Assembly (NCBI GenBank): GCA_963835065.1
Contig: CAWIEK010000048.1
Span: forward strand, 32,001 to 96,000
DNA length: 64,000 bases
Reading direction: 5' to 3'
From: an uncultured Chthonomonadaceae bacterium
Lineage (GTDB): Bacteria > Armatimonadota > Chthonomonadetes > Chthonomonadales > Chthonomonadaceae
Positions 1-64,000 of the stretch are shown here, piece by piece. The position numbers and the translations under genes are program-made. Under the pieces are notes generated by a model that made no database searches, had not been told where the DNA came from, and saw nothing but the letters and a program-made list of their open reading frames with translations. Positions within the stretch are counted from its first letter, which is position 1; each line of letters opens with the position of its first letter.

Positions 1-136
1 TGTCGGTATCGCCAATCGTGGACTGATTGTTGACGGCGCTGCCGCCGCCCTGACAGCCCACGACCGCCATTCCCATCACAACCGAAGTCAAGCCCAGCAG
101 ACCGCCCCACAGCAGCTTCAAACGTGGGTGTTGCAT
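1..136 (-). CDS. Lipoprotein, N-terminal part (runs off left edge)
   Basis: Manual translation MQHPRLKLLWGGLLGLTSVVMGMAVVGCQGGGS...: hydrophobic stretch then lipobox VVG-C; AGAGGAG SD upstream; directly downstream of the porin gene. Confidence 0.7.
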   Translation of the reverse strand, partial: MQHPRLKLLWGGLLGLTSVVMGMAVVGCQGGGSAVNNQSTIGDTD

Positions 137-218
137 TGTATTACTCCTCTTTCTTGCTTCTTAAACCTTGTGTTTAACGGCGAGTTTTCACTTCGCGTCT
201 TAACTTTGGGGGAATGTG

Positions 219-1691
219 TTAGAACGAGCGCGATACGTCCACAAAGAGGCGATCCGTGCCGGTGGTTTTGGTCGGAGCGCCGTCAAAACTGTGGTACGCG
301 ATGCGCAGCAGGGTATTGGACAGGAACCGGTAGGCAAATCCCAATTGATAGCCCCGGTAGTCCGTGCCCGCGCCCAGGTCGGAATCGGCAAAGGTTCCCA
401 GGGTCGCGTCGGCAGATACTTCGCGGTACGTGAACCACGCGGTATACGCGCCCCGCGCCGCGCCGCCATTGGTTGCGCCGATTGTCAGGCCATAGCCTTC
501 ATTGCCGACCCTCGCGGAAAAGTTGCGCAGGTAGTCCGCCGTGATGAACGGCTGCAATTTTGTTCCCTTGATGTGCGGCAGCAACTGTCCTGTCAGGTGC
601 AGAATGTCGAACGTGTTGCCGGCGAAGCCAAAGGCGTTGCCATAAGTGTAGTGGTTGTTGGTGGCCTGTACGCCGTTGTTGCGCAGCAGAAAAGCGTTCT
701 GCGCGGTGGACGTGTCAATGCCGAAGCCGGGAATATAGGTTGGAACCAGCAGGCCGGAGTTCAGGTTGTCGTACACCGTGTAGTTGATGGCGCCGCGAAA
801 CACGCCCGCATCCACTTTTAACTGGTTGACAAAGGCATAGGTGTCCGTCGTCAGGCCGGCAAAGCGCTGGCGCTGCGGAATGTTGATGGTAAAGAAGGCA
901 GGCGTAAACACCAGTCCGATAGTGGAATTGTTTTTGGTGAGCGGAAGCCGCAGGGCGATGCCTTCGGGAGCCACGTCATGGTCCCATTCGATTTCATCGT
1001 CCCAGTTGCCGATTTCCGCGCGCCAGATCGGGTTGTCCATCTTGCCGATAGTAAGGGAGGGCGTATTGAACTTGGCCTTGTCGCCGAAGTAGTAGTTCAG
1101 GAAGGCGCGTCCCAAATTGAAGCTTTTGCTGCGGAAGGCATCGCCAAGCGTTACAAAAGGCACTCCGGGGCTTGGGTTCAGTCCCGTTGTGATCTGGAAG
1201 CCACCTTCGGAGCGGTCACTCAGGGGAGCGCCAAAGTTCAGGCGCACCCGTTCGCGGAACGACCCCTGATCCCCAACGGGAATCAAGCCGGTTTGCAGGC
1301 TTCGGGTGGTGGTGTTATCGTAGCGGAACGTAATGTCGCCGCCGATAATAACGGGAGGCTTGTTGCCTGGCGGCGGCGCGGTCTGTCGATCCGGGCGCAC
1401 CACCTGCGGCCCGGTCGCGTTCGGGTTCGGACCATTCGGCCCGGCATTGGGCTGGGTTGTGCCTGCGCCACCGGGTTGTTTGGCATTGAGCGCGTTTTGC
1501 AGGTCAGAAATGGTTTTCTTGTCGGCAGCCTGCGCGTCTTTAAGGCGCTGCTGTTCCTTGAGCAGGGCCTGCACCTGCTCTTCCAGTTTCTTGAGGCGGT
1601 CTCCGTCGGTGTCCTGGGCGCGGGCGGCGCCGCCGACAAAAAGCAGTCCGGCGAGTCCCAAAAGGGCGATCCGGCTCTGTTTCATGCGCAT
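219..1691 (-). CDS. Putative outer-membrane porin (signal peptide, coiled coil, beta-barrel)
   Basis: Signal peptide ending ARA; coiled-coil N-terminus; DSD-x-G-GTDYRG motif; C-terminal Phe (DVSRSF). Confidence 0.7.
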   Translation of the reverse strand: MRMKQSRIALLGLAGLLFVGGAARAQDTDGDRLKKLEEQVQALLKEQQRLKDAQAADKKTISDLQNALNAKQPGGAGTTQPNAGPNGPNPNATGPQVVRPDRQTAPPPGNKPPVIIGGDITFRYDNTTTRSLQTGLIPVGDQGSFRERVRLNFGAPLSDRSEGGFQITTGLNPSPGVPFVTLGDAFRSKSFNLGRAFLNYYFGDKAKFNTPSLTIGKMDNPIWRAEIGNWDDEIEWDHDVAPEGIALRLPLTKNNSTIGLVFTPAFFTINIPQRQRFAGLTTDTYAFVNQLKVDAGVFRGAINYTVYDNLNSGLLVPTYIPGFGIDTSTAQNAFLLRNNGVQATNNHYTYGNAFGFAGNTFDILHLTGQLLPHIKGTKLQPFITADYLRNFSARVGNEGYGLTIGATNGGAARGAYTAWFTYREVSADATLGTFADSDLGAGTDYRGYQLGFAYRFLSNTLLRIAYHSFDGAPTKTTGTDRLFVDVSRSF

Positions 1692-1947
1692 TCTCCTTAA
1701 AATGGGGTGTCCGTCTGAGTGGCGTCATAATGCGCCGCGCGGACTTTGGGTTTGCGTGCGGAAAAGGAAATGGGGTGTTACCAAACTGCGCTGCGAGGCG
1801 CATGAAGTATCGAACTCTATTATGACAAACATTTTTGCGTTTGTCACGCGCTAAACGAGGATATAAAGAATTATTTACGAAAAATTTGTTCCCGACGCTA
1901 AATTTCTTTTGATTGGCAGGTGCGGATATATCGAACGGACTACCATT

Positions 1948-3405
1948 TCACGCGCTTTTAGTCAGCGGAAGCCGCGACTGAGTTTGCGTCAGGTAGGTGT
2001 CTACATTGTGAGCGGCTTCGCGGCCTTCGGCAATGGCCCACACAATCAGGGATTGACCGCGCCGCATGTCGCCGCAGGCATACACGCCCGGTATGCTGGA
2101 AGCGTACTCCCGATTTGTTTTCACATTGCCGCGTCCATCGAATTCCACGCCCACATCGGCAAGCAGCCCTTCCTGCTGCGGATGCACGAAGCCCAGGGCA
2201 AGTAATACCATGTCGGCATCAATGGCAAACTCGGAGCCGGATACGGGTTCCATTTTACGCCGCCCGGTTGTATCGGGCTGTCCCCATTCGACCCGCACAC
2301 CATGAAGCTGCGCGACTTTGCCGTTTTCGCCGCTGAAATGCGTGGTGTGGATGCTCCAATCGCGCTGCCCGCCTTCTTCATGCGCGGCGGATGTACGCAA
2401 AATCATCGGGTAATGCGGCCAGGGCATGGTTTCATCGCGCTCATTGGGCGGCTTGGGCATGATTTCAAACTGGTACACTTCCGAAGCCCCCTGCCGAATT
2501 ACGGTTCCCAGGCAGTCCGCGCCCGTATCGCCGCCGCCCAGGATAACCACTTTTTTGCCTTCGGCTGTCAGCTGCGGCTTGTCCGGCAGCCAGTCGCCCG
2601 CCACTTTTTTATTTTGCTGCGGCAAAAAGTCCATCGCAAAGTGGATACCGTCAAGTTCGCGGCCTGCGACGGCCAGGTCGCGGGGCTTGGTGGAACCGCC
2701 CGCAAGGACAATGGCATCGAACTGCGCCTGCAATTGCGCCGCTGTGATGTCTACGCCCACATTGGTATTGGCCCGAAATTGGACACCTTCCGCTTCCATC
2801 TGCTTCAAGCGACGGTCCAGCACCCATTTTTCCATTTTGAAGTCGGGAATGCCGTAGCGCAACAGCCCGCCGATCTTGTCATCGCGCTCAAAAACGGTGA
2901 CGGTATGCCCGGCGCGGTTCAATTGCTGCGCGGCGGCCAGTCCCGCCGGCCCGGAGCCAACGACGGCAACGGTTTTGCCGGTGCGCTGCGCGGGCGCTTC
3001 GGGTTCGATCCAGCCTTCCGCCCACCCGCGCATTGCCAATGATTCTTCAATACGCCGAATGGTTACCGGTTCCTGATTGATGCCCAACACGCAGGCGGAC
3101 TCGCACGGCGCGGGGCACAGCTTCCCGGTAAATTCGGGAAAATTGTTGGTGGCGTGGAGTTCGTCCAGGGCTTCGCGCCATTTACCCCGGTAAGTTAAAT
3201 CGTTCCAATCGGGAATGATGTTGCCGAGCGGGCAGCCCTGATGACAGAAAGGAATTCCGCAGTCCATGCAGCGCGCGGCCTGTTTACGAAGTTTTTCGTC
3301 GGGAAACTCCTGATACAGTTCGATCCAATCGTGGGTTCGCTCCGCAACCGCCCGGCGGGTCGGCAACTCGCGCCCATATTTCAAAAAGCCTTTCGGGTCT
3401 GCCAT
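1948..3405 (-). CDS. gltD: Glutamate synthase small subunit
   Basis: RCMDCGIPFCHQGCP Fe-S motif, GSGPAG and GGGDTG dinucleotide motifs, GDMRRGQSLIVWAIAEGR. Confidence 0.97.
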   Translation of the reverse strand: MADPKGFLKYGRELPTRRAVAERTHDWIELYQEFPDEKLRKQAARCMDCGIPFCHQGCPLGNIIPDWNDLTYRGKWREALDELHATNNFPEFTGKLCPAPCESACVLGINQEPVTIRRIEESLAMRGWAEGWIEPEAPAQRTGKTVAVVGSGPAGLAAAQQLNRAGHTVTVFERDDKIGGLLRYGIPDFKMEKWVLDRRLKQMEAEGVQFRANTNVGVDITAAQLQAQFDAIVLAGGSTKPRDLAVAGRELDGIHFAMDFLPQQNKKVAGDWLPDKPQLTAEGKKVVILGGGDTGADCLGTVIRQGASEVYQFEIMPKPPNERDETMPWPHYPMILRTSAAHEEGGQRDWSIHTTHFSGENGKVAQLHGVRVEWGQPDTTGRRKMEPVSGSEFAIDADMVLLALGFVHPQQEGLLADVGVEFDGRGNVKTNREYASSIPGVYACGDMRRGQSLIVWAIAEGREAAHNVDTYLTQTQSRLPLTKSA

Positions 3406-3465
3406 GCGTTTTTCAGGGTTCCTCTATCGCGTGTCTCTGTTGTCGAATAGTATTGCAGGCGTAAA

Positions 3466-3489
3466 ATGGGCGCAACGAATTGCGCCCAT
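3466..3489. terminator. Hairpin ATGGGCGCAA-cgaa-TTGCGCCCAT
   Basis: Perfect 10-bp inverted repeat between gltD and the upstream gene. Confidence 0.45.
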
Positions 3490-3543
3490 GCGAAGTTACA
3501 GCAACGTGTAGTGTTAATGATACCTCAAGCGGAGGAAAGTTGG

Positions 3544-4191
3544 TCATTTAAGGTTGGCAATCAGGTCTTCCAGCGCCTTTTTATTGCGCTCCGAGGCGAA
3601 GGGTTTGTTGGGGTCCGGCTGTGCCCCGCCGCCCATGCCGCCCCCGCTTCCACCCATGCCGCCGGGACTGCCCCCACTCATGGGAGCGCCGCCACTGCCG
3701 CCCATGCCTCCACCTCCGCCACCGCCACCGCGCCCGCCGCGCTGCGGGGTCAGGTCGGCAAGCGCCTGTTGCTGGTCAGCGGTCAGCACTTTCTTCACCG
3801 CGTCCAGTTTGGCGGTCGCTTCGGCTTCGGGCAGCGTATCCGCTTTCTGAATGTCTTCCATCAGGGGCAGCAGTTGTTTTTTCTGCTCCGGCGTCAGTCC
3901 CTTGTTCTGGACTTTTTCGACCGTGTTCAGGCTGGACACCAGACGGGTCAGGTCACGTCCCGGATTGGGCGCTCCGCCGCCACCGGGTCCGCCGGCTCCG
4001 CGCCCGCCACCGCCTGGCGCTCCACCGCCGCCCGGACCTCCCGGTGCCGCTGCGCTTGCTCCCGCAGCCGCCGAACCGTGCTGCATCTGCGCATCGCGCG
4101 TCAGGAAGCCCATTGCGCCGCCCAGGGCCAGGCAGATCAGGCCGGACGCGACGGCTGTAGGAACGTTGGGACCTTTCTTAATCATGGTCAT
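3544..4191 (-). CDS. Gly-rich exported/membrane-anchored hypothetical protein
   Basis: N-terminal hydrophobic helix, Gly-rich tracts flanking a helical LTPEQK..LTADQQ core, PNKPF C-terminal motif; AAGGAG SD. Confidence 0.75.
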   Translation of the reverse strand: MTMIKKGPNVPTAVASGLICLALGGAMGFLTRDAQMQHGSAAAGASAAAPGGPGGGGAPGGGGRGAGGPGGGGAPNPGRDLTRLVSSLNTVEKVQNKGLTPEQKKQLLPLMEDIQKADTLPEAEATAKLDAVKKVLTADQQQALADLTPQRGGRGGGGGGGGMGGSGGAPMSGGSPGGMGGSGGGMGGGAQPDPNKPFASERNKKALEDLIANLK

Positions 4192-4287
4192 TCTCCTTTG
4201 AAACAGAACAAGAGCAGGGATAAACGTGTTACGGCAAGGAAGTTCGGCATCGTATTGGGATTTCCCTTCCTAACACCGCCCACATAT

Positions 4288-4459
4288 TTGTCTTGAACCA
4301 TGATTTTCAGGATTTTGATGATTACCATGACTGCGGAGGCGCGTTCCTGATGGTTTTCCTGCCAATCCCAGAATTTCTGCCATGATTTTATCGCGCGGTT
4401 AAAATTGCGCGCTGAAATCATGTTAATCCTAAAATCCTGAACATCATGGTTCAAGACAA
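4288..4459. repeat. Miniature inverted-repeat element, 16-bp perfect terminal IR (TTGTCTTGAACCATGA ... TCATGGTTCAAGACAA)
   Basis: IRs read at 4288-4303 and 4444-4459; internal CATGATTTT/CAGGATT sub-repeats. Confidence 0.8.
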
Positions 4460-5211
4460 GTCCGCCACTCGGCAACGGCCTGTTTATGTTCGGACAGGCG
4501 TTCGGCAAACATTTGCTTGCGCTGCGCGTTGCCCGGCCCGGCGGAAGGGTGTGGCAGGCTGAGAACGAGACGGTCATGGACGCGCAGTTTGTCCAGCAAC
4601 AGTGTTTGCAGGGCGTCCGAAACGCTGCGCCCCAACAGGACAATCAGCGCTTTGCCGATGTGCTGTAGTTCTTCCGGCAGGATGTGTTCAATATGATAGC
4701 GCAAAATGGGCGTTTTCAGCATGTCCGGCGCATACCCGGAATAGTTGCCGCCATTGACGAAAACGGGGTAGCGGATCGCGGCAGACGAGTGCAGCAAATG
4801 CGCGTGGGTGTCGAACAGGGCGGCGGCGGAAGGAGCGCCAATCACATCCGGCACGTTCAGAGCAGCCAGCATGGCAATCAAATTGACGCGGGTTTGCCCC
4901 ACCCACTGCGCCCGCCGTTTCGCCCGTTCCTGTGTTTCCGCGTGTTCTGCTCCCGCCAACAGACAATCGCGGGCTTCCTGATACGCAAGCTGCATGGGCG
5001 CGAAGCCGGGGCAGATACCGATGAGAACCACTTTCGCGCCCGTGTTCACCACGTCAATGGGCGAGTAGTAGATTTCCAGCAGCCCCGCCCGCGTTGTTTC
5101 CTGATGCAGGCGGAATTGCGGCAGCAGCAAGTCGGCTTTGGTCAGTGGCCTGTGGGCGGGCAGAGCGGCGATAGCGGACGCGTAGTGTTCAAAACGGTTG
5201 CCGAGTATCAT
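4444..5211 (-). CDS. Uracil-DNA glycosylase-like superfamily protein
   Basis: VVLIGICPG (motif A-like) and LPHPSAG (motif B-like). Confidence 0.65.
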   Translation of the reverse strand: MILGNRFEHYASAIAALPAHRPLTKADLLLPQFRLHQETTRAGLLEIYYSPIDVVNTGAKVVLIGICPGFAPMQLAYQEARDCLLAGAEHAETQERAKRRAQWVGQTRVNLIAMLAALNVPDVIGAPSAAALFDTHAHLLHSSAAIRYPVFVNGGNYSGYAPDMLKTPILRYHIEHILPEELQHIGKALIVLLGRSVSDALQTLLLDKLRVHDRLVLSLPHPSAGPGNAQRKQMFAERLSEHKQAVAEWRTCLEP

Positions 5212-5236
5212 AAACCTGCTTTAGCGACTGCTTACC

Positions 5237-5292
5237 GAGTCCGCGAGATAAATCTCGCGGCTGTGATAACAAAGTCCGCCTGCGCGGACTAC
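5237..5292 (-). repeat. GTAG-type REP-like palindromic unit, copy 1
   Basis: Minus strand GTAGTCCGCGCAGGCGGACT...; second hairpin CCGCGAGAT-aa-ATCTCGCGG at 5241-5260. Confidence 0.7.
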
Positions 5293-5318
5293 AGCCGTTA
5301 ATTGTGTATCTTGCAGAA

Positions 5319-6038
5319 CTAACTTGCAGACGCATCAACGGCTTTTTCCGCCAGCATCGCTAATGTTCGCAAGTCCGGCACTTCCAGATCGGGCTGCGCG
5401 TCGGCAAGTGGGGTTGCACCCGCGCCCGCTTTGCCTTGCCGCCGGTTGACCCACACAGTAGCGATGCCGAGCGAACGGGCGGGCGCAATATCGTGGTACA
5501 AACTTTGCGCCACGTGCAAGACCTGCTCTTTCGGAACGCCGACATGCGAAAGCATAAATTCAAAGTTGCGCAGGGACGGCTTGTAACTGCCGATTTGCTC
5601 CGCCGTCATCACCTTATCAAAGGAAACCTGCAAATGCGCGGCGGAAACCGCGAACAGATCATCATCCACATTGGTCAGGGGCATGAGTTTGTAGTGTTGA
5701 TGCAGCGAACGCAGCGCGGCAACCGTGTCCGGGAACGGCTTCCAGCCGTCAAACGTGTCAATCAGAACGTCGCGCTCCAACTGCGCATCAAACCCGAACG
5801 CCACCCCAAACTGCTCTGCAACCTCGCGTAAAATATCTTTGTACTTCCGAAACGCTCCCGCTTCGGCCTGCGCTTCATAGCGTCCATAATGCTCCAGAAC
5901 AGCCTCGTCCGTAAGCGTCACGCCCTGCCGCGCCAGAAGGGGCCGCAGTCCCGCCAAAATCCCCGCTTCCCAATCCACCAGCGTTCCATAGCAGTCAAAC
6001 GTCAACACCTTAAATTGTCGCAGGTTCAGAGCTGTCAT
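5319..6038 (-). CDS. Haloacid dehalogenase, type II (HAD superfamily)
   Basis: FDCYGTLVDWE, TNVD, YKP and HVAQSLYHDI motifs; start moved to MTALNL. Confidence 0.9.
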   Translation of the reverse strand: MTALNLRQFKVLTFDCYGTLVDWEAGILAGLRPLLARQGVTLTDEAVLEHYGRYEAQAEAGAFRKYKDILREVAEQFGVAFGFDAQLERDVLIDTFDGWKPFPDTVAALRSLHQHYKLMPLTNVDDDLFAVSAAHLQVSFDKVMTAEQIGSYKPSLRNFEFMLSHVGVPKEQVLHVAQSLYHDIAPARSLGIATVWVNRRQGKAGAGATPLADAQPDLEVPDLRTLAMLAEKAVDASAS

Positions 6039-6110
6039 GCTTTTGTGGTTTCCATGCGATTGGCGTCCATGCAAAGCAAGCGTCCGTGCAATAATATTTT
6101 AATCTTTTTG

Positions 6111-6145
6111 CGCGGCTGTGATAACGAAGTCCGCCTGCGCGGACT
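6111..6145 (-). repeat. REP-like palindromic unit, copy 2
   Basis: 35-bp match to 5256-5290 with one mismatch. Confidence 0.75.
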
Positions 6146-6669
6146 GACGTTGCAACGCTTTTGTTGACTTATATTGCCACTATATTCAACTGCGCTAACC
6201 CGCCTGATTTTGCCGCCAAGAGGTCTGAGTAGGCTGCTCGTCCTCAACCCACCATGCTTCTCCTGTCAGGTCATCCACCCATACGTGAATAGGTTCAGGG
6301 AAAACTTCCATGCCTGAAGGAAGCCAGCTAAAGTCCGGCCAGAAATCAACCCGCCATGCTGCCCGGTTTTCCTGCGTTCTGCGCGCCAAAATAAATTTTC
6401 ATCTTGCCCGTAGCCTCCACCCAAGTTTACTTCCGACATTGGCACAGGGCAGAGTTTTGCCAGGTTTTCCCAAGTCTGCTTCAGGCTCCTGACTCATGAT
6501 CCATGTTCCTTTGCTCTGGCAAGCAATTGAGAGTTGCGAGTCTTGTTTATCAGTGTGTCTTAATGGTGTAGTGCATCTTTTTCCTCCCGCAAACTGTTCT
6601 CGCTTCGGCCTGAAGCGGAACATTCTTGATCAGAATACTCGCTTCCATGCGCTGACGACAGAAAGCTGG

Positions 6670-9600
6670 TTACTTGACGCCCGCAGGCATCTGGTCGGCT
6701 ACGTCTTCCTTGCCGCCGGCTTTGGCGGCCGCGAGTTCCTGCTGTATCTGGCGGTATTCCAGCGATACCACTTTGACGAACTGCGCCTGCGTTTCGGGCC
6801 AGTTCTGGAGGAGGGACGCGCCCCGGTCACTGCGGGTGTACAGGACGTGCCGCTCGATCAGGGTTTTCAATTCGGCTACATCGGCTTCATCCGTGACGGC
6901 TTCCAGCGCGGTCTTGCCGCCGTTGCGGTTGCAGCGGGCGGGGAAGCGGCCTTTGGGGTCCCACACATACGCCACGCCGCCGCTCATGCCCGCCGCGAAG
7001 TTGCGCCCGACTTCGCCCAAAACCACCACCGTGCCGCCCGTCATGTACTCGCAGCCGTGATCGCCCGTGCCTTCCACAACGGCAGTCGCGCCGCTGTTGC
7101 GCACCGCGAACCGCTCGCCCACCACGCCGCGCAAAAACACTTCGCCACTGGTCGCGCCATAAAGCAGCGTGTTGCCCGCGATGATGTTCTCGGCGGGGTC
7201 AAAGGGCGATTGGCGCGGCGGATAGACAATGATGCGCCCGCCCGAAATGCCCTTGCCCAAGATAGTCGTTGGCGTCGCCTTCCAGCGTCATGGTAATGCC
7301 GCGCGCCAGAAACGCGCCGAACGACTGCCCCGCGCTGCCCGTGAATTTCAGGCGAATGGTGTCTTCCGGCAAGCCCTGTTCGCCGTATTTCAGCGCGATA
7401 CGCCCCGACAGCATGGTTCCCACCGTGCGGTTGCGGTTGTAAATCGGCAGTTCGGCGGCAACGGGAATGCCCCGATCCACCGCGCCCTGCGACAAGGCGA
7501 TGAGATGGTAGTCCAGAGCGTCGTCAAGGCCATGCTCCTGCTGCCTGACATGCGACTGCGCGTGTTTGTCCGCGCCTTCCGGCTGCGTGAGAATGGGCGT
7601 CAAATCCAGTCCCCGCGCTTTCCAGTGTTCGATGGCGCAGGTTGCGTCCAGCATGTCAATGCGCCCTACCATTTCGGCAACCGTCCTGAAGCCCAGTTCG
7701 GCCATGATTTCGCGCAGTTCTTCGGCCACGAAGAAGAAGTAATTGATGACGTGTTCCGGCTGGCCCGTAAAGCGCTGCCGCAGAGTTGGGTCCTGCGTGG
7801 CAATGCCGACGGGACACGTTCCCAGATGACACACGCGCATCATAATGCAGCCCATTGCGACAAGCGGCGCGCTGGAAAAGCCGAACTCTTCCGCGCCGAG
7901 CAGGGCGGCAATAGCCACATCGCGCCCCGTTTTCAACTGCCCGTCCGTCTGCACGACGAACGCGCCCGCGCAGGTCGTTTTTGACGAGAGTTTGCTGCGT
8001 TTCCGCCAGTCCCATTTCCCACGGGATGCCCGCGTGCTTGATGCTCGAAACGGGAGACGCGCCCGTTCCGCCGTCATAGCCGCTAATCAAAATGTGGTCG
8101 GCATGGGCTTTGGACACGCCCGCCGCGACCGTGCCGACGCCCACTTCCGCCACCAGTTTGACCGAAATACGCGCGGCGGGATTGACGTTTTTCAGGTCGA
8201 AAATCAACTGCGCGAGGTCTTCGATGGAATAAATGTCGTGGTGCGGCGGCGGCGAAATCAGCGTGACGCCCGGCGTCGTGTGCCGAACGCCCGCGATATA
8301 AGCGTCCACTTTGGTTCCGGGCAGTTCGCCGCCCTCGCCGGGTTTGGCTCCCTGCGCCATCTTAATCTGCAGTTCGTCCGCGTTGACCAGATAATGCGCC
8401 GTGACGCCGAACCGCGCGGACGCGATCTGCTTGATCGCGCTGCGCCGGCTGTCGCCATTGGCTTCGGGCGTGTAGCGGACGGGGTCTTCGCCGCCCTCGC
8501 CCGTGTTGCTTTTGCCGCCCATGCGGTTCATGGCAATCGCCAGCGTCTCATGCGCTTCCCGGCTGATGCTTCCGAGCGACATCGCCCCCGTCACAAACCG
8601 CTTCACAATCTCCCGCGCCGGCTCCACGTCGTCAATTGGAATTGGGCTGCCGACTTTGAATTGCAGCAGACTCCGCAGGGTCGCCAGCGCCTCGCTCGTA
8701 TCATTGACGTGCCTGCTGAACTCCTTAAAGTCGGCAAAGCCCTTTTGAAATGATGAGTGATGAGTGATGAGTGATGAATTGGATTCTGATTCATCATTCA
8801 TCATTCCGCGTTCATCATTTCCCCCCTGCCTTACCGCCTGCTGCAACTGCGCCACCGTATCCGGGTTGTAGGCGTGGTGTTCGCCGAAACGCCGCCACTG
8901 GTACTGCCCGCCCGGATCGAGGTCAATGCTGCCTTTGATGTCCATTTTGGGGTACGCGGACTCGTGGCGGGACAGGCTTTCCTGCTGAATGATGTCCAGG
9001 CCGACGCCGCCCAGACGCGACGGCGTACCGGTGAAATAACGCGCCACCATGTCTTTGTCCAGGCCGATCGCCTCGAAAATCTGCGCGCCCCGGTAGCTTT
9101 GCAGCGTGGAAATGCCCATTTTGGCGAACGTTTTCAGCAGTCCCTTGTTGACGGCTTTGATGAAGTTGATACTGGCTTTGTCCACATTGACTTCGGGCGG
9201 AAACATTTTGTCGCGCCCCATGCTGTCCAGCGTTTCCAGCGCCAGATAGGGGTTGATGGCGGACGCGCCGTAGCCGATGAGAAGGGCAAAGTGCATGACT
9301 TCCCGCGCTTCGCCCGATTCGACGATAAGACCCACGCATGTGCGCGTCCCTTCCCGCACCAGATGGTGATGCACGGCGCTTGTCGCCAGCAGGCTGGGAA
9401 TCGGAGCCGTGTGCGCGTCAATGTCCCGGTCGGACAGAATCAGGAAGCTGTAGCCATCCGCAACGGCGCGGGACGCGGACTTCGCACAGGTTTTGAACGG
9501 CTTTTTCCAGCGCGTCCGGCCCGTCCTCCACGTCGAACCACATCGGCAGGGTTTTGGCGTTGAACTCGCCCGTGCGGACATTGCGCAGTTTTTCCAGCTC

Positions 9601-11336
9601 GAAATTGCGCAGAATGGGCGACTCCAGCTTGAGCATGTGGGCGTGTTGCGGCGTGGCGTCCAGCAGGTTGCCGTCGCTGCCGATGAAGTCCACGAGCGAC
9701 ATGACCAGTTCTTCGCGGATGGGGTCAATGGGCGGGTTCGTCACCTGCGCGAACAACTGCTTGAAGTAGTTGTACAGCAATTGCGGGCGCCTGGACAAAA
9801 CGGCAATCGGCGTGTCCGTGCCCATGCTGCCCAGTGGCTGCTCGCCATTCGTCGCCATCGGGTACAAAATCAGGCGAATGTCTTCCAGCGTATAGCCGAA
9901 CACCTTCTGGCGCGTGAGCAGGGTTTTCTCGTTAGGCAGATGGATGAATGGCGGTTCGGGCAGGTTGTCCAGCGTGATGCGGTTGGCGTCCAGCCACTCT
10001 TTATAAGGATGCTGCGTACAGAGTTCGCGCTTGATCTCGTCGTCGCTGACGATGCCGCCGCTGACTCAGGTCAATCAGGAACATGCGCCCCGGCTGCAAG
10101 CGGCCTTTTTGCACGACGTGGGCCGGGTCGATATCCACAACGCCCGTTTCCGACGCCAGAACCACAAGATCATCGTCCGTGACGCAGTAGCGGGCGGGGC
10201 GCAGGCCGTTGCGGTCCAGCAACGCGCCGATCATGCGCCCGTCCGTGAAGCAAACCGCGGCGGGGCCGTCCCAGGGTTCCATCAGGCAGGCGTGGTACTC
10301 GTAAAACGCGCGGCGCTCGTCGTCCATGCCCGGATCGCCGGTCCACGCTTCCGGCATCAGCATCATCATGGCGTGCGGCAGGCTGCGCCCGCCCAACGTC
10401 AGCAGTTCGACGGCGTTATCCAGAGCGGCGCTGTCGCTGCCGGACTTGTTGATGAGCGGCAGCAGTTTCTTGATGTCGTCGCCGAACAGTTCGGAGGACA
10501 GGGATTTTTCCCGCGCGCTCATCCAGTTGCGGTTGCCGCGCAGGGTATTGATTTCGCCGTTGTGGGCGATGTAGCGGAAGGGATGCGCCAGATCCCAGGT
10601 CGGGAAAGGTGTTGGTGGAAAACCGCTGATGCACCAGCGCGAGGGCGGTGGTCGTGCGCAGGTCGCTCAGGTCGAGATAATAGGCCGCCATCTGATGCGT
10701 CATCAGCAGGCCCTTGTAAACAATGGTGCGGCACGACAGGCTGTTGACGTAAAAATAGCCTTCCTGCTCCAGGCACAATTCCACAATGGCGTTCTGAACG
10801 CGGCGGCGGATGAGGTACAGTTTGCGCTCGAAAGCGTCTTCATCGGCAATGTCCGCGCTGCGCCCGATAAAAATCTGCCGGATGACCGGTTCGACCGTTC
10901 GGGCCAGAGCGCCGATTTTGGCGTGATTGATCGGCACGTCGCGCCAGGCGAGAACGGTCTGCCCTTCTTCCCGTACAATCTGCTCGAAAATCTGCTCATA
11001 CGTGGCGCGTTCGTCGTCTTTGGTGGGCAAAAACAACATGCCCACGCCGTACTCGCCGGGGGCAGGCAAAGCGATGCCCTGTCCCTGCAATTCATCGGCA
11101 AAAAACTCATGCGGAATTTGAAACAGGATGCCCGCGCCGTCGCCCGTATCCGGGTCGCTGCCGGTCGCGCCCCGATGTTCCAGTTTGCGCAGCACGTCCA
11201 AGCCCTGCTTGATGATGGCGTGGGATTTATGGCCTTTGATATGCGCGACGAAGCCGACGCCGCAGGCGTCGTGTTCAAACTGCGGGTCGTACAATCCATG
11301 CGCGGGGGGCAGTTGGCCGGGTTTGGCTTGTTCCAT
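6670..11336 (-). CDS. gltB: Glutamate synthase large subunit (broken by several frameshifts)
   Basis: Consecutive ORF pieces carry [53 protein letters not shown] and [10 protein letters not shown]. Confidence 0.95.
8748..8820. repeat. Heptamer-repeat palindromic element in-frame within gltB
   Basis: (TGATGAG)n arm and (TTCATCA)-like arm; encodes [23 protein letters not shown]. Confidence 0.85.
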
Positions 11337-11628
11337 TGGCGTCGCTTCCGTTCTCGTCCAGCAGGGTGCAGAGTGATGGACACGGCTTGCCGAAAGCAGA
11401 AACAACGGGAACGCGCAGGATGGAAAAGCGGGAGGGCGCGCGGTCTGCAAGCCGTATCAGGCGTATGTGGCCGCGCTTGAATAAGGTGAAAAGCGCGTTT
11501 GCCACAGATTGCTTCCCGTCACGTCATTGTGAAAAGGGAGACAATCATAGCACAAAACGCGCCCCTTTGTCAATGTTTATACAAACGCAAATTTAGATCA
11601 TCCCTTCCTCATGCAGGGCCGACGCATC

Positions 11629-12076
11629 TAAACGGGAAAGAAAAAGGATATGTAGAGTCATCGTCGAAATCTTGGCAATGCAGCGCTTCCAGCCCGATGT
11701 CTCGTTGTGTCAAATTGTAGGAGAGAGGCGTCGTGGCCTCAGCAGCGTCAGGGCGAACGGGAGGAAAATACAGGCATCTTCCAGCACCTCCCTTCCGGGT
11801 TAGTTGATAGTTGATAGTTGATAGTTGATAGGAACTATGATCTTCAACGTCCCGCCACCTGGCTAGTTAGCAGCCTCTATTATATAGACTTATGTATACT
11901 TAGACGAGTTAGATGCGAGGAAGGTTCGTTTGTTTCTGCTATTTATGCAGAAATGTTTCTACTTTTTTGCACATTCTTTTTAGATTGATCAACCCGGAGG
12001 AGGGAGCAGGCGCAGCACAGGGGCGAATGACCTACGATGGGATACGTGTTGAGCATTTGAGATGCGCCGACCCTGC
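11629..12076. repeat. ~440-bp dispersed element, copy 1 (candidate sRNA/leader/small-ORF or non-autonomous mobile element)
   Basis: Collinear with 57487-57924; identical blocks such as GTCGAAATCTTGGCAATGCAGCGCTTCCAGC and AACGTCCCGCCACCTGGCTAGTTAGCAG. Confidence 0.9.
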
Positions 12077-12097
12077 TTCCTCATGCACTGCCCTTGA

Positions 12098-12187
12098 CAG
12101 AAGGAAATCGAACGGGTACACAGCAGGTATCAGCGGGCAAAGGAACACTACGCAGCCACCTACGAGGATAAGGACACGCACAAATGA
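12098..12187 (+). pseudogene. C-terminal remnant of a RelE/Gp49-like toxin
   Basis: QKEIERVHSRYQRAKEHY...K*; stop overlaps the antitoxin start (ATGA); 5' part missing. Confidence 0.55.
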
Positions 12188-12549
12188 CAGCTATCGTGGA
12201 GAAAGCAAACGCGCAGAAGAGCAGGAATGAGGAGGAAATTACGACTTCTTCCGGCAATGTCTACGAGGATTTAGGGCTGGCACACCCGGACGAGCGCATG
12301 GCAAAATCCGTAATAGCGCTGGCAATTACGGACGCTATCAAGGCGCGTAATCTTACGCAGGCAACAGCAGCAGAACTGATGAACGCGGACGCTTCCCAAC
12401 TTTCGGATTTGCAGCGCGGACGCCTGACCCATATCCCCTTCGACTGCCTGCTCCGGTTCGCCAATGCGCTCGGTCTCGGTGTGCAAATCACTATTCAACC
12501 CACTAATGACGAGCAGGGCAAAACATCAGCGCACACAATGGCAGGGTAA
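12184..12549 (+). CDS. XRE-family HTH antitoxin-like regulator
   Basis: SSGNVYEDLG N-terminal motif and LTQATAAELM..SQLSDL helix-turn-helix. Confidence 0.85.
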   Translation: MTAIVEKANAQKSRNEEEITTSSGNVYEDLGLAHPDERMAKSVIALAITDAIKARNLTQATAAELMNADASQLSDLQRGRLTHIPFDCLLRFANALGLGVQITIQPTNDEQGKTSAHTMAG

Positions 12550-12670
12550 CTTTCCGAAACGGGAACATTATGAAAAACTCAACTGGCAATGGATCGCGGT
12601 GTGTGACAGCGATTTCGGAAACATTATGGGCTGTTTGCATTAATCTGTTTTCGTCGTCGCTGTTGTGAAC

Positions 12671-12700
12671 AAAGGCGGCTCCAATATTGGAGCCGCCTTT
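12671..12700. terminator. Bidirectional intrinsic terminator
   Basis: AAAGGCGGCTCCAAT-ATTGGAGCCGCCTTT palindrome between convergent genes. Confidence 0.75.
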
Positions 12701-12831
12701 TGTGGTTTCTCTAATTGGCGAAAACTAGCGGCGGCGCAAGTCCCACTATTGGAACCGCAACATCTTGGGCGCGGTCAGAGCGATACGGCGCGAAAGGTCA
12801 AGGGCAGCCAGTCGGTTTCAAAGATTTGTGA

Positions 12832-13077
12832 TTAAGCGAGCGTGGGAGTGGGCAAATCTTCGTACTCGCGGAGTATTTGCTCCGGGGTCTTGGTTTCCCA
12901 TTCCCTGTAGATGTCCTTGATGGAACGTCCACTCGCAACAAGGCGCTCTTCAATGACTGCAACGCGCTTGGATTGCTCGATTTGGAGGGCGGACATTCCT
13001 GCTTCCCGGCAAGCCGTGTCAAGAATCGTTTCCAGCAGGGTTGCAGCGTCTTTTTTCGTGGGTTCAGAAATCATCAC
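12832..13077 (-). CDS. Small hypothetical protein
   Basis: 81-aa ORF with natural helical composition, divergent from the TA pair. Confidence 0.5.
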   Translation of the reverse strand: MMISEPTKKDAATLLETILDTACREAGMSALQIEQSKRVAVIEERLVASGRSIKDIYREWETKTPEQILREYEDLPTPTLA

Positions 13078-13231
13078 ACGGCCTTATCTTTCAGGATAGC
13101 CTCATTATACAGATACGGACTTACGCCGCCAAGTTCCGCAAAAGATGTTGACATTCCAGCAGGCAGTTGCTATAATGGTGTTATTCTTCCAATGGATGGA
13201 TAAATCCATTGTTGTGGTAAGGCTGTGAAAT

Positions 13232-13507
13232 ATGGCAATCATACAGACATCGAATAGAGCAGAACAGGCATTGGCTTTGATTGCCAACCTGAATGACGAG
13301 CAATTCGCCAGCCTTGAAGCGGTGCTTAAGGAAGCTGCGTCTGATGAAAATGCGCGTGTTCAAGTATCCTCATCCGGTGAAGCGCAGTTGACACGGGAAG
13401 AAGGACTTATTTTGCTGAAAGCATTTAATGGCCCAACGAGTGAACCATCAACGCGCATGTTGGAAGCTGTAGCCAACTACAAACGAATCATGTCAGAGAC
13501 ACTTTAG
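13232..13507 (+). CDS. Putative antitoxin (DUF1778-like C-terminus)
   Basis: Small acidic ORF immediately upstream of a GNAT toxin; LLKAFNGPTSEPSTRMLEAV tail. Confidence 0.6.
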   Translation: MAIIQTSNRAEQALALIANLNDEQFASLEAVLKEAASDENARVQVSSSGEAQLTREEGLILLKAFNGPTSEPSTRMLEAVANYKRIMSETL

Positions 13508-13521
13508 TTGATGTTGGGAAT

Positions 13522-14106
13522 ATGCAGCCGCTAAATCGCTATCGCTTTGAAGTGCTAGCAGAGCAACATGACCTTACATCTTTCGATTGTGGGAATGTTG
13601 CTCTGAATGATTATCTGACCATAGACGCCAAACGAGATGTCAGGATAAATCTACGGCAAACCTACCTCCTGCTTGACTACTCACAATCCCCGGCGTTTGT
13701 TGCAGGCTACTTCACGCTCTGTGCGGATACCGCTGAAATTTGGCACCCCCTTGTTTACGGAACGATCAATTACCCGCTGATCCTCCTTGATTATCTTGCC
13801 CGCCACGTCAATTACAAGCGCATAGGGATTGGGGATGCCCTGTTGATACAGGCTTTTCGCGTCACAGCCGATGTTGCCGCCAGAGTCGGCGTTGCGGGAA
13901 TGCACATCCGAGAAGCCACCAAAGCGGGCAAAAGATTGTATATGCGAGACGTGTATGGTTTTACAATGCACCCTTGCGCTGAAATTGACAGGGATAAGGG
14001 TTTGTACCTTCCCATCCATGACATCCATGCTATTTTAGCCAAACTGGAGACGACCCCTGACCAACCAACCGAAGGTGATCAAGGGCCGAAGTCTGCCGAT
14101 ATCTGA
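13522..14106 (+). CDS. GNAT-family acetyltransferase toxin (AtaT/TacT-like)
   Basis: HDLTSFDCGNVALNDYL signature, GYFTL, GIGDALL acetyl-CoA motif. Confidence 0.8.
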   Translation: MQPLNRYRFEVLAEQHDLTSFDCGNVALNDYLTIDAKRDVRINLRQTYLLLDYSQSPAFVAGYFTLCADTAEIWHPLVYGTINYPLILLDYLARHVNYKRIGIGDALLIQAFRVTADVAARVGVAGMHIREATKAGKRLYMRDVYGFTMHPCAEIDRDKGLYLPIHDIHAILAKLETTPDQPTEGDQGPKSADI

Positions 14107-14121
14107 CAAGTTTTACACATT

Positions 14122-14314
14122 TCAGAGAAGATCACGGAGTTGCTGCTGCGCTTCGTGGCAAATCCCAATTACCTTTTCGACAGGCATCTCCATTACTTCC
14201 GCAATTTCATCATACGACAGTTCGTACTCCAAACGCAACGCCGCGATAGATTGGTAGGGTTCTTTCAATTTAAAAGAGGGCTTCTACAAATCTATCTGCC
14301 TCTTCTTCATTCAT
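14122..14314 (-). pseudogene. Stand-alone sigma-70 region 4 HTH protein with a 1-nt frameshift
   Basis: Manual: MNEEEADRFVEALF / KLKEPYQSIAALRLEYELSYDEIAEVMEMPVEKV...LRDLL*; extra base in a homopolymer near 14272. Confidence 0.65.
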
Positions 14315-14365
14315 AGTTGGCTCTCATGTTTGTTCAAAATGTAAAGATTGCTTCAAAAGCAAACA

Positions 14366-14599
14366 TTACTCGCGGGAACGGAGGCGTTGAAGTTTGCCTT
14401 CTAATTGCAATGTAAGCGCCTGCCCTTCGGGCGATTGGCACAATCGCGCTTTGATGGCAGTCTGCAACGAGTCGAACTTCGAGTCGGCAGGATTGTCCGT
14501 GGACACGAATTCGCACAGGGCGTCACAGTTTTCTTGAATGGTTGGCTCATTTACCATGACTCTATTTTCGCTTGGATTGTTGATGATGCTTGTATCCAT
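14366..14599 (-). CDS. Small hypothetical protein
   Basis: 77-aa ORF with AAGGGG SD-like sequence upstream. Confidence 0.4.
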   Translation of the reverse strand: MDTSIINNPSENRVMVNEPTIQENCDALCEFVSTDNPADSKFDSLQTAIKARLCQSPEGQALTLQLEGKLQRLRSRE

Positions 14600-14765
14600 G
14601 ATAGTCCCCTTGCATCAAACGGTTTTATGCGGCAACGTTCGTACCGGCGATACGAGTTTGCTTCGCAGTCGAGCAAAACTTGTTGAAAATAGTGTAACAG
14701 ACAAACGTGGGGCTGTCAAGTACGGGCGCTACGGCATTATGGCAAAAATACACCACCAGCCGCGT

Positions 14766-14812
14766 AACAAAGGTGTCGTGGCTGGGGATGCCGTTGGGCA
14801 AGGCCAGCCACT
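14766..14812 (-). mobile_element. ISAs1 (H-repeat) transposase fragment
   Basis: Encodes WLALPNGIPSHDTF, the conserved ISAs1 N-terminal motif; rest of gene absent. Confidence 0.7.
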
Positions 14813-15136
14813 GCGAACCAACCACAAGCCTGATAGTTATTCACAACTTTAGATGCGTTTGCCCTGATTGCCTAGTACCCAACACCCAACACCCTCCTAA
14901 ATATGTGGTATACTAATAACAAGGCCGGTTGTCGGCACATTTAACTTTTGGTTGTTAATAACACGCTTGAAGATAACGCCTCTATCTCTTGCGCCTTTGC
15001 AATGGCGCGATTGCGATAGGGGTTTTGTATTTTTGGTTTCCCGCCTGCCCTTGTACGCAGGAACATCCGGCGTGGACAAGCAGAAAAACACCGTTGTTGC
15101 AGGCAGGCGCAGGCAGCAGCATAGGAGCAGCAGAAA

Positions 15137-15535
15137 ATGACAGACACGATGACAACGGGCGACACAGGCCACGAAACCACCGACATGACACCCGATGCAA
15201 ATCCCCTGATTTCCTCGAACGAAGTGGACGCCACGCCACAGGGCGACAAAAAGGGCAAGCCGGTTCATTCCCCGCGCAAAGAATCGGCGCGGATTCCGGT
15301 TACGGTCAAGGGCCAGAAGTACGTTTCTCCGGCAGGACGGCACAGCCAGCAAACGCATCGCCGCGCTGAAGAACGCGCCGCAGCGCAGGGAAACACCACG
15401 GAAAAGGAACAGCACGCGCAGGATCGGGAAGCCTTTGTGACGGAACTGAACCGCCGCGCGGACCAGAAAACGCGGCAGCAGAGCGAACAGAAATCGCGCA
15501 GCGCGCAGCCCAAAGCGCCGACTGAGACGAGCTGA
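15137..15535 (+). CDS. Hydrophilic low-complexity hypothetical protein
   Basis: AGGAG SD; 132-aa Q/T/K/E-rich ORF. Confidence 0.55.
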   Translation: MTDTMTTGDTGHETTDMTPDANPLISSNEVDATPQGDKKGKPVHSPRKESARIPVTVKGQKYVSPAGRHSQQTHRRAEERAAAQGNTTEKEQHAQDREAFVTELNRRADQKTRQQSEQKSRSAQPKAPTETS

Positions 15536-15684
15536 CTTCCCAGGCAGACCGCATACGTTACGCGCGTCTGTGAGCCTGAAAAGACTTGCGCTCTTCTCCC
15601 ACTATGTGGAGAAGGGCGGGGGATGAGGGCTGGTTCCAAAACAAAATCGGCTGCAAACAACACAATGGGCACAGGAGCGACATC

Positions 15685-15852
15685 ATGGACAAGCACAACA
15701 AACACAGCAAGAACAAGAACAAAGGCGTCAACAAGCCGACGCCGATTGCGGTGAGCGGCAGTGGCCTCTTGCCGGACGCCTTGACTGTGGCGAATGAGGC
15801 CGCGAACGCCGCGAAAATCCAGCCCAAGGCCGCCGCAAGCAAGCGGAAATAA
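15685..15852 (+). CDS. Small basic hypothetical protein
   Basis: AGGAG SD then MDKHNKHSKNKNK... Confidence 0.45.
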   Translation: MDKHNKHSKNKNKGVNKPTPIAVSGSGLLPDALTVANEAANAAKIQPKAAASKRK

Positions 15853-15987
15853 ACGGCGGCGATGCGAACAGGCTGCGCGGCGGCAATTTGAGCAGACAGC
15901 GCCTCTGTAACGGGCAGGGCGCGTTGATTTGGCAGGAAAAGAACGAACGCTCAACGGCGAGAAACAAGGCAAGGAACTGTGAAAACG

Positions 15988-16227
15988 ATGAAAAGACCAT
16001 TCAAAGAGGCAATTTGCACCTGCACGTCCGCGCGCTCTCTGCTGTACCAGAGTCTTGTTATTCACAAGCCCAAATGCCTGCTGTACGCTTCCCTTGTGGC
16101 GCATGAACAGGCCAATGTGAAGCTGCACGACACTCTGGGCTTCGTCGCGCCGACGCCGACGATTCTGGAAAACAAGGCGGCAGACCGCAGCCGCTTCACC
16201 CCCTCGGAGTCGCCCCTGCTGGTATGA
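15988..16227 (+). CDS. Small hypothetical protein
   Basis: AAGGAA upstream; CTC...HKPKC motif. Confidence 0.4.
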   Translation: MKRPFKEAICTCTSARSLLYQSLVIHKPKCLLYASLVAHEQANVKLHDTLGFVAPTPTILENKAADRSRFTPSESPLLV

Positions 16228-16352
16228 GTTCGTCAATAGCCGATAAAGCAAGGCCGCGTCGCCAATCATCGAGAAGATTTACAAAAATGAGATTGGGTAT
16301 TCGAGAATGTTTGCGCGTCGTGGTACAATAACCACATCATAACAGGAGGCGC

Positions 16353-16649
16353 ATGATGGCTATACCCTTGTGCAAACTGGAAGGAACATGGCAGGAGATT
16401 ACGGCGCGCGTTCCCGACTTCGCCACACGCAAATTAGAAGTTATCGTTTATGATGCTGAAGAAACACGACAAGCAGCATCCAGTACATTGTCCACAGGGG
16501 AGAGGATAGAAGGCCGGCAAAAAACATTGACTGAAGCGCTGCGCGAAATTGAAGAACGCAGCCGTTTCATGAACCCCAAACCGGATTCCCATGACTACTT
16601 GCGCGAAGCGCGCTCCGGCGCAATGTTTGGACTCAACGCCGATGAGTAA
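16353..16649 (+). CDS. Putative antitoxin of a VapBC-like pair
   Basis: AGGAGG SD; LEGTWQEI start and DYLREAR end; overlaps the PIN gene. Confidence 0.65.
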   Translation: MMAIPLCKLEGTWQEITARVPDFATRKLEVIVYDAEETRQAASSTLSTGERIEGRQKTLTEALREIEERSRFMNPKPDSHDYLREARSGAMFGLNADE

Positions 16650-16978
16650 CTTGCTTTTTCTGGTCATTGATGCCAGTGTAATCATCGGTCTTTGCGCACA
16701 GGAACCCGGCAAACTCGCGCAGATCGTTGCTGCCTTGCAGGATTACGACGCAAAAGGTTACATCCGCTACGCGCCGCATTTGGTTGTCATGACAAATACG
16801 ACAGGGATATGGATGCAGCCGATCTGCTGACAGCATGTATATTGCGTTGGCGGAGCAGTTAGCGGCGCTTGGTCACACGGAACTGCTTACTTTTGACGCC
16901 GGACAAAAGTTGCAAACGGCGGCAACGGTTCCAACAGTTACCGTAAATCTGCTTGTAGCTATACCACCGGTACCATAA
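16642..16978 (+). pseudogene. PIN-domain (VapC-like) toxin with internal deletion/frameshift
   Basis: VIDASV...APHLVVM, then in another frame SADSMYIALAEQL...LLTFD; middle of the domain missing near 16792. Confidence 0.75.
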
Positions 16979-16991
16979 TGCTCATTTTCCG

Positions 16992-17037
16992 AAACCAACC
17001 CGCGCTTTCTCAACAGTGAGGAAGCGCGGGTTGGTTT
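16992..17037. terminator. Bidirectional terminator hairpin
   Basis: AAACCAACCCGCGCTT...AAGCGCGGGTTGGTTT between convergent genes. Confidence 0.75.
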
Positions 17038-17068
17038 GCGGCGAATTGAGGGCAAAGCAGGCATGTTC

Positions 17069-18274
17069 TTAGCGTTGAAGGCGGCGCTTGCGGCGCGCGA
17101 ACCCAACGCCCAACACCCAACATCCAAGCCCCATCGCCGCCATGCTGCCGGGTTCGGGTACGGCCAGCACGAAATAGCTGCCTTGCCCGGAAGCGTTCGT
17201 GCCGTAGCCCAGTATCCGCCCGTCGCTGCTGATACCGAAAACGGCTGAAACCGTCAGGCCCGCGCTTGCCGGCAACAGGTCGTTGATATTGTACAGCGTG
17301 TGGTTCTGGTAGAGAAACGGGAGGGACGCGCCGCTTGCATCTTCAGCCGCGCCGATGACCTGCCCCATATCATTGATGTAAAAGGCGTAGCTGTTGGCCC
17401 CGCCGAACGTGCCGATGTCGTCACCGGGAGTCAGCAGGCCGGTTCCCGAATGGACAAAGGCGTGCATGTCGAAGTTGCCAGGCTGGTACGTGGACGCGCC
17501 GATGATCAGACCCTCGTTGTTGATGCCTGTCGCATAACTGCTGATGGTGTCGTTAAGCGTGCCGAGTGAGCTAAATTGGCCGTTGTGGTACAGAAAAGCC
17601 AGGCTTTCCGTCGCCAGGTTCGCCACTTGCGTATCGCCATATCCCACAACGTCGCCCGCGTCGTTAATGCCGTAAGCCGTTGTCGTGTTGGCGGCATTGG
17701 CAACGCCGTTCAAGTCGGGAATGGTTCCCAAATCCGTCAGAACGCCGTTGTCATAAACAAACGCATGGCTGGTGGTGTAGAAATTGCCCGTGCCGTCGTC
17801 GTACAGCGTATCGCTTGTCCCGGCGATCTGCCCGCGATTGTTGATAGCGTAGGCGTTATTGTTGTAGGTAAGCCCTTGCGAATTCGTCGGGTCTGCCTGT
17901 TCGCCAAGCGTGGGAATCAAGGTAAGGCTGTTACCGACGCTGACAAACGCGCGGGTGTCGAAGTTCGGGTCCAGGCCGTAGCCCGTCAGGACGCCACTGT
18001 TGTTGATGGCATACGGCGTGTTCATCGGAAAGATCGGGTTCAATGTACCGAGCGTAACAAAGTTCTGTCCGTTCGGGCCGCTGCGCACCACATTGCCCTG
18101 CGTGTCCACGCCGTAAATTTGCAGCGCGTCGTTGAAGCCGTACACACTGATATTGGGATCAACGTTAATAAGGGAAAAGCCAAGCTGCTGGGCGCGAACA
18201 GTGGAAGCAGTCAGGCACAGCAGGGCGCTGCCCGCCATAAGCAGAGCGGCGAAGCGCGAGGAAGCAAAAAGCAT
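17069..18274 (-). CDS. PEP-CTERM protein with HAF-family extracellular repeats
   Basis: Signal peptide; repeated A-x-x-IN-x-x-G...HAF..LGT; VPEP + hydrophobic + RRKRR tail. Confidence 0.9.
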   Translation of the reverse strand: MLFASSRFAALLMAGSALLCLTASTVRAQQLGFSLINVDPNISVYGFNDALQIYGVDTQGNVVRSGPNGQNFVTLGTLNPIFPMNTPYAINNSGVLTGYGLDPNFDTRAFVSVGNSLTLIPTLGEQADPTNSQGLTYNNNAYAINNRGQIAGTSDTLYDDGTGNFYTTSHAFVYDNGVLTDLGTIPDLNGVANAANTTTAYGINDAGDVVGYGDTQVANLATESLAFLYHNGQFSSLGTLNDTISSYATGINNEGLIIGASTYQPGNFDMHAFVHSGTGLLTPGDDIGTFGGANSYAFYINDMGQVIGAAEDASGASLPFLYQNHTLYNINDLLPASAGLTVSAVFGISSDGRILGYGTNASGQGSYFVLAVPEPGSMAAMGLGCWVLGVGFARRKRRLQR

Positions 18275-18383
18275 TTTGTAGAACTCCTGAAAACGAATAA
18301 AGAAAATTTCCTTGTGTCGCGTCGCAAACATGATAGCACATAACGGAGCGGACGCCTGCTCCTCTATGCCAGAAGTTGACTTT

Positions 18384-19294
18384 TCAGGGATTTTTAACAG
18401 ATTTGGCGGCAACGCGCAGCCAGACAAAGCGGGTATCGCCGTCCGGCAGGTTTTGAATCTGGAACACTTCTTTTGCTTTTGCAGGCGCGGAGGCAAACGC
18501 CTGCCGCACGGCTGCCGCTTGTTCGGGTACGCATCCGGCTTTGACGATCCAGTCGTTGAGCGTGATGGCAACGTCGCCAACAGGACCTTCCAATTCGGCA
18601 ACTATAAGCCCGGCGGCTTCCAATGCCTGCCGCCATTCGCGCGGGGAAAGGTTGCGGACGTGGGAAGGGTCGCGCAGGGCTTCCACACGGTTTTGCCACT
18701 TGGCCGCTTCCATCATGGCGTTTGCAGAGTAATGGGTCGGGTGGCAAGGACGTTTGTAAATTCGAAGTTTCCGCCGTTTTCGCTGTTGGCTTCGGCATTG
18801 CCGTTCGTACCCGCCTCCGTGTCGTTGTCCGGGACACAGGTATCCGCCAGCACAAAGCGCCCGCCCGGTTGCAGTACGCGCCGGACTTCGGATAAAAACT
18901 GCGGAATGGAAAGAAAATGGTGTGGCGCGACCCGGCACGTGACGAGTGAAAACGCCGTGTCCGCGAAGGGCAAGGCTTCCGCCGCGCCTTCCTGCCAACT
19001 GACATTGCCGATACCCTGCGCTTGCTGATACGCCTGCGCCTGCCGCAACATTCCTTCAGAAACGTCCAGTCCGACAACGGAAGCCACATGCGGCGCAAAG
19101 GCCAGCGCGGTAAACCCGGTTCCCGTCGCCACATCCAAAACCGTATCGTCCGGGCGACAGGCGGCGTGATCGAGCATCCAGCGCAGCGTATTTTCCGTCC
19201 AGGTATTCCACTGCGCGTTGTAGTGCGCGGCCTGCCGGTCAAACTGATCCTTTGCGGAGCGCGCGGGCATTTCTGTTGTGTTTGTTTCCATCAT
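18384..19294 (-). CDS. Class I SAM-dependent methyltransferase (frameshift and low-complexity insert near 18715-18815)
   Basis: VLDVATGTG, LPFAD, RVLQPGG in one frame; EALRDPSHVR C-terminal half in another. Confidence 0.8.
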
Positions 19295-19418
19295 GCGTGT
19301 TTGAATCTTTCGTCTTTGAAATTTAGCCCAAGTTCTTTCCTGTAGTATACCTACGTAAGGAAAAGCGTTCTCCTTTAGCGGATAATTCATGCGCCAACCG
19401 CAGCACACTACAGAGACT

Positions 19419-20306
19419 CTATTCGCCCTGCAGGGTTTTACGCGCCATGCGTCGGTAGCCTTCCGCCAGCAAATCGGACATGTTGCGCACATCCTCGGCG
19501 TTGTAGGCCAGCAGAGTTTGCAGGGATTGCTGCCGCCCGGTTCGGTACTCGCGCCACAGGCGTACCGCGTCCCAGCCCGTCAGTCCCGTCGTGGCATTGG
19601 AGCGGGCAATGCCCATCTGCCCTTCGATGTGCTTCAAGCCGCCCCGGTAGCCTAACCGCTTCAGCAGAAAACACAAATCTACGTGCATCTGGCTGAACGG
19701 CAATTGGGGGAACGCGCGGCGCAAAAACGGAATGTCGAAGCCCGTGCCGAAGAACGTCACCAGAATGGCCGCATCCGATACGCTTTCGGGAAAGTCCTGC
19801 AAGTTCTGCCCCTTCACGTACTGCCGCATTTTCCAGCCGTCGTATACTCCCACAACGGTTAAATCGTCCGCCCGCATCCCGCCATTAGTCTCGATGTCCA
19901 CAAACGCCAGTCTGTGCCCGAAGGCCGTCACCGCCCGCCAGTGTTCGCTTTGCGGCAACAGTTCGGCGAACCACGCGAAATCTTCCGCTTCCAGACGGGC
20001 TTTCGACTCTTCGATTGTCGGCGTCAGCAGGGCGCGCTGCGCGCGGGTGAGCGGCCAATGCGTGTCGGGCTGCGCTAAATAACAATCCCAATCGCGCGCC
20101 CCGGCGTCCCACAACTTGCGCTCCGTTGTACGCCCAATAGCCTGCGCATGCAAAAACGTGGACTCCAGCAGGCTCGGCGGCGGAACGGGCGTAGATACCG
20201 TCGGCGCGGACGTAGGAGAAACAGACGGCTGCGAAGTGGAAGCGTTCGGCGTGGAAGAATTCAAGAAGGTTCCTTTATCAAGCGTTGCGCGTTGAGCATT
20301 AAGCAT
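19419..20306 (-). CDS. YprB-like RNase H-fold exonuclease
   Basis: FVDIETNG, FDIPFL, HVDL, GGLKHIE, YNAEDV. Confidence 0.85.
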   Translation of the reverse strand: MLNAQRATLDKGTFLNSSTPNASTSQPSVSPTSAPTVSTPVPPPSLLESTFLHAQAIGRTTERKLWDAGARDWDCYLAQPDTHWPLTRAQRALLTPTIEESKARLEAEDFAWFAELLPQSEHWRAVTAFGHRLAFVDIETNGGMRADDLTVVGVYDGWKMRQYVKGQNLQDFPESVSDAAILVTFFGTGFDIPFLRRAFPQLPFSQMHVDLCFLLKRLGYRGGLKHIEGQMGIARSNATTGLTGWDAVRLWREYRTGRQQSLQTLLAYNAEDVRNMSDLLAEGYRRMARKTLQGE

Positions 20307-20533
20307 TGAGGGGCATAATTCTGTTTCCGCGTGAAATGTTGCCCGCGAAGGTGTTATAATGAAGTTATATACGCGGTACGCTCGGCAAATTCCTTGCAGA
20401 TTTTTGGAGTGTGCTGCTTTCGGTCTGGTGTAACAATAACGCTCCGCCTGCGTCCTTATGAAAAGGACATCGGGAAAGTTTTTTTGTTTGCCGCAAGGCT
20501 GATTTTCGTAATAATAATTTCCAAAGGAGAAGT

Positions 20534-21340
20534 TTGATAATGCTATTTACGCAACGCGCGTTTCACGGGATGCTTCTGCCGTTCGCGCTGATGAGTTTCG
20601 GCGGTATGCTGCTGACGCCCGCCGCGCAGCCGCGCGCCCTCGCCGCGCCGCCCGCAAAACTCAGTTCCAGTCTCAATGATTATATTGTACCCAAGCTGGA
20701 TGATTTCGATACCACGATGGTCGCCACTTATCACGACGATAACGCCGCCCGCAAGATCAATCGAGACATTGGCATGATGTATCAGCTCAAAGGCAATGTG
20801 CGCGTCCGCTACAAGGAAGAGAATAAATTTCGCGCGGACGGGCAACTCGGAGCCGGCAAAGGCAGTCTGATTATCAACGACACCAAACAAGTATTCAGTT
20901 TGGGCGGGCTGGGCAAAGTAAAAAGCGAACTGGGCAAAACGCCGGGCAAGCGCAAATCCCTGCTGGACATGGGCTTGATTTCCGAAGCGTATCTGACTTA
21001 CGCGCAGGGCGAATTTATTGGTGAGCGTCCGTTTGAAGGTACGCAATGCGCCGTCTTCAAGATCACCTACAAAGACCGCAGCCAGGACTCGTCGCATCGC
21101 ATCGTCTGGATTGACCCTAAAACCAAAATCACGCTGAAGCGCGAGGAGTACGCCCAGGACATCAGCGGCGGCAAGCTGCGCTCCATCTGGCTGTACCGCG
21201 ATCCCAAAGAGGTTTCGCCCGGCATCTGGTTCCCGTCGCGCATCGAACTCTTCAACAACGAAAACGAAAAAGCCGGCGTGACCACCTACACCAACACGCA
21301 TGTCAATGTCGGACTGAGTGACGACGTTTTCCGGCTGTAA
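20534..21340 (+). CDS. LolA-like / outer-membrane lipoprotein-sorting protein
   Basis: Signal peptide; VWIDPKTK..LKREEY and NVGLSDDVF motifs. Confidence 0.75.
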   Translation: MIMLFTQRAFHGMLLPFALMSFGGMLLTPAAQPRALAAPPAKLSSSLNDYIVPKLDDFDTTMVATYHDDNAARKINRDIGMMYQLKGNVRVRYKEENKFRADGQLGAGKGSLIINDTKQVFSLGGLGKVKSELGKTPGKRKSLLDMGLISEAYLTYAQGEFIGERPFEGTQCAVFKITYKDRSQDSSHRIVWIDPKTKITLKREEYAQDISGGKLRSIWLYRDPKEVSPGIWFPSRIELFNNENEKAGVTTYTNTHVNVGLSDDVFRL

Positions 21341-21343
21341 CAG

Positions 21344-21471
21344 TATTAGGTTTCAGGTTTCAGGTGTCAGGTGTCAGGTAAGGACGGCCTGATTGTTTTA
21401 ATTACTGCCGGGCACAAGATGTTAAAATCAGGCTCCTCCTGACACCTGACACCTGAAACCTGAAACCTGAA
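21344..21471. repeat. Heptamer-repeat palindromic element (TCAGGTG/TCAGGTT arm vs CCTGACA/CCTGAAA arm)
   Basis: Complementary tandem arms at 21344-21378 and 21438-21471. Confidence 0.85.
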
Positions 21472-21486
21472 TTGGGGGGTTATCGT

Positions 21487-22557
21487 ATGGGCAAGCCAGG
21501 CCCTAAGGGCGCATGGGACATCATCAAGAGCATGTCGGTGACGGAAATCGCGCGGGAGGCGAACCGTCCTCTCAGCGTTGCCGTGATTGGCGCGGCGGAG
21601 CGGCGCGAGGAAGTGATTCGCGCCCTGTTTCAGCCGGACACGCAGGCCGTCAGCGGAGATATGCAGGCGGTTCCGGCTATTGCGCCGCCAACCGCTATGC
21701 CGGAGCCGCCGTTTGTGCAGGGCTATGACGCGCTTACGGAAGACGCCAAATTCCCGCGTCAGGCCGGGGTGTACGATTTTGTCATTGATGTGGGCAATGT
21801 CAATCGGCAGGACGCGCCTGCCGGGTTGGTCGTGTATTCCGTTGCCGAGTTGGGCGGGTGGGAAGCCACGCTGGACCGGATTTTGGACGACAAGCCCGCG
21901 CTCGTGATGGCGCTGGCGCGGAATTTTCCCGTATTTCGCCGCCGCGCCGCCCAAAAAATCATTCACGATACGGCCACCGCGAACGCCCAATTTTCCCTTG
22001 TGACCGGCGTTGCCGAAGCGTTTCCCATCCTGCGCGAAATCGGCTTCCCCGGTGTTGTTCTCAGCGATGTGTTTGTCCTGACCAAAAACCAGGCGCTGAT
22101 GACCCTGCGCCTTGCCGCCGCGTATGGCCTGCCGCTGGATTACAAGAGCCGCCTGAAAGAAATCGCGCCCATTCTTGCCAATGCGTTTGGTTGGCGCGCG
22201 GTTGCCCGCGAATTGATCGGCCTGATTCCGGTTGTCGGCTTCCTTGCCAAGCCCGCTATTGCGTATGCGGGCACGGCAACAGTGGGTAAAGCCGCGCAAT
22301 TGTACTACGAGACGGGCGAGCAAGTCACGTCCGCGCAGGCCAAGAAAATCTACAAGGAAGCCTACGAAGTGGGACGAACGCGCGTCCGCGAACTGGCGTC
22401 CGCCATGCGGGGCGGCAAAGGCGGCGGGGGCGGCGGCAGCAAGCGCATCCGCGCGCAGACAGCCTTAACGGCAGAAGACGAACGGTTGCCGATTGCAGCC
22501 GAACGCGAACTTGTCCCCATTGAGGAAGCAGAGCCAACCCCTGCCGTCAGTGAGTAG
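21487..22557 (+). CDS. DUF697-like hypothetical protein
   Basis: DVFVLTKNQALM..RLAAAYG and ARELIGLIPVVG..K.AIAYAGT motifs. Confidence 0.7.
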   Translation: MGKPGPKGAWDIIKSMSVTEIAREANRPLSVAVIGAAERREEVIRALFQPDTQAVSGDMQAVPAIAPPTAMPEPPFVQGYDALTEDAKFPRQAGVYDFVIDVGNVNRQDAPAGLVVYSVAELGGWEATLDRILDDKPALVMALARNFPVFRRRAAQKIIHDTATANAQFSLVTGVAEAFPILREIGFPGVVLSDVFVLTKNQALMTLRLAAAYGLPLDYKSRLKEIAPILANAFGWRAVARELIGLIPVVGFLAKPAIAYAGTATVGKAAQLYYETGEQVTSAQAKKIYKEAYEVGRTRVRELASAMRGGKGGGGGGSKRIRAQTALTAEDERLPIAAERELVPIEEAEPTPAVSE

Positions 22558-22617
22558 CACACAATTTTATCACGTTTAGTAGGTTTGGGGAACAGCAATA
22601 ACTGTTGGCCTCCTTGT

Positions 22618-22812
22618 TCAGTAACCCATGTTCAATTCTTGCGCCTGCGCCGTGAGTTCATCCAACACTTCATGACGCAAGGTGTCTATATGCTTTTTGT
22701 ACGCGATTACATCCTCAAGCAAGATACAGCATTGCCCACCCGTCTTGCAGCAGGCGATCTGTCCTTGCTCCAGCAGTCCATTCAGGAAAGGCTGTGACAC
22801 ATTTAGAATTCT
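22618..22812 (-). pseudogene. Excisionase-like HTH protein, C-terminal remnant
   Basis: LNVSQPFL..LLEQGQI...LEDVIAYK...LDELTAQAQELNMGY; 5' part and usual PIN partner missing. Confidence 0.7.
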
Positions 22813-22903
22813 CGACGACTTGTTGAAGCGTGAATTTATCCTTATGAAGGATCGTTGTTTGCTCTGCTGACATAAGTTTTCCTGTGTGCCTATGTTTGCG
22901 CCA

Positions 22904-23185
22904 TCAAGCGTGAAGGGGTACAGCAACGGGCGTGAAATCTTTCAGGATGGTTGAAATATCAGGATGCGTCCAGTCAGTTTCAATTTCTACATCTACCTCT
23001 TCACCCATACACACCTCACGGCGCAGACGCGCCAGCAACGCCGTGTCTGTTACCTGCACCATCTGAGAATGTAATTTCTGTTTGCCATCCGGGCGCGTCA
23101 ACAGTTTGGAAAACGCCAGCAACGGCGGCTCCCCGTCCACAATTCCACGAAACTGAACACGTTCTATCAATGTCTCCGGTTTCAT
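22904..23185 (-). CDS. Hypothetical protein
   Basis: ATGA-coupled to the upstream ORF. Confidence 0.6.
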   Translation of the reverse strand: MKPETLIERVQFRGIVDGEPPLLAFSKLLTRPDGKQKLHSQMVQVTDTALLARLRREVCMGEEVDVEIETDWTHPDISTILKDFTPVAVPLHA

Positions 23186-23691
23186 TCTGACTTTCTCCCC
23201 CACCTCAACGTCGGCAATCTTTCCGCTAATGGCGGCAGGTCTTCTATCATTTCACCTGTGCCGCCAGTCTCCGTATATCTTTCCCGAAATAAATCGTAAA
23301 CACCTTCTTGATTATAACGCCGCGCCAGCGACAAAGCCAGGCGTTTACTGGTTACAGTCACCAATATATCCAAATACGTTCGCCCTGTTTCCACGTTGAA
23401 CCATGTTCCAATACAGCAACGGGGATCAGAAAGCAATGCCTGATTAGCATTGATAAAGGCGGCAAGCAGTTCCGATGAAATACGTCGGCCTGTAACGATG
23501 CGGCTGCGATCCGGGAAGGCGCTGACAGAGTACAGCCTCTGCTTGAGTTGATTTCCAAAATAAAGGCTGAATGTTGCGCCACCCGCCTGCTCATGGAGTG
23601 CAAGCACTTCTTGAATTACTATGTCTATGCTTATTGGTTCCGGCAAGGAAGTATTGGGAGGTGTCAGATGAGTTTTAAGAGTGGTCGCCAT
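23182..23691 (-). CDS. Hypothetical protein
   Basis: GAGGAGG SD; GGATF...IGTWF..ETGRTYLD...NQEGVYDL motif. Confidence 0.7.
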   Translation of the reverse strand: MATTLKTHLTPPNTSLPEPISIDIVIQEVLALHEQAGGATFSLYFGNQLKQRLYSVSAFPDRSRIVTGRRISSELLAAFINANQALLSDPRCCIGTWFNVETGRTYLDILVTVTSKRLALSLARRYNQEGVYDLFRERYTETGGTGEMIEDLPPLAERLPTLRWGRKSE

Positions 23692-23810
23692 CGCCTCCTC
23701 TTTCACCATACAGCCCTTAATTTCCTGCGAAATGCAGATAGCTACAACCTCACCCAAAAAGAGGAGGGATGAAAAATTCATCCCTCCTCGTTCATCCCTC
23801 ATTCCTGCTC

Positions 23811-26800
23811 TTAAACGTCGTCGCCGTCTTCCATCGTGTCGGCGTCCATTGCGTCAGCGTCCTGGGAGCCGAACTTCAGCGCGGTGTCCAGATCGCTGAG
23901 TTTGCCCATCACTTCCGACATGGTGAGTTCCATGCCGTTTTCCTCACCCGGCCCCGTCAGCGAGCCGAGTTCGATGTCTACCTCCTGGAACCCGTCCATC
24001 GGAAGCGGGATCAGGGCGCGAAGCCGTCCGTCCAAGCAGGGGAACGTCCTCGTCCTCGTCAATGAGCGGCAGGTTCTGCTCGTTTTCGCGCTTGAGCGGT
24101 TCGACGATCAGCGGCGTACCGTCCGGCGTTGCCAGTTCCAGGCTGCGGTACGAAGGCAATCCGGTTCCCGCCGGGATCAGGCGTCCGATGATAACGTTTT
24201 CCTTCAAGCCGACCAGTTCGTCCTTCTTGCCGCGTACAGCGGCTTCGGTCAGGACGCGGGTTGTCTTCTGGAACGACGCTGCCGACAGGAACGACTCGGT
24301 TGCCAGCGACGCCTCGGTAATACCCAGCAGCACCCAGTCGGCTGTGGCTTCCTGGCCCGGCGTTGCCATGTTGCGAACGCGCGTGTTCTCGTCCTCGAAC
24401 ACGAACTTGTCCACGATCTGCCCCGGCAGGAAGCGGCTGTCGCCCGGATGGCGCACTTTGCGCTTGCGCAGCATCTGCCGCACGATCACTTCCACGTGCT
24501 TGTCGTTGATGTCTACGCCCTGTCCCTTGTACACGGATTGAATTTCGCGCACCAGGTATTCCTGAACGCCCCTTGTGCCTTGCAGTTCCAGCACCTTCTG
24601 CGGATCCAGCGGGCCTTCCGTCAGCCGGTCGCCCGGATGCACTTCCTGGCCCTTTTCCACTTCCAGGTCGCCGCGATAAGGAACCATGTACACGCGCCGC
24701 ACCGTGACCGCTTTCATGCCCATTGCCACGATTTTGCGCAGGTGCTTGTCCGTGATCTGCTCGCCCGCGTTGACAAGCGGTTCGCCGCTTTCATCCAGAA
24801 TGTTTTCCGCCGCAATCGCGTCGGTTCCCAATCCCTGATGCGCCAGATGCTCGTTGAGTTCAACGGGCGTATGCAGCACGACGTTGCGCAGCCCCTTGCT
24901 TTCAATGTCGGCCACGACGCCCGAAAGCTCGGTGACAATCGCCTGTCCTTTGGGCTTACGCGCCTCGAACAGTTCCACGACGCGCAGCAGCCCGCCTACC
25001 TGATCTTCCAGCACCTTCAGCACGGCCTGAATCGAGCGGACTTTTTCGCGCTCCGAGCCTTCCGCTTCTTCCAGGCGCACGATACCGGTTTGTATGTCGT
25101 TGTGCAGTTCGCGCAGGTTGTTTTGCCGCTTCTGCTTGACGTTGGCAACGCCCGTTAGCACCGCGCTGGACGCGACGCCGCCCGTATGGAAGGTTCGCAT
25201 CGTCAACTGCGTTCCCGGTTCGCCGATGGACTGCGCGGCAATAATGCCCGTCGCCACGCCAATGTCCACAAGCCGCCCCGTCGCCAGGTCGCGCCCGTAG
25301 CACTTGGCGCACACGCCCTGCCGCAGTTCGCACGTCAGCACGGAGCGTACAACCACGCTCATCGTTGTCGTGATCTGGTAAATGGTTTCGGCGCGGCGAT
25401 ACGTGCCGTCCGCCCGTTTCAGCGCGCCCACCTTGCGTACGCCTTCGGGATTGTCCAGAATGGCCTGCGCTTCGCGGCGGGTCATGGCCGTGCCCCGCGT
25501 GACCGGAATAGTCTGCCCGTCTCGCTCAAACGTGACTTCCTGCCCGCTCAAGGTCACGATATCATCCGTCGCAATGCGAACATCGTCCACGCTGCGCGCC
25601 TCGACATCCATGATGTCTTCATTGGCCGGAACGATCACTTCGCCCGTGATCGGGTTGACCAGGTCTTCGGTCGGGTAGCGGCCTTTCAGACGCTCACTGA
25701 GCGGTTCCAGAACCTCGCCGCCCTCCAGAATCTCCCGAACCGTGACGCCCTGATTGGTTCCGCAGTCAGTGTCGCGCACGATCACGTCCTGCGCCACGTC
25801 CACCAGGCGGCGGGTCAGATACCCGGCGTCTGCGGTGCGCAGGGCGGTGTCGGCCATACCTTTGCGCGCGCCGTGCGTGGACACGAAGAACTCCAGAACG
25901 CTCAAGCCTTCGTGGAAGTTGGACTTGATGGGCAGTTCTTCGATCAGGTTGCCGAACGGGTCGGTCATCAGGCCGCGCATCCCGGACAACTGCGTCACCT
26001 GCTTTTTGGAGCCGCGCGCGCCGGATGTGGTGATGATGTTGATCGGGTTGTACTGCGCGAAGCCTTCCATGATAGCGCCGGCAACGTCTTCCGAAGCGTT
26101 CAGCCACGTCGTCAGCACTTTGGACTTGCGCTCCTGAGCGGACAGCGTACCCCGCGCGTACTGCTGGTTGGTGCGCCGCACGTCGTCTTCCGCCTTGCGG
26201 ATGATCTCGTCGCGCTTGCCGGGAACGTCCATGTCGGTCATGGCAATGGTAATGCCGCCCTTCATGGCGTACTTGAAGCCGATGGCTTTCAGTTCGTCCA
26301 GGAAGTTGATGGTGGCTTCCTTGCCGTGCGTTTCATACACGTCCGATACCACGCCCGATACGCCGGTTTTATTCAGCGTGGCGGTCTTGCCGACAAGATA
26401 CTTGTCCGTATACTTCAGGCGCGAGGGCAAAATCTGGTTGAAGATCAGCCGTCCCGCAGTGGTCAGGTGCGTGGTGTCCAGAATGTTTTCTTTGCTGGAA
26501 TTGCGCACCAGTTTCCAATCGTCGTCCGCTTCGTCCCGTTTGTGGCCGATCACCTCGTTGACCACTTGGGCGTCGGCCTCAAAGCCCAGGCGGTGCGGCA
26601 GGCGGACACTGATGGGTTCATGCAGGTCGAGTTCGCCCAGGCTGTGGGCGAGCATCGCCTCTTCCGGGCTGCTGAACACATAGGCGCGGGGCTTGTTGCC
26701 GGGTTTCAATTCGCGCATCATGGTCAGGTAGAAGCACCCAAGAATGATGTCCTGCACGGGCGCGACAATCGGGCCGCCGTTTGCCGGGCTGAACAGGTTG

Positions 26801-28683
26801 TGCGAACTGAGCATCAGAATACGCGCTTCGGCCTGCGCATACGCCGACAAAGGAACGTGAACCGCCATCTGGTCGCCGTCGAAGTCGGCGTTAAAAGCGT
26901 GGCAGACGAGCGGGTGTACCTGAATCGCCTTGCCATCCACCAATACCGGCTCGAACGCCTGAATACCCAATCGGTGCAGGGTCGGGGCGCGGTTAAGCAG
27001 CACGGGATGCTCGCGGATAACGTCTTCCAGCGCGTCCCACACTTCCGGCTTCATCTTGTCAATCATGCGCTTGGCCGTCTTGATGTTGCCCGTGTACTGG
27101 CGCTCCACGAGCGTTTTCATTACGAACGGCTTGAACAGTTCCAGCGCCATTTCTTTGGGCAGGCCGCACTGGTGCAGTTTCAAGTGGGGGCCGACCACGA
27201 TGACGGAACGCCCGGAATAGTCCACGCGCTTGCCCAACAGGTTCTTGCGGAAACGGCCTTCCTTGCCCTTGAGCATGTCGGAAAGCGATTTCAGGGCGCG
27301 GTTGTTGGAGCCGACGACCGGGCGGGTACGCCGTCCGTTGTCAATCAGCGCGTCAACGGCTTCCTGAAGCAGCCGCTTTTCGTGGTTGACAATGGACTCG
27401 GGCGCCCGAATCTCGGTAATCTTCTTCAAGCGGTTGTTGCGGTTGATGATGCGCCGGTACAGGTCGTTCAGGTCGGACGTGGCGAAGCGCCCGCCGTCTA
27501 ACTGCACCATAGGCCGCAGTTCGGGCGAAATCACGGGAACCGCATCCAGAATCATCCATTCGGGGCGGGCTTTGGACGCGATAAACGCTTCGCTGATTTC
27601 CAGTCGCTTGATGGCGCGAATCTTCTTGGGACCCTGCGTGTTCTGCACTTCCTGCTTGAGTTCGCGGCTCAGTTTGTCCATGTCAATCTCAAGCAGCAGT
27701 TCTTTGATGGCCGCGCCGCCCAAACCGGCCTTGACGACTTCGCTGTAATCCACGTCCAGGCGGCGGCTGATAACGTCGCTCAGGCGCTCGATAGCCCGGA
27801 ACTGGTCTTCCGAAATCAACTGCCGCTTTTCGATTTTTTCCAGCAGGGTCAGGCTTGCGGCCAGTTCGTCAATCCGCTCCTGCGCGTCTTTTTCTTCCTG
27901 CTTGATGCGCTCGATGAGATAGGCATGCTTTTGGGCAACCGTTTCATCGTCCCAGTATTCCAGTTCGCCGTAGCCTTCCTCATCCAGAAACGCTTCCGGG
28001 TCCAGATCGTCGGCTTCCAGGTCGTCTTCTTCTTCCCCAACCAGTTCCAGCGGAGCCTTGCCGTTGGACGCTGCCGCAGGCGCGACAACGGGCGCTTCCT
28101 CGCCTTCCGGCGGGGGCGGCGGCACGGACTGGTGTTCCTTGACTTCCTTGTTGAACTCGCGGGTGAGGCGTTCCTCAATGCCCGCCTTCTCCTCCATGAT
28201 TTCTTCGGTTTCTTCCTGCACGGCGGAGCGGATGTCGGTCAGGTCAGCGTTGATACGCGCCCGATCCACCTGCGTCACGATGTAGGACGCGAAGTACAGC
28301 ACTTTTTCCAGCGGGCGCGGCGAAATATCCAGAATCAGGGCGAGCGGACTCGGTACGCCCTTGAGATACCAGATATGGCACACGGGCGCGGCCAGTTCGA
28401 TATGTCCCATGCGTTCGCGGCGCACCTTGCTGCGCGTCACCTCGACGCCGCAGCGGTCACACACGATGCCCTTGAATTTCACTTTTTTGTAGCGTCCGCA
28501 ATGACACTCCCAGTCCTTCACGGGGCCGAAGATGCGCTCGCAAAACAGGCCGTCGCGTTCGGGCTTGAAAGTGCGGTAGTTGATGGTTTCAGGCTTCTTC
28601 ACTTCGCCATACGACCACGAGCGTATCTCGTCGGGGGAGGCAATACCGATGCGAATTTTACTAAACATGCTGGCGTCAGCCAT
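23811..28683 (-). CDS. rpoC: RNA polymerase beta' subunit (one frameshift in the acidic tail near 24030)
   Basis: KPETINYRT, Zn-finger, NADFDGD catalytic motif, [32 protein letters not shown]. Confidence 0.98.
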
Positions 28684-28753
28684 AATCGCTTATCCTCCAC
28701 AAAATTCCCGGCAGCCAGTTTCGCGCCTGCCGGGCAGCTAACAGACAAACTGA

Positions 28754-28922
28754 TCACACAGAGACACTGAGACCAGAGCTTTCACAAGGAGAGAATAGAG
28801 AAGATCAAGAAGTTTTACAGGATACGTTCTGACTCCAACGCAGTGCGTTAAGCCGGAAGTTCCGCTCTGAACCCTCTCTTCTTTTCTCTGTGAATCCTCT
28901 GTGTCTCTGTGCCTCTGTAGTG
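28754..28922. repeat. CACAGAG-type inverted-repeat element between rpoB and rpoC
   Basis: CACAGAGACACTGAG left arm; CTCTGTGTCTCTGTGCCTCTGT right arm; same family as 49379-49671. Confidence 0.75.
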
Positions 28923-28932
28923 CGATGAATTC

Positions 28933-33149
<4,217 letters not shown>

Positions 33150-33187
33150 GAAAAACGCCTCCCCTGAATGCGCGGGTTAAGCTGTGG

Positions 33188-33273
33188 CACGAAAAGGATG
33201 AAGACAAAAAGGACAAGAGAGGATTTCCGTAGTGCTGGGTTGCCTCTGTCGTCCTTGTGTGCCTTCATCCTTA
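33188..33273. repeat. Imperfect inverted-repeat element in the rpoB 5' region
   Basis: AAGGATGAAGACA..AAGGAC arm pairs with GTCCTT..CTTCATCCTT; left arm recurs at 34407-34437. Confidence 0.65.
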
Positions 33274-33542
33274 TCTAAAAGGTAAAAATGCCGGTTCGCT
33301 CGGCAAAATGGCCTGCTTGTCCATACGCACGAACAGCTAGGATACCACACTTCTATACGCAGTGTCAAGCGGTTTTTGTGCCCGCTCCCGCAAAATTTTC
33401 GGGAACGCCCATAATATAACTATAACATTAGACAACAGAAGGATGTGGAAAGTTGCAGCAGGCTGTTACCGGGCAGGCCATTCTATTGCTGCCCCTTGAC
33501 AAATCTACTGAATTTGCTATAATAGTTCTGTAAGTATGCGTT

Positions 33543-33938
33543 ATGAAGGAGGTCAGAGAAATGTCTGTTTTGGACGTTACCCAACCAATTAAGGAAGCAG
33601 TAAAATCTAAAACTTCTTCGCCTGCTGGATTGCAGGAGGAAAATCACAGGCTGGATTTCGCAGAACAACTGCCTTTGCCGGGCGAACACGTTGGGCCGAC
33701 ACAAACGGAACTGGCGAATTACCATTTTTATCTTGATGCCAAAAAGATAGAGGGCGTACAAGTCAGCGCTTCCGGCGGCGAAACGTGGAACGAAACAACC
33801 ATTGTCGTCACCGTGCCCGATCTACTGAAAAAAGAGGCCGATGAAGTTTTCAGCTTGAAACTGCGTATATACGATGATTTCCCGGGGGCCAGATTGAATG
33901 TACACGTACTGGAAACTGCCCCGGCTATCGGCGCATAG
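33543..33938 (+). CDS. Hypothetical protein, partner of the HEPN gene
   Basis: Acidic ORF ending 11 nt before the HEPN ORF; AAGGAGG SD before M at 33561. Confidence 0.6.
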   Translation: MKEVREMSVLDVTQPIKEAVKSKTSSPAGLQEENHRLDFAEQLPLPGEHVGPTQTELANYHFYLDAKKIEGVQVSASGGETWNETTIVVTVPDLLKKEADEVFSLKLRIYDDFPGARLNVHVLETAPAIGA

Positions 33939-33949
33939 GAGCGGAATAC

Positions 33950-34369
33950 ATGCCCGCCCCAAGAACAACCAACTCGAAATCCAGAGAGTATTTGCAGGAA
34001 GCCTACGAGAACTATCAACGCTATGAGAAATCTCTTGACCAGCAAGAGTATCTGAATTGGGCGATAGTTTTTCTTTTCTACTCTGCCGTCCATCTGATCA
34101 ATGCGTATGCCATCGCCAAACACCCGAACAAGCAGTTCCACTCACATCAGGAGAGAGATGAGTACGTCAAAGATAATTTAAGAGTCATCTACAATCGTTA
34201 TGATATACTGGAAGGGGCTAGCCGCAACGCCCGTTACGAACTGGTGCGTTATGGCCGAAACAGAGCGCTACAAATACATAACAACGCATTTAACGGCATC
34301 CGCGTTGAGCTGAAAACATTAGGATTTGAATGGGAAGTTGGGGATACCCCGCCGAATACGCAGCCCTGA
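33950..34369 (+). CDS. HEPN-domain protein
   Basis: W...LFYSAVH..AY, SHQER and SRNARY motifs typical of HEPN. Confidence 0.65.
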   Translation: MPAPRTTNSKSREYLQEAYENYQRYEKSLDQQEYLNWAIVFLFYSAVHLINAYAIAKHPNKQFHSHQERDEYVKDNLRVIYNRYDILEGASRNARYELVRYGRNRALQIHNNAFNGIRVELKTLGFEWEVGDTPPNTQP

Positions 34370-34609
34370 GCGTTTAGCAGGCGCGCTCTTGTACAGAGCG
34401 CGAGTTCACGAAAAGGATGAAGACAGAAAGGACAAGACGGGAGCATAAACCGCTTTCCTGCCTCGTCGGGAAGGCAGGAAACGCCTGCGCATTACACGCA
34501 AAGAGTTTGACAACAGGGCAGGGTAAAAGTTGCAGTTCCCTGCTTGAAAGCAAACTTCTGGAAGCCGATTTCACTTTGCGTCTGAACGCCGCTTTGCCAC
34601 TGTTTGCCG

Positions 34610-35632
34610 TCACTCGCCTTTGTTCGCCGTTACTACGACATAAGGCAGGGGCGGCGGCAGGGTTTGCGCGTGGATGGACAGGAAGTTGGCTTGCGCCAGC
34701 CATTCCGTACACTCTTCGGCGGCAAATACCGCGCCCTCTTCGCTTGTCAGCAGCATTTGCAGGGAAAACAGCGCGGCAAAGGGGGGCTGCGTTTTCGCGG
34801 CGTTCAGCATGATGTCACTGACAATGAGTTTGCCGCCGGGACGAAGTGCTTTATACGCTTTGGCAAACAACCTTTGAATCGTTTGGGGAGACATCTGGTG
34901 CAGAACGCCCGAAAACAAAACGCCGTCGTACTCCGCTTCGCCCCAGTCCGTATCCGTCGCGCTTCCGGCAAGTGTCGCTACGCGGTCACTTAACCCGGCC
35001 AGCGCGATCAATTCCTGCGCGACGGCGGCAACGCCGGGCAAGTCCAGTACGGTCGCGCGCAGTAGGGGGTACTTTTGCGCCAGCAGCATGGCGTAGGTTC
35101 CCGGCCCACCGCCGACATCCAGCAATCGGGTCGCGTCCGCAAAATCCAGAAAGCGCAGGACGCCCCGCGCCACGCCCTGCGCCCGGTTGTGCATGCCCAA
35201 TACAAACTGCCGCGTCTGCGCCGCGTCCCGGCCCAAATGATCGGAAGGCGGCACGGCAGGGGCATCCATTCGCACAGCCTGCGCCAATCTTCCCCATGCC
35301 TCATACTGCCCCGCGCCCCAGCGAATGGCGTTCCCCAGATAGCCGGGACGGTCCGGCACGAGAAACGCGGCAGCGGCAGGCATGTTGGCATACGTCCACT
35401 CCCCGGCTTGTTCCTGCTTGCGCAGCAAGTCCAGCCCAACGCAGGCGTTCAGCAGCATTTCGGTGGAGCGCAGGGACGTTTGCAGCCGGTCTGCAATCTG
35501 CCGCGCGGTCAGGGCGGCATCCGCGAGTATGCCGAAAAGGTTCAGTTCGTTGGCCGCAAGCAGCGTGGCGGAGTTCCAGTAGCCGGTCGCTAACTGCATG
35601 ATGGCGGAAGGGTCGGGACTGTCGTTGGTCAT
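34610..35632 (-). CDS. O-methyltransferase family 2 (dimerisation domain + SAM domain)
   Basis: LLAANELNLF, LLDVGGGPG, LDLP, VLH, LRPGG. Confidence 0.9.
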   Translation of the reverse strand: MTNDSPDPSAIMQLATGYWNSATLLAANELNLFGILADAALTARQIADRLQTSLRSTEMLLNACVGLDLLRKQEQAGEWTYANMPAAAAFLVPDRPGYLGNAIRWGAGQYEAWGRLAQAVRMDAPAVPPSDHLGRDAAQTRQFVLGMHNRAQGVARGVLRFLDFADATRLLDVGGGPGTYAMLLAQKYPLLRATVLDLPGVAAVAQELIALAGLSDRVATLAGSATDTDWGEAEYDGVLFSGVLHQMSPQTIQRLFAKAYKALRPGGKLIVSDIMLNAAKTQPPFAALFSLQMLLTSEEGAVFAAEECTEWLAQANFLSIHAQTLPPPLPYVVVTANKGE

Positions 35633-35753
35633 GGTGAAATTCAAGGATGAAGGATGAATATTCTTTCTGATTTCCGTCATTGGTGTTGGGTGACAATGTG
35701 AGTTGAAATAGGAAGGCTGAAGTGAAACTTGTTGGGAGAAGAGACACATTCGT

Positions 35754-35785
35754 AAAGCCGCAGTGTATTGTACACTGCGGCTTTT
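35754..35785 (-). terminator. Intrinsic terminator after the RNA-binding protein gene
   Basis: AAAGCCGCAGTGTA-ttg-TACACTGCGGCTTT. Confidence 0.75.
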
Positions 35786-35812
35786 GCGTTCAAGGCGTGT
35801 TCTGAGATGGGA

Positions 35813-36184
35813 TTAGTAACGGTCGCGTCCGCCACCACCGCCGCCGTAGCCGCCCCGGTCGCGTCCGCCACCGCCACTGCCGCCATAACCACCCCCGCCA
35901 CCATAGCCACCGCCACCGCCACCGCGCGGACGATCTTCGCGGGGCTTGGCCTCGTTGACGGTAAGCGTCCGTCCGCCCATCTGTGTGCCGTTGAGGGCGT
36001 TGATCGCGGCTTGCGCTTCCGCGTCATCTTCCATTTCCACAAAGCCGAAGCCTTTGGCCTGGCCGGTGTAGCGGTCTGTAATCACGGACACTTCTTTAAT
36101 CGCGCCCAGTGGAGTAAACAGGTTCTCCAAATCTTCCTCGGTAGCCGAGTAGGGCAGCCCGCCCACGTAAATACGCTTCGCCAT
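35813..36184 (-). CDS. RRM RNA-binding protein with Gly-rich tail
   Basis: RNP2 IYVGGL, RNP1 KGFGFVEM, VNEAKPRE, GGGY repeats. Confidence 0.95.
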   Translation of the reverse strand: MAKRIYVGGLPYSATEEDLENLFTPLGAIKEVSVITDRYTGQAKGFGFVEMEDDAEAQAAINALNGTQMGGRTLTVNEAKPREDRPRGGGGGGYGGGGGYGGSGGGGRDRGGYGGGGGGRDRY

Positions 36185-36530
36185 TGGTTCCAAACTCCTC
36201 TTTCAATACTGCAGCGTAAGTTTTGTGGCTTACGGCTCGCCATCTTCCTTCGACATAGGCCAAAGGGTTGAACTACTATGTCAGTATACAGTGACAAACG
36301 CAGGCTGTCAAGCGGATTTTCAACCTGTGCTTGCATAACATAGCAGATTCTTTGCGATTACGCGCAGGCGAGGAAGGGTTTTAGGGTTTTAGGGTTCTAT
36401 GGTTTTAGGTTCTTAACTTTGTATTAACATCCGTGTGTCATAATGCCCCTGGCGTCGTCTGCCGCAGTTCTCGTTATGTATCCGTCTGCGATTTCCTGCC
36501 ATCTTTATTTGCTGCCGAAAGGTTTTTGAT

Positions 36531-39524
36531 ATGACCACTTCCTTCCGCTTTTGCCGGGGCGTTTTTTCGACTGGCTGCCTGTCCCTGCTTGCCATCGGAA
36601 CCGCTTTCATGGGAGGCGCGGCGGCAATCAAGGCCCAAAAAGCCGTGCCCTATCTCCATGCTCCTTCTGTCACCACGTATGCCAAACACGATCCCAACGG
36701 CCTGACCATTTTGCCCACCGGACGGTATTTGAAACCCGTCGGAAAACATTTGCCGCTTGCCCGCTGGCCGCATGGCCTGACGCTTTCTCCTGATGGCGAA
36801 ACCGTCTTTGTCGCTAGCGCGGGCGTGGGGCAGTTGATTACGGAATGGCAAAGCGACAAGCCAATTGTGACGCCCATTAGGATGGAAGCGTCAGAAAACA
36901 GCGTACCCGGCAGCCGCAGGCGGCGCACCAACACGGGCGCGGCGGTGTTTTCACCGGACGGCAGAACGCTTTATTGGAGCAGCGGCGAAAGCGGCGAGAT
37001 TTACATTGTGGACGTGTCTGCGCATCAAGTGATCGGCAGTATCGCGCTCAACAGCGAACTGAACGGACGCGCCTGGACCGACAGTTTTGCGATGGACATC
37101 AAACTCAATCAAGCGGGAACGTTTTTGTACTGCGCGGACGTGACCAATTTTCGCGTAGCCGTCGTGGATGTGGCGCAACGCAAAGTTGTCGGCGCTGCCG
37201 GCGTGGGGCGCTACCCTTACGCGCTGGCCGTGCAGGGTTCGCGCGTTTACGTCGCCAACATCGGCATGTTCGCGTACAGCCCGGTTCCGCTCCCCACTTC
37301 CGGCGCGTTCGACAAGCGCGGCCTGACCTTTCCGCCCTTCGGCTTTCCGAGCAAAGAAGCGGCGGAAGGCGTGGAGTTCGAGGGACGTTCGATTCCCGGT
37401 TTGGGCGACCCGAACGCGCCCGAATCGTTTTCCGTGTGGGGCGTAGATGTTTCCACGCCCGCGCAGCCGCGCATTATCAGCCGCGCCAAAACCGGCCTGC
37501 TGATCGGCGCTCCTTCCGACAACGGCAAAACGGTCGGCGGCAGCGCGCCCAACTTCCTTGTCATGGGAGCAAACCCTGAAGCAAACCCTGCATTAAAAGT
37601 AATGCATGGACAACAGGGACAAAACGCGCTCCAACAAGCCGGGATAAGCCAGAACACATCAAAGCAAGCCGCGCCACAACAAAACACGCCAAACCAAAAC
37701 GCGCTGTGGATTTCCAACGGCAACAACGACCTTATTGAGCGGCTTGACCTGCAAACCGGGAAAATCACCCGGCGCATCCCCTTGCGGCCTTCCAAGCTGA
37801 CCGCGAAACTGCGCGGCGTCGGGCCGTCCGGCATGGCCGTTTCGCCGGACGGAAGCCGCCTGTATGTGGCCGAGTCGGGCCTGAACGCGATTGGCGTGAT
37901 TGACGCTCACACCGGCAAGGTCATCGGGCATATTCCCACCGCCTGGTATCCCTATCGCGTCGAAGTTTCCCCGGACGGCAAAAAACTGCTGTGCATCTGT
38001 TTTCGCGGCTTCGGCAACGGACCCAATGCCGGCAAATCCAAACCCGACAGCCCCTATCTTGGCTTGAAAGGCGTTCTCACGGTACTGGATGCGCCGACTG
38101 ACGCGGAACTCGCGCCCATGACCCAAAACACGCTCGCTTACAACGGGATCGCAGACCGCAGCGATGACCGCGCCGACCTGTCAACTCCCCTCATTCCCGC
38201 CGTTCCCGGCAAACCCTCCGCGCAAATCAAGTACGTCGTCTTCATCACCAAAGAAAACCACACTTACGACACCATTTTCGACCACATTCCCGGCGCGAAC
38301 GACGATCCCACGCTTTTACGCTGGGGATTGCATCAGACCATCGCCGCGCCCGGACAAGCCACTCTGCAAGACGCGCCCGTAATGACGAACCACAACGCCC
38401 TTGCGCGGCAGTTTACGGTCAGCGACAACTTTTACATGGAACCGGAAGCGTCGGGCGTGGGGCATCGCTGGCTTGTCGGCGTACAGCCGGACAACTTCTG
38501 CCAGATGCTCTATACATTGGGCTGGAGTTTCAAGGCTGACAGTTCGGCTCCGGGCAGGCGCGCGGCCTTCGGCTCCAATGGCTCCCTCGCCCCCGAAGAT
38601 TACCCGGAAGCCGGTTCGATGTGGGAGCATCTCGCGCATTACCACGTTCCGTTCCGCAATTACGGCGAAGGGTTTGAATTTGCGGGCGTGGAAGAAGGCG
38701 ACAACGAACGCCGCACCGGGGCGCGCGAAGTCATCAACATGCCCATGTCAAAGGTTCTTTACGACAACACCTGCCGCGATTACCCCATTTTTAACATGAA
38801 CATCCCCGACCAGTACCGCGCCCACTGGTTCATGCAGGATTTTACGAGGTTGTTTCTGGAGGGAACAGGGGACAGGGGACAGGGAACAGGGAACAGCAGG
38901 AACCCAATCGGCAATCGGCAATCGTCAATCGTCAATCCTAACACCCCGCATTTCATCAATATCGCCCTTTGCAATGATCACGGCACGGGTCCGAACGCGG
39001 CGAAAGGCTATCCGTATGTGGCATCGTGGATGGCGGACAATGATCTGGCGTTAGGGCGGATTGTGGAATTCTTGTCGCATACGCCGTACTGGAAGCAGAT
39101 GGCGATTTTCGTTACGCAGGACGACGCGGGGGGCGAACCGGATCACATAGACGCGCAGCGCAGCGTCCTGCTGTGCATCAGTCCGTGGGCAAAGCGGGGT
39201 TATGTTTCGCACCGGCATACCACCATCGTCAGTATGCACCGCACCCTGTACGAAATTTTGGGACTGCCGCCCCTGAACATGTTTGACGCGCTTGCCAACG
39301 ACTTTTCGGATTGTTTCACAACGACGCCCGATTTTCGCCCCTATACCTGCCTGGGCGTAGACCCGCGCATTTTCGACCCGGAAAAAGCCAAAGACCCCAG
39401 TGACCCGGAGTACAAAAAGGCAGGCCAAACTGCGTCTATCCTGCGCGACGACCCCGATGACGAGGAAGAGAGAGAAGAAGCCTTGCGCAAAACGCAAAAG
39501 CCGGCCAAGCCTGCGCATCCCTGA
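36531..39524 (+). CDS. Secreted YncE-like beta-propeller / phosphoesterase (alkaline phosphatase superfamily) fusion
   Basis: Signal peptide, SPDG blades, KENHTYD, NDH, ADNDLALGRIVE, DDAGGEPDHID. Confidence 0.88.
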   Translation: MTTSFRFCRGVFSTGCLSLLAIGTAFMGGAAAIKAQKAVPYLHAPSVTTYAKHDPNGLTILPTGRYLKPVGKHLPLARWPHGLTLSPDGETVFVASAGVGQLITEWQSDKPIVTPIRMEASENSVPGSRRRRTNTGAAVFSPDGRTLYWSSGESGEIYIVDVSAHQVIGSIALNSELNGRAWTDSFAMDIKLNQAGTFLYCADVTNFRVAVVDVAQRKVVGAAGVGRYPYALAVQGSRVYVANIGMFAYSPVPLPTSGAFDKRGLTFPPFGFPSKEAAEGVEFEGRSIPGLGDPNAPESFSVWGVDVSTPAQPRIISRAKTGLLIGAPSDNGKTVGGSAPNFLVMGANPEANPALKVMHGQQGQNALQQAGISQNTSKQAAPQQNTPNQNALWISNGNNDLIERLDLQTGKITRRIPLRPSKLTAKLRGVGPSGMAVSPDGSRLYVAESGLNAIGVIDAHTGKVIGHIPTAWYPYRVEVSPDGKKLLCICFRGFGNGPNAGKSKPDSPYLGLKGVLTVLDAPTDAELAPMTQNTLAYNGIADRSDDRADLSTPLIPAVPGKPSAQIKYVVFITKENHTYDTIFDHIPGANDDPTLLRWGLHQTIAAPGQATLQDAPVMTNHNALARQFTVSDNFYMEPEASGVGHRWLVGVQPDNFCQMLYTLGWSFKADSSAPGRRAAFGSNGSLAPEDYPEAGSMWEHLAHYHVPFRNYGEGFEFAGVEEGDNERRTGAREVINMPMSKVLYDNTCRDYPIFNMNIPDQYRAHWFMQDFTRLFLEGTGDRGQGTGNSRNPIGNRQSSIVNPNTPHFINIALCNDHGTGPNAAKGYPYVASWMADNDLALGRIVEFLSHTPYWKQMAIFVTQDDAGGEPDHIDAQRSVLLCISPWAKRGYVSHRHTTIVSMHRTLYEILGLPPLNMFDALANDFSDCFTTTPDFRPYTCLGVDPRIFDPEKAKDPSDPEYKKAGQTASILRDDPDDEEEREEALRKTQKPAKPAHP

Positions 39525-39549
39525 CAAACATTGTCTTGCGCAATGTAAG

Positions 39550-39780
39550 TCACTCGTGTGCAGAGGATTTGGAACGCGGCAGGCCGAACTGCTCCCAATT
39601 TTCCAGAAAGCGCATGGCCTGCTGACAGGTTTGGTATGCTTCTATGGCCGCATCGCCGCGTTCGCCCGTAAAGGAAGCCGGCAGGCGTTCCAAGTCGCCG
39701 CGCTCGATGGCTTCGATGTTTTCATGCAGCCAGGTTTTCAGCCTGTCCCATTGTTCTTCTCGCGTCAATGCGTCCGGCAC
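39550..39780 (-). CDS. Small hypothetical protein
   Basis: GAGGAGG SD before a GTG start. Confidence 0.55.
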   Translation of the reverse strand: MPDALTREEQWDRLKTWLHENIEAIERGDLERLPASFTGERGDAAIEAYQTCQQAMRFLENWEQFGLPRSKSSAHE

Positions 39781-39875
39781 GTCAGCCTCCTCATTCCAAA
39801 TTCACATTGAGCCGCCGGGTATGGGCGCACAGGCATTGATAACACCGGCAAAATGCGTCCATTCGTAGCGCAATA

Positions 39876-40646
39876 TCACTTTGTTCCACCCGATGATGGC
39901 CCCTGTGATGCCTGCGTTCGCTGCGGCTCAATGTCGCCCCGGTGCGCCAACCCGTCCGGGCCTGCCGTTGGCTTGGAAAGCGGCTTGCGCGCCAGTTCCT
40001 TCAAGCGTCCCGGCGCAAGGTTACGCCACCAGCGGCGATAAAACTGCCCGATGAGCAGAAACCCCATTTTGCTCCACCAATTGGGAAACAGGCCGACGCG
40101 CCAGTGCGCTTCGATTTTGAACCGCACCTCGCCCGTCGCATGGTTTTTTGTCAGCAGAAACCACTCGAACCCGCGCTCGAAATGGCCTTCCAGCGTATCG
40201 TACCGAAAGCCGAAAACGCTTTCCGCTGCGGTATTCTCTTCCCGCGCATCCATCACGCGCGCCCCGCCCAAAAACCGCAGGCCAAGTACCTTGATTTCCA
40301 GCGCGATGTTACGGCCTATCAGCGGCGATTTCGGGTCAAAATGGCCTACCACAATGCGCGGGTCGGAAAAGTCGTAGTTGAGAATGCCCTGCTTGGCGCG
40401 TTCGAACAATCCATCCACAACCGGAGCGCCCGGCGGCTCGAAACCCAACGAAGACTCCGCGCCGTCTACCGTCCACCCGGCCTCCTCCGTGAGATTTTCC
40501 GGCGGCTCGCCATAGTTGGTTTTCCGCTGCGCCAGTTCGGCGATAAAGGTCCGCAAATAGTCTGAAGGCCAACTGGAGCCAAACCGCCACGGAGCCTGCG
40601 CTTCCCGCTTCGCCAAAGCAGGTTCCCGCGTTTTCACTGGTTGCAC
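39876..40646 (-). CDS. DUF1990-like protein
   Basis: GFRYDTLEGHFERGFEWF motif. Confidence 0.7.
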   Translation of the reverse strand: MQPVKTREPALAKREAQAPWRFGSSWPSDYLRTFIAELAQRKTNYGEPPENLTEEAGWTVDGAESSLGFEPPGAPVVDGLFERAKQGILNYDFSDPRIVVGHFDPKSPLIGRNIALEIKVLGLRFLGGARVMDAREENTAAESVFGFRYDTLEGHFERGFEWFLLTKNHATGEVRFKIEAHWRVGLFPNWWSKMGFLLIGQFYRRWWRNLAPGRLKELARKPLSKPTAGPDGLAHRGDIEPQRTQASQGPSSGGTK

Positions 40647-40823
40647 CGCCGTTCTCCTTATCTCTATCTATACGCCCCATCCGTTCCCTGCTGAGTTCAT
40701 CCCAAAACGCTTGTGCAGGATGCGTGTTTGCACACCTGCATATCTATGCCAACCAATCCCCAATCACCAGCCACCCTTTCGCCGTATGACAGCAATTGTT
40801 CGCGCGTTGTTCCGGCAAAGGAG

Positions 40824-40910
40824 GGAGGGTGTCGGGTGTCGGGCGTTGGGTATTAGGAGAGCCGATTTTCCTAACACCCGATACCCAATACCCGACACCC
40901 GACACCCTCC
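40824..40910. repeat. Heptamer-repeat palindromic element (GGGTGTC arm vs GACACCC arm)
   Basis: Complementary tandem arms at 40824-40858 and 40869-40910. Confidence 0.85.
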
Positions 40911-40983
40911 CCCGGAACTTATCCGCCGCTGCCTGCGTGTATCGTCAGCAAGCGGGGACTAACCACAGGGGAGGCGGGACACT

Positions 40984-41472
40984 ATGGATAAATGGGCGGG
41001 GCGATTGCTGCGCGGTGCGGTTGCGGGACTGGCGGCAAGCACGGTGCAGGTGATTATTGGGAAATTAGAGGAGAAATTGCTGCCGCTGCCTCCTCACGAA
41101 GATGCGGACATTGCGCCGCGTCTGGTCGGGAAGGTTGCGGAAAATGTCGGCATTGAAACCACCAAAGCCACGCGCTGGACATTGGGAACCCTGTTTCACT
41201 TTGGCTATGGCGCGTTATGGGGCATGGGCTATGCCGCCACTGTGGAAAAAATCAGCGAGAAAAGGCCGGTAGACCCGCTGTTGGGCGGAACGCTCTTAGG
41301 CACATTGATTTACGTTATCACATTCCCGAACTGGGGCGGAGCCGTAAAAACGCGCACGGAACGCCCGCCCGAACAGCGCAGTCCGGGCTATCAGCTCATC
41401 ACATGGTCGGTAGCCCTCACGTATGGCATCGCAACCGGGCTGTTTTATGGCCGCCCGCGTTCGCGTTCCTAA
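40984..41472 (+). CDS. Membrane protein (DUF1440-like)
   Basis: GAVAGLAA, HFGYGALWG; several TM helices. Confidence 0.7.
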   Translation: MDKWAGRLLRGAVAGLAASTVQVIIGKLEEKLLPLPPHEDADIAPRLVGKVAENVGIETTKATRWTLGTLFHFGYGALWGMGYAATVEKISEKRPVDPLLGGTLLGTLIYVITFPNWGGAVKTRTERPPEQRSPGYQLITWSVALTYGIATGLFYGRPRSRS

Positions 41473-41609
41473 TGGGGTATTTGCCGGGAAGCATGGAAGT
41501 TCTTGGAATTGTCTGCGGAAACCAACATTAGTTTTGAGCGTATAAACTTCATACACCTACAATGTTCTACCTCTTATGCGGCGAACAAGAGTTTTGGGTA
41601 TGTATGCGA

Positions 41610-44600
41610 ATGAGTTCAAAAGATCGTAAAAACCAGTCGGGTGGCAGCGCGGGCGGCGGTGGGTATGACTACCAAGCGGAGGCATACGCGCTCGTTGCCG
41701 CTAAAATATTGGCTGAAGAGACATTAATTTGGGCGGATACAGGCTGTGATCGTGTTCCTGTATCCGTTCGCGTGGAGTCCGGCACTGGCGGCGATGATCT
41801 GCGTATTTTGCTCCGTAGTGGAAAGCGAATCGAGTTGCAGGCGAAGAGTGGACTACAACGCGGCAGAGATTTGTGGGATGCTCTGCTTGCCCTTGCCCGC
41901 TCTGTCAACCATGATGCAAACACTTATGGCGTGTTGCTCACAAATGGAAGCGCAAGCGGTACGGTCAAAGACGACTTGAAAGAAGGCATTGAACGTATTG
42001 GGCGAAACTTTGAAAATCTTGATGAATTGAGTGCCATCACCCAAGACTTCAGACGCCGCCTGAAAGAGCAGAATTTAGATGCGAGTGTTATCTGCAAACG
42101 CCTGTTTATTCGTGTGTGGGATTTTACCCCCGGTTCCCCAGGTGAAGAGGCAACATTTAGTGCGCTTCGTAAGGTGATAACGCAGCCCGAACAGGCGGGT
42201 GCGGCAAGACGTACTTTCGTCAGTGATGGTTTTGACCTTATCAAACTGCGCGGGAGTAGTGACGCAACGGATTTTGTAAGGCTTCTTCATCAAGATGGCA
42301 TTGCGCTTTCGCACAAGGTAGACAATACGCTTGTTGAACATACTTCTCATGCAAATGGGATTGTGTGGGAAGAGGTCTATCGTGCATTTCTCAAGCGGGC
42401 ATTTGCGGTGTTTCCGTTTCCTAAATTCGTTGAGGCAGGCACGACAGTAGACATTGCTGTCGAGTCACGTGTGATTGCACACATAAGTAAACAAAATGAA
42501 AAGCCAGCCACATTCGCTGATAGTGTCACTGTAGAAATGAACCTGTCTGAGTTTCGTAAACAAGAGGTGTTCGAACCACACTTCGTAGCAGACACGCTGG
42601 CAGAATTGAAGACGCAAGGCAAAGCACAACATCTGGTATTGATGGGAGAAGCCGGTGATGGTAAAACCACGTTGCTTCATAAACTACTGTTGCGGTGGTG
42701 CGATGAGGGAATGACACCACTCTTCATTCGTTCGTCTGACTGGAAGTACATTACCAATCTGGAAACTTGGATAGAGAACGGCGATTATGTACGTGGTAAG
42801 GATATGCCGTCTGAGTTTGGCAAGGCATTACTGGCGCAAATACGTATGGGAAATGCTCCCGTTCTAGTAGATGGTTTTGATGAAGTCCAAGAGCGCAACA
42901 AAGCTATAGGTGAACTTGGCATGTTTGCATCTGGCGCGGGTAAGGACGCCATAATTTTAGTGACATGCCGTACATCTGTTTACCGTAATGCACTCTCCAC
43001 GTTTGCAATACGCAATTTGCATCCTTTAGAAGTAAATGACATACGTGCTTATGTTAAAGCACGTATGTCAGCGGAGGCAGATACATTCCTCGCTGCTGTT
43101 GAGAGTGACCCGCGTACAAAGGCGCTGGCAGGCAACGGGCTTATGCTTGCAATGATGACCCATCTATATTCACGCGGGCATGTTGAATTGCCGGTTTCCA
43201 AAGATGAACTGTACTACCAAATCATTGCCCTGTTTTTAGATAGTCATTCTGATCATGACAGACCATTGCGCCATCTAACAACTACGCCGCTTCAACTCAA
43301 GTTGGAGGCTTTAGAAGAAATTGCCTTCCATACTTATTTTTGCCAGCATCGTAATCAGGAGATGCAGGAACGCTATATCCGTAAATGCCTGCAACGTCTA
43401 GTAATATCAGATAAATGGAAACCTCATTCCTTTCTGACTGATGATATTTTCAACGACATACTGTTGAACAGCGGTTTATTGTTTCAGGAGCATATAGGCG
43501 AACCAATCCGTTTTTTCCACCCGACATTTCAAGAATATTTTGCAGCGCGTTTTGTTGTGTCACGTTGGGAAGAAAACGACTCCGCTTACATCACTTGGCT
43601 ACCTAACCGTAACAGCTGGCAATGGGAGGATGCGACCGCGTTTACTTGTCCGCGACAGTGTGGGGGTACATTGCCAAGTTTCCCTATAATGGCTACAACT
43701 CCCGTTTACTATGAAATGTTACTGTTAATAATTGGGATGCTGAATGATCAGGAGAAAGCAAAGCTATTTCTGTATGGGCTTGCTGATGAAATGCCATTCC
43801 TCTATGGCTGGAGCGATCCACATCAGATACCCCAACGCTACCGTGTCTGGTTTGTAACACGGGGTAGTACGCATCACAGTAATATTGAAATAAATGATGC
43901 TACTAATACAATCCCGCTCCAGTACGACCCTAATCCTGTTAGCTATGTTGAATTATTCACACTACATGATCATATCCAGACACATCTGCATTTTGTATGT
44001 TCTGCTCTCAGCCGCACTATATTTTGCTTTCCTAACCTCTTTTTCAATGTGTACATAGGATTAGAGTTGGTGTCATGGCGACAGGATAGAACGAAAGCTC
44101 TGGCGACGATTGCACAGGCGCGCAACAAGCAGATGCGCGATGCAGCAGTTGCTTCTTATGCGACAATTCTTAGCAGTCAAGATTTACCTGAACAATCATT
44201 GGCTTGTGTGGCACAGGCATTGGGTAAAAGCGAAAATGAGCAAGCGATTACGCTGTTGTTGAAGACATTTATGGATCACCACGAAAATGATGCATTTTGT
44301 AGGATCGTGGCACAAGGGTTAGCCGAGAGTAGCAATGAGCAAGTGTTTATAGCAATGCGAGGTGTATTGGAGGACAGGAAAGAAAACTACGAGTGCCGTA
44401 TCAGGGCACTACATACTCTTGTTAAGATTGATAGTGAACGATCCTCTCCAATTTTGTTGCAAATTTTGCAGAACAATGCAGATGATACACACATTCGCCA
44501 TTTCGCAGCAGAGGGACTGAGCCACAGTAGTTGTGAAGAGGCGGTCGGAGTTTTGACTGATATACTGCAAGATATAGAGGAAGATTTAGGTATCCGTCAC

Positions 44601-45334
44601 GAGGCAGCACATGGCTTAGGTGAGATCGGTAGCAATCAATCTCTCGCAGCATTACGTGGTCTGCTACAAAGCGATAAATCGGATAGAGATATAGACTTTA
44701 CGGCTGCATATTCGCTTGCCCAAGTAGGTGATAGACAAGGTGTCAACGCATTGTTGGAGTTGCTGCACGATGACAGTATCAACGATGTCCATCGTGGGAG
44801 TGCTGCATGGGCGTTGGGCTTATTTGGGGATAGACAGGTATTAACAATTTTACAAAGTGTACTTTGGAACCAGCAAGAAGAGGAGGAAGTTCATCATTGG
44901 GCCATTGAGGGTTTGTGTTACAATGGTAGTGAGCAGTCACAAGAAATATTACTTAACATATTATGTAGTATCCAAGCAAGCGAGAAGGACAGAGAAGTTG
45001 CAGCATGGGCATTAGGGGAAAGCGGCAACGAACAAATAGTGCCAGTTTTACACCAGTTGTTAAAAAATTAAAATGATAACATCGGAGATGCATCAACAGA
45101 GTAGAGGCACTGGCTCATATTGGTAGCAAGTCTGCCGTTGACATACTGAACGATTTGTTCCAAGACGAGAATATTGCTTGGTCGTTACGACATACGGCCT
45201 TATGGCATTTATGGCGGCTCGGCATTCAAGACGCTATGCAGGCGTTAAAAGCATATATAGAGGCCGAAGGTATGGACATAGCTACAAGAAAAACACACAT
45301 GAAAACACTTGTGGAAAATTATGCTTTATACTAA
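41610..45334 (+). CDS. Putative nuclease-NACHT-HEAT repeat protein (ORF stops at 45071; HEAT repeats continue in another frame to 45334)
   Basis: GYDYQ..DDL..ELQAK N-terminus; Walker A GEAGDGKT, Walker [29 protein letters not shown] repeats; AT-rich. Confidence 0.85.
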
Positions 45335-45460
45335 TTTAGCAGATACGATACAACAGAATAATGGTTGTCCTGCCAGCAACTGAAGGTACTTGTATGAGCA
45401 ATGCGAATTTAACTCTGAGCAGCACAACGTGAAGACTATATTCTTCATCAGGAGAGGCGA

Positions 45461-47163
45461 GTGAATGCAAGAATTGGCGCCTTTTTGTCTGGTTTTCTCC
45501 CGCCATTGCTTCTGTTATATTTATCTTTGGCAGCACGGCGGGCGGGCAGGGAGAGGCAGTACAGGCGGGCAGTCCGGCAAAACTTCAACCGCAAAACGCG
45601 CGCCTTGCCTATACCCTCGGCGCGGGCGGACTTGACACGCTTGTTTATAATGGACAAGCGCTGTTGCCGCAAGTTGAGAACGGCCTGCTTCGCGTTGCCG
45701 CCGACCCGGTTTTTCGACGCGCAGACGGCAGCATGTATACCCTTGCGAGTTATACGCCCGTCCGAACCGCCGTAGACGCTGCGCGGCGAACCGTTACGCT
45801 TACTTATGTGTGGGGGGCGATTTCCTGCGCGTATAGTGGCAAGGACGACCGGCTGAATTTCGCGCTCACCCTCCACAACGCCACGCCGGATACCCTGACG
45901 CGCCTGAGCCTGCAAATTCTTCAGCCGGTCTTCCCCACTGTGCCGCAAACTTCCGAACTGGACGCGGGCATGTTCGGCATGGGCGGCGGTTTGCGCCCCC
46001 TCCACGCTTATCCGCTGACGGCCAATCCTCGCGCCGCGCCGCCGCTTTGCCTTGTGGATTACGGCACGGGCGCGCTGGCCTTTTGCAGCGACAACCCGGC
46101 TTCACTCGCGGTTGTGAGCATACCCTACACGACCAATCCGCCCGCTAAAACGCAGTATCCGTTGTGGGTCACGCCGGATGCGATTGCGCCGGGGGCGGGG
46201 GCGCATATCGCCCTTTCCCTGCGGTTCGGGCCGGGTGGCGCAACGGCGAACCTGCTGGCGGGGGATGTTCTTCGTAAATATGCCACTGCGTTTCCGTTTC
46301 AAGTCCATTGGGAGGATCGCCGACCTATCGGAACGCTGTTTTTGTCGAGCGTGGGGCCGCATCCGGCTGCCAATCCGCGCGGCTGGTTCAACAATGACAG
46401 GGATGTGGACGTAACCACGCCGCAGGGTTTGGCAAACTTCCGGCAGAAATTGCTCAAGTATGCCGACGACAGCATCAAAATTCTGAAAGGCATGAACGCG
46501 CAGGGCATGATTACCTGGGACCCGGAGGGGCAGGAGTTCGGGCAGGTCACGTACTACGGCGACCCGCGCCTGGCAAGCCGTTTAGCGCCTGAAACCGAGT
46601 ACAAAGGCGCGGGCATTGCAGGCTGCATGGACGAGTTCTTTCAGAAGTTCCGGGCTGCCGACCTGCGCGTCGGCGTGTGCGTCCGCCCGCAGGAGATCGT
46701 CTTCGATGGCAATACTCCCCGCCAAACCGATTCCGAAAACCCCACTGCCACGCTAAAGCGCAAAATCGCGTATGCCCGCAAGCGCTGGAATTGTACGCTG
46801 TTTTATGTGGATTCAACCGTAAAAGGCGACGCGGCTCTGGATGCGGATGTGTTTCGGCAACTCGGCGCGGCGTTTCCCGATGTTCTGCTGATGCCCGAAA
46901 ACGAAACCCTGCGCTATTTCGCCTACTCCGCGCCCTTAAACTCTTTCCAGCACCACAAAGTAACGTCCACGCCACCCGGCGCGCGCATGGTATACCTTCA
47001 TGCCTTCAGCGTTTTGCTGGCGGGCGAGGGGGATGTGAACGCGCATCGCGCCGAACTCGTGGCGGCAGTGCGGCGCGGCGACATTCTGCTTTTTCACGGC
47101 TGGTGGCCCAACCCCAACAACGCCCTCATCAAAAGCATTTATGAGGAAGCGCGCAACCCCTAG
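45461..47163 (+). CDS. Secreted hypothetical protein, possible glycoside hydrolase-like barrel (frameshift near 45540)
   Basis: Signal peptide in 45461 frame joins the 45664 frame; WDPEG, FYVDS and LMPE acidic motifs. Confidence 0.6.
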
Positions 47164-47174
47164 CGGCAACAGCG

Positions 47175-47540
47175 TCATTTGCGCTTCTTGCCCTGGTTCC
47201 GCTTTTCTCCCAACCCGCTTAAAACCTTCGACACCATCAGTTTGGGCGGGCGCTTATGGGGCAGCGAACCCGGCGCGGCTTCCAGCAGATAGTCAATGCG
47301 CGTGGCGCGGTAGCGGGCGAGAAGCTGCGCGGCATCCATTTCAGGAAGTTCCAAAACGTTGTCGCGCAGGGCGCAGGCGGCGGTTTCCAATCCGGCGGCA
47401 ACCCCGAAAAGCACATTCCGCTTCATCATGTCCTTGTTCTTCGCGCCTTCTTTGCGCAGCGTTTCCGCCAGTTCGTCCAGCAAACGCGCTTGCGCCTGCT
47501 TATTGTTATTATTGCTTTCGGCAGGAGGTTGATCGCTCAT
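47175..47540 (-). CDS. Hypothetical protein
   Basis: GAGG SD; helical ORF. Confidence 0.6.
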   Translation of the reverse strand: MSDQPPAESNNNNKQAQARLLDELAETLRKEGAKNKDMMKRNVLFGVAAGLETAACALRDNVLELPEMDAAQLLARYRATRIDYLLEAAPGSLPHKRPPKLMVSKVLSGLGEKRNQGKKRK

Positions 47541-47666
47541 AAAAGTATCCTCTGTTGTCTTGAACGAAGTTCGCACGAAATTAAGTAAAGGATGGTAATA
47601 TACAGTAAGACAAAATTTTAAGATTGTTATTTTACTCGTTTGTGCTTCCTGAAAAGGAGAAACCTT

Positions 47667-48152
47667 ATGGCAGCCGTTCCTGATTTAGATTTTGGCGGCA
47701 AGCGCGCCGAGGGCGTTCCCGGTGGCGAACGCATTCTCGTCGTAGATGACGAGCGGCATATCGTGCGGCTGGTTCAGGTCAATCTGGAACGCGCCGGTTA
47801 CAAAATCGTCACCGCGTTCGATGGCCGCGAAGCGCTGGAAAAGGTGGAGTCTGAACATCCCGATCTGGTGATACTGGATGTGATGATGCCATACGTAGAC
47901 GGCTTTGAAGTGCTGCAAACCCTGCGCAAAAACCCGGCTACGCAGCATCTGCCCGTGATTATGCTGACGGCCAAAGCGCAGGACGCCGACATTTTCCGGG
48001 GCTGGCAGTCCGGCGTAGACAGTTACCTGACCAAGCCGTTCAATCCGATGGAATTGCTGGGCTTCGTGCGGCGCATTCTGGACATCAGCCGAGGCAATGA
48101 CAATAGCCCCGCTCCCGCAGGCGCTCCTCTTGCCCCGGCTGCGCCAATGTAA
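47667..48152 (+). CDS. Single-domain response regulator (CheY-like receiver)
   Basis: VVDDE, LDVMMP, MLTAK, KPF. Confidence 0.93.
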   Translation: MAAVPDLDFGGKRAEGVPGGERILVVDDERHIVRLVQVNLERAGYKIVTAFDGREALEKVESEHPDLVILDVMMPYVDGFEVLQTLRKNPATQHLPVIMLTAKAQDADIFRGWQSGVDSYLTKPFNPMELLGFVRRILDISRGNDNSPAPAGAPLAPAAPM

Positions 48153-48313
48153 ACGCGAACTGCCTGTCGATACCGCAGCCGTATATTCGGCTGAAATTAT
48201 CCTACCGGAACGCGATTTCGGAAAAATCGGGCAGGAGGCGGGGCAGGAAAAGCCGAACTGTTACCCCTGACGAGCCTGACTCGCAATCACCTGACAGGAG
48301 GAACCTTCCCGCA

Positions 48314-49372
48314 ATGACTGCCGGAAACATTACCAAAGACAAAATCCGCGTGGGCCTTATCGGCTGCGGAGGCATTTCCAAATCCCATCTGCCCCATTTG
48401 TCCAAATCCGAAGACGTGGAACTCGCCGCGTTTTGCGATGTGGTCGTGGAGCGCGCGCAAAAACGCGCAGAAGAATACGGCGGCAACGTGTACGACGATG
48501 CGGCCAAAATGCTGGCAGCCGAAAAACTGGACGCCGCGTACATCCTGATTCCCACGTATGCGCACGGCGCTCCCGAACGCGCGTGTATCGCGGCGGGCAT
48601 CCCGTTTCTCGTGGAAAAGCCGCTGCACATTGATCCCAACGATCTGCGCAAGCTGTCCAAAGAAGTGGAAGCGTCCGGCCTGATTACCGTCGCCGGGTTT
48701 ATGAACCGCTACCGCAAATCCGTCAGCCGCGTCAAAGAGATTCTTGGCAGCGATCCGCCCATTCTGATGGACGGCGCGTGGGTCAGCGGCCCGCCCGTGA
48801 AAAAGGAAGGCGATTACTTCGCCAACAATCCCATCGGGCAGTGGTGGCCCGTCAAGGAAAAAAGCGGCGGGCAGTTCGTGGAGCAAGTGATCCACACGGT
48901 TGACCTCGTCCGCTATCTGGGCGGCGAAGTGACGGAAGTATCGGCGTTCGCGGCGCGGGGCTTCAACCAGAAACTGCCCAACATCGTGGACAACTACACC
49001 AACGACGACGCGATGGTCGTGTCCGTGAAATTCGCGCATGGCGGGGTGGGCAACATCTTCGCCTCCTGTTCCACGCCCGCGGGCGGCGGCGTGTTTCTCA
49101 ACGTGTGGGCGGGCCAGCACACGGCCAAGTTCACCGATTGGGCGCACCACGTCAGCATCTACACCGCCGGGGAAAAAGAACCCGAAACCATCAAGGGCGA
49201 CATTGACGACATTTTCCCCGCCGAGGATCGCGTCTTCATTGACGCCGTGAAAACCGGCGACCGCTCCAAAATCAAATCCACCTACATGGATGGGGCCAAA
49301 ACCACCCTGCTCTGCCTCGCCGCTAATGAGAGTTTGGAAACGGGTGGCCCGGTCAAAGTGCAATACGAATAA
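48314..49372 (+). CDS. Gfo/Idh/MocA oxidoreductase
   Basis: GLIGCGGI, EKP, GGQFVEQVIHTVD. Confidence 0.92.
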   Translation: MTAGNITKDKIRVGLIGCGGISKSHLPHLSKSEDVELAAFCDVVVERAQKRAEEYGGNVYDDAAKMLAAEKLDAAYILIPTYAHGAPERACIAAGIPFLVEKPLHIDPNDLRKLSKEVEASGLITVAGFMNRYRKSVSRVKEILGSDPPILMDGAWVSGPPVKKEGDYFANNPIGQWWPVKEKSGGQFVEQVIHTVDLVRYLGGEVTEVSAFAARGFNQKLPNIVDNYTNDDAMVVSVKFAHGGVGNIFASCSTPAGGGVFLNVWAGQHTAKFTDWAHHVSIYTAGEKEPETIKGDIDDIFPAEDRVFIDAVKTGDRSKIKSTYMDGAKTTLLCLAANESLETGGPVKVQYE

Positions 49373-49378
49373 AAACCG

Positions 49379-49671
49379 CTTTCACCACAGAGGCACAGAG
49401 ACACAGAGGAGTCACAGAGGGAAAGAAACGGAGAAAGGAGAGTGGAGAACCGCGAAACACACGAAATAAACGAAAAAAGAACAAAGTGAAGGAAAAAGAA
49501 TGGAAAACATCCTGCAAAGTGGCTGTTCCTCTTTGCTAACTTTGCCTCTTTGCGGTTCTTTTTGTTTTCCTTTTTTCGTTTTGGTTCGTGTCTTTCGCGG
49601 TTCCCGCTCACTCCTCTTTCTTCCGTTCTTCTCTGTGACCCCTCTGTGTCTCTGTGCCTCTGTGGTGAAAG
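49379..49671. repeat. Nested long inverted-repeat element between convergent genes
   Basis: 31-bp perfect outer IR (49379-49409 / 49641-49671); inner AACCGCGAAA...TTTCGCGGTT pair; orphan CTCTTTGCGGTT arm. Confidence 0.9.
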
Positions 49672-49674
49672 TTC

Positions 49675-50712
49675 TTACAGTTCTACTTTCACGAACTGCT
49701 TCGTCTCACTGGATTTCAGGCAGGCGAGGATGATGGCGAGGGCTTTGCGGCCTTCGTCGCCGCTGATGACCGGGGGCGTGTTGGTCAGGATGCTTTCGAC
49801 GAAGGCACGAATGACGCCCGTGTCGCTTTGCCCGCCGCCTTCATTGGTTTGCAGCGCCCCCACCTCGAAATACTGCTTTTCGCCCGTTTTCAGGAAGCAG
49901 GTCACGGTGAAACGGGGATCGGCTCCGATGCGAATGTGTCCCTTGCTGCCGAAGATAAAGGTGGCGTTGTCCTCGCCGGGATAGTGCGTCCACGAGGCCG
50001 TCAGGGTTCCGACTGCGCCGGTTTGCGATTTCAGCAGGCACACGGCGTTGTCGTCCACGTCGCCCATCGGCTTTTCCAGATGCTCCACCATCGAAGCCAC
50101 TTCCACGATCTCCTCGCCCAGCAGCCAGCGTATCAAATCCGCCTTGTGAACGCCCAAATCGCCCATTGTGCCGACGAACGCCTGCTTTTTGTCGAAGAAC
50201 CAGCCCGTCGCGCCCTCGATGCTCCAGCTTTCCGGGCCGGGGTGCGAGAAACTGGTGCGGAAACTGATGATTTTACCGATTGTGCCGTTGGAAATCAGTT
50301 CTTTGGCCTTGATGTGCAGGGGCGCGAGACGCTGATTGTGCCCGATCATCAGGAATTTGCCTGCCGCCTGCGCCGCCGAAATCATGGCTTTGGCTTCTTC
50401 CGCCGAGGTTGCCATCGGTTTTTCGCACAGGACGTGCTTGCCCGCCTGCAACGCGGCGATTGTCAGGGGCGCGTGGAAAGCGTTGGGCGTACACACGCTT
50501 ACGGCGTCAATGTCTTTGATGCCGATGATGTCTTCGGCCTTGCTGTAGGCTTTGGCGTCGTACTTTTTGGCGAGTTTTTCCGCCCGCTCCGGTACGCGGT
50601 CGGCAAACGCGACGATTTCCACATCGGGGTTGAGGGCGTATTCGGGGGCATGGCGGTGCGTGGCGATGCTGCCGCTGCCGATGATGCCCACGCGGAGTTT
50701 CTTGTCTGGCAT
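49675..50712 (-). CDS. Gfo/Idh/MocA oxidoreductase
   Basis: GIIGSGSI, CEKPMA, GDLGVHKAD. Confidence 0.92.
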   Translation of the reverse strand: MPDKKLRVGIIGSGSIATHRHAPEYALNPDVEIVAFADRVPERAEKLAKKYDAKAYSKAEDIIGIKDIDAVSVCTPNAFHAPLTIAALQAGKHVLCEKPMATSAEEAKAMISAAQAAGKFLMIGHNQRLAPLHIKAKELISNGTIGKIISFRTSFSHPGPESWSIEGATGWFFDKKQAFVGTMGDLGVHKADLIRWLLGEEIVEVASMVEHLEKPMGDVDDNAVCLLKSQTGAVGTLTASWTHYPGEDNATFIFGSKGHIRIGADPRFTVTCFLKTGEKQYFEVGALQTNEGGGQSDTGVIRAFVESILTNTPPVISGDEGRKALAIILACLKSSETKQFVKVEL

Positions 50713-51107
50713 AAAATTCATCCTTCGTCGTTGAGATTGAGCGCTGTCGAGACTGGTGATTGGGAAATGGAAACCCGTTTGGCGCAAACGCGGTAAACCG
50801 GCCGCGTTTGCAGGCTGTACAGGCAATTCTCCACACGCCGGCGCAGTTCCTCCCTAATTTCTGCCTTAAAGCGCATTGTCAGATTTAAAGCGTTCATGCT
50901 GGCCCCGTCTGCCGAAGATTGAAAATCCTTAGGTTCTGTAAATCAATAACTTCCCGAACCAGCGGGAATCTCGACCTTTGCAAGCGGGAAATGAGGAAAG
51001 CAAAGGATGAGGGATGAAGTGACCTACTCCCCAAAGAGTAGGAGGAAGAAACAGCATAGGACGCGAATCCTGATTGCACATAACATTTATCGCGCTGGAG
51101 TAACACC

Positions 51108-52133
51108 GTGCCCGATTATCCGCATCACCGCCATTTACAACTGACAAACTTCACTGTATTTCAGGAAGCGGCCTTCGAGTTTTCGCATAGCGTCAATGCG
51201 TTCATTGGGGAGAACGGGTCGGGAAAGACGCATCTGCTCAAAGCCATGTACGCTTATCAGCGCCCGCCGTCGCGTGAAGTGCCCGATGTCAGCACAGCCC
51301 TGAAGCAACTCTTTCAAACCAACCATTTAGGTGACGTGTTGCGTTCCTCCGCAAAGCGGGGGCGAATATGGAGGTACGCGGCCTTTACGGTGAGAGCGAA
51401 TGGAAGTATGATTATGGAAGCAGCCCTTATCTTGAGGAACAGTTTACGTCACGTAAGCCGAATATGGCGCGTCCCGTGTTCATCCCGGCAATGGATATGC
51501 TGGGGCATACGCTTCAATTCAATCAAGCGTACAATCAGGCGTACCTCGACTTCGACCTGACCTGCTACGATATTGTCACGCTGTTTACGCTGGAAAACAA
51601 GACGGACGTACCGCCGTCAGAACGCGATTCAGCGTTGACCAATCTGTTGGGAGGAAATTTAGAGCTTGAGGAAGGGCGATTTTATCTGCGAACGGCAAAA
51701 GGACAGCAGGCCATGCCGATGGTCGCGGAAGGCATTCGTAAACTTGCTTCGCTGGTGCGCTTGCAGCGCAATGGCTGGCTTGGGCCGGGAACCACGCTGT
51801 TTTGGGACGAGCCGGAAACCAACCTGAACCCTGTCCTGATGGATGAACTGATTGGCGCGATACTCGGTTTGGCGCGGCAAGGCGTTCAAGTTTTCCTTAC
51901 GACGCACAGTTACGTGACGACGCACAGTTACGTGATTCTCAAGGAACTGGATTTACAGGCAACCCCACAAGACCGCGTCCGCTTTCTTCAGCCTGAAAGC
52001 AGACAAAGCGGGTACGCAAGTCATGTCCTCAGACAATTTCACGACCCTTGAGCCTAACGCCATCCTTCAGCAATACGGGTCGCTATATGACCGTGATATT
52101 CGACGCGCTTCGGGAAGGAATGGCCGCCCGTGA
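51108..52133 (+). pseudogene. AAA/ABC-type ATPase (AAA_15/AAA_21-like), two frameshifts and an 18-bp duplication
   Basis: GENGSGKT, AEGIRK, WDEPETNLNP, TTHSYV duplicated at 51899-51934. Confidence 0.75.
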
Positions 52134-52273
52134 AAATATGCATGGAAGGCGACATTGAGTTTGACTTGCAAGTAGTGAACACCGCAGGCAGGCTGAACAT
52201 TGCGACTTACGTGATGCCCCTGGATGGCTGGAACGCTGTTTTTGACTACTTTCCAGCGCAAAAAAGACGCTAA
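52130..52273 (+). pseudogene. Short, probably deleted partner of the AAA ATPase
   Basis: GTGA overlap with the ATPase stop; MKICMEGDIEFDL...; only 47 aa. Confidence 0.4.
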
Positions 52274-52355
52274 AATATGTAACACTGCTGACAACAGGTT
52301 CCATGGGAAACCTTTCGATAAGAATAAGACGAACATACATTAGGAGCGCAGCGCA

Positions 52356-53378
52356 GTGGCGGAAAACACGACAACGGAATGGTGCGCGGGCTTGCCTTTG
52401 ATTGGACAGCGGCCTTTTGAACCGGAAGAGCAGGAATATTTGCAGCGCCTGGCGCAGCGGCTGCGCTGGTATGGCCTTGTGGCGCTGCTGCTGTACCCTC
52501 TGCTGATTGCGGTTTCGGGCGTGATAGCGTGGGCAACGACTTCCTCTGCCGCGCAGGGGTTGGCCGGAATGGTTTTGGCGGCGGTTGTGCTGCTGTGCTT
52601 CTATGGCCCTTTCCTGCTGATTATTGTCCGCGATACGATGGGGCGCAGCAAAGTTTTGTTGGAGGACTTGCGCTGCGGTTATGTGAAGCAGTTTGCGGGG
52701 ATGATGTCGCCGGATGTGGGCACAGAGGCAACCCTGATTAAACTGCGGCAGGCGCGTATCGTACCGAGAACGGGAACCGGGCACTGGAGCCTGGAAATGC
52801 TGCCCGCGTCCCGGCGCGTGTGGCGCGTACAGGAACAAAGGGTAAAGCCCTGGATAATTGCCAATGTTGTGGAAGTGGCGCAAACCCCGGAAATGGCCGC
52901 CATTGCCGCGCAGTGGCTTCAGCCTGTAACGCGGAAAGACGATGAAACCCTGCTTGGCGGGCGGCGGGCCTTGTCACAAGCGGAACGAGACGAGTTACTG
53001 CGCTACGCGCGTCATGCCTGGACGCGCCCCCTGCCTGGCGCGATAGGCTTTACGCTGTGGGCGGGGGTACGCATCAGCAGCCTGCTGCTGCATCCGCTTC
53101 TGAACACCGGCATAAATTGGATATTCTTCACGCTGTTCGTGTTCTTTACACTGCTGATGGATGTGGCTCTTGTCATGCAGGTTCTGCTGTCACGAAAGTT
53201 ACGCCAGGACGCGCAGGCGGGACACGTTATCATTGTCGGCGTGGAAAAGAACGCTCAGTCGGTTTCGCCGGAAACGCCTGCAAACACCGTTCCAATGATT
53301 CGGGAAGTTCTGCCGCATGCAAAACGCGAGTGGACACAGGAAGGGCGGCCTGCCGTCTGGCGCACAATCCGCTCATAA
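52356..53378 (+). CDS. Membrane hypothetical protein with an internal duplication
   Basis: Two units of R-x(2,3)-x-E-x-E-x-L + 2 TM + L..D...G.V + E.LP....W. Confidence 0.65.
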   Translation: MAENTTTEWCAGLPLIGQRPFEPEEQEYLQRLAQRLRWYGLVALLLYPLLIAVSGVIAWATTSSAAQGLAGMVLAAVVLLCFYGPFLLIIVRDTMGRSKVLLEDLRCGYVKQFAGMMSPDVGTEATLIKLRQARIVPRTGTGHWSLEMLPASRRVWRVQEQRVKPWIIANVVEVAQTPEMAAIAAQWLQPVTRKDDETLLGGRRALSQAERDELLRYARHAWTRPLPGAIGFTLWAGVRISSLLLHPLLNTGINWIFFTLFVFFTLLMDVALVMQVLLSRKLRQDAQAGHVIIVGVEKNAQSVSPETPANTVPMIREVLPHAKREWTQEGRPAVWRTIRS

Positions 53379-53567
53379 AACTCTATACGAATGTCCTGAC
53401 GAACCGCCGTGAAATAGTAAGTTCAGTGCCGCATCGCGCTTTACAATCCGATTTCAAGACGGGTCGTAAGACGAGTACCTCTTTAACAAAGTGTTTGTGT
53501 TGCACAACGAAATGAATTTCTTTGCTTCTACGATGGTCAACATCACGGTATCCGCATTAAGAAGGCA

Positions 53568-54716
53568 TTAGATGCCTTCCCGCAGAGTATGCGCGGCCTG
53601 ACTGAGCGCTTTCAGTTTCGCTTCCACATGCGCCAACTCGTTCATAGGACGCGCCGCAAAGGTTCCGAAGCCGCAGTCCGGGTTTAGGAACAGTTTCTCT
53701 TTGGGGATGAACTGCAGAGCCGTTTGTACCCGCGCAACGATTTCTTCAACCGTTTCAATTGCGTCCGTGCGCGGGTTGACGACGCCCAGACCAACCTCCT
53801 TGTTGCCAAATGCCAGCATCTCGCCCGCGCGGGGCGTGGCGTATTCCAGCACCATCTGCCGCAAGGCCAGCCGCTCGAACCAGGGCTTGAGCGGGGCATA
53901 GTTTCCGCGCAATAATGTAGCCTCGTTGCGGCTCCAATTGCCCCGGCAGACATGCAGCCCGGTGCGAACGTCTTCCAGCCCCTCCACCACGCGATTGATT
54001 AAGCCGACTGCGAATTCCAACTCTTCGGCGGGGTCGTTGCGCGCCGCCAGTGCCGCGCACATGAACGTTCGGGTTTGCCCCTGCGTGAAGACCAGTTCCG
54101 TCAGCACCGGCTCATCAAACTGAATGAAGTCCGCTCCCGCTTCCTGCAGCGCGAACGCCTCTTCCCGCAGGATACGTACCACGTCTTCGGCCAGCGCCTC
54201 TTTGTCGGCATACACCTTGCCCGTGATTTCAGGAACCCACATCGCCCGCGTCAGAATATAGGGGCCGGGGAGGGGAACCTTAATAGGCTTATGCGTGTAA
54301 TTTTTGAGAAACGCCACCTCATCTACGGCAAGCGGTTTGCGCCGCGCCAGTTTGCCCACGCAGGTCGGGTTGTTGATGGAGTACGCGGGCACATCCAGCG
54401 TTTGCAGCAGTTTCTCGAAACCCGCTTTGTCCTCGACGTAATCCAGCATTTCGGCCAGCGACATCAGCCGAACGCCGTCCAGTTTGTCGGACACGAACGA
54501 GTAGAAGTTGTCCCGGCGCTGCTCCCCGTCCGTCACGATGTCCACGCCCGCTGCTTCCTGCATACGCAGGGCGTCCCGTACCGCGTCGTCTGCGATACGC
54601 TCGAATTCCGCTTCCGACAGGTCGCCGCGTTTTCTGGCTCGGAGCGCGCGCAGCACGGATTGAGGCCGGGGCAGGCTGCCAACCGTTGTCACGGGAAACA
54701 GGGGAAGCGTTGTCAT
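53568..54716 (-). CDS. Cobalamin-independent methionine synthase II-like protein (catalytic domain only)
   Basis: TTVGSLPRP, TDGEQRR, IQFDEP, Zn ligands HVCRGN / LEY / PDCGF. Confidence 0.9.
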   Translation of the reverse strand: MTTLPLFPVTTVGSLPRPQSVLRALRARKRGDLSEAEFERIADDAVRDALRMQEAAGVDIVTDGEQRRDNFYSFVSDKLDGVRLMSLAEMLDYVEDKAGFEKLLQTLDVPAYSINNPTCVGKLARRKPLAVDEVAFLKNYTHKPIKVPLPGPYILTRAMWVPEITGKVYADKEALAEDVVRILREEAFALQEAGADFIQFDEPVLTELVFTQGQTRTFMCAALAARNDPAEELEFAVGLINRVVEGLEDVRTGLHVCRGNWSRNEATLLRGNYAPLKPWFERLALRQMVLEYATPRAGEMLAFGNKEVGLGVVNPRTDAIETVEEIVARVQTALQFIPKEKLFLNPDCGFGTFAARPMNELAHVEAKLKALSQAAHTLREGI

Positions 54717-55537
54717 TGGCCTGCCTCCGCAAAGAACTTCTGTCGCTGCACGGCCTCGGTCAAGGCGCTGAAGCCAGATGTACGCCCCGGCAGCCAGGCT
54801 TTCAGCCCCTCCATGTCCATCATTTCCCGGTGCGCGGGGTTGTCATAGTTCATGGAATACAGCGTTTCGAGCCAGGGACGCTCCCGGTCTTCGGGCAGGT
54901 CGCCGCGTACCGTAAACACGCAATGGTCGAAACGATCCGTAGTTGCCAGAACGCGGTAACGGTTGGGATCAATCGTGCCATCCGCTGTCCAGAGTTGCCA
55001 GTTCAAATCCAGCATAGCGCAGGCGTCGGCCTGGCCGGACTGCATCGCAGCCAGCGCGTCCTTTTCCCCGCCGATGTGGTCGCCGTGCTTGCCGACGAGA
55101 ACATCAAAGCGTTTGACCTGCACATCGCGCCCCGGTTCCAATCCATGACGCTGTAACAATCCCAGGGGAATCAGCGTGGCCTGGGGCGAGTCTTTCGCGC
55201 CCGTAGCGATTGTTTTGCCCGCAAGGTCGGTGACGTTCCGAACCAAACTGTCCGCCGGGGTTACGATATGCGAAACGCGGTCACGGTCGGTGTCGCGCAT
55301 CGCAATGGCGCGGCACGTATCGCCCGAACGCCGCTGCGCGTCCAGCCAGGCCAGGGGCGAGTTCCAGGCAACGTGGATTGTGCCGTCAAGCAAGGCTTTC
55401 ACCTGCAATTCGTAGTTGCTGAAAAACACATAATCCATCGGGCAGCCACTGGCCTCGAAAAACTCCTTGATAATTTCCCAGATCACAACCACTTTCGGAT
55501 CATAAACCACTGCGCCCACCAAAACCGGTTCGGTCAT
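54713..55537 (-). CDS. PhnD/SsuA-like periplasmic-binding-fold protein without signal peptide
   Basis: NYELQVKALLDG..VAW.SP, DLAGKTIA.GAKDS, GKHGDH.GGE. Confidence 0.8.
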   Translation of the reverse strand: MTEPVLVGAVVYDPKVVVIWEIIKEFFEASGCPMDYVFFSNYELQVKALLDGTIHVAWNSPLAWLDAQRRSGDTCRAIAMRDTDRDRVSHIVTPADSLVRNVTDLAGKTIATGAKDSPQATLIPLGLLQRHGLEPGRDVQVKRFDVLVGKHGDHIGGEKDALAAMQSGQADACAMLDLNWQLWTADGTIDPNRYRVLATTDRFDHCVFTVRGDLPEDRERPWLETLYSMNYDNPAHREMMDMEGLKAWLPGRTSGFSALTEAVQRQKFFAEAGQ

Positions 55538-55567
55538 TTCTATTGCTTCCTTTAGCGCGATTAGTAA

Positions 55568-55628
55568 AGGATGAACGATGAGTGATGAGTGATGAGTAGA
55601 ATCCATTCATCCTTCATCCTTCATCCTT
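55568..55628. repeat. Heptamer-repeat palindromic element (GATGAGT / TTCATCC arms), intergenic
   Basis: Same family as the gltB and rpoB inserts. Confidence 0.8.
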
Positions 55629-56779
55629 TAGAATAACTCCATGCCGCACAGGGCGCGGCCTATGAAATCGTACAGCACATCGGTCGTGGGAGCCATGACG
55701 CTTGCCGCCCGCGCGTCGCGGAAGTTGCGCTCCAAACTGAGATGTTTGCTGAAGGCTGCGCCCCCACACGCCTGCATTCCCAGGTCGGTAACGAGAAGGG
55801 CGCTTTCCGCCGCCGCCGCTTTAGATTCCAGCACCATGAGCATGGCGTTGGGCGCGGACGTTTCCACCGCTTCTAATGCGCTGACGAGATGGGCGCGGGC
55901 GCGGTCGGTTTCGATCCGCATTTTGGCAAGCCGCGCGCGCAGGGTCGGCAGGTCGGCCAGCTTGCTGTCCAAATGTTCAAAGCGCTTGCCCGTCAGATGC
56001 CGCGTGGTCGCCTGGACAGCCGCCTCGCAAAGCCCGACGGAAATGGCCGCGTTCCCAAGCTGAAAAACAGGCAGCACGACGCCGAGCATAACCTCGAAGC
56101 CTTTGCCCGGCTCACAAAACGCGCGGTCGGCAGGGAGTATGCAATTTTGCAGTGACATGGGAGCGCTGCTGTTGCCGCGCAGTCCGAGCGAATCCCATGC
56201 GCCGCTCGTCGCCACCCCGGCATCGTTTTTATAAACAAGGTACAGGATCGTGTCGGTTGGACTTGCGGATTGGGGCGAGCGCGTGGAAACCACATAGCCG
56301 TCCGCGTGTCCCGCCGATGTTACCCAGGACTTTTCCGCGTTGAGCGTAATCTGTCCGTCGTGTTCCGCTGCCTGACTGACGGGCGCCCAGAAGTGGCTGC
56401 GCGACCCCTTTTCGCTCCACGCGAGCGTGGACAGATGCTGTCCGGCAGCCGCTTCGCGCAGATTTTTGGCGGCGGTTTGCGGGGCGCTGACGTAACAGGC
56501 GACGCCGCAAAGGTGCATCAGGAAGATCATGCCGACGGAAGCGTCACGCTGGCCGATTTCGTCCAGAATAGCCGCTGATGCGCGCAGGTTCTGCCCCATT
56601 CCGCCGTACTCTGTGGGAACGGTCAGCCCCATCAGCCCGGCCTTGCCCAGCGCGTCTACTGCTTCGGCGGGAAAGCGGCTTTCCCGGTCCACGTCGGCGG
56701 CATGGGGCGCAATCGCCTCGTCGCCAGCCTGCCGCGCTTTTTCCACAATGGCGGCCTGCTCTTCGGTCAATCGGTACAA
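55628..56779 (-). CDS. Acyl-CoA dehydrogenase family protein
   Basis: VPTEYGGMG, WSEKGS, KSWVT, LGLRGNSS, ERNFRDAR; TTG start after AGGAG. Confidence 0.92.
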   Translation of the reverse strand: MYRLTEEQAAIVEKARQAGDEAIAPHAADVDRESRFPAEAVDALGKAGLMGLTVPTEYGGMGQNLRASAAILDEIGQRDASVGMIFLMHLCGVACYVSAPQTAAKNLREAAAGQHLSTLAWSEKGSRSHFWAPVSQAAEHDGQITLNAEKSWVTSAGHADGYVVSTRSPQSASPTDTILYLVYKNDAGVATSGAWDSLGLRGNSSAPMSLQNCILPADRAFCEPGKGFEVMLGVVLPVFQLGNAAISVGLCEAAVQATTRHLTGKRFEHLDSKLADLPTLRARLAKMRIETDRARAHLVSALEAVETSAPNAMLMVLESKAAAAESALLVTDLGMQACGGAAFSKHLSLERNFRDARAASVMAPTTDVLYDFIGRALCGMELF

Positions 56780-56833
56780 TGGTTTACTCCTGTTCAAAAA
56801 ATTAGCGCGAACGCTGGTATAAAAATGATGGTA

Positions 56834-57283
56834 TCAATTGGTCGGCTGCAACCGCAGGGAGAGTTCGACGGCGTTACGCAGCGTGTTGTAAAGCGGGGAG
56901 CGCAGCAGGGTTGTCTCCCAAAGCGCGGCCAGTTCGGACTCGCAGGCATCGGAAGCGACATACAGGGTTCCTTCGATGCGCTCGATTCCCGGATGGCCTT
57001 CTTCGCCAATCACGCCGACGTGAACGAGGGGATTGTTCAGGGTACAGGTTGCGGAAAATTCAAGCGCGTCCAGAGGAAGGCGTTGTTTGGCGGCGAGGGC
57101 GCGGAAGGTGGCGGCAAGGTCGGCGGCAAACGCGCCAAGCATCAGTTCGATAGCGGCAGGAAGCGGGTCGGTGGGACGAAAACTCAGCGGCTCGCCCACG
57201 GGGAAGGCGTGGTTGCGGGCATGAACCGTGAGGGTTCGGGAAGCGTCGGCGCGAACTCGCACCGTCCAGGCAAACGTATTCAC
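56834..57283 (-). CDS. OsmC-like protein lacking the canonical catalytic cysteines
   Basis: RNHAF.VGEP, ELMLGAFAAD (C to D), RSPLYNTL (C to S); GGAGG SD before GTG. Confidence 0.75.
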   Translation of the reverse strand: MNTFAWTVRVRADASRTLTVHARNHAFPVGEPLSFRPTDPLPAAIELMLGAFAADLAATFRALAAKQRLPLDALEFSATCTLNNPLVHVGVIGEEGHPGIERIEGTLYVASDACESELAALWETTLLRSPLYNTLRNAVELSLRLQPTN

Positions 57284-57486
57284 GGCGTCTTCCTCCGTGT
57301 ACAGTAATATCGTTTCTTCCGCATGGTTCTTCGCTTTCAAAGGTAAAGAGCGTTCACGCGCAGATGTCAGGAAAGGAGATGTATTTTTATCCGCAAACAA
57401 TAAAGCTCCGGCATGGTTCCTACGTTCCTCTTTATTCTACCGTAGGATTATAGAATATCTGCTACGTTCTAAGGTCCGGGGCCTTG

Positions 57487-57924
57487 AAACGGGAAAAGAA
57501 AAAAGTATGTGAGACAGCGTCGAAATCTTGGCAATGCAGCGCTTCCAGCACAGTGTCTCGTTGTGTCAGGTTGTAGGGGTGAGGCGTCGTGACCTCGTGA
57601 GCGTCAGGGCGAACGGGGAGAGTGGACAGGCATCTTCTTGCACCTCCCTTCCAGGTTAGATTGTTGAGAGTTGATAAGAACTACGAACTTTAAACGTCCC
57701 GCCACCTGGCTAGTTAGCAGTCTCTAGAATGTAGACTTACATGTACATTTAGACGAGATGAAGTCAGAAAAGGTTCGTTTTTTCTGCTTTTTATGTAGAT
57801 TTATTTCTACTTTTTTGCACATTCTTCTTGGCTTGGGCAAACCGGAGGAGGGAGCAGGCGCAGCACAGGGGTGAATGACCTACGACGGGATACGTGTTGA
57901 GCATTTTAGATGCGCCGGTCCTGC
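57487..57924. repeat. ~440-bp dispersed element, copy 2
   Basis: Collinear with 11629-12076, same orientation. Confidence 0.9.
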
Positions 57925-58175
57925 CGTCCTGACGACTGGAAAATTTTTGTTGAAATTTCTGATGTAAGGGTTGCAGATATGTTTTTATGTTCATTTTAAC
58001 GGGTATACTGTATAAAATAACAGCCGGATAGCGAAAGGTGGCTCCACAAAAGAATAGCCTGGTTTGATTGAAGTTGTGCCGGAGCGCCCGCTGTTGCCGC
58101 CGGTAAGAAGAGGCTGAGGAAGTACGACGGCAGCCAACTGCGATGGGTCTACACGTTGTTACAAGGAGAAACCCT

Positions 58176-58795
58176 GTGAAAAAGAGTACGGCAGTCCTCC
58201 CTATCCTCCTGCTTCTTGGCAGCGCCTCACTGCGCGCTGCCGCCGATACGAACCTGGTTCAGAACGGCGATTTTGAAACCAACGATCTTACGTTTTGGAA
58301 CGTGAGCGATCCGAACACGATGTTTGTATCCACGAACCCGCACAACGGCAACTACGCCGCATGGCTAGGCACTTATCCCGCAACCGGCATCCTGTCCCAA
58401 TCGCTCACAACCGTTGTCGGCCAGCAGTACCTGATTGACTTTTTCGTGGCGAACGACTATTTGCAGGACCCCTTCCTGAGCAGTCCCAGCGCGCTTACCG
58501 TATCCTTCGGCAGCAAGGTTCTCTTTGCGCAAAACCCAGTTTCTTATGAAGATTACACCGAAGAAACCGCCATTGCCACCGCTACCGGTTCCACCACGAC
58601 ACTTTCGTTTTCCCAACAACAATCGCCCGGTTACTTATTTCTGGATGATGTCGGCGTGAGGCTATCGTAACCGTGCCTGAGTTGAACGGTACGCTGGCAA
58701 TGGGTGCTTTTTTCATCCTGTGCGGGCTGGTTCTGCTGCACCGGCAGGGAACGAGCCGCAAGAATAATAAAAATAAATTTTCGCTGCAGAAGTAA
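58176..58795 (+). CDS. PEP-CTERM protein with a carbohydrate-binding-like domain (frameshift near 58660)
   Basis: Signal peptide, NLVQNGDFE..W, LDDV; VPE + TM + basic tail in the shifted frame. Confidence 0.8.
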
Positions 58796-59033
58796 TAATC
58801 CAAATAAAGTTGAAAAATAGTATTTTCTTTTCACGAGTATGCTATTATATGGTGGATGCAATCACCGTTACAACATCTGCTCGCAAGCCGTAGTGGATGA
58901 AAACGCAGCCGCATTACAGCGTTCGAAATTCCAAGTTACCGCCGTCGCTTCTTGAGATTCGTTCAATACAGCCTACATCGGGCAGATTTATTAAGGCGTA
59001 CCAGGGCCTGAAGGATAGATCTTATCTTACCGA

Positions 59034-62000
59034 TTGAATTCCCGGCAGTCAGAAAAGGCAATCTCCATTCCTCGCGTCCTTCTCTGCGGCTTTTTGCTGG
59101 CAAACGTTTCCGTTTCGCAGGCGGAGCGGCCTCCCGTAACCCGCCGCGCAGCAGATCGCCTTCAGCTGCGGGCGCTTCCCGCGCGCTGCCAGGTGGCGGT
59201 CAAGCAGGAAACGAGCCTTTCCCTGTCCTTTGGTTCCCCTGTCAAAGTGGATTCTGCCGCCAATCTGCGGGTGACAGGCGTTCCCAAAGGCGTTACGGCC
59301 TGGTTCTATCCCTCCTACTTAAATCGTACCGGCAACACGCTGTTCGTTCGGGCTGCCGAGCAAACCGTTCCCGGCTCCTACGCGCTTTCGGTGGAAACCG
59401 TTCGCAACGGCCATATTGTTTCTTCCCTTCCGGTTCCCCTGCGCGTGTTGCCTCCGGGTACAGCCGATGCAAGTCAGCGCCCGTTCGATTTTCGGCAGGC
59501 CGCGCAACATCAAGCCGCCGTTCCTCTGCCTGCTCTCGGAACCCTGCTTGACAATGCGGGGCATCTGTCCCGGCCTGTGTCTCCCAATACGGTGCGGCAG
59601 TGGCTGCACACCCCGCATAGCCGCCAAACAAAGGATGTTTCGACGGCGCAGGCGCAGATATGGCTTGGCGAGTATCTTCTGGCGCATGATGAGCAACCGG
59701 AAAAAGCGCGGCGGCATTTCCGGCAGGCGCAGCGCCTGCTGCCCCTTTCGCATCCGCTTTATGGCCTTGCCGCGTATGACAGCGCCCTGGCGCTTTATTA
59801 TGAGGGGGCGTATGGCGCGGCCAAAGACGCTTTTCTTGCCCTGCTGACAAACCGGCCTGCCCTGCATGGTTTCGACCGCAAAACGTGCGTCTTGTGGAGC
59901 CGCATGGCGATTGGCTGTTGGGGCTACCATGAGCAGCGTTCCGCGATGGGCATCCCTGAGCCGTCCAAACTCGACCCGGTTTGCGGCGCGGCGGGGCTTG
60001 CCGCCTGCATCCACGAATTGAACGGCGCTTACGATAAGAAAACCCTGTTGGGCGCATGCCGGGTTACGGGCGAAGGCAGCGTGATGGCGAACATCCTGGC
60101 CGCCACGCGCCGCCTGGGGTATGCTGCGCATCTCCTCACCTGCGACGAAGAGGGATTGAAGGCGCTGCCCAAACCGCTGATCGCGTATGTGGAGCATGAC
60201 CATTATATCGCCGTCGTGGACGCCAACGAGCATGGAGTCTCGTATCTGTGCAGCGACTGCGGGGCATGGCCGGGCGGGCGCGTTGACCTGACGTGGAAGC
60301 AGTGGCGAGCGCTGGAAGCCTCGCAGTACGTCGTGGTGCGCCGCCCGGAGGATACGTGGGATCAGGCGCTCAAGTACGCCAGCGTTCAGACGCCGGAACG
60401 AGCAGGCGGCGCACAACTCACGCTCGCCAGCACATCGCCTACGGCTCCCACACTTTTGGCGCGGCGAATGGCTGGAGCGCTCAAGGGGCATTTCAAGTTC
60501 AAGGATCAGCAGCCGACCAATGGGCCTTGTGGCACCAAACCGACAAGCCCCGATCCTCCACCTGCCACCTGTTCGTACACAAGCACTGATAGCTCAGGCG
60601 GACAGGTCGCTTCGGATGCTGGAATGACAGACACTGCCGGCCAGTGCGGTCTCCCTACATCGTGCATGCAGCAACCCAATGCTTCAATGGCTGACCCCTG
60701 GCCCTGATCCTGTGCAACTTGCTGCCGGTGAAGAGAAGTATGGGCCGGTTGGGAGCTTGAACGTTTATAATCCTTATGGGCCGTCCGTCAACTGGTACCT
60801 CCATTATCGCAGCCTGCGGGGGTGTGGACAGTCCTTCGCCTCGATAAGGCTATTCCTTTGCCTAGGACTTCACTATACGAAGATTACGTTTGTGGAGTGG
60901 GTTGGACACAGCCCTACAATGTGGGGGTCTACGATCCGACGGGCGGAGGCACCGGCACAAAATATATCTTCTACCCGGATGGCGCGCGTGTTGCCTTTAC
61001 GATGCCCGCCGTCCCGACAGCGGCTAAACCCAAAGTACAGGGCAGTGTGCAGGCCGGCAATGCGCTGCTCGTCGAGTGGGACTACGATTCCGCCACACAG
61101 GGTGGCTACTACGTCATTACCATGCGCGACCGAACCCGCCTGGTGACGACGGGCTACAATTCAGCGGTTGGCTGCCATCTCTTGTCTCGAATGATTGACG
61201 GCAATGGTCACGCGCTGAATTTTACGTATGGCTCACCGGCGCATACGAACGGTTGGCCGCTGCTGGCGAAGATCACGAACGATGCGAACACAGCGTTGCT
61301 GACCATTGTTCGGGCGACGGACGGCACGGGCAACATCACCCACGTTGACGACGCTTATGGGCGTTCGATCTACTATCACTGCAGTTACTATCCCTGCACC
61401 TACACTCCCTATCCCTATCCACAGGGCTATCAGGAGGTAAACCACATTTCGCAGCTGGTGCAAACGGCACTTTGAAAGCGCCGGATCACTTTGCTTACGG
61501 CTATCAGGGTATTTACAATGGTGAGGGCGAACTAATCCCCTTTTTGCATACCTTTCCGTTCCCTCGCCCACCGGAAATGGAACCAGCACCTCGACCATCA
61601 ACTACAACAATTACGTTCCGCTCCTCACCAGTCTGGTTGATGCCAACGGCAACACGCGGACGTACACATCCTCGGACGCGAACGGCAATTACGCCTATCC
61701 TCGGCCTATACGAAGGTCGCGGTTACGGACAACAAGGGCAATCTGGGTTACAGCTACATCGTCAGTTATAACAGCGCGATGGAGGAGACTTCACGTAAAA
61801 ACGGCGCGGGGCAGGTACTTGCCACAACTGTCTATGCCGACGGGAACGATCCGTATCAGCCTTCCTCCGTCACAGATGGCAACGGTCATACCTCCTACTC
61901 CTCCTACGACACCTATGGGAACATGACGCAGGCGACTTCGGCGCGTGGAACTGTCACCCATAACAGCTTCGATTACACGAATTTCGCGCTCGGCGAACTG

Positions 62001-64000
62001 AAAGCGACTGAGCAAGGCGGCAAAACGCCGACCAGTTTCACCTACTACGAGCCAAGCGGCCTGCCTAAAACGATCAGTACGCCCAGGCCGGGAACGCAGG
62101 GGAGTGGAACCGTCACAACCGCGCTCACCTACGACGGCCTGGGCAATATCCTCACCATCATTGCGCCCGGCAACAACGCTACGATTGTCAACGGCGTGGA
62201 TCAGGGCATTACCACGACGTTCAACTACAGTCTGACCCGGCCTTCAACTATCTACAGGCCGCGCAGATTGCACAGCCGATTACGGTCACAGACAACCTGG
62301 GACACACCACCCACCTGCGTTACGATGCCAGAGGCAATCAGACAATCGTATAGACGAATGAGGAAATGAAACTGATTTACGTTCAATATCGCCAATCAAC
62401 TGCTGACCACAACCGCGCCTGCAACCGGCGAAAATGGGGCAGGCCGCGCTTATACGCTCAACGCCTATTTGTACCCGGAAGGGCCGCAAACCGGCACGAC
62501 GGCGTATGATGAAAGCGGCGTGGCGATGCGGCAAGTCAAGTACGGCTATGGCGCGGAAGGGGAGCGTTTGTCTACAACGGCGATTTCCAGCGGCGGAAAC
62601 ACCACGCTTGCATCGCAGACGTATGACTCACTGTACCGTGTCAAGACGGTTTCGGATGGCAATAACCATGCCACAACGTATACCTACAACGCGGCGGGAT
62701 ATGTGTCAAAAATCGCCTATCCCGGCGTCAGCGGCGCTTATGATACGGTCCAGTACCCATCCTACGATGCGCTGGGCAACCCCTTGCAGCGTATTGATGG
62801 CAGGGGAATTGTCACCAACTTTACTTACAATGACCCGGAAAACCGGCTGACCGACGTGCAGTACCCAACCTATCTATCCCTGAACATCCATCTGGCTTAC
62901 GATGGTTATAGTCGACGGTCCGGCATGACGGACGGCACGGGCAGCAACAGCTACACGTATGACGACGGCAACCGCCCGCTTTCCGCGACAACCGCATATA
63001 CGGGCATACTCACGCAAGGGATTACATACAGCTACTTTGCGGATGGCAGTCGCCAGACCATGACCTCGCCTGCGGGCGTTTTCAGCTACGCTTATGACGC
63101 CGGACAGCGCATGACTTCGCTGACTAATCCGCTTGGCGAAACGTCAAGCTGGAGTTATCAGGTAAACAACTGGCTGCGAACGCAGACGTTGGGCAACGGC
63201 GTCACGAGTGCGTACACCAACGATGCGCGGGGACTCGTTACCAACCTGACCACGCAGGCAAGCTTGGGACGCAACCTGTCCGCGTTCAGCAGCATGGCGT
63301 ATGACGGCGTGGGCAATCGCGCAACCCTGACGGCAACAATTGCTGGCATTCCGACCCTGAGCGGCCAGACGCGCTACGGCTATGACTACAAGAACCAGCT
63401 TGTTCAGGAACAGTCCACGCGGGGTGGCAGCTACAACAACGCCTTCGCCTATGATCCGGCAGGCAACCCGACAACGTTCCGGGGCGTGTCTTTCGGCTAC
63501 AACGCGGACAACCAGAACACTACGTTCGGGTACGACGGCAACGGTAATCCGACGAGCTACAGGGGCGCAACGCTGGCCTTCGACCCGGAAAACCATCTCA
63601 TTGCCTATGCTCAGGCAATGACTGCGGGCTACACTGGCGACGGACTGCGTGCATGGAAGCAGACTCCCGCCCCACGAAGCAAAACCTACTTTCTTTACGA
63701 CGGCCTCACGCCTATTTGTGAACTAGACAACCTGGGTAAGGTCAAGGCCATCAACACGTTCGGCGCAAACGGCCTGCTGTCGCGCCGTTCCACGACAGGC
63801 AACGTCTTCTACACCTTCGACCCACAGGGCAACGTTGCGCAACGCCTGGACGCGCAGGGCAATGTGCTGAATTCCGTCCTGTTCGACGCCTACGGCAACG
63901 GCAGTAGCATGGGTGCTTCCCTGATCTGACCCCTTCGGATACGAAGCGCAATGGGGCTACTACCACGACACCGAAACCGAACTCTATCTGCTCGGCTTCC
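59034..64000 (+). CDS. Large secreted TPR + C39-peptidase + RHS/YD-repeat protein (several frameshifts; runs off right edge)
   Basis: Signal peptide; DPVCGAAGL..LPKPLIAYVEHDHYIAV; DPVQLAAGE; many YD repeats; DPFGYEAQWGYYHDTET core at the end. Confidence 0.85.

Follow-up and report, generated by a model that had tools for sequence, protein, structure and literature searches.

The locus studied here raises a plain question: what kind of element is a short palindrome of 7-nt tandem units that is read in frame inside a glutamate synthase gene, and how did it get there? The window, by which we mean the whole stretch of DNA that was analysed, comprises 64,000 nucleotides of one contig from an uncultured Chthonomonadaceae bacterium. 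The assembly of this source genome totals 8.0 Mb in 71 contigs, and genome-wide counts refer to all of these. The named GltB proteins that best match the one encoded here are from Chthonomonadales (67-72% identity). Features of the window are collected in Table 1.

A first-pass annotation, made from the letters of the window, had described a palindrome of 7-nt tandem units translated as part of GltB, and the arrays, the fold and the translation all confirmed it. Within 8748-8820 the unit TGATGAG is repeated 3.9 times at 8751-8777 and the unit ATTCATC 4.4 times at 8789-8819. None of 200 shuffled sequences folded as well as the native one, either as RNA (z = -5.07 for 8735-8835) or as DNA (z = -3.99), and an Rfam scan of the window gave no match at the gathering score. 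The extra residues had been put at about 25; the insert is indeed present, but its net length relative to the canonical turn is 27 residues. The last of these (FQKG) resemble the older non-repetitive loop of relatives such as P0002.

The gltB gene is broken in the assembly: the intact 1,549-aa protein of a relative (P0001) aligns to it in six pieces, with 89.8-95.4% identity and five changes of frame. These five frameshifts, which lie outside the insert, are probably long-read sequencing errors, because contigs from an independent short-read run (X1) show gaps at the frameshift regions, including single bases omitted at 7959 and 10601. That the insert might be an assembly chimera, on the other hand, found no support. 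The X1 contigs, which are ~95-96% identical to the window, continue gap-free from gltB into both arms (at 8184-8776 and at 8794-9405) and so cross both junctions. No difference is listed inside the arms, and no single contig bridges 8777-8793.

Table 1. Features of the window discussed in the text, with positions counted from its first letter.
Feature	Position	Strand	Basis or remark
gltD-like small subunit, intact frame	1948..3405	-	Fer4_20 and Pyr_redox_2; the name gltD is a reading of this domain pair
gltB, large subunit of glutamate synthase, with five apparent frameshifts	6670..11336	-	alignment to intact relative
QKG codons, probably left over from an older loop extension without repeats	8739..8747	-	motif in plain loops of relatives
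Coding-adapted GATGA heptamer hairpin, 73 bp, in frame in GltB	8748..8820	-	109 genome copies, 24 at ≥90%
Right arm, pyrimidine-rich, TCATCAC units, stop-free on the coding strand	8748..8778	-	array and arm-unit data
Hairpin loop, 9 nt	8780..8788	-	other stop-free copies vary at the centre by +3 or +6 nt
Left arm, purine-rich, four 7-nt units	8790..8820	-	array and fold data
Stop-avoiding unit CGCGGAA replacing TGATGAA	8804..8810	-	sole phase in which the standard unit gives two stops
GGGTGTT arm in frame, forming the hydrophobic segment of a PEP-CTERM tail	17101..17127	-	array and ORF data
Intergenic hairpin of another unit family, AGGTTTC/AGGTGTC	21348..21471	.	array data
Short GGATGA-family hairpin	23765..23808	.	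downstream of rpoC
Hairpin with 8-nt CACAGAGA arms	28756..28918	.	same arm type as around a GxxExxY gene at another genomic locus
Single GGATGAA arm	35643..35659	.	beside probable start of O-methyltransferase gene
Second in-frame insert, mismatched arms (GGGAACA left, CAATCGG right)	38860..38937	+	997-aa beta-propeller/phosphoesterase gene
Intergenic hairpin, GGGTGTC family	40827..40907	.	array data
Long hairpin with 8-nt CACAGAGG arms	49386..49664	.	array data
Single GGATGA arm, intergenic	51003..51017	.	array data
GATGA-family non-coding hairpin, stops unpurged	55568..55628	.	between acyl-CoA dehydrogenase stop and next gene

As shown in Table 1, the insert is not the only array in the window. 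Four further sites had been assigned to the same family, and they do carry related GATGA units between genes or at gene starts, although two of them are single arms. The in-frame insert at 38860..38937 had been missed in that inventory.

To place the insert among glutamate synthases we compared its site with that of other GltBs. In solved structures the site is a short turn (between residues 816 and 821 of 7mfm_G), in contrast to the source genome with its net insert of 27 residues. A predicted model of low confidence (AlphaFold; mean pLDDT 63.6, pTM 0.48) shows the insert as coil with pLDDT under 50 between two helices. The short turn was found in 133 of the 140 distant GltB loci that were parsed, and an array in none of the 160 distant loci (20 of them unparsed). 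Thirty loci from relatives divided into 21 with the short turn and nine with a longer loop. Repeats of other unit families occupy the loop in the related genomes G001, G002 and G023, and loops without clear periodicity stand there in G011, G022, G024, G050 and G052. In the protein collection, 92 of the 122 aligned GltBs were canonical at the site, this set having been picked with an insert-containing query. To judge from peptides rather than DNA, P0002 and P0006 have a plain loop and P0001, P0122 and P0005 another repeat.

The repeat at this loop differs even between close relatives. One 90%-identity cluster of GltBs (the source genome, G002, P0001 and P0122) holds at least three different repeat peptides at the loop, and P0005, the sister of G001, has yet another. 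On a tree built without the loop, by a quick method and with the misframed part of the G002 row masked, the repeat label has to change twice or more, and the sister of G023 has a plain loop. These data suggest separate colonisations of the GltB loop.

The empty site that an alignment of GltBs was expected to reveal is therefore only partly clean: distant GltBs mostly have the short turn, but the immediate lineage has plain loops or other repeats. One of the two findings that the annotation had named as speaking against its inference is the same loop without heptamer periodicity in close relatives. Such loops were in part found (P0002, P0006, G022 and G024), which argues that the repeat overwrote an existing tolerant loop. 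The plain loops of P0002, P0003, P0009, P0012 and P0022 end in a similar F/W-x-K/R-G-F/Y motif. Because that of P0002 ends like the source-genome loop, the GltB loop is likely older than the repeat and was likely re-used as a tolerant site.

A search of the genome for the motif upheld the earlier view of a dispersed repeat copied into protein loops. The GATGA hairpin has 109 copies of at least 62 nt, 70 of them at ≥85% and 24 at ≥90% identity; the module is mostly 73 nt long, with fixed ends and length, and the 73-bp element has matches in four of 61 related genomes. A run of three standard GATGA units necessarily gives a stop in every frame. Sixty-eight copies are nevertheless stop-free in the gltB frame, and the unit CGCGGAA is present in 38 of these compared to one of the 41 stop-containing copies. 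Lengths of 73, 76 or 79 nt were observed for 64 of the 68 stop-free copies and 27 of the 41 others, and these steps of three point to selection on translation. Around 46 of the stop-free copies the frame is open over ~490 nt (random baseline 364 of 3,000), in every case in the frame and strand used in gltB and in none in another, while the other 22 stand outside any long open frame. Orthologues of the host genes, scanned for 38 of the 46, include topA, ligA, polA, dnaE and genes for acetate-CoA ligase and a RecQ-family helicase.

Since CGCGGAA is a non-repeating unit that stands at a fixed place in many copies, the module appears to spread by copying between loci and not by local slippage. The proposal that the repeat is 'self-expanding' by slippage thus sits poorly with its fixed length and shared stop-avoiding unit. 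The GltB element is likely translated rather than spliced, because copies within open reading frames share the gltB frame and the length steps of three, and the reading frames speak against removal of the copies from mRNA. The insert would then likely be a flexible, translated loop of GltB, as selection on frame, strand and length suggests; we infer that it is near-neutral for the enzyme.

Older arms surround many of the copies. Nesting within such arms was observed for 37 of the 68 stop-free copies and only five of the 41 stop-containing ones, and the remaining 31 stop-free copies stand without detectable older arms. We tested for insertion into existing hairpins by measuring the complementarity of the flanks. 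There was a weak signal in 30 stand-alone stop-free copies (-10.7 versus -9.2 kcal/mol, with 0 of 100 shuffles as good) and no signal in two other classes of copies. The weak signal, which came from one of several tests, may reflect older arms that have decayed.

The GATGA hairpin had been taken for a single repeat family; it is instead one module of a system of at least 15 unrelated unit families with one common layout. We counted ~3,200 polar 7-9-nt arrays in the genome (2,662 heptamer, 454 octamer and 123 nonamer), whereas simulated Markov sequence gave four heptamer arrays in 1 Mb against the 2,662 in 8.0 Mb. Arms are ~4.5 units long (mode 4.5 copies). The left arm precedes the right arm in 886 of 896 multi-arm elements, and in close complementary pairs the G-rich arm comes first 534 times and the C-rich arm six times, with 24 ties. 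In multi-arm elements the two innermost arms seldom match (23 of 127). Simply inserting whole hairpins one inside another is therefore not the principal way in which these elements arise.

Coding and non-coding elements differ in how well their arms match: 227 of 251 non-coding two-arm elements have matched arms, compared to 18 of 57 coding ones. With intact G001 genes as the reference, the frame is kept and open in 51 of 59 in-gene elements and in 185 of 194 controls; with G002 genes it is so in 20 of 26 elements and 94 of 101 controls. The portions compared were 2.0 Mb (G001) and 0.8 Mb (G002), and a codon filter had first removed 11 of 70 element rows and 7 of 201 control rows from the G001 set, and 7 of 33 element rows and 7 of 108 control rows from the G002 set. 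We tentatively read the eight out-of-frame or stop-bearing elements among the 59 as errors. Of 1,969 elements judged by a codon model, 218 came out as in-frame and open and 1,391 as unclear; a common unit is missing from 37 of those 218. Units containing a stop account for 29 of 430 arms where the site is in frame, versus 356 of 644 at other same-strand sites. As the arms at coding sites are mostly unmatched and stop units are rare there, coding sites are mosaics of stop-free arms. Matched arms, as in the gltB element, are the less common case among coding elements.

Turnover at a fixed site was seen both between relatives and within the assembly. In G002, the nearest congener, arrays occupy 13 of the 21 orthologous in-gene sites and none of 101 controls, and ten of the 13 share no unit with the source genome. 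G001 has arrays at 16 of 50 such sites and at none of 194 controls, with no shared unit in 14 of the 16. Within the assembly we counted turnover on long duplicated blocks of at least 97% identity, where the element is the same in 56 of 62 cases, partly changed in two and replaced or absent in four. Among these blocks is a swap between the GATGA family and an 8-nt family inside one gene; whole swaps occur between families that share little sequence, and partial, graded arm changes between blocks that are 98.6% identical. Three copies of dnaE (91-93% identical) carry three families at one codon. Instead of alleles, the duplicated blocks may represent paralogues, strains or a relative binned together with the source genome. 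Repeat-bearing protein loops have likely been rewritten repeatedly by a copying system, to go by these sequence comparisons. The assembly also contains a separate dispersed mini-gene repeat.

Two families of small genes lie within the arms. All three PF05635/TIGR02436 (four-helix-bundle) genes and all three PF13366 (GxxExxY) genes of the genome are enclosed by inverted 7-9-nt arms. Such arms enclose three of the 1,004 ordinary ORFs (100-200 aa) used as controls, which were chosen with a codon filter that did not pass the cassette genes themselves. GATGA arms flank none of these six cassette genes in the source genome. Among 61 related genomes, 27 have PF05635 matches above the cut-off, two each in G002 and G023. 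No such match was found in G001, although that genome has repeat inserts, and the link of the cassette genes to activity is therefore loose. The copying system is nonetheless probably linked to these small repeat-flanked cassettes. The genome does not show the Avd protein next to a reverse transcriptase and template repeat that marks a diversity-generating retroelement: its two reverse transcriptase genes sit on other contigs than the cassettes, and the Avd model scored 27-32 bits against a cut-off of 80.

Arrays also lie inside the rRNA genes. The 16S gene is 1,696 nt long versus 1,533 positions in the model, and the 23S gene ~3,223 nt versus 2,925. A GATGA hairpin is present near the 3' end of 16S in one copy, and a relic of it in another that is 99.1% identical.

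The balance of these data leans towards a reading in which gene-less, stop-free modules of a cassette-linked system are copied into tolerant sites and, in GltB, translated. The GltB insert would be a gene-less, stop-free variant of the genome-wide system of polar, heptamer-armed hairpins. It would have come from another locus and been copied over the tolerant loop that was there before, probably in a copy-in process resembling gene conversion and favouring existing hairpins. Copying would depend on the four-helix-bundle proteins, the GxxExxY proteins or both, encoded between like arms, and selection would act as a filter under which only stop-free arms persist in genes and mismatched mosaics result. 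It could further be speculated, though we think it unlikely, that the Avd-like four-helix-bundle proteins and the GxxExxY proteins, with their nuclease fold, form an undescribed homing system that copies its short arms into existing hairpins, leaving no target duplication, and whose stop-free sub-lineage continually rewrites loops of essential proteins, even between strains.

Another possibility is that host repair alone rewrites fragile hairpins by ectopic gene conversion and template switching, and that the cassette genes are passengers. We regard this as a real, if minority, possibility. The ~3,200 arms of ~30 nt are available as substrates, and the 70 copies tested have no target-site duplication (mean direct-repeat score 1.36 versus 1.35 shuffled). 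Host repair explains the mismatched single-arm mosaics common in genes and the low match of inner pairs as well as cassette-linked copying or better, and it agrees with the graded arm changes between nearly identical blocks and with the inserts of G001, which lacks a PF05635 match. However, repair does not account well for the enclosure of all six cassette genes against three of 1,004 controls, or for whole swaps between families with little shared sequence. The fixed length and ends of the module, the strict polarity of the arms (534 versus 6) and the 31 stop-free copies without detectable older arms also weigh against it.

A classical MITE or REP-type element, moved in trans by an insertion sequence or a REP-associated tyrosine transposase, would explain a fixed-length palindrome in many copies, and the genome does contain four Y1 transposase matches. 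None of these four is flanked by the repeat, however, as would be expected of a REP/RAYT pair, nor did this search, made for the Y1 family only, yield termini shared between the repeat and an autonomous transposase element. Arrays enclose none of the four Y1 genes and neither of the two reverse transcriptases, and at least 15 unrelated unit families share a single layout. We consider this origin quite improbable, and the absence of a target-site duplication argues against a classical MITE as the identity of the 73-bp element.

If the arrays instead served the host, as RNase III or protein-binding sites in mRNA, in chromosome organisation or as a charged surface tag, any unit might do. Sites would then persist while their units change, as they do, and the arms of non-coding elements stay matched. 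In genes, on the other hand, pairing is mostly lost, nearly all distant GltBs keep the short turn, and the density of arrays varies five-fold within the genus (~40 per 100 kb in the source genome, ~20 in G002 and ~8 in G001, in the parts sampled). A host function is therefore very improbable. RNA-level splicing or skipping like that of an intron, a microsatellite grown by local slippage, or an assembly artefact is barely credible: the GATGA family does occur in rRNA like an intervening sequence and the assembly is error-prone, but selection on frame, strand and steps of three, the non-repeating unit shared by 38 copies and the junctions in independent contigs all speak against these explanations.

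The over-representation of heptamer repeats in bacteria calls for an explanation, and this genus offers a system in which one can be tested: thousands of arms, a countable stop-purged module, swaps between blocks that are 97-99% identical and two candidate protein families. It shows repeat DNA evolving towards readability by the ribosome, and the sites that accept it map tolerant loops of core enzymes. There are practical consequences too, as recurring repeat peptides produce false homology in protein searches and the rRNA copies can distort 16S lengths. If the homing system were real, it would act as a self-renewing supply of peptide modules and provide the cause that bacterial heptamer repeats have so far lacked.

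Several known systems resemble the one described here. Cyanobacteria have the heptamer STRR repeats, and nifJ of Anabaena carries an in-frame heptamer insert. The intervening sequences of rRNA, which RNase III excises from the RNA, are hairpins at the tip of an rRNA helix and may carry a PF05635/TIGR02436 four-helix-bundle gene. Like these, the source genome has hairpins in rRNA helices and inverted arms that enclose the same protein family. Unlike them, its rRNA hairpins are gene-less, its gene-bearing cassettes lie between ordinary genes, and its mRNA copies appear to be translated and not cut out.

As in STRR, Xanthomonas and Geobacter repeats, we found arrays of about four 7-8-nt copies far above chance, in inverted pairs of fixed polarity. 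Paired tandem arrays of hepta- and octanucleotides are described in passages on Geobacter metallireducens (Aklujkar et al., 2009; PMC2700814), where one heptamer family lies within genes as well as between them. Convergent GGGAATC pairs are described in passages on Xanthomonas and Nostoc in a report that, at its date, noted the absence of detailed literature on bacterial heptamer repeats (Rehm et al., 2015; PMC4692102). To the extent of these passages, the arrays share with those of the source genome ~4-5 units of 7-8 nt per arm, inverted pairs and several unit classes; there they are interpreted as regulator sites or quadruplex-forming repeats. A closer parallel to turnover is the P6b stem-loop in the intron of Nostoc tRNA-Leu(UAA), described in part of PMC3488679, where Class 1 and Class 2 heptanucleotide repeats occur. 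There, as here, one fixed site holds a hairpin of alternative heptamer classes in close relatives. In contrast to that non-coding site, turnover in the source genome affects protein loops under a reading-frame filter, and at many loci.

The closest precedent for the coding copies is the Rickettsia palindromic element, which passages of PMC10969869 describe as a palindrome in frame in unrelated conserved genes, in many copies and with a recurring peptide. The GATGA module is likewise a multi-copy palindrome in frame in unrelated conserved genes, with 46 copies in long open frames. It differs in size, as its 73-bp tandem heptamers, or single arms of ~30 bp, compare with ~105-150 bp for the Rickettsia element in the parts of PMC3184786 and PMC10969869 that give its length, and the passages in the latter, which put it at ~150 bp, do not describe it as arrays of tandem units. 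Compared with these descriptions, rather than with the Rickettsia sequences, the source-genome elements also occur as mosaics and replace one another at a fixed position.

Our literature search found no report of a stop-purged coding variant, of turnover inside proteins or of a link to gene cassettes; older papers may cover parts of this. The passages of PMC2700814 and PMC4692102 describe none of these three features. As far as sequence comparison can tell, then, what is known is a class of unexplained paired-heptamer repeats, and what appears to be new is their quantified adaptation to coding sequence and their turnover at fixed sites.

Many ordinary genes of this assembly are bordered by tandem repeat arms, the right one lying at the gene start and the left one past the stop (40 pairs), and the start or stop codon of these genes is often contributed by the arms. 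Some of them are presumably ribosomal-protein genes and smpB. Upstream of gltB, a CTATCAA array lies together with a ribosome-binding site and a mini-ORF, and it is a member of a large dispersed family.

Arms were also found within protein-coding genes. In both this assembly and the related genome G001, in-frame arms occur in a gene that scores 215 bits against the model for Rmt-family 16S methyltransferases, below the cut-off of 250. One PEP-CTERM sorting tail in the window owes its hydrophobic segment to a heptamer arm. This was the only match with heptamer periodicity in the genome-wide list for that motif, and it is possible that the segment represents an exaptation.

The ribosomal RNA genes carry heptamer insertions of differing unit families: two in the 16S, three in the 23S and one in the spacer. 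The 16S copy on contig C37 is without the 3' insertion. Three copies of dnaE, two of them in tandem, share 91-93% identity, and a single codon is the site of a different hairpin in each copy. These copies may be co-binned relatives or the product of misassembly. Like gltB, the rpoB gene is broken into short frames in the assembly, which is consistent with sequencing errors.

Two genes encoding Y1 tyrosine transposases are apparently flanked by non-heptamer inverted sequences of their own, as judged from translation alone.

In two pairs of non-coding elements, both arms switch family together while the flanks stay the same, as does part of the centre. The centres of these family-switched elements look promoter-like, a putative assignment.

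Locations of the repeat-associated features and related genes (C, contigs of this assembly; L105, a contig of G001)
Feature	Location	Strand	Context
Arm in PEP-CTERM tail	window 17101-17127	-	ORF 17069-18601
CTATCAA array, mini-ORF	window 11780-11850		upstream of gltB
rpoB, short frames	window 29436-30797		and neighbours
Rmt-model gene	L105:13043-13999; C42:5182		in-frame arms
dnaE	C23:27584-35492; C8:71911-75521		tandem pair on C23
rRNA insertions	C51:114802-121114; C49:338082-341304
Y1 genes	C42:76532; C51:103107
Family-switched pairs	C36:1996 / C61:8555; C50:9491 / C70:33903		non-coding

What the first reader, a model, noticed from the sequence alone, without database searches (positions are those of the whole stretch)
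11629..12076. Unannotated ~440-bp element present twice, with conserved SD, 9-codon ORF and hairpin
Seen: 11629-12076 and 57487-57924 are collinear, diverged copies in the same orientation, each upstream of a minus-strand operon (gltB; the OsmC-like operon). On the minus strand both have: a -10-like box (TATAAT in copy 1); an invariant CTGCTAACTAGCCAGGTGGCGGGACGTT block; a strong SD GGAAGGGAGGTG; a 9-aa ORF (MPVFSSRSP 11748-11777; MPVHSPRSP 57604-57633) containing an anti-SD-like pyrimidine tract; a hairpin GAGGY-CACGAC-GCCTC whose one change keeps pairing (G-C to G-U); and a U-rich end. No transposase or terminal IR was found. Inference: a multicopy sRNA, leader-peptide or type I TA-like module, or a non-autonomous mobile RNA element.
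Basis: partly seen in the sequence, partly recalled or inferred. Interest (0 to 1): 0.75.

Follow-up and report, generated by a model that had tools for sequence, protein, structure and literature searches.

The report
160-copy micro-ORF RNA riding mini-transposons
The two repeats are members of a 162-copy family of tiny genes, found only in one bacterial genus among the genomes searched, each with a predicted stress promoter, an 8-9-residue reading frame ending proline-stop and a conserved predicted RNA fold that likely acts together with a paused ribosome, and both window copies sit inside a miniature transposon shell.

Summary
Confirmed, but much larger than reported. The two copies (83% identical) belong to a family with 162 copies in this genome and 47 and 13 in two congeners; none was found in 65 other genomes of the class, and there is no Rfam match. 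(1) The window copies have terminal inverted repeats (copy 1 also a perfect 10-bp target duplication), matching an ISAs1 transposase element in a congener: an ISAs1-type MITE shell, recognised around 15 of 162 copies. (2) The conserved promoter is ECF-type (GAACCTT...GTCTAA), not TATAAT. Within same-age shell copies, promoter boxes, SD, hairpin and core are 95-98% conserved while the shell ends are 77-83%. The micro-ORF ends Pro-stop, 7 nt before the hairpin, with synonymous and stop-codon variation. Copies are not leaders of neighbouring genes and avoid each other within about 15 kb. Best reading (0.45): a selected, multicopy, stress-induced RNA on which a ribosome pauses at Pro-stop next to a folded domain. 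Transcription and stalling are untested. This scan found the same family three times before on other DNA of this genome.

The parts
12076..12085 (-). Target-site duplication, left copy (10 bp), copy 1
   Evidence: 10/10 match to 11604-11613
12056..12075 (-). Left terminal inverted repeat (CAGGG...) of the ISAs1-type MITE shell, copy 1
   Evidence: Matches the ends of the ISAs1 element in G002
11928..11972 (-). A-rich upstream (UP-like) tract
11900..11927 (-). ECF-type promoter: -35 GAACCTT (11921-11927), -10 CGTCTAA (11900-11906); predicted start near 11893
   Evidence: 149 of 162 copies match; 134 of 140 strict genome-wide matches lie at a copy; function inferred
11885..11891 (-). Second GTCTA motif, 16 nt after the -10 box
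   Evidence: role unknown
11846..11873 (-). 28-nt leader block, specific to a subfamily
   Evidence: Exact in 6 of 162 copies, core in 32 of 162
11804..11831 (-). Four CTATCAA heptamer repeats in the variable leader
   Evidence: two or more repeats in 55 of 162 leaders
11785..11796 (-). Shine-Dalgarno, predicted paired with the micro-ORF's pyrimidine tract
11748..11777 (-). Micro-ORF MPVFSSRSP-stop, copy 1
11725..11740 (-). Hairpin P1, 7 nt after the stop codon
   Evidence: 97.8% of cells paired, one pair with compensatory change
11649..11707 (-). Conserved core: stems P2/P3 closing an almost invariant 14-nt loop (11673-11686), ending in CATA
11634..11648 (-). U-rich tract, likely 3' end
   Evidence: no canonical intrinsic terminator called on this strand
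11614..11633 (-). Right terminal inverted repeat (...CCCTG), copy 1
11604..11613 (-). Target-site duplication, right copy, copy 1
57905..57923 (-). Left terminal inverted repeat, copy 2
57749..57776 (-). ECF-type promoter, copy 2 (-35 at 57770-57776; -10 at 57749-57755)
57641..57652 (-). Shine-Dalgarno, copy 2
57604..57633 (-). Micro-ORF MPVHSPRSP-stop, copy 2
57581..57596 (-). Hairpin P1, copy 2
57506..57563 (-). Conserved core with invariant loop (57529-57542), copy 2
57470..57490 (-). Degenerate right terminal inverted repeat, copy 2; no target duplication (3/10)
11544..11573 (-). gltB's own sigma70 promoter (outside the element; shows that the element is not its leader)
   Evidence: conserved in G002 and in G001, which lacks the element here

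Best explanation
Each copy is a conserved small gene, present 162 times in this genome, that is likely transcribed by a stress (ECF) sigma factor into an RNA of about 170-260 nt, on which a ribosome is predicted to translate 8-9 codons and would pause at proline-stop just in front of a predicted folded domain; the window copies lie in a miniature shell whose ends match an ISAs1 transposon of a sister species. Shown: anatomy, copy number, selective conservation of promoter, SD, ORF frame and core, the fixed 7-nt spacer, the shell's inverted repeats and target duplications, and the matching ISAs1 element. Inferred: (1) ECF-dependent transcription from about 11893 to the U tract; (2) limited ribosome loading, because the ORF's own pyrimidine tract folds over the SD; (3) slow termination at R/H/L-x-Pro-stop, which puts hairpin P1 at +14 from the P-site codon, just outside the 11-nt mRNA channel; (4) the paused ribosome shields the RNA and holds the 3' domain, whose invariant loop binds a cellular partner (the ribosome or a protein), so that many copies sequester ribosomes or that partner under stress; (5) spread by ISAs1 transposase in trans for the shell form, and by gene conversion and other repeats for the rest.
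For: Selection on the gene rather than on transposition: in 15 shell copies, mean pairwise identity is 0.96 (-35), 0.98 (-10), 0.97 (SD), 0.96 (P1), 0.95 (core), against 0.63 (promoter spacer), 0.74 (7-nt spacer), 0.76 (linker), 0.77 (shell) and 0.77-0.83 (inverted repeats). nhmmer finds 162 copies and no further relics. Promoter: 134 of 140 strict genome-wide matches sit at a copy, spacer 16-17 nt in 147 of 149; it fits the AlgU consensus GAACTT-N16/17-TCtgA (PMC10651043, passages). ORF: 154 of 162 copies have ATG 8-11 nt after the SD and stop before P1; all 154 end in Pro; lengths are 8 or 9 codons only. Across 214 copies from three genomes, 212 have a Pro codon and stop 6-9 nt before P1, 204 at exactly 7; third positions of the Pro and Arg codons vary over all four bases; the stop varies among TGA, TAA and TAG; G001 has 9-16-codon versions ending LPP or RPP. 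Structure: 90.1% of cells paired, 26 cells changed on both sides against 9.3 in shuffles, covariation 0.239 against 0.172, all above slid controls. Geometry: the channel holds 11 nt after +1 of the P-site codon (PMC7282821, passages). Pro-Pro-stop is avoided in bacteria and reported to stall in E. coli (10.1101/751305, passages); RSPP and HGPP are arrest motifs (PMC12992588, passages). Shell: 8 of 15 copies have target duplications of at least 9/10; G002 holds an ISAs1 transposase (NF033564, 402 bits, cut-off 70) between the same inverted repeats.
Against: No direct evidence of transcription, translation or stalling. Core-like contigs occur in 6 of 6 RNA-library runs laid, but they come from relatives, the runs were found through this sequence, and DNA carry-over of a multicopy repeat is not excluded. 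A single copy folds no better than shuffles (z +0.60). The number of pairs with two-sided change (5 against 4.6; 278 of 500 shuffles) and of further pair types do not exceed shuffles, and two central P2 pairs are mostly unpaired; related sequences inflate the other measures. C-terminal Pro is not rare here: 524 of 6416 crudely called genes, 45 with R/H-x-P-stop, so Pro-stop need not stall in this organism. R-x-P-stop is not the R-x-P-P of known arrest peptides. The Pro/Ser/Phe content may partly reflect anti-SD pairing. 8 of 162 copies lack an intact ORF and one G001 copy has an internal stop. Gene conversion could hold sequences alike without function. No canonical terminator was called. No partner for the loop was identified. 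No ISAs1 transposase is in this assembly (92% complete).
Confidence: 0.45

Rival explanations
1. A selfish non-autonomous element: promoter, micro-ORF and RNA are conserved because the RNA is needed for the element's own spread (recruiting or guiding an unidentified transposase or recombinase), with translation merely protecting the transcript.
For: Copy number varies 13, 47, 162 between congeners; empty orthologous sites in 2 of 5 syntenic comparisons; shell with inverted repeats and target duplications; precedent ssr9/MITEPpu9 (PMC12288879, abstract and passages); spacing could reflect target immunity.
Against: The only mobiliser identified (ISAs1) carries no core and its signals decay faster than the RNA. 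No IS110 transposase in G000 or G001, one in G002 without a core. No similarity near reverse transcriptases or HUH transposases of G000. An RNA acting in trans would not select for intact copies in cis.
Confidence: 0.22
2. A cis-acting chromosomal landmark: evenly spaced, strongly transcribed and translated mini-units act locally as insulators, barriers to convergent transcription or nucleoid organisers.
For: Copies repel each other: 4 of 105 gaps under 10 kb against about 22 expected (minimum 10 in 2000 draws), while two other repeat families cluster; pair density 0.09, 0.25, 0.52, 0.79 of expectation in 5-kb bins to 20 kb; 100 of 161 copies face a gene on the opposite strand (about 42% expected, my arithmetic from that call).
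Against: G001 manages with 13 copies; no strand bias with GC skew (75 of 158); loss of close repeats by recombination may explain the spacing; G002's smallest gap (13.6 kb of 36) is not informative at its density.
Confidence: 0.13
3. A functionless mosaic repeat kept alike by recent amplification and gene conversion.
For: Promoter type and ORF subfamily differ at orthologous sites; copies are embedded among other repeats; weak folding of a single copy.
Against: Conservation follows functional boxes, not position, within the same copies; synonymous and stop-codon swaps, in-frame length variants; compensatory changes; no decayed relics.
Confidence: 0.1
4. A leader peptide, attenuator or riboswitch controlling the downstream gene (gltB, OsmC-like operon).
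For: SD, short ORF, hairpin and U tract resemble an attenuator; both window copies point at an operon.
Against: Only 61 of 161 copies have a co-oriented next gene, at a median 205 nt; neighbours are unrelated (251 clusters among 317 proteins); gltB has its own sigma70 promoter, kept in G001, which lacks the element there.
Confidence: 0.05
5. A type I toxin-antitoxin module.
For: An occluded SD and a small ORF are typical of type I toxin mRNAs (recalled); multicopy.
Against: The peptide has 8-9 residues with no membrane helix; the frame through the core is not conserved (linker length varies); no Rfam antitoxin match; no conserved antisense sigma70 promoter called.
Confidence: 0.03

Closest known systems
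ISAs1-family insertion sequences and their MITE derivatives
   Same: Same terminal inverted repeats as an ISAs1 transposase element in G002; 10-bp target duplications; no transposase of its own.
   Different: Only the terminal 20 or so bases are shared with the IS; the interior is an unrelated gene cassette, and the shell was recognised around only 15 of 162 copies.
ssr9 / MITEPpu9 of Pseudomonas putida (PMC12288879; abstract and passages read)
   Same: A small RNA gene with its own promoter inside a MITE, moved by an IS transposase in trans; restricted to few relatives.
   Different: IS110-based, 8 copies, antisense to the IS's own RNA; no micro-ORF turned up in the passages read. Here an ISAs1 shell, 162 copies, an ECF promoter and a translated-looking ORF, with no similarity to the IS interior.
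MITEs with promoters or sRNAs (Correia, Coxiella QMITE1/2; review PMC10969869, passages read)
   Same: Dispersed intergenic repeats that carry promoters and give small RNAs.
   Different: Those carry sigma70-like promoters acting on neighbours; here the promoter points inward at a conserved cassette that outlasts the shell.
RAPP-like (R/H-x-P-P) arrest peptides (PMC12992588, passages; PMC10951233, search listing only)
   Same: Short ORF with Arg or His three residues from the end, Ser/Ala/Pro next, then Pro.
   Different: A stop codon, not a second Pro, follows; only 8-16 residues; no regulated downstream gene; a Leu-Pro-Pro-stop subfamily exists.
Ribosome-pausing stem-loops at the mRNA entry channel (dnaX and HIV frameshift hairpins; PMC7282821, passages)
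   Same: A hairpin at a fixed distance from a specific codon.
   Different: Those act at 11-12 nt during elongation in coding genes; here +14 at a stop codon, with no conserved downstream frame.
IS110/IS1111 bridge (seek) RNAs
   Same: Structured RNA of similar size in a repeated element.
   Different: No IS110 transposase associated; loops are invariant rather than variable guides; no core beside the one IS110 gene found.

Membership tests
ISAs1-family MITE (shell of the window copies) | Terminal inverted repeats | tested here: met
   11 complete pairs at up to 3 mismatches, each enclosing one core; 15 at looser thresholds
ISAs1-family MITE (shell of the window copies) | Target-site duplication of constant length (about 10 bp; family value recalled) | tested here: met
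   At least 9/10 in 8 of 15 copies, 10/10 in copy 1; copy 2 only 3/10
ISAs1-family MITE (shell of the window copies) | Autonomous element with the same ends | tested here: met
   G002 ISAs1 transposase between matching repeats; none in G000 or G001
ISAs1-family MITE (shell of the window copies) | No transposase of its own | tested here: met
   453-462 bp; no ORF of 100 aa or more lies within either element, though one unannotated plus-strand frame (11913-12230) overlaps the end of copy 1
ISAs1-family MITE (whole 162-copy family) | All copies bounded by the inverted repeats | tested here: not met
   Both ends found in 15 of 162; most copies have other or no defined ends
Any Rfam family | Match at gathering score or E up to 5 | tested here: not met
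   0 matches in the window; 0 in 11500-12200
RAPP-like arrest peptide | R/H-x-P-P motif | tested here: not met
   The motif is R/H/L-x-P-stop
RAPP-like arrest peptide | Ribosome stalling on the motif | not testable with these tools
   Needs toeprinting or ribosome profiling
RAPP-like arrest peptide | Co-oriented regulated downstream gene | tested here: not met
   61 of 161 co-oriented, neighbours unrelated
IS110/IS1111 bridge RNA | Associated DEDD transposase | tested here: not met
   None in G000 or G001; one in G002 with no core in its locus
IS110/IS1111 bridge RNA | Variable guide loops that covary with target sites | tested here: inconclusive
   The terminal loop is almost invariant in 189 distinct cores; no covariation test against flanks was run
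Group II intron fragment or retron RNA | Domain V match or adjacent reverse transcriptase | tested here: not met
   No Rfam match; no similarity near the two RT genes of G000
Type I toxin-antitoxin | Small hydrophobic toxin and antisense RNA | tested here: not met
   8-9-residue peptide; no antitoxin family match; toxicity itself not testable here
ECF sigma-dependent small RNA | ECF promoter consensus with fixed spacer | tested here: met
   149 of 162 copies; spacer fixed in length, variable in sequence
ECF sigma-dependent small RNA | Transcript with defined ends, dependent on a named sigma factor | not testable with these tools
   Only contigs of relatives available; 57 sigma70-type matches in G000, none assigned

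The most novel reading that the evidence does not exclude
A new class of bacterial RNA: a stress-sigma-driven, ribosome-parking RNA gene amplified to about 160 evenly spaced copies, in which a micro-ORF positions a terminating ribosome against a dedicated RNA domain to sequester ribosomes (or a partner protein) in proportion to gene dosage, and which has captured IS ends to spread.
Probability: 0.3. Interest if true: 0.9.

Novelty: new variant of a known kind. Interest (0 to 1): 0.72.

Why it matters
Known bacterial small RNA families have one to a few copies (recalled), and the MITE-borne sRNA case read here has 8. Here 162 copies keep promoter, reading frame, spacer and fold intact while the transposon ends decay. 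If a ribosome pauses on each RNA, this would be an RNA-encoded way to throttle or store ribosomes under stress, and a 214-member natural mutagenesis series for termination at Pro-stop next to a hairpin. The unit is under 300 nt, so toeprinting, probing and reporter tests are straightforward. Even if it proves selfish, the exclusion of copies within about 15 kb and the selection on the cargo rather than on the ends need an explanation.

Tried and rejected
Rfam at gathering score and at E up to 5: nothing. IS110 origin: no transposase in G000 or G001, and the one in G002 has no core. ISAs1 transposase in the own genome: none by profile or tblastn. Reverse transcriptase or HUH transposase linkage: no similarity near 2 RT and 4 Y1 loci of G000; of 12 transposase loci scanned with the model, 1 (L147, own genome) held a core. 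Homologues outside the genus: 0 of 65 other class genomes and 0 of 150 phylum genomes with the covariance model, which scored only the top 57 or 25 candidates per genome; 14 single pattern hits among 400 phylum genomes lacked the rest of the element on inspection; 5 viral hits and 28 metagenome hits failed the model (best E 0.25 and 0.44). A coding frame through the core: rejected because linker length varies and some copies have a stop. tRNA-like, T-box and ribozyme resemblances were considered from memory only and dropped, with no Rfam support. Enrichment of a neighbouring gene family: none evident (no background test). Sigma factor assignment: not possible. Strand bias with GC skew: none. 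RNA runs: small shares (0.04 of words), contigs of relatives only, no cover of the promoter or shell part; no evidence for ends or level. The primary paper on R/HxPP motifs could not be opened and is known here only through PMC12992588. Literature searches for this family listed nothing describing it; the library lacks most subscription papers and no supplements were read, where motif catalogues could hold it.

Full report
Observation. The two stretches align collinearly on the minus strand, at 83% identity over 447 nt. Rfam has no match at gathering score in the window or at E up to 5 in 11500-12200. Three statements need correcting: the element is not two-copy, it does have terminal inverted repeats, and its promoter is not the TATAAT.

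Copy number and range. BLAST of the 3' part finds 162 loci in the genome; a profile search gives the same 162 and no extra relics; 160 of the cores are distinct. The two congeners hold 47 and 13. A covariance model built from 31 copies found none in 65 other genomes of the class or in 150 phylum genomes, though only the top candidates per genome were scored. Pattern hits in viral and metagenome collections failed the model.

The shell. Copy 1 runs from 12075 to 11614, bounded by CAGGG...CCCTG inverted repeats and a perfect 10-bp duplication. Copy 2 (57923-57470) has worn ends and no duplication. Genome-wide there are 11 inverted-repeat pairs at up to 3 mismatches, each enclosing one core; of 15 copies with both ends at looser thresholds, 8 have duplications of at least 9/10. 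G002 carries an ISAs1 transposase (NF033564, 402 bits) between the same repeats. The IS shares only its ends with the shell and has no core; its three complete copies do not show matching duplications in place. No ISAs1 transposase is in this 92%-complete assembly. The window copies are therefore ISAs1-type MITEs, but the shell accounts for 15 of 162 copies. Ends of a second, 78-88-bp MITE lie near 47 of 162 copies; 115 have no such end nearby, and the boundaries of shell-less copies are fuzzy. How those spread is unresolved.

The cargo. Each copy has an A-rich tract, GAACC(T/C)TT, a spacer of fixed length, and GTCTA(A): 149 of 162 copies match, and 134 of 140 strict genome-wide matches lie at a copy (a differently written pattern gave 33 of 98). 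This fits the AlgU-type ECF consensus (PMC10651043, passages). The leader varies from 28 to over 110 nt. Anchoring on the SD and translating, 154 of 162 copies give an 8- or 9-codon ORF that stops before hairpin P1; all 154 end in Pro; position -2 is Ser, Pro or Ala; -3 is Arg 144, His 6, Leu 4; 149 have 7 nt between stop and hairpin; 5 are frameshifted, 2 lack ATG, 1 lacks the SD pattern. With 39 of the 47 G002 copies and all 13 of G001, 212 of 214 have a Pro codon and stop 6-9 nt before P1, 204 at 7 nt. That anchor fixes the first two Pro bases by construction, but the third positions of the Pro and Arg codons take all four bases and the stop takes TGA, TAA and TAG. G001 adds 9-16-codon versions ending LPP or RPP, several with GTG, CTG or TTG starts, one with an internal stop. 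The SD is predicted to pair with the ORF's pyrimidine tract more than synonymous recodings do in 134 of 152 distinct copies. Downstream lie P1, an A/C-rich linker of variable length, and stems P2/P3 closing an almost invariant 14-nt loop. Diverged G001 copies show compensatory changes in P1 and P2. On 27 hand-picked diverse copies, with the structure adapted from the RNAalifold consensus, 90.1% of cells pair, and cells changed on both sides (26 against 9.3) and covariation score (0.239 against 0.172) beat all 500 shuffles and the slid controls; the count of pairs with two-sided change (5 against 4.6) does not, and two central P2 pairs are mostly unpaired. One copy alone folds no better than shuffles.

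Selection. The clearest test compares regions within the same 15 shell copies: -35 0.96, -10 0.98, SD 0.97, P1 0.96, core 0.95, ORF 0.88, against promoter spacer 0.63, 7-nt spacer 0.74, linker 0.76, shell 0.77 and inverted repeats 0.77-0.83. The gene is conserved; the transposition signals are not.

Not a leader. By a crude gene caller, the next gene is on the opposite strand for 100 of 161 copies (about 42% expected from the same call's intergenic classes) and co-oriented genes are a median 205 nt away; neighbours fall into 251 clusters among 317 proteins. gltB has its own sigma70 promoter. G002 has a shell copy at about the same place, G001 has none and keeps the promoter. Of 32 G002 loci tested, 5 had both flanks syntenic in G000: 3 filled and 2 empty. 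At two filled sites the ORF subfamily or the promoter type differs between species, which points to gene conversion or replacement. Copies avoid each other: 4 of 105 gaps are under 10 kb against about 22 expected from intergenic sites, while two other repeat families cluster.

Expression. Six soil or biocrust RNA runs share 0.04 of the words; all six gave contigs on the core and none on the promoter or shell. They come from relatives, were selected through this sequence, and DNA carry-over is not excluded. This is not evidence of transcription.

Mechanism. With Pro in the P site and the stop in the A site, a 7-nt spacer puts P1 at +14; the channel holds 11 nt (PMC7282821, passages), so P1 would stay folded at the entrance. 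Pro-Pro-stop is avoided across bacteria and reported to stall in E. coli (10.1101/751305, passages); RSPP and HGPP are arrest motifs (PMC12992588, passages). I therefore favour an ECF-induced RNA on which a ribosome pauses, shields the RNA and presents a domain that binds a partner (0.45). Against it: the motif ends in stop rather than Pro; C-terminal Pro is not depleted here (524 of 6416 called genes); no partner is known. Rivals are a selfish RNA-dependent element (0.22), a cis landmark (0.13), a neutral mosaic (0.10), a leader (0.05) and type I TA (0.03).

Comparison and novelty. The closest described case is ssr9/MITEPpu9, a small RNA gene hitchhiking on an IS110 transposase (PMC12288879, abstract and passages); MITE promoters and sRNAs are reviewed in PMC10969869 (passages). 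The shell passes the MITE tests; the cargo fails membership of Rfam families, RAPP peptides, bridge RNAs and type I TA. Searches listed no description of this family; subscription papers and supplements were not seen. I file it as a new variant of a known kind (MITE-borne small RNA gene), with a 0.3 chance of a new class. Three earlier notes of this scan describe the same family from other pieces of this genome; they are not independent support. The even-spacing lead and the ribosome-holding wording came from one of them; I tested the spacing here. Added here: the named autonomous ISAs1 partner, the within-shell selection test, the filled and empty gltB sites and the second promoter type.

Noticed in passing
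window 7656-11450: gltB is split over several frames; it is also split in G002 but lies in one 1604-aa frame in G001. Likely assembly indels.
   Followed up: partly
G000 C1:163934, C37:205417, C63:68253, C66:328: A second MITE family, 78-88 bp, with inverted repeats starting GGGTCCGTAAA and mostly TAA/TTA flanks; its ends lie near 47 of 162 cores, sometimes in direct orientation on both sides.
   Followed up: partly
L006, L009, L012, L015, L018 (G001); L044, L130 (G002): A second promoter type drives some copies; the five G001 copies carry CAACATATAG, resembling an NrdR box (consensus recalled, not tested).
   Followed up: no
window 11885-11891 and 57732-57738: A second GTCTA-like motif follows the -10 box by about 16-20 nt in most copies; it could be a sigma-dependent pause element or an operator half-site.
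   Followed up: no
window 11804-11831: CTATCAA heptamer repeats, also scattered at many other sites in the genome and in 55 of 162 leaders.
   Followed up: partly
G000 C2:238650 and C11:1889: The flank before one shell copy matches the flank after another (9 bp), suggesting recombination between copies; many G002 copies sit at synteny breaks relative to G000.
   Followed up: no
L188:578-720: A full core and micro-ORF without SD or promoter, joined into an unrelated gene in a record titled Solirubrobacteraceae; it looks like an assembly chimera rather than transfer.
   Followed up: partly
G000 C49:681400-683450: A 400-aa reverse transcriptase frame followed by a frame that looks like Cas1 to me (recalled, not tested).
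   Followed up: no
window 59034-63929: Peptidase C39 domain protein followed by RHS-repeat frames.
   Followed up: no
run X1, contig on window 11649-11751: A soil RNA-library contig has the core preceded by 255 unrelated letters whose proximal part does not match the micro-ORFs seen here, hinting at further subfamilies.
   Followed up: no
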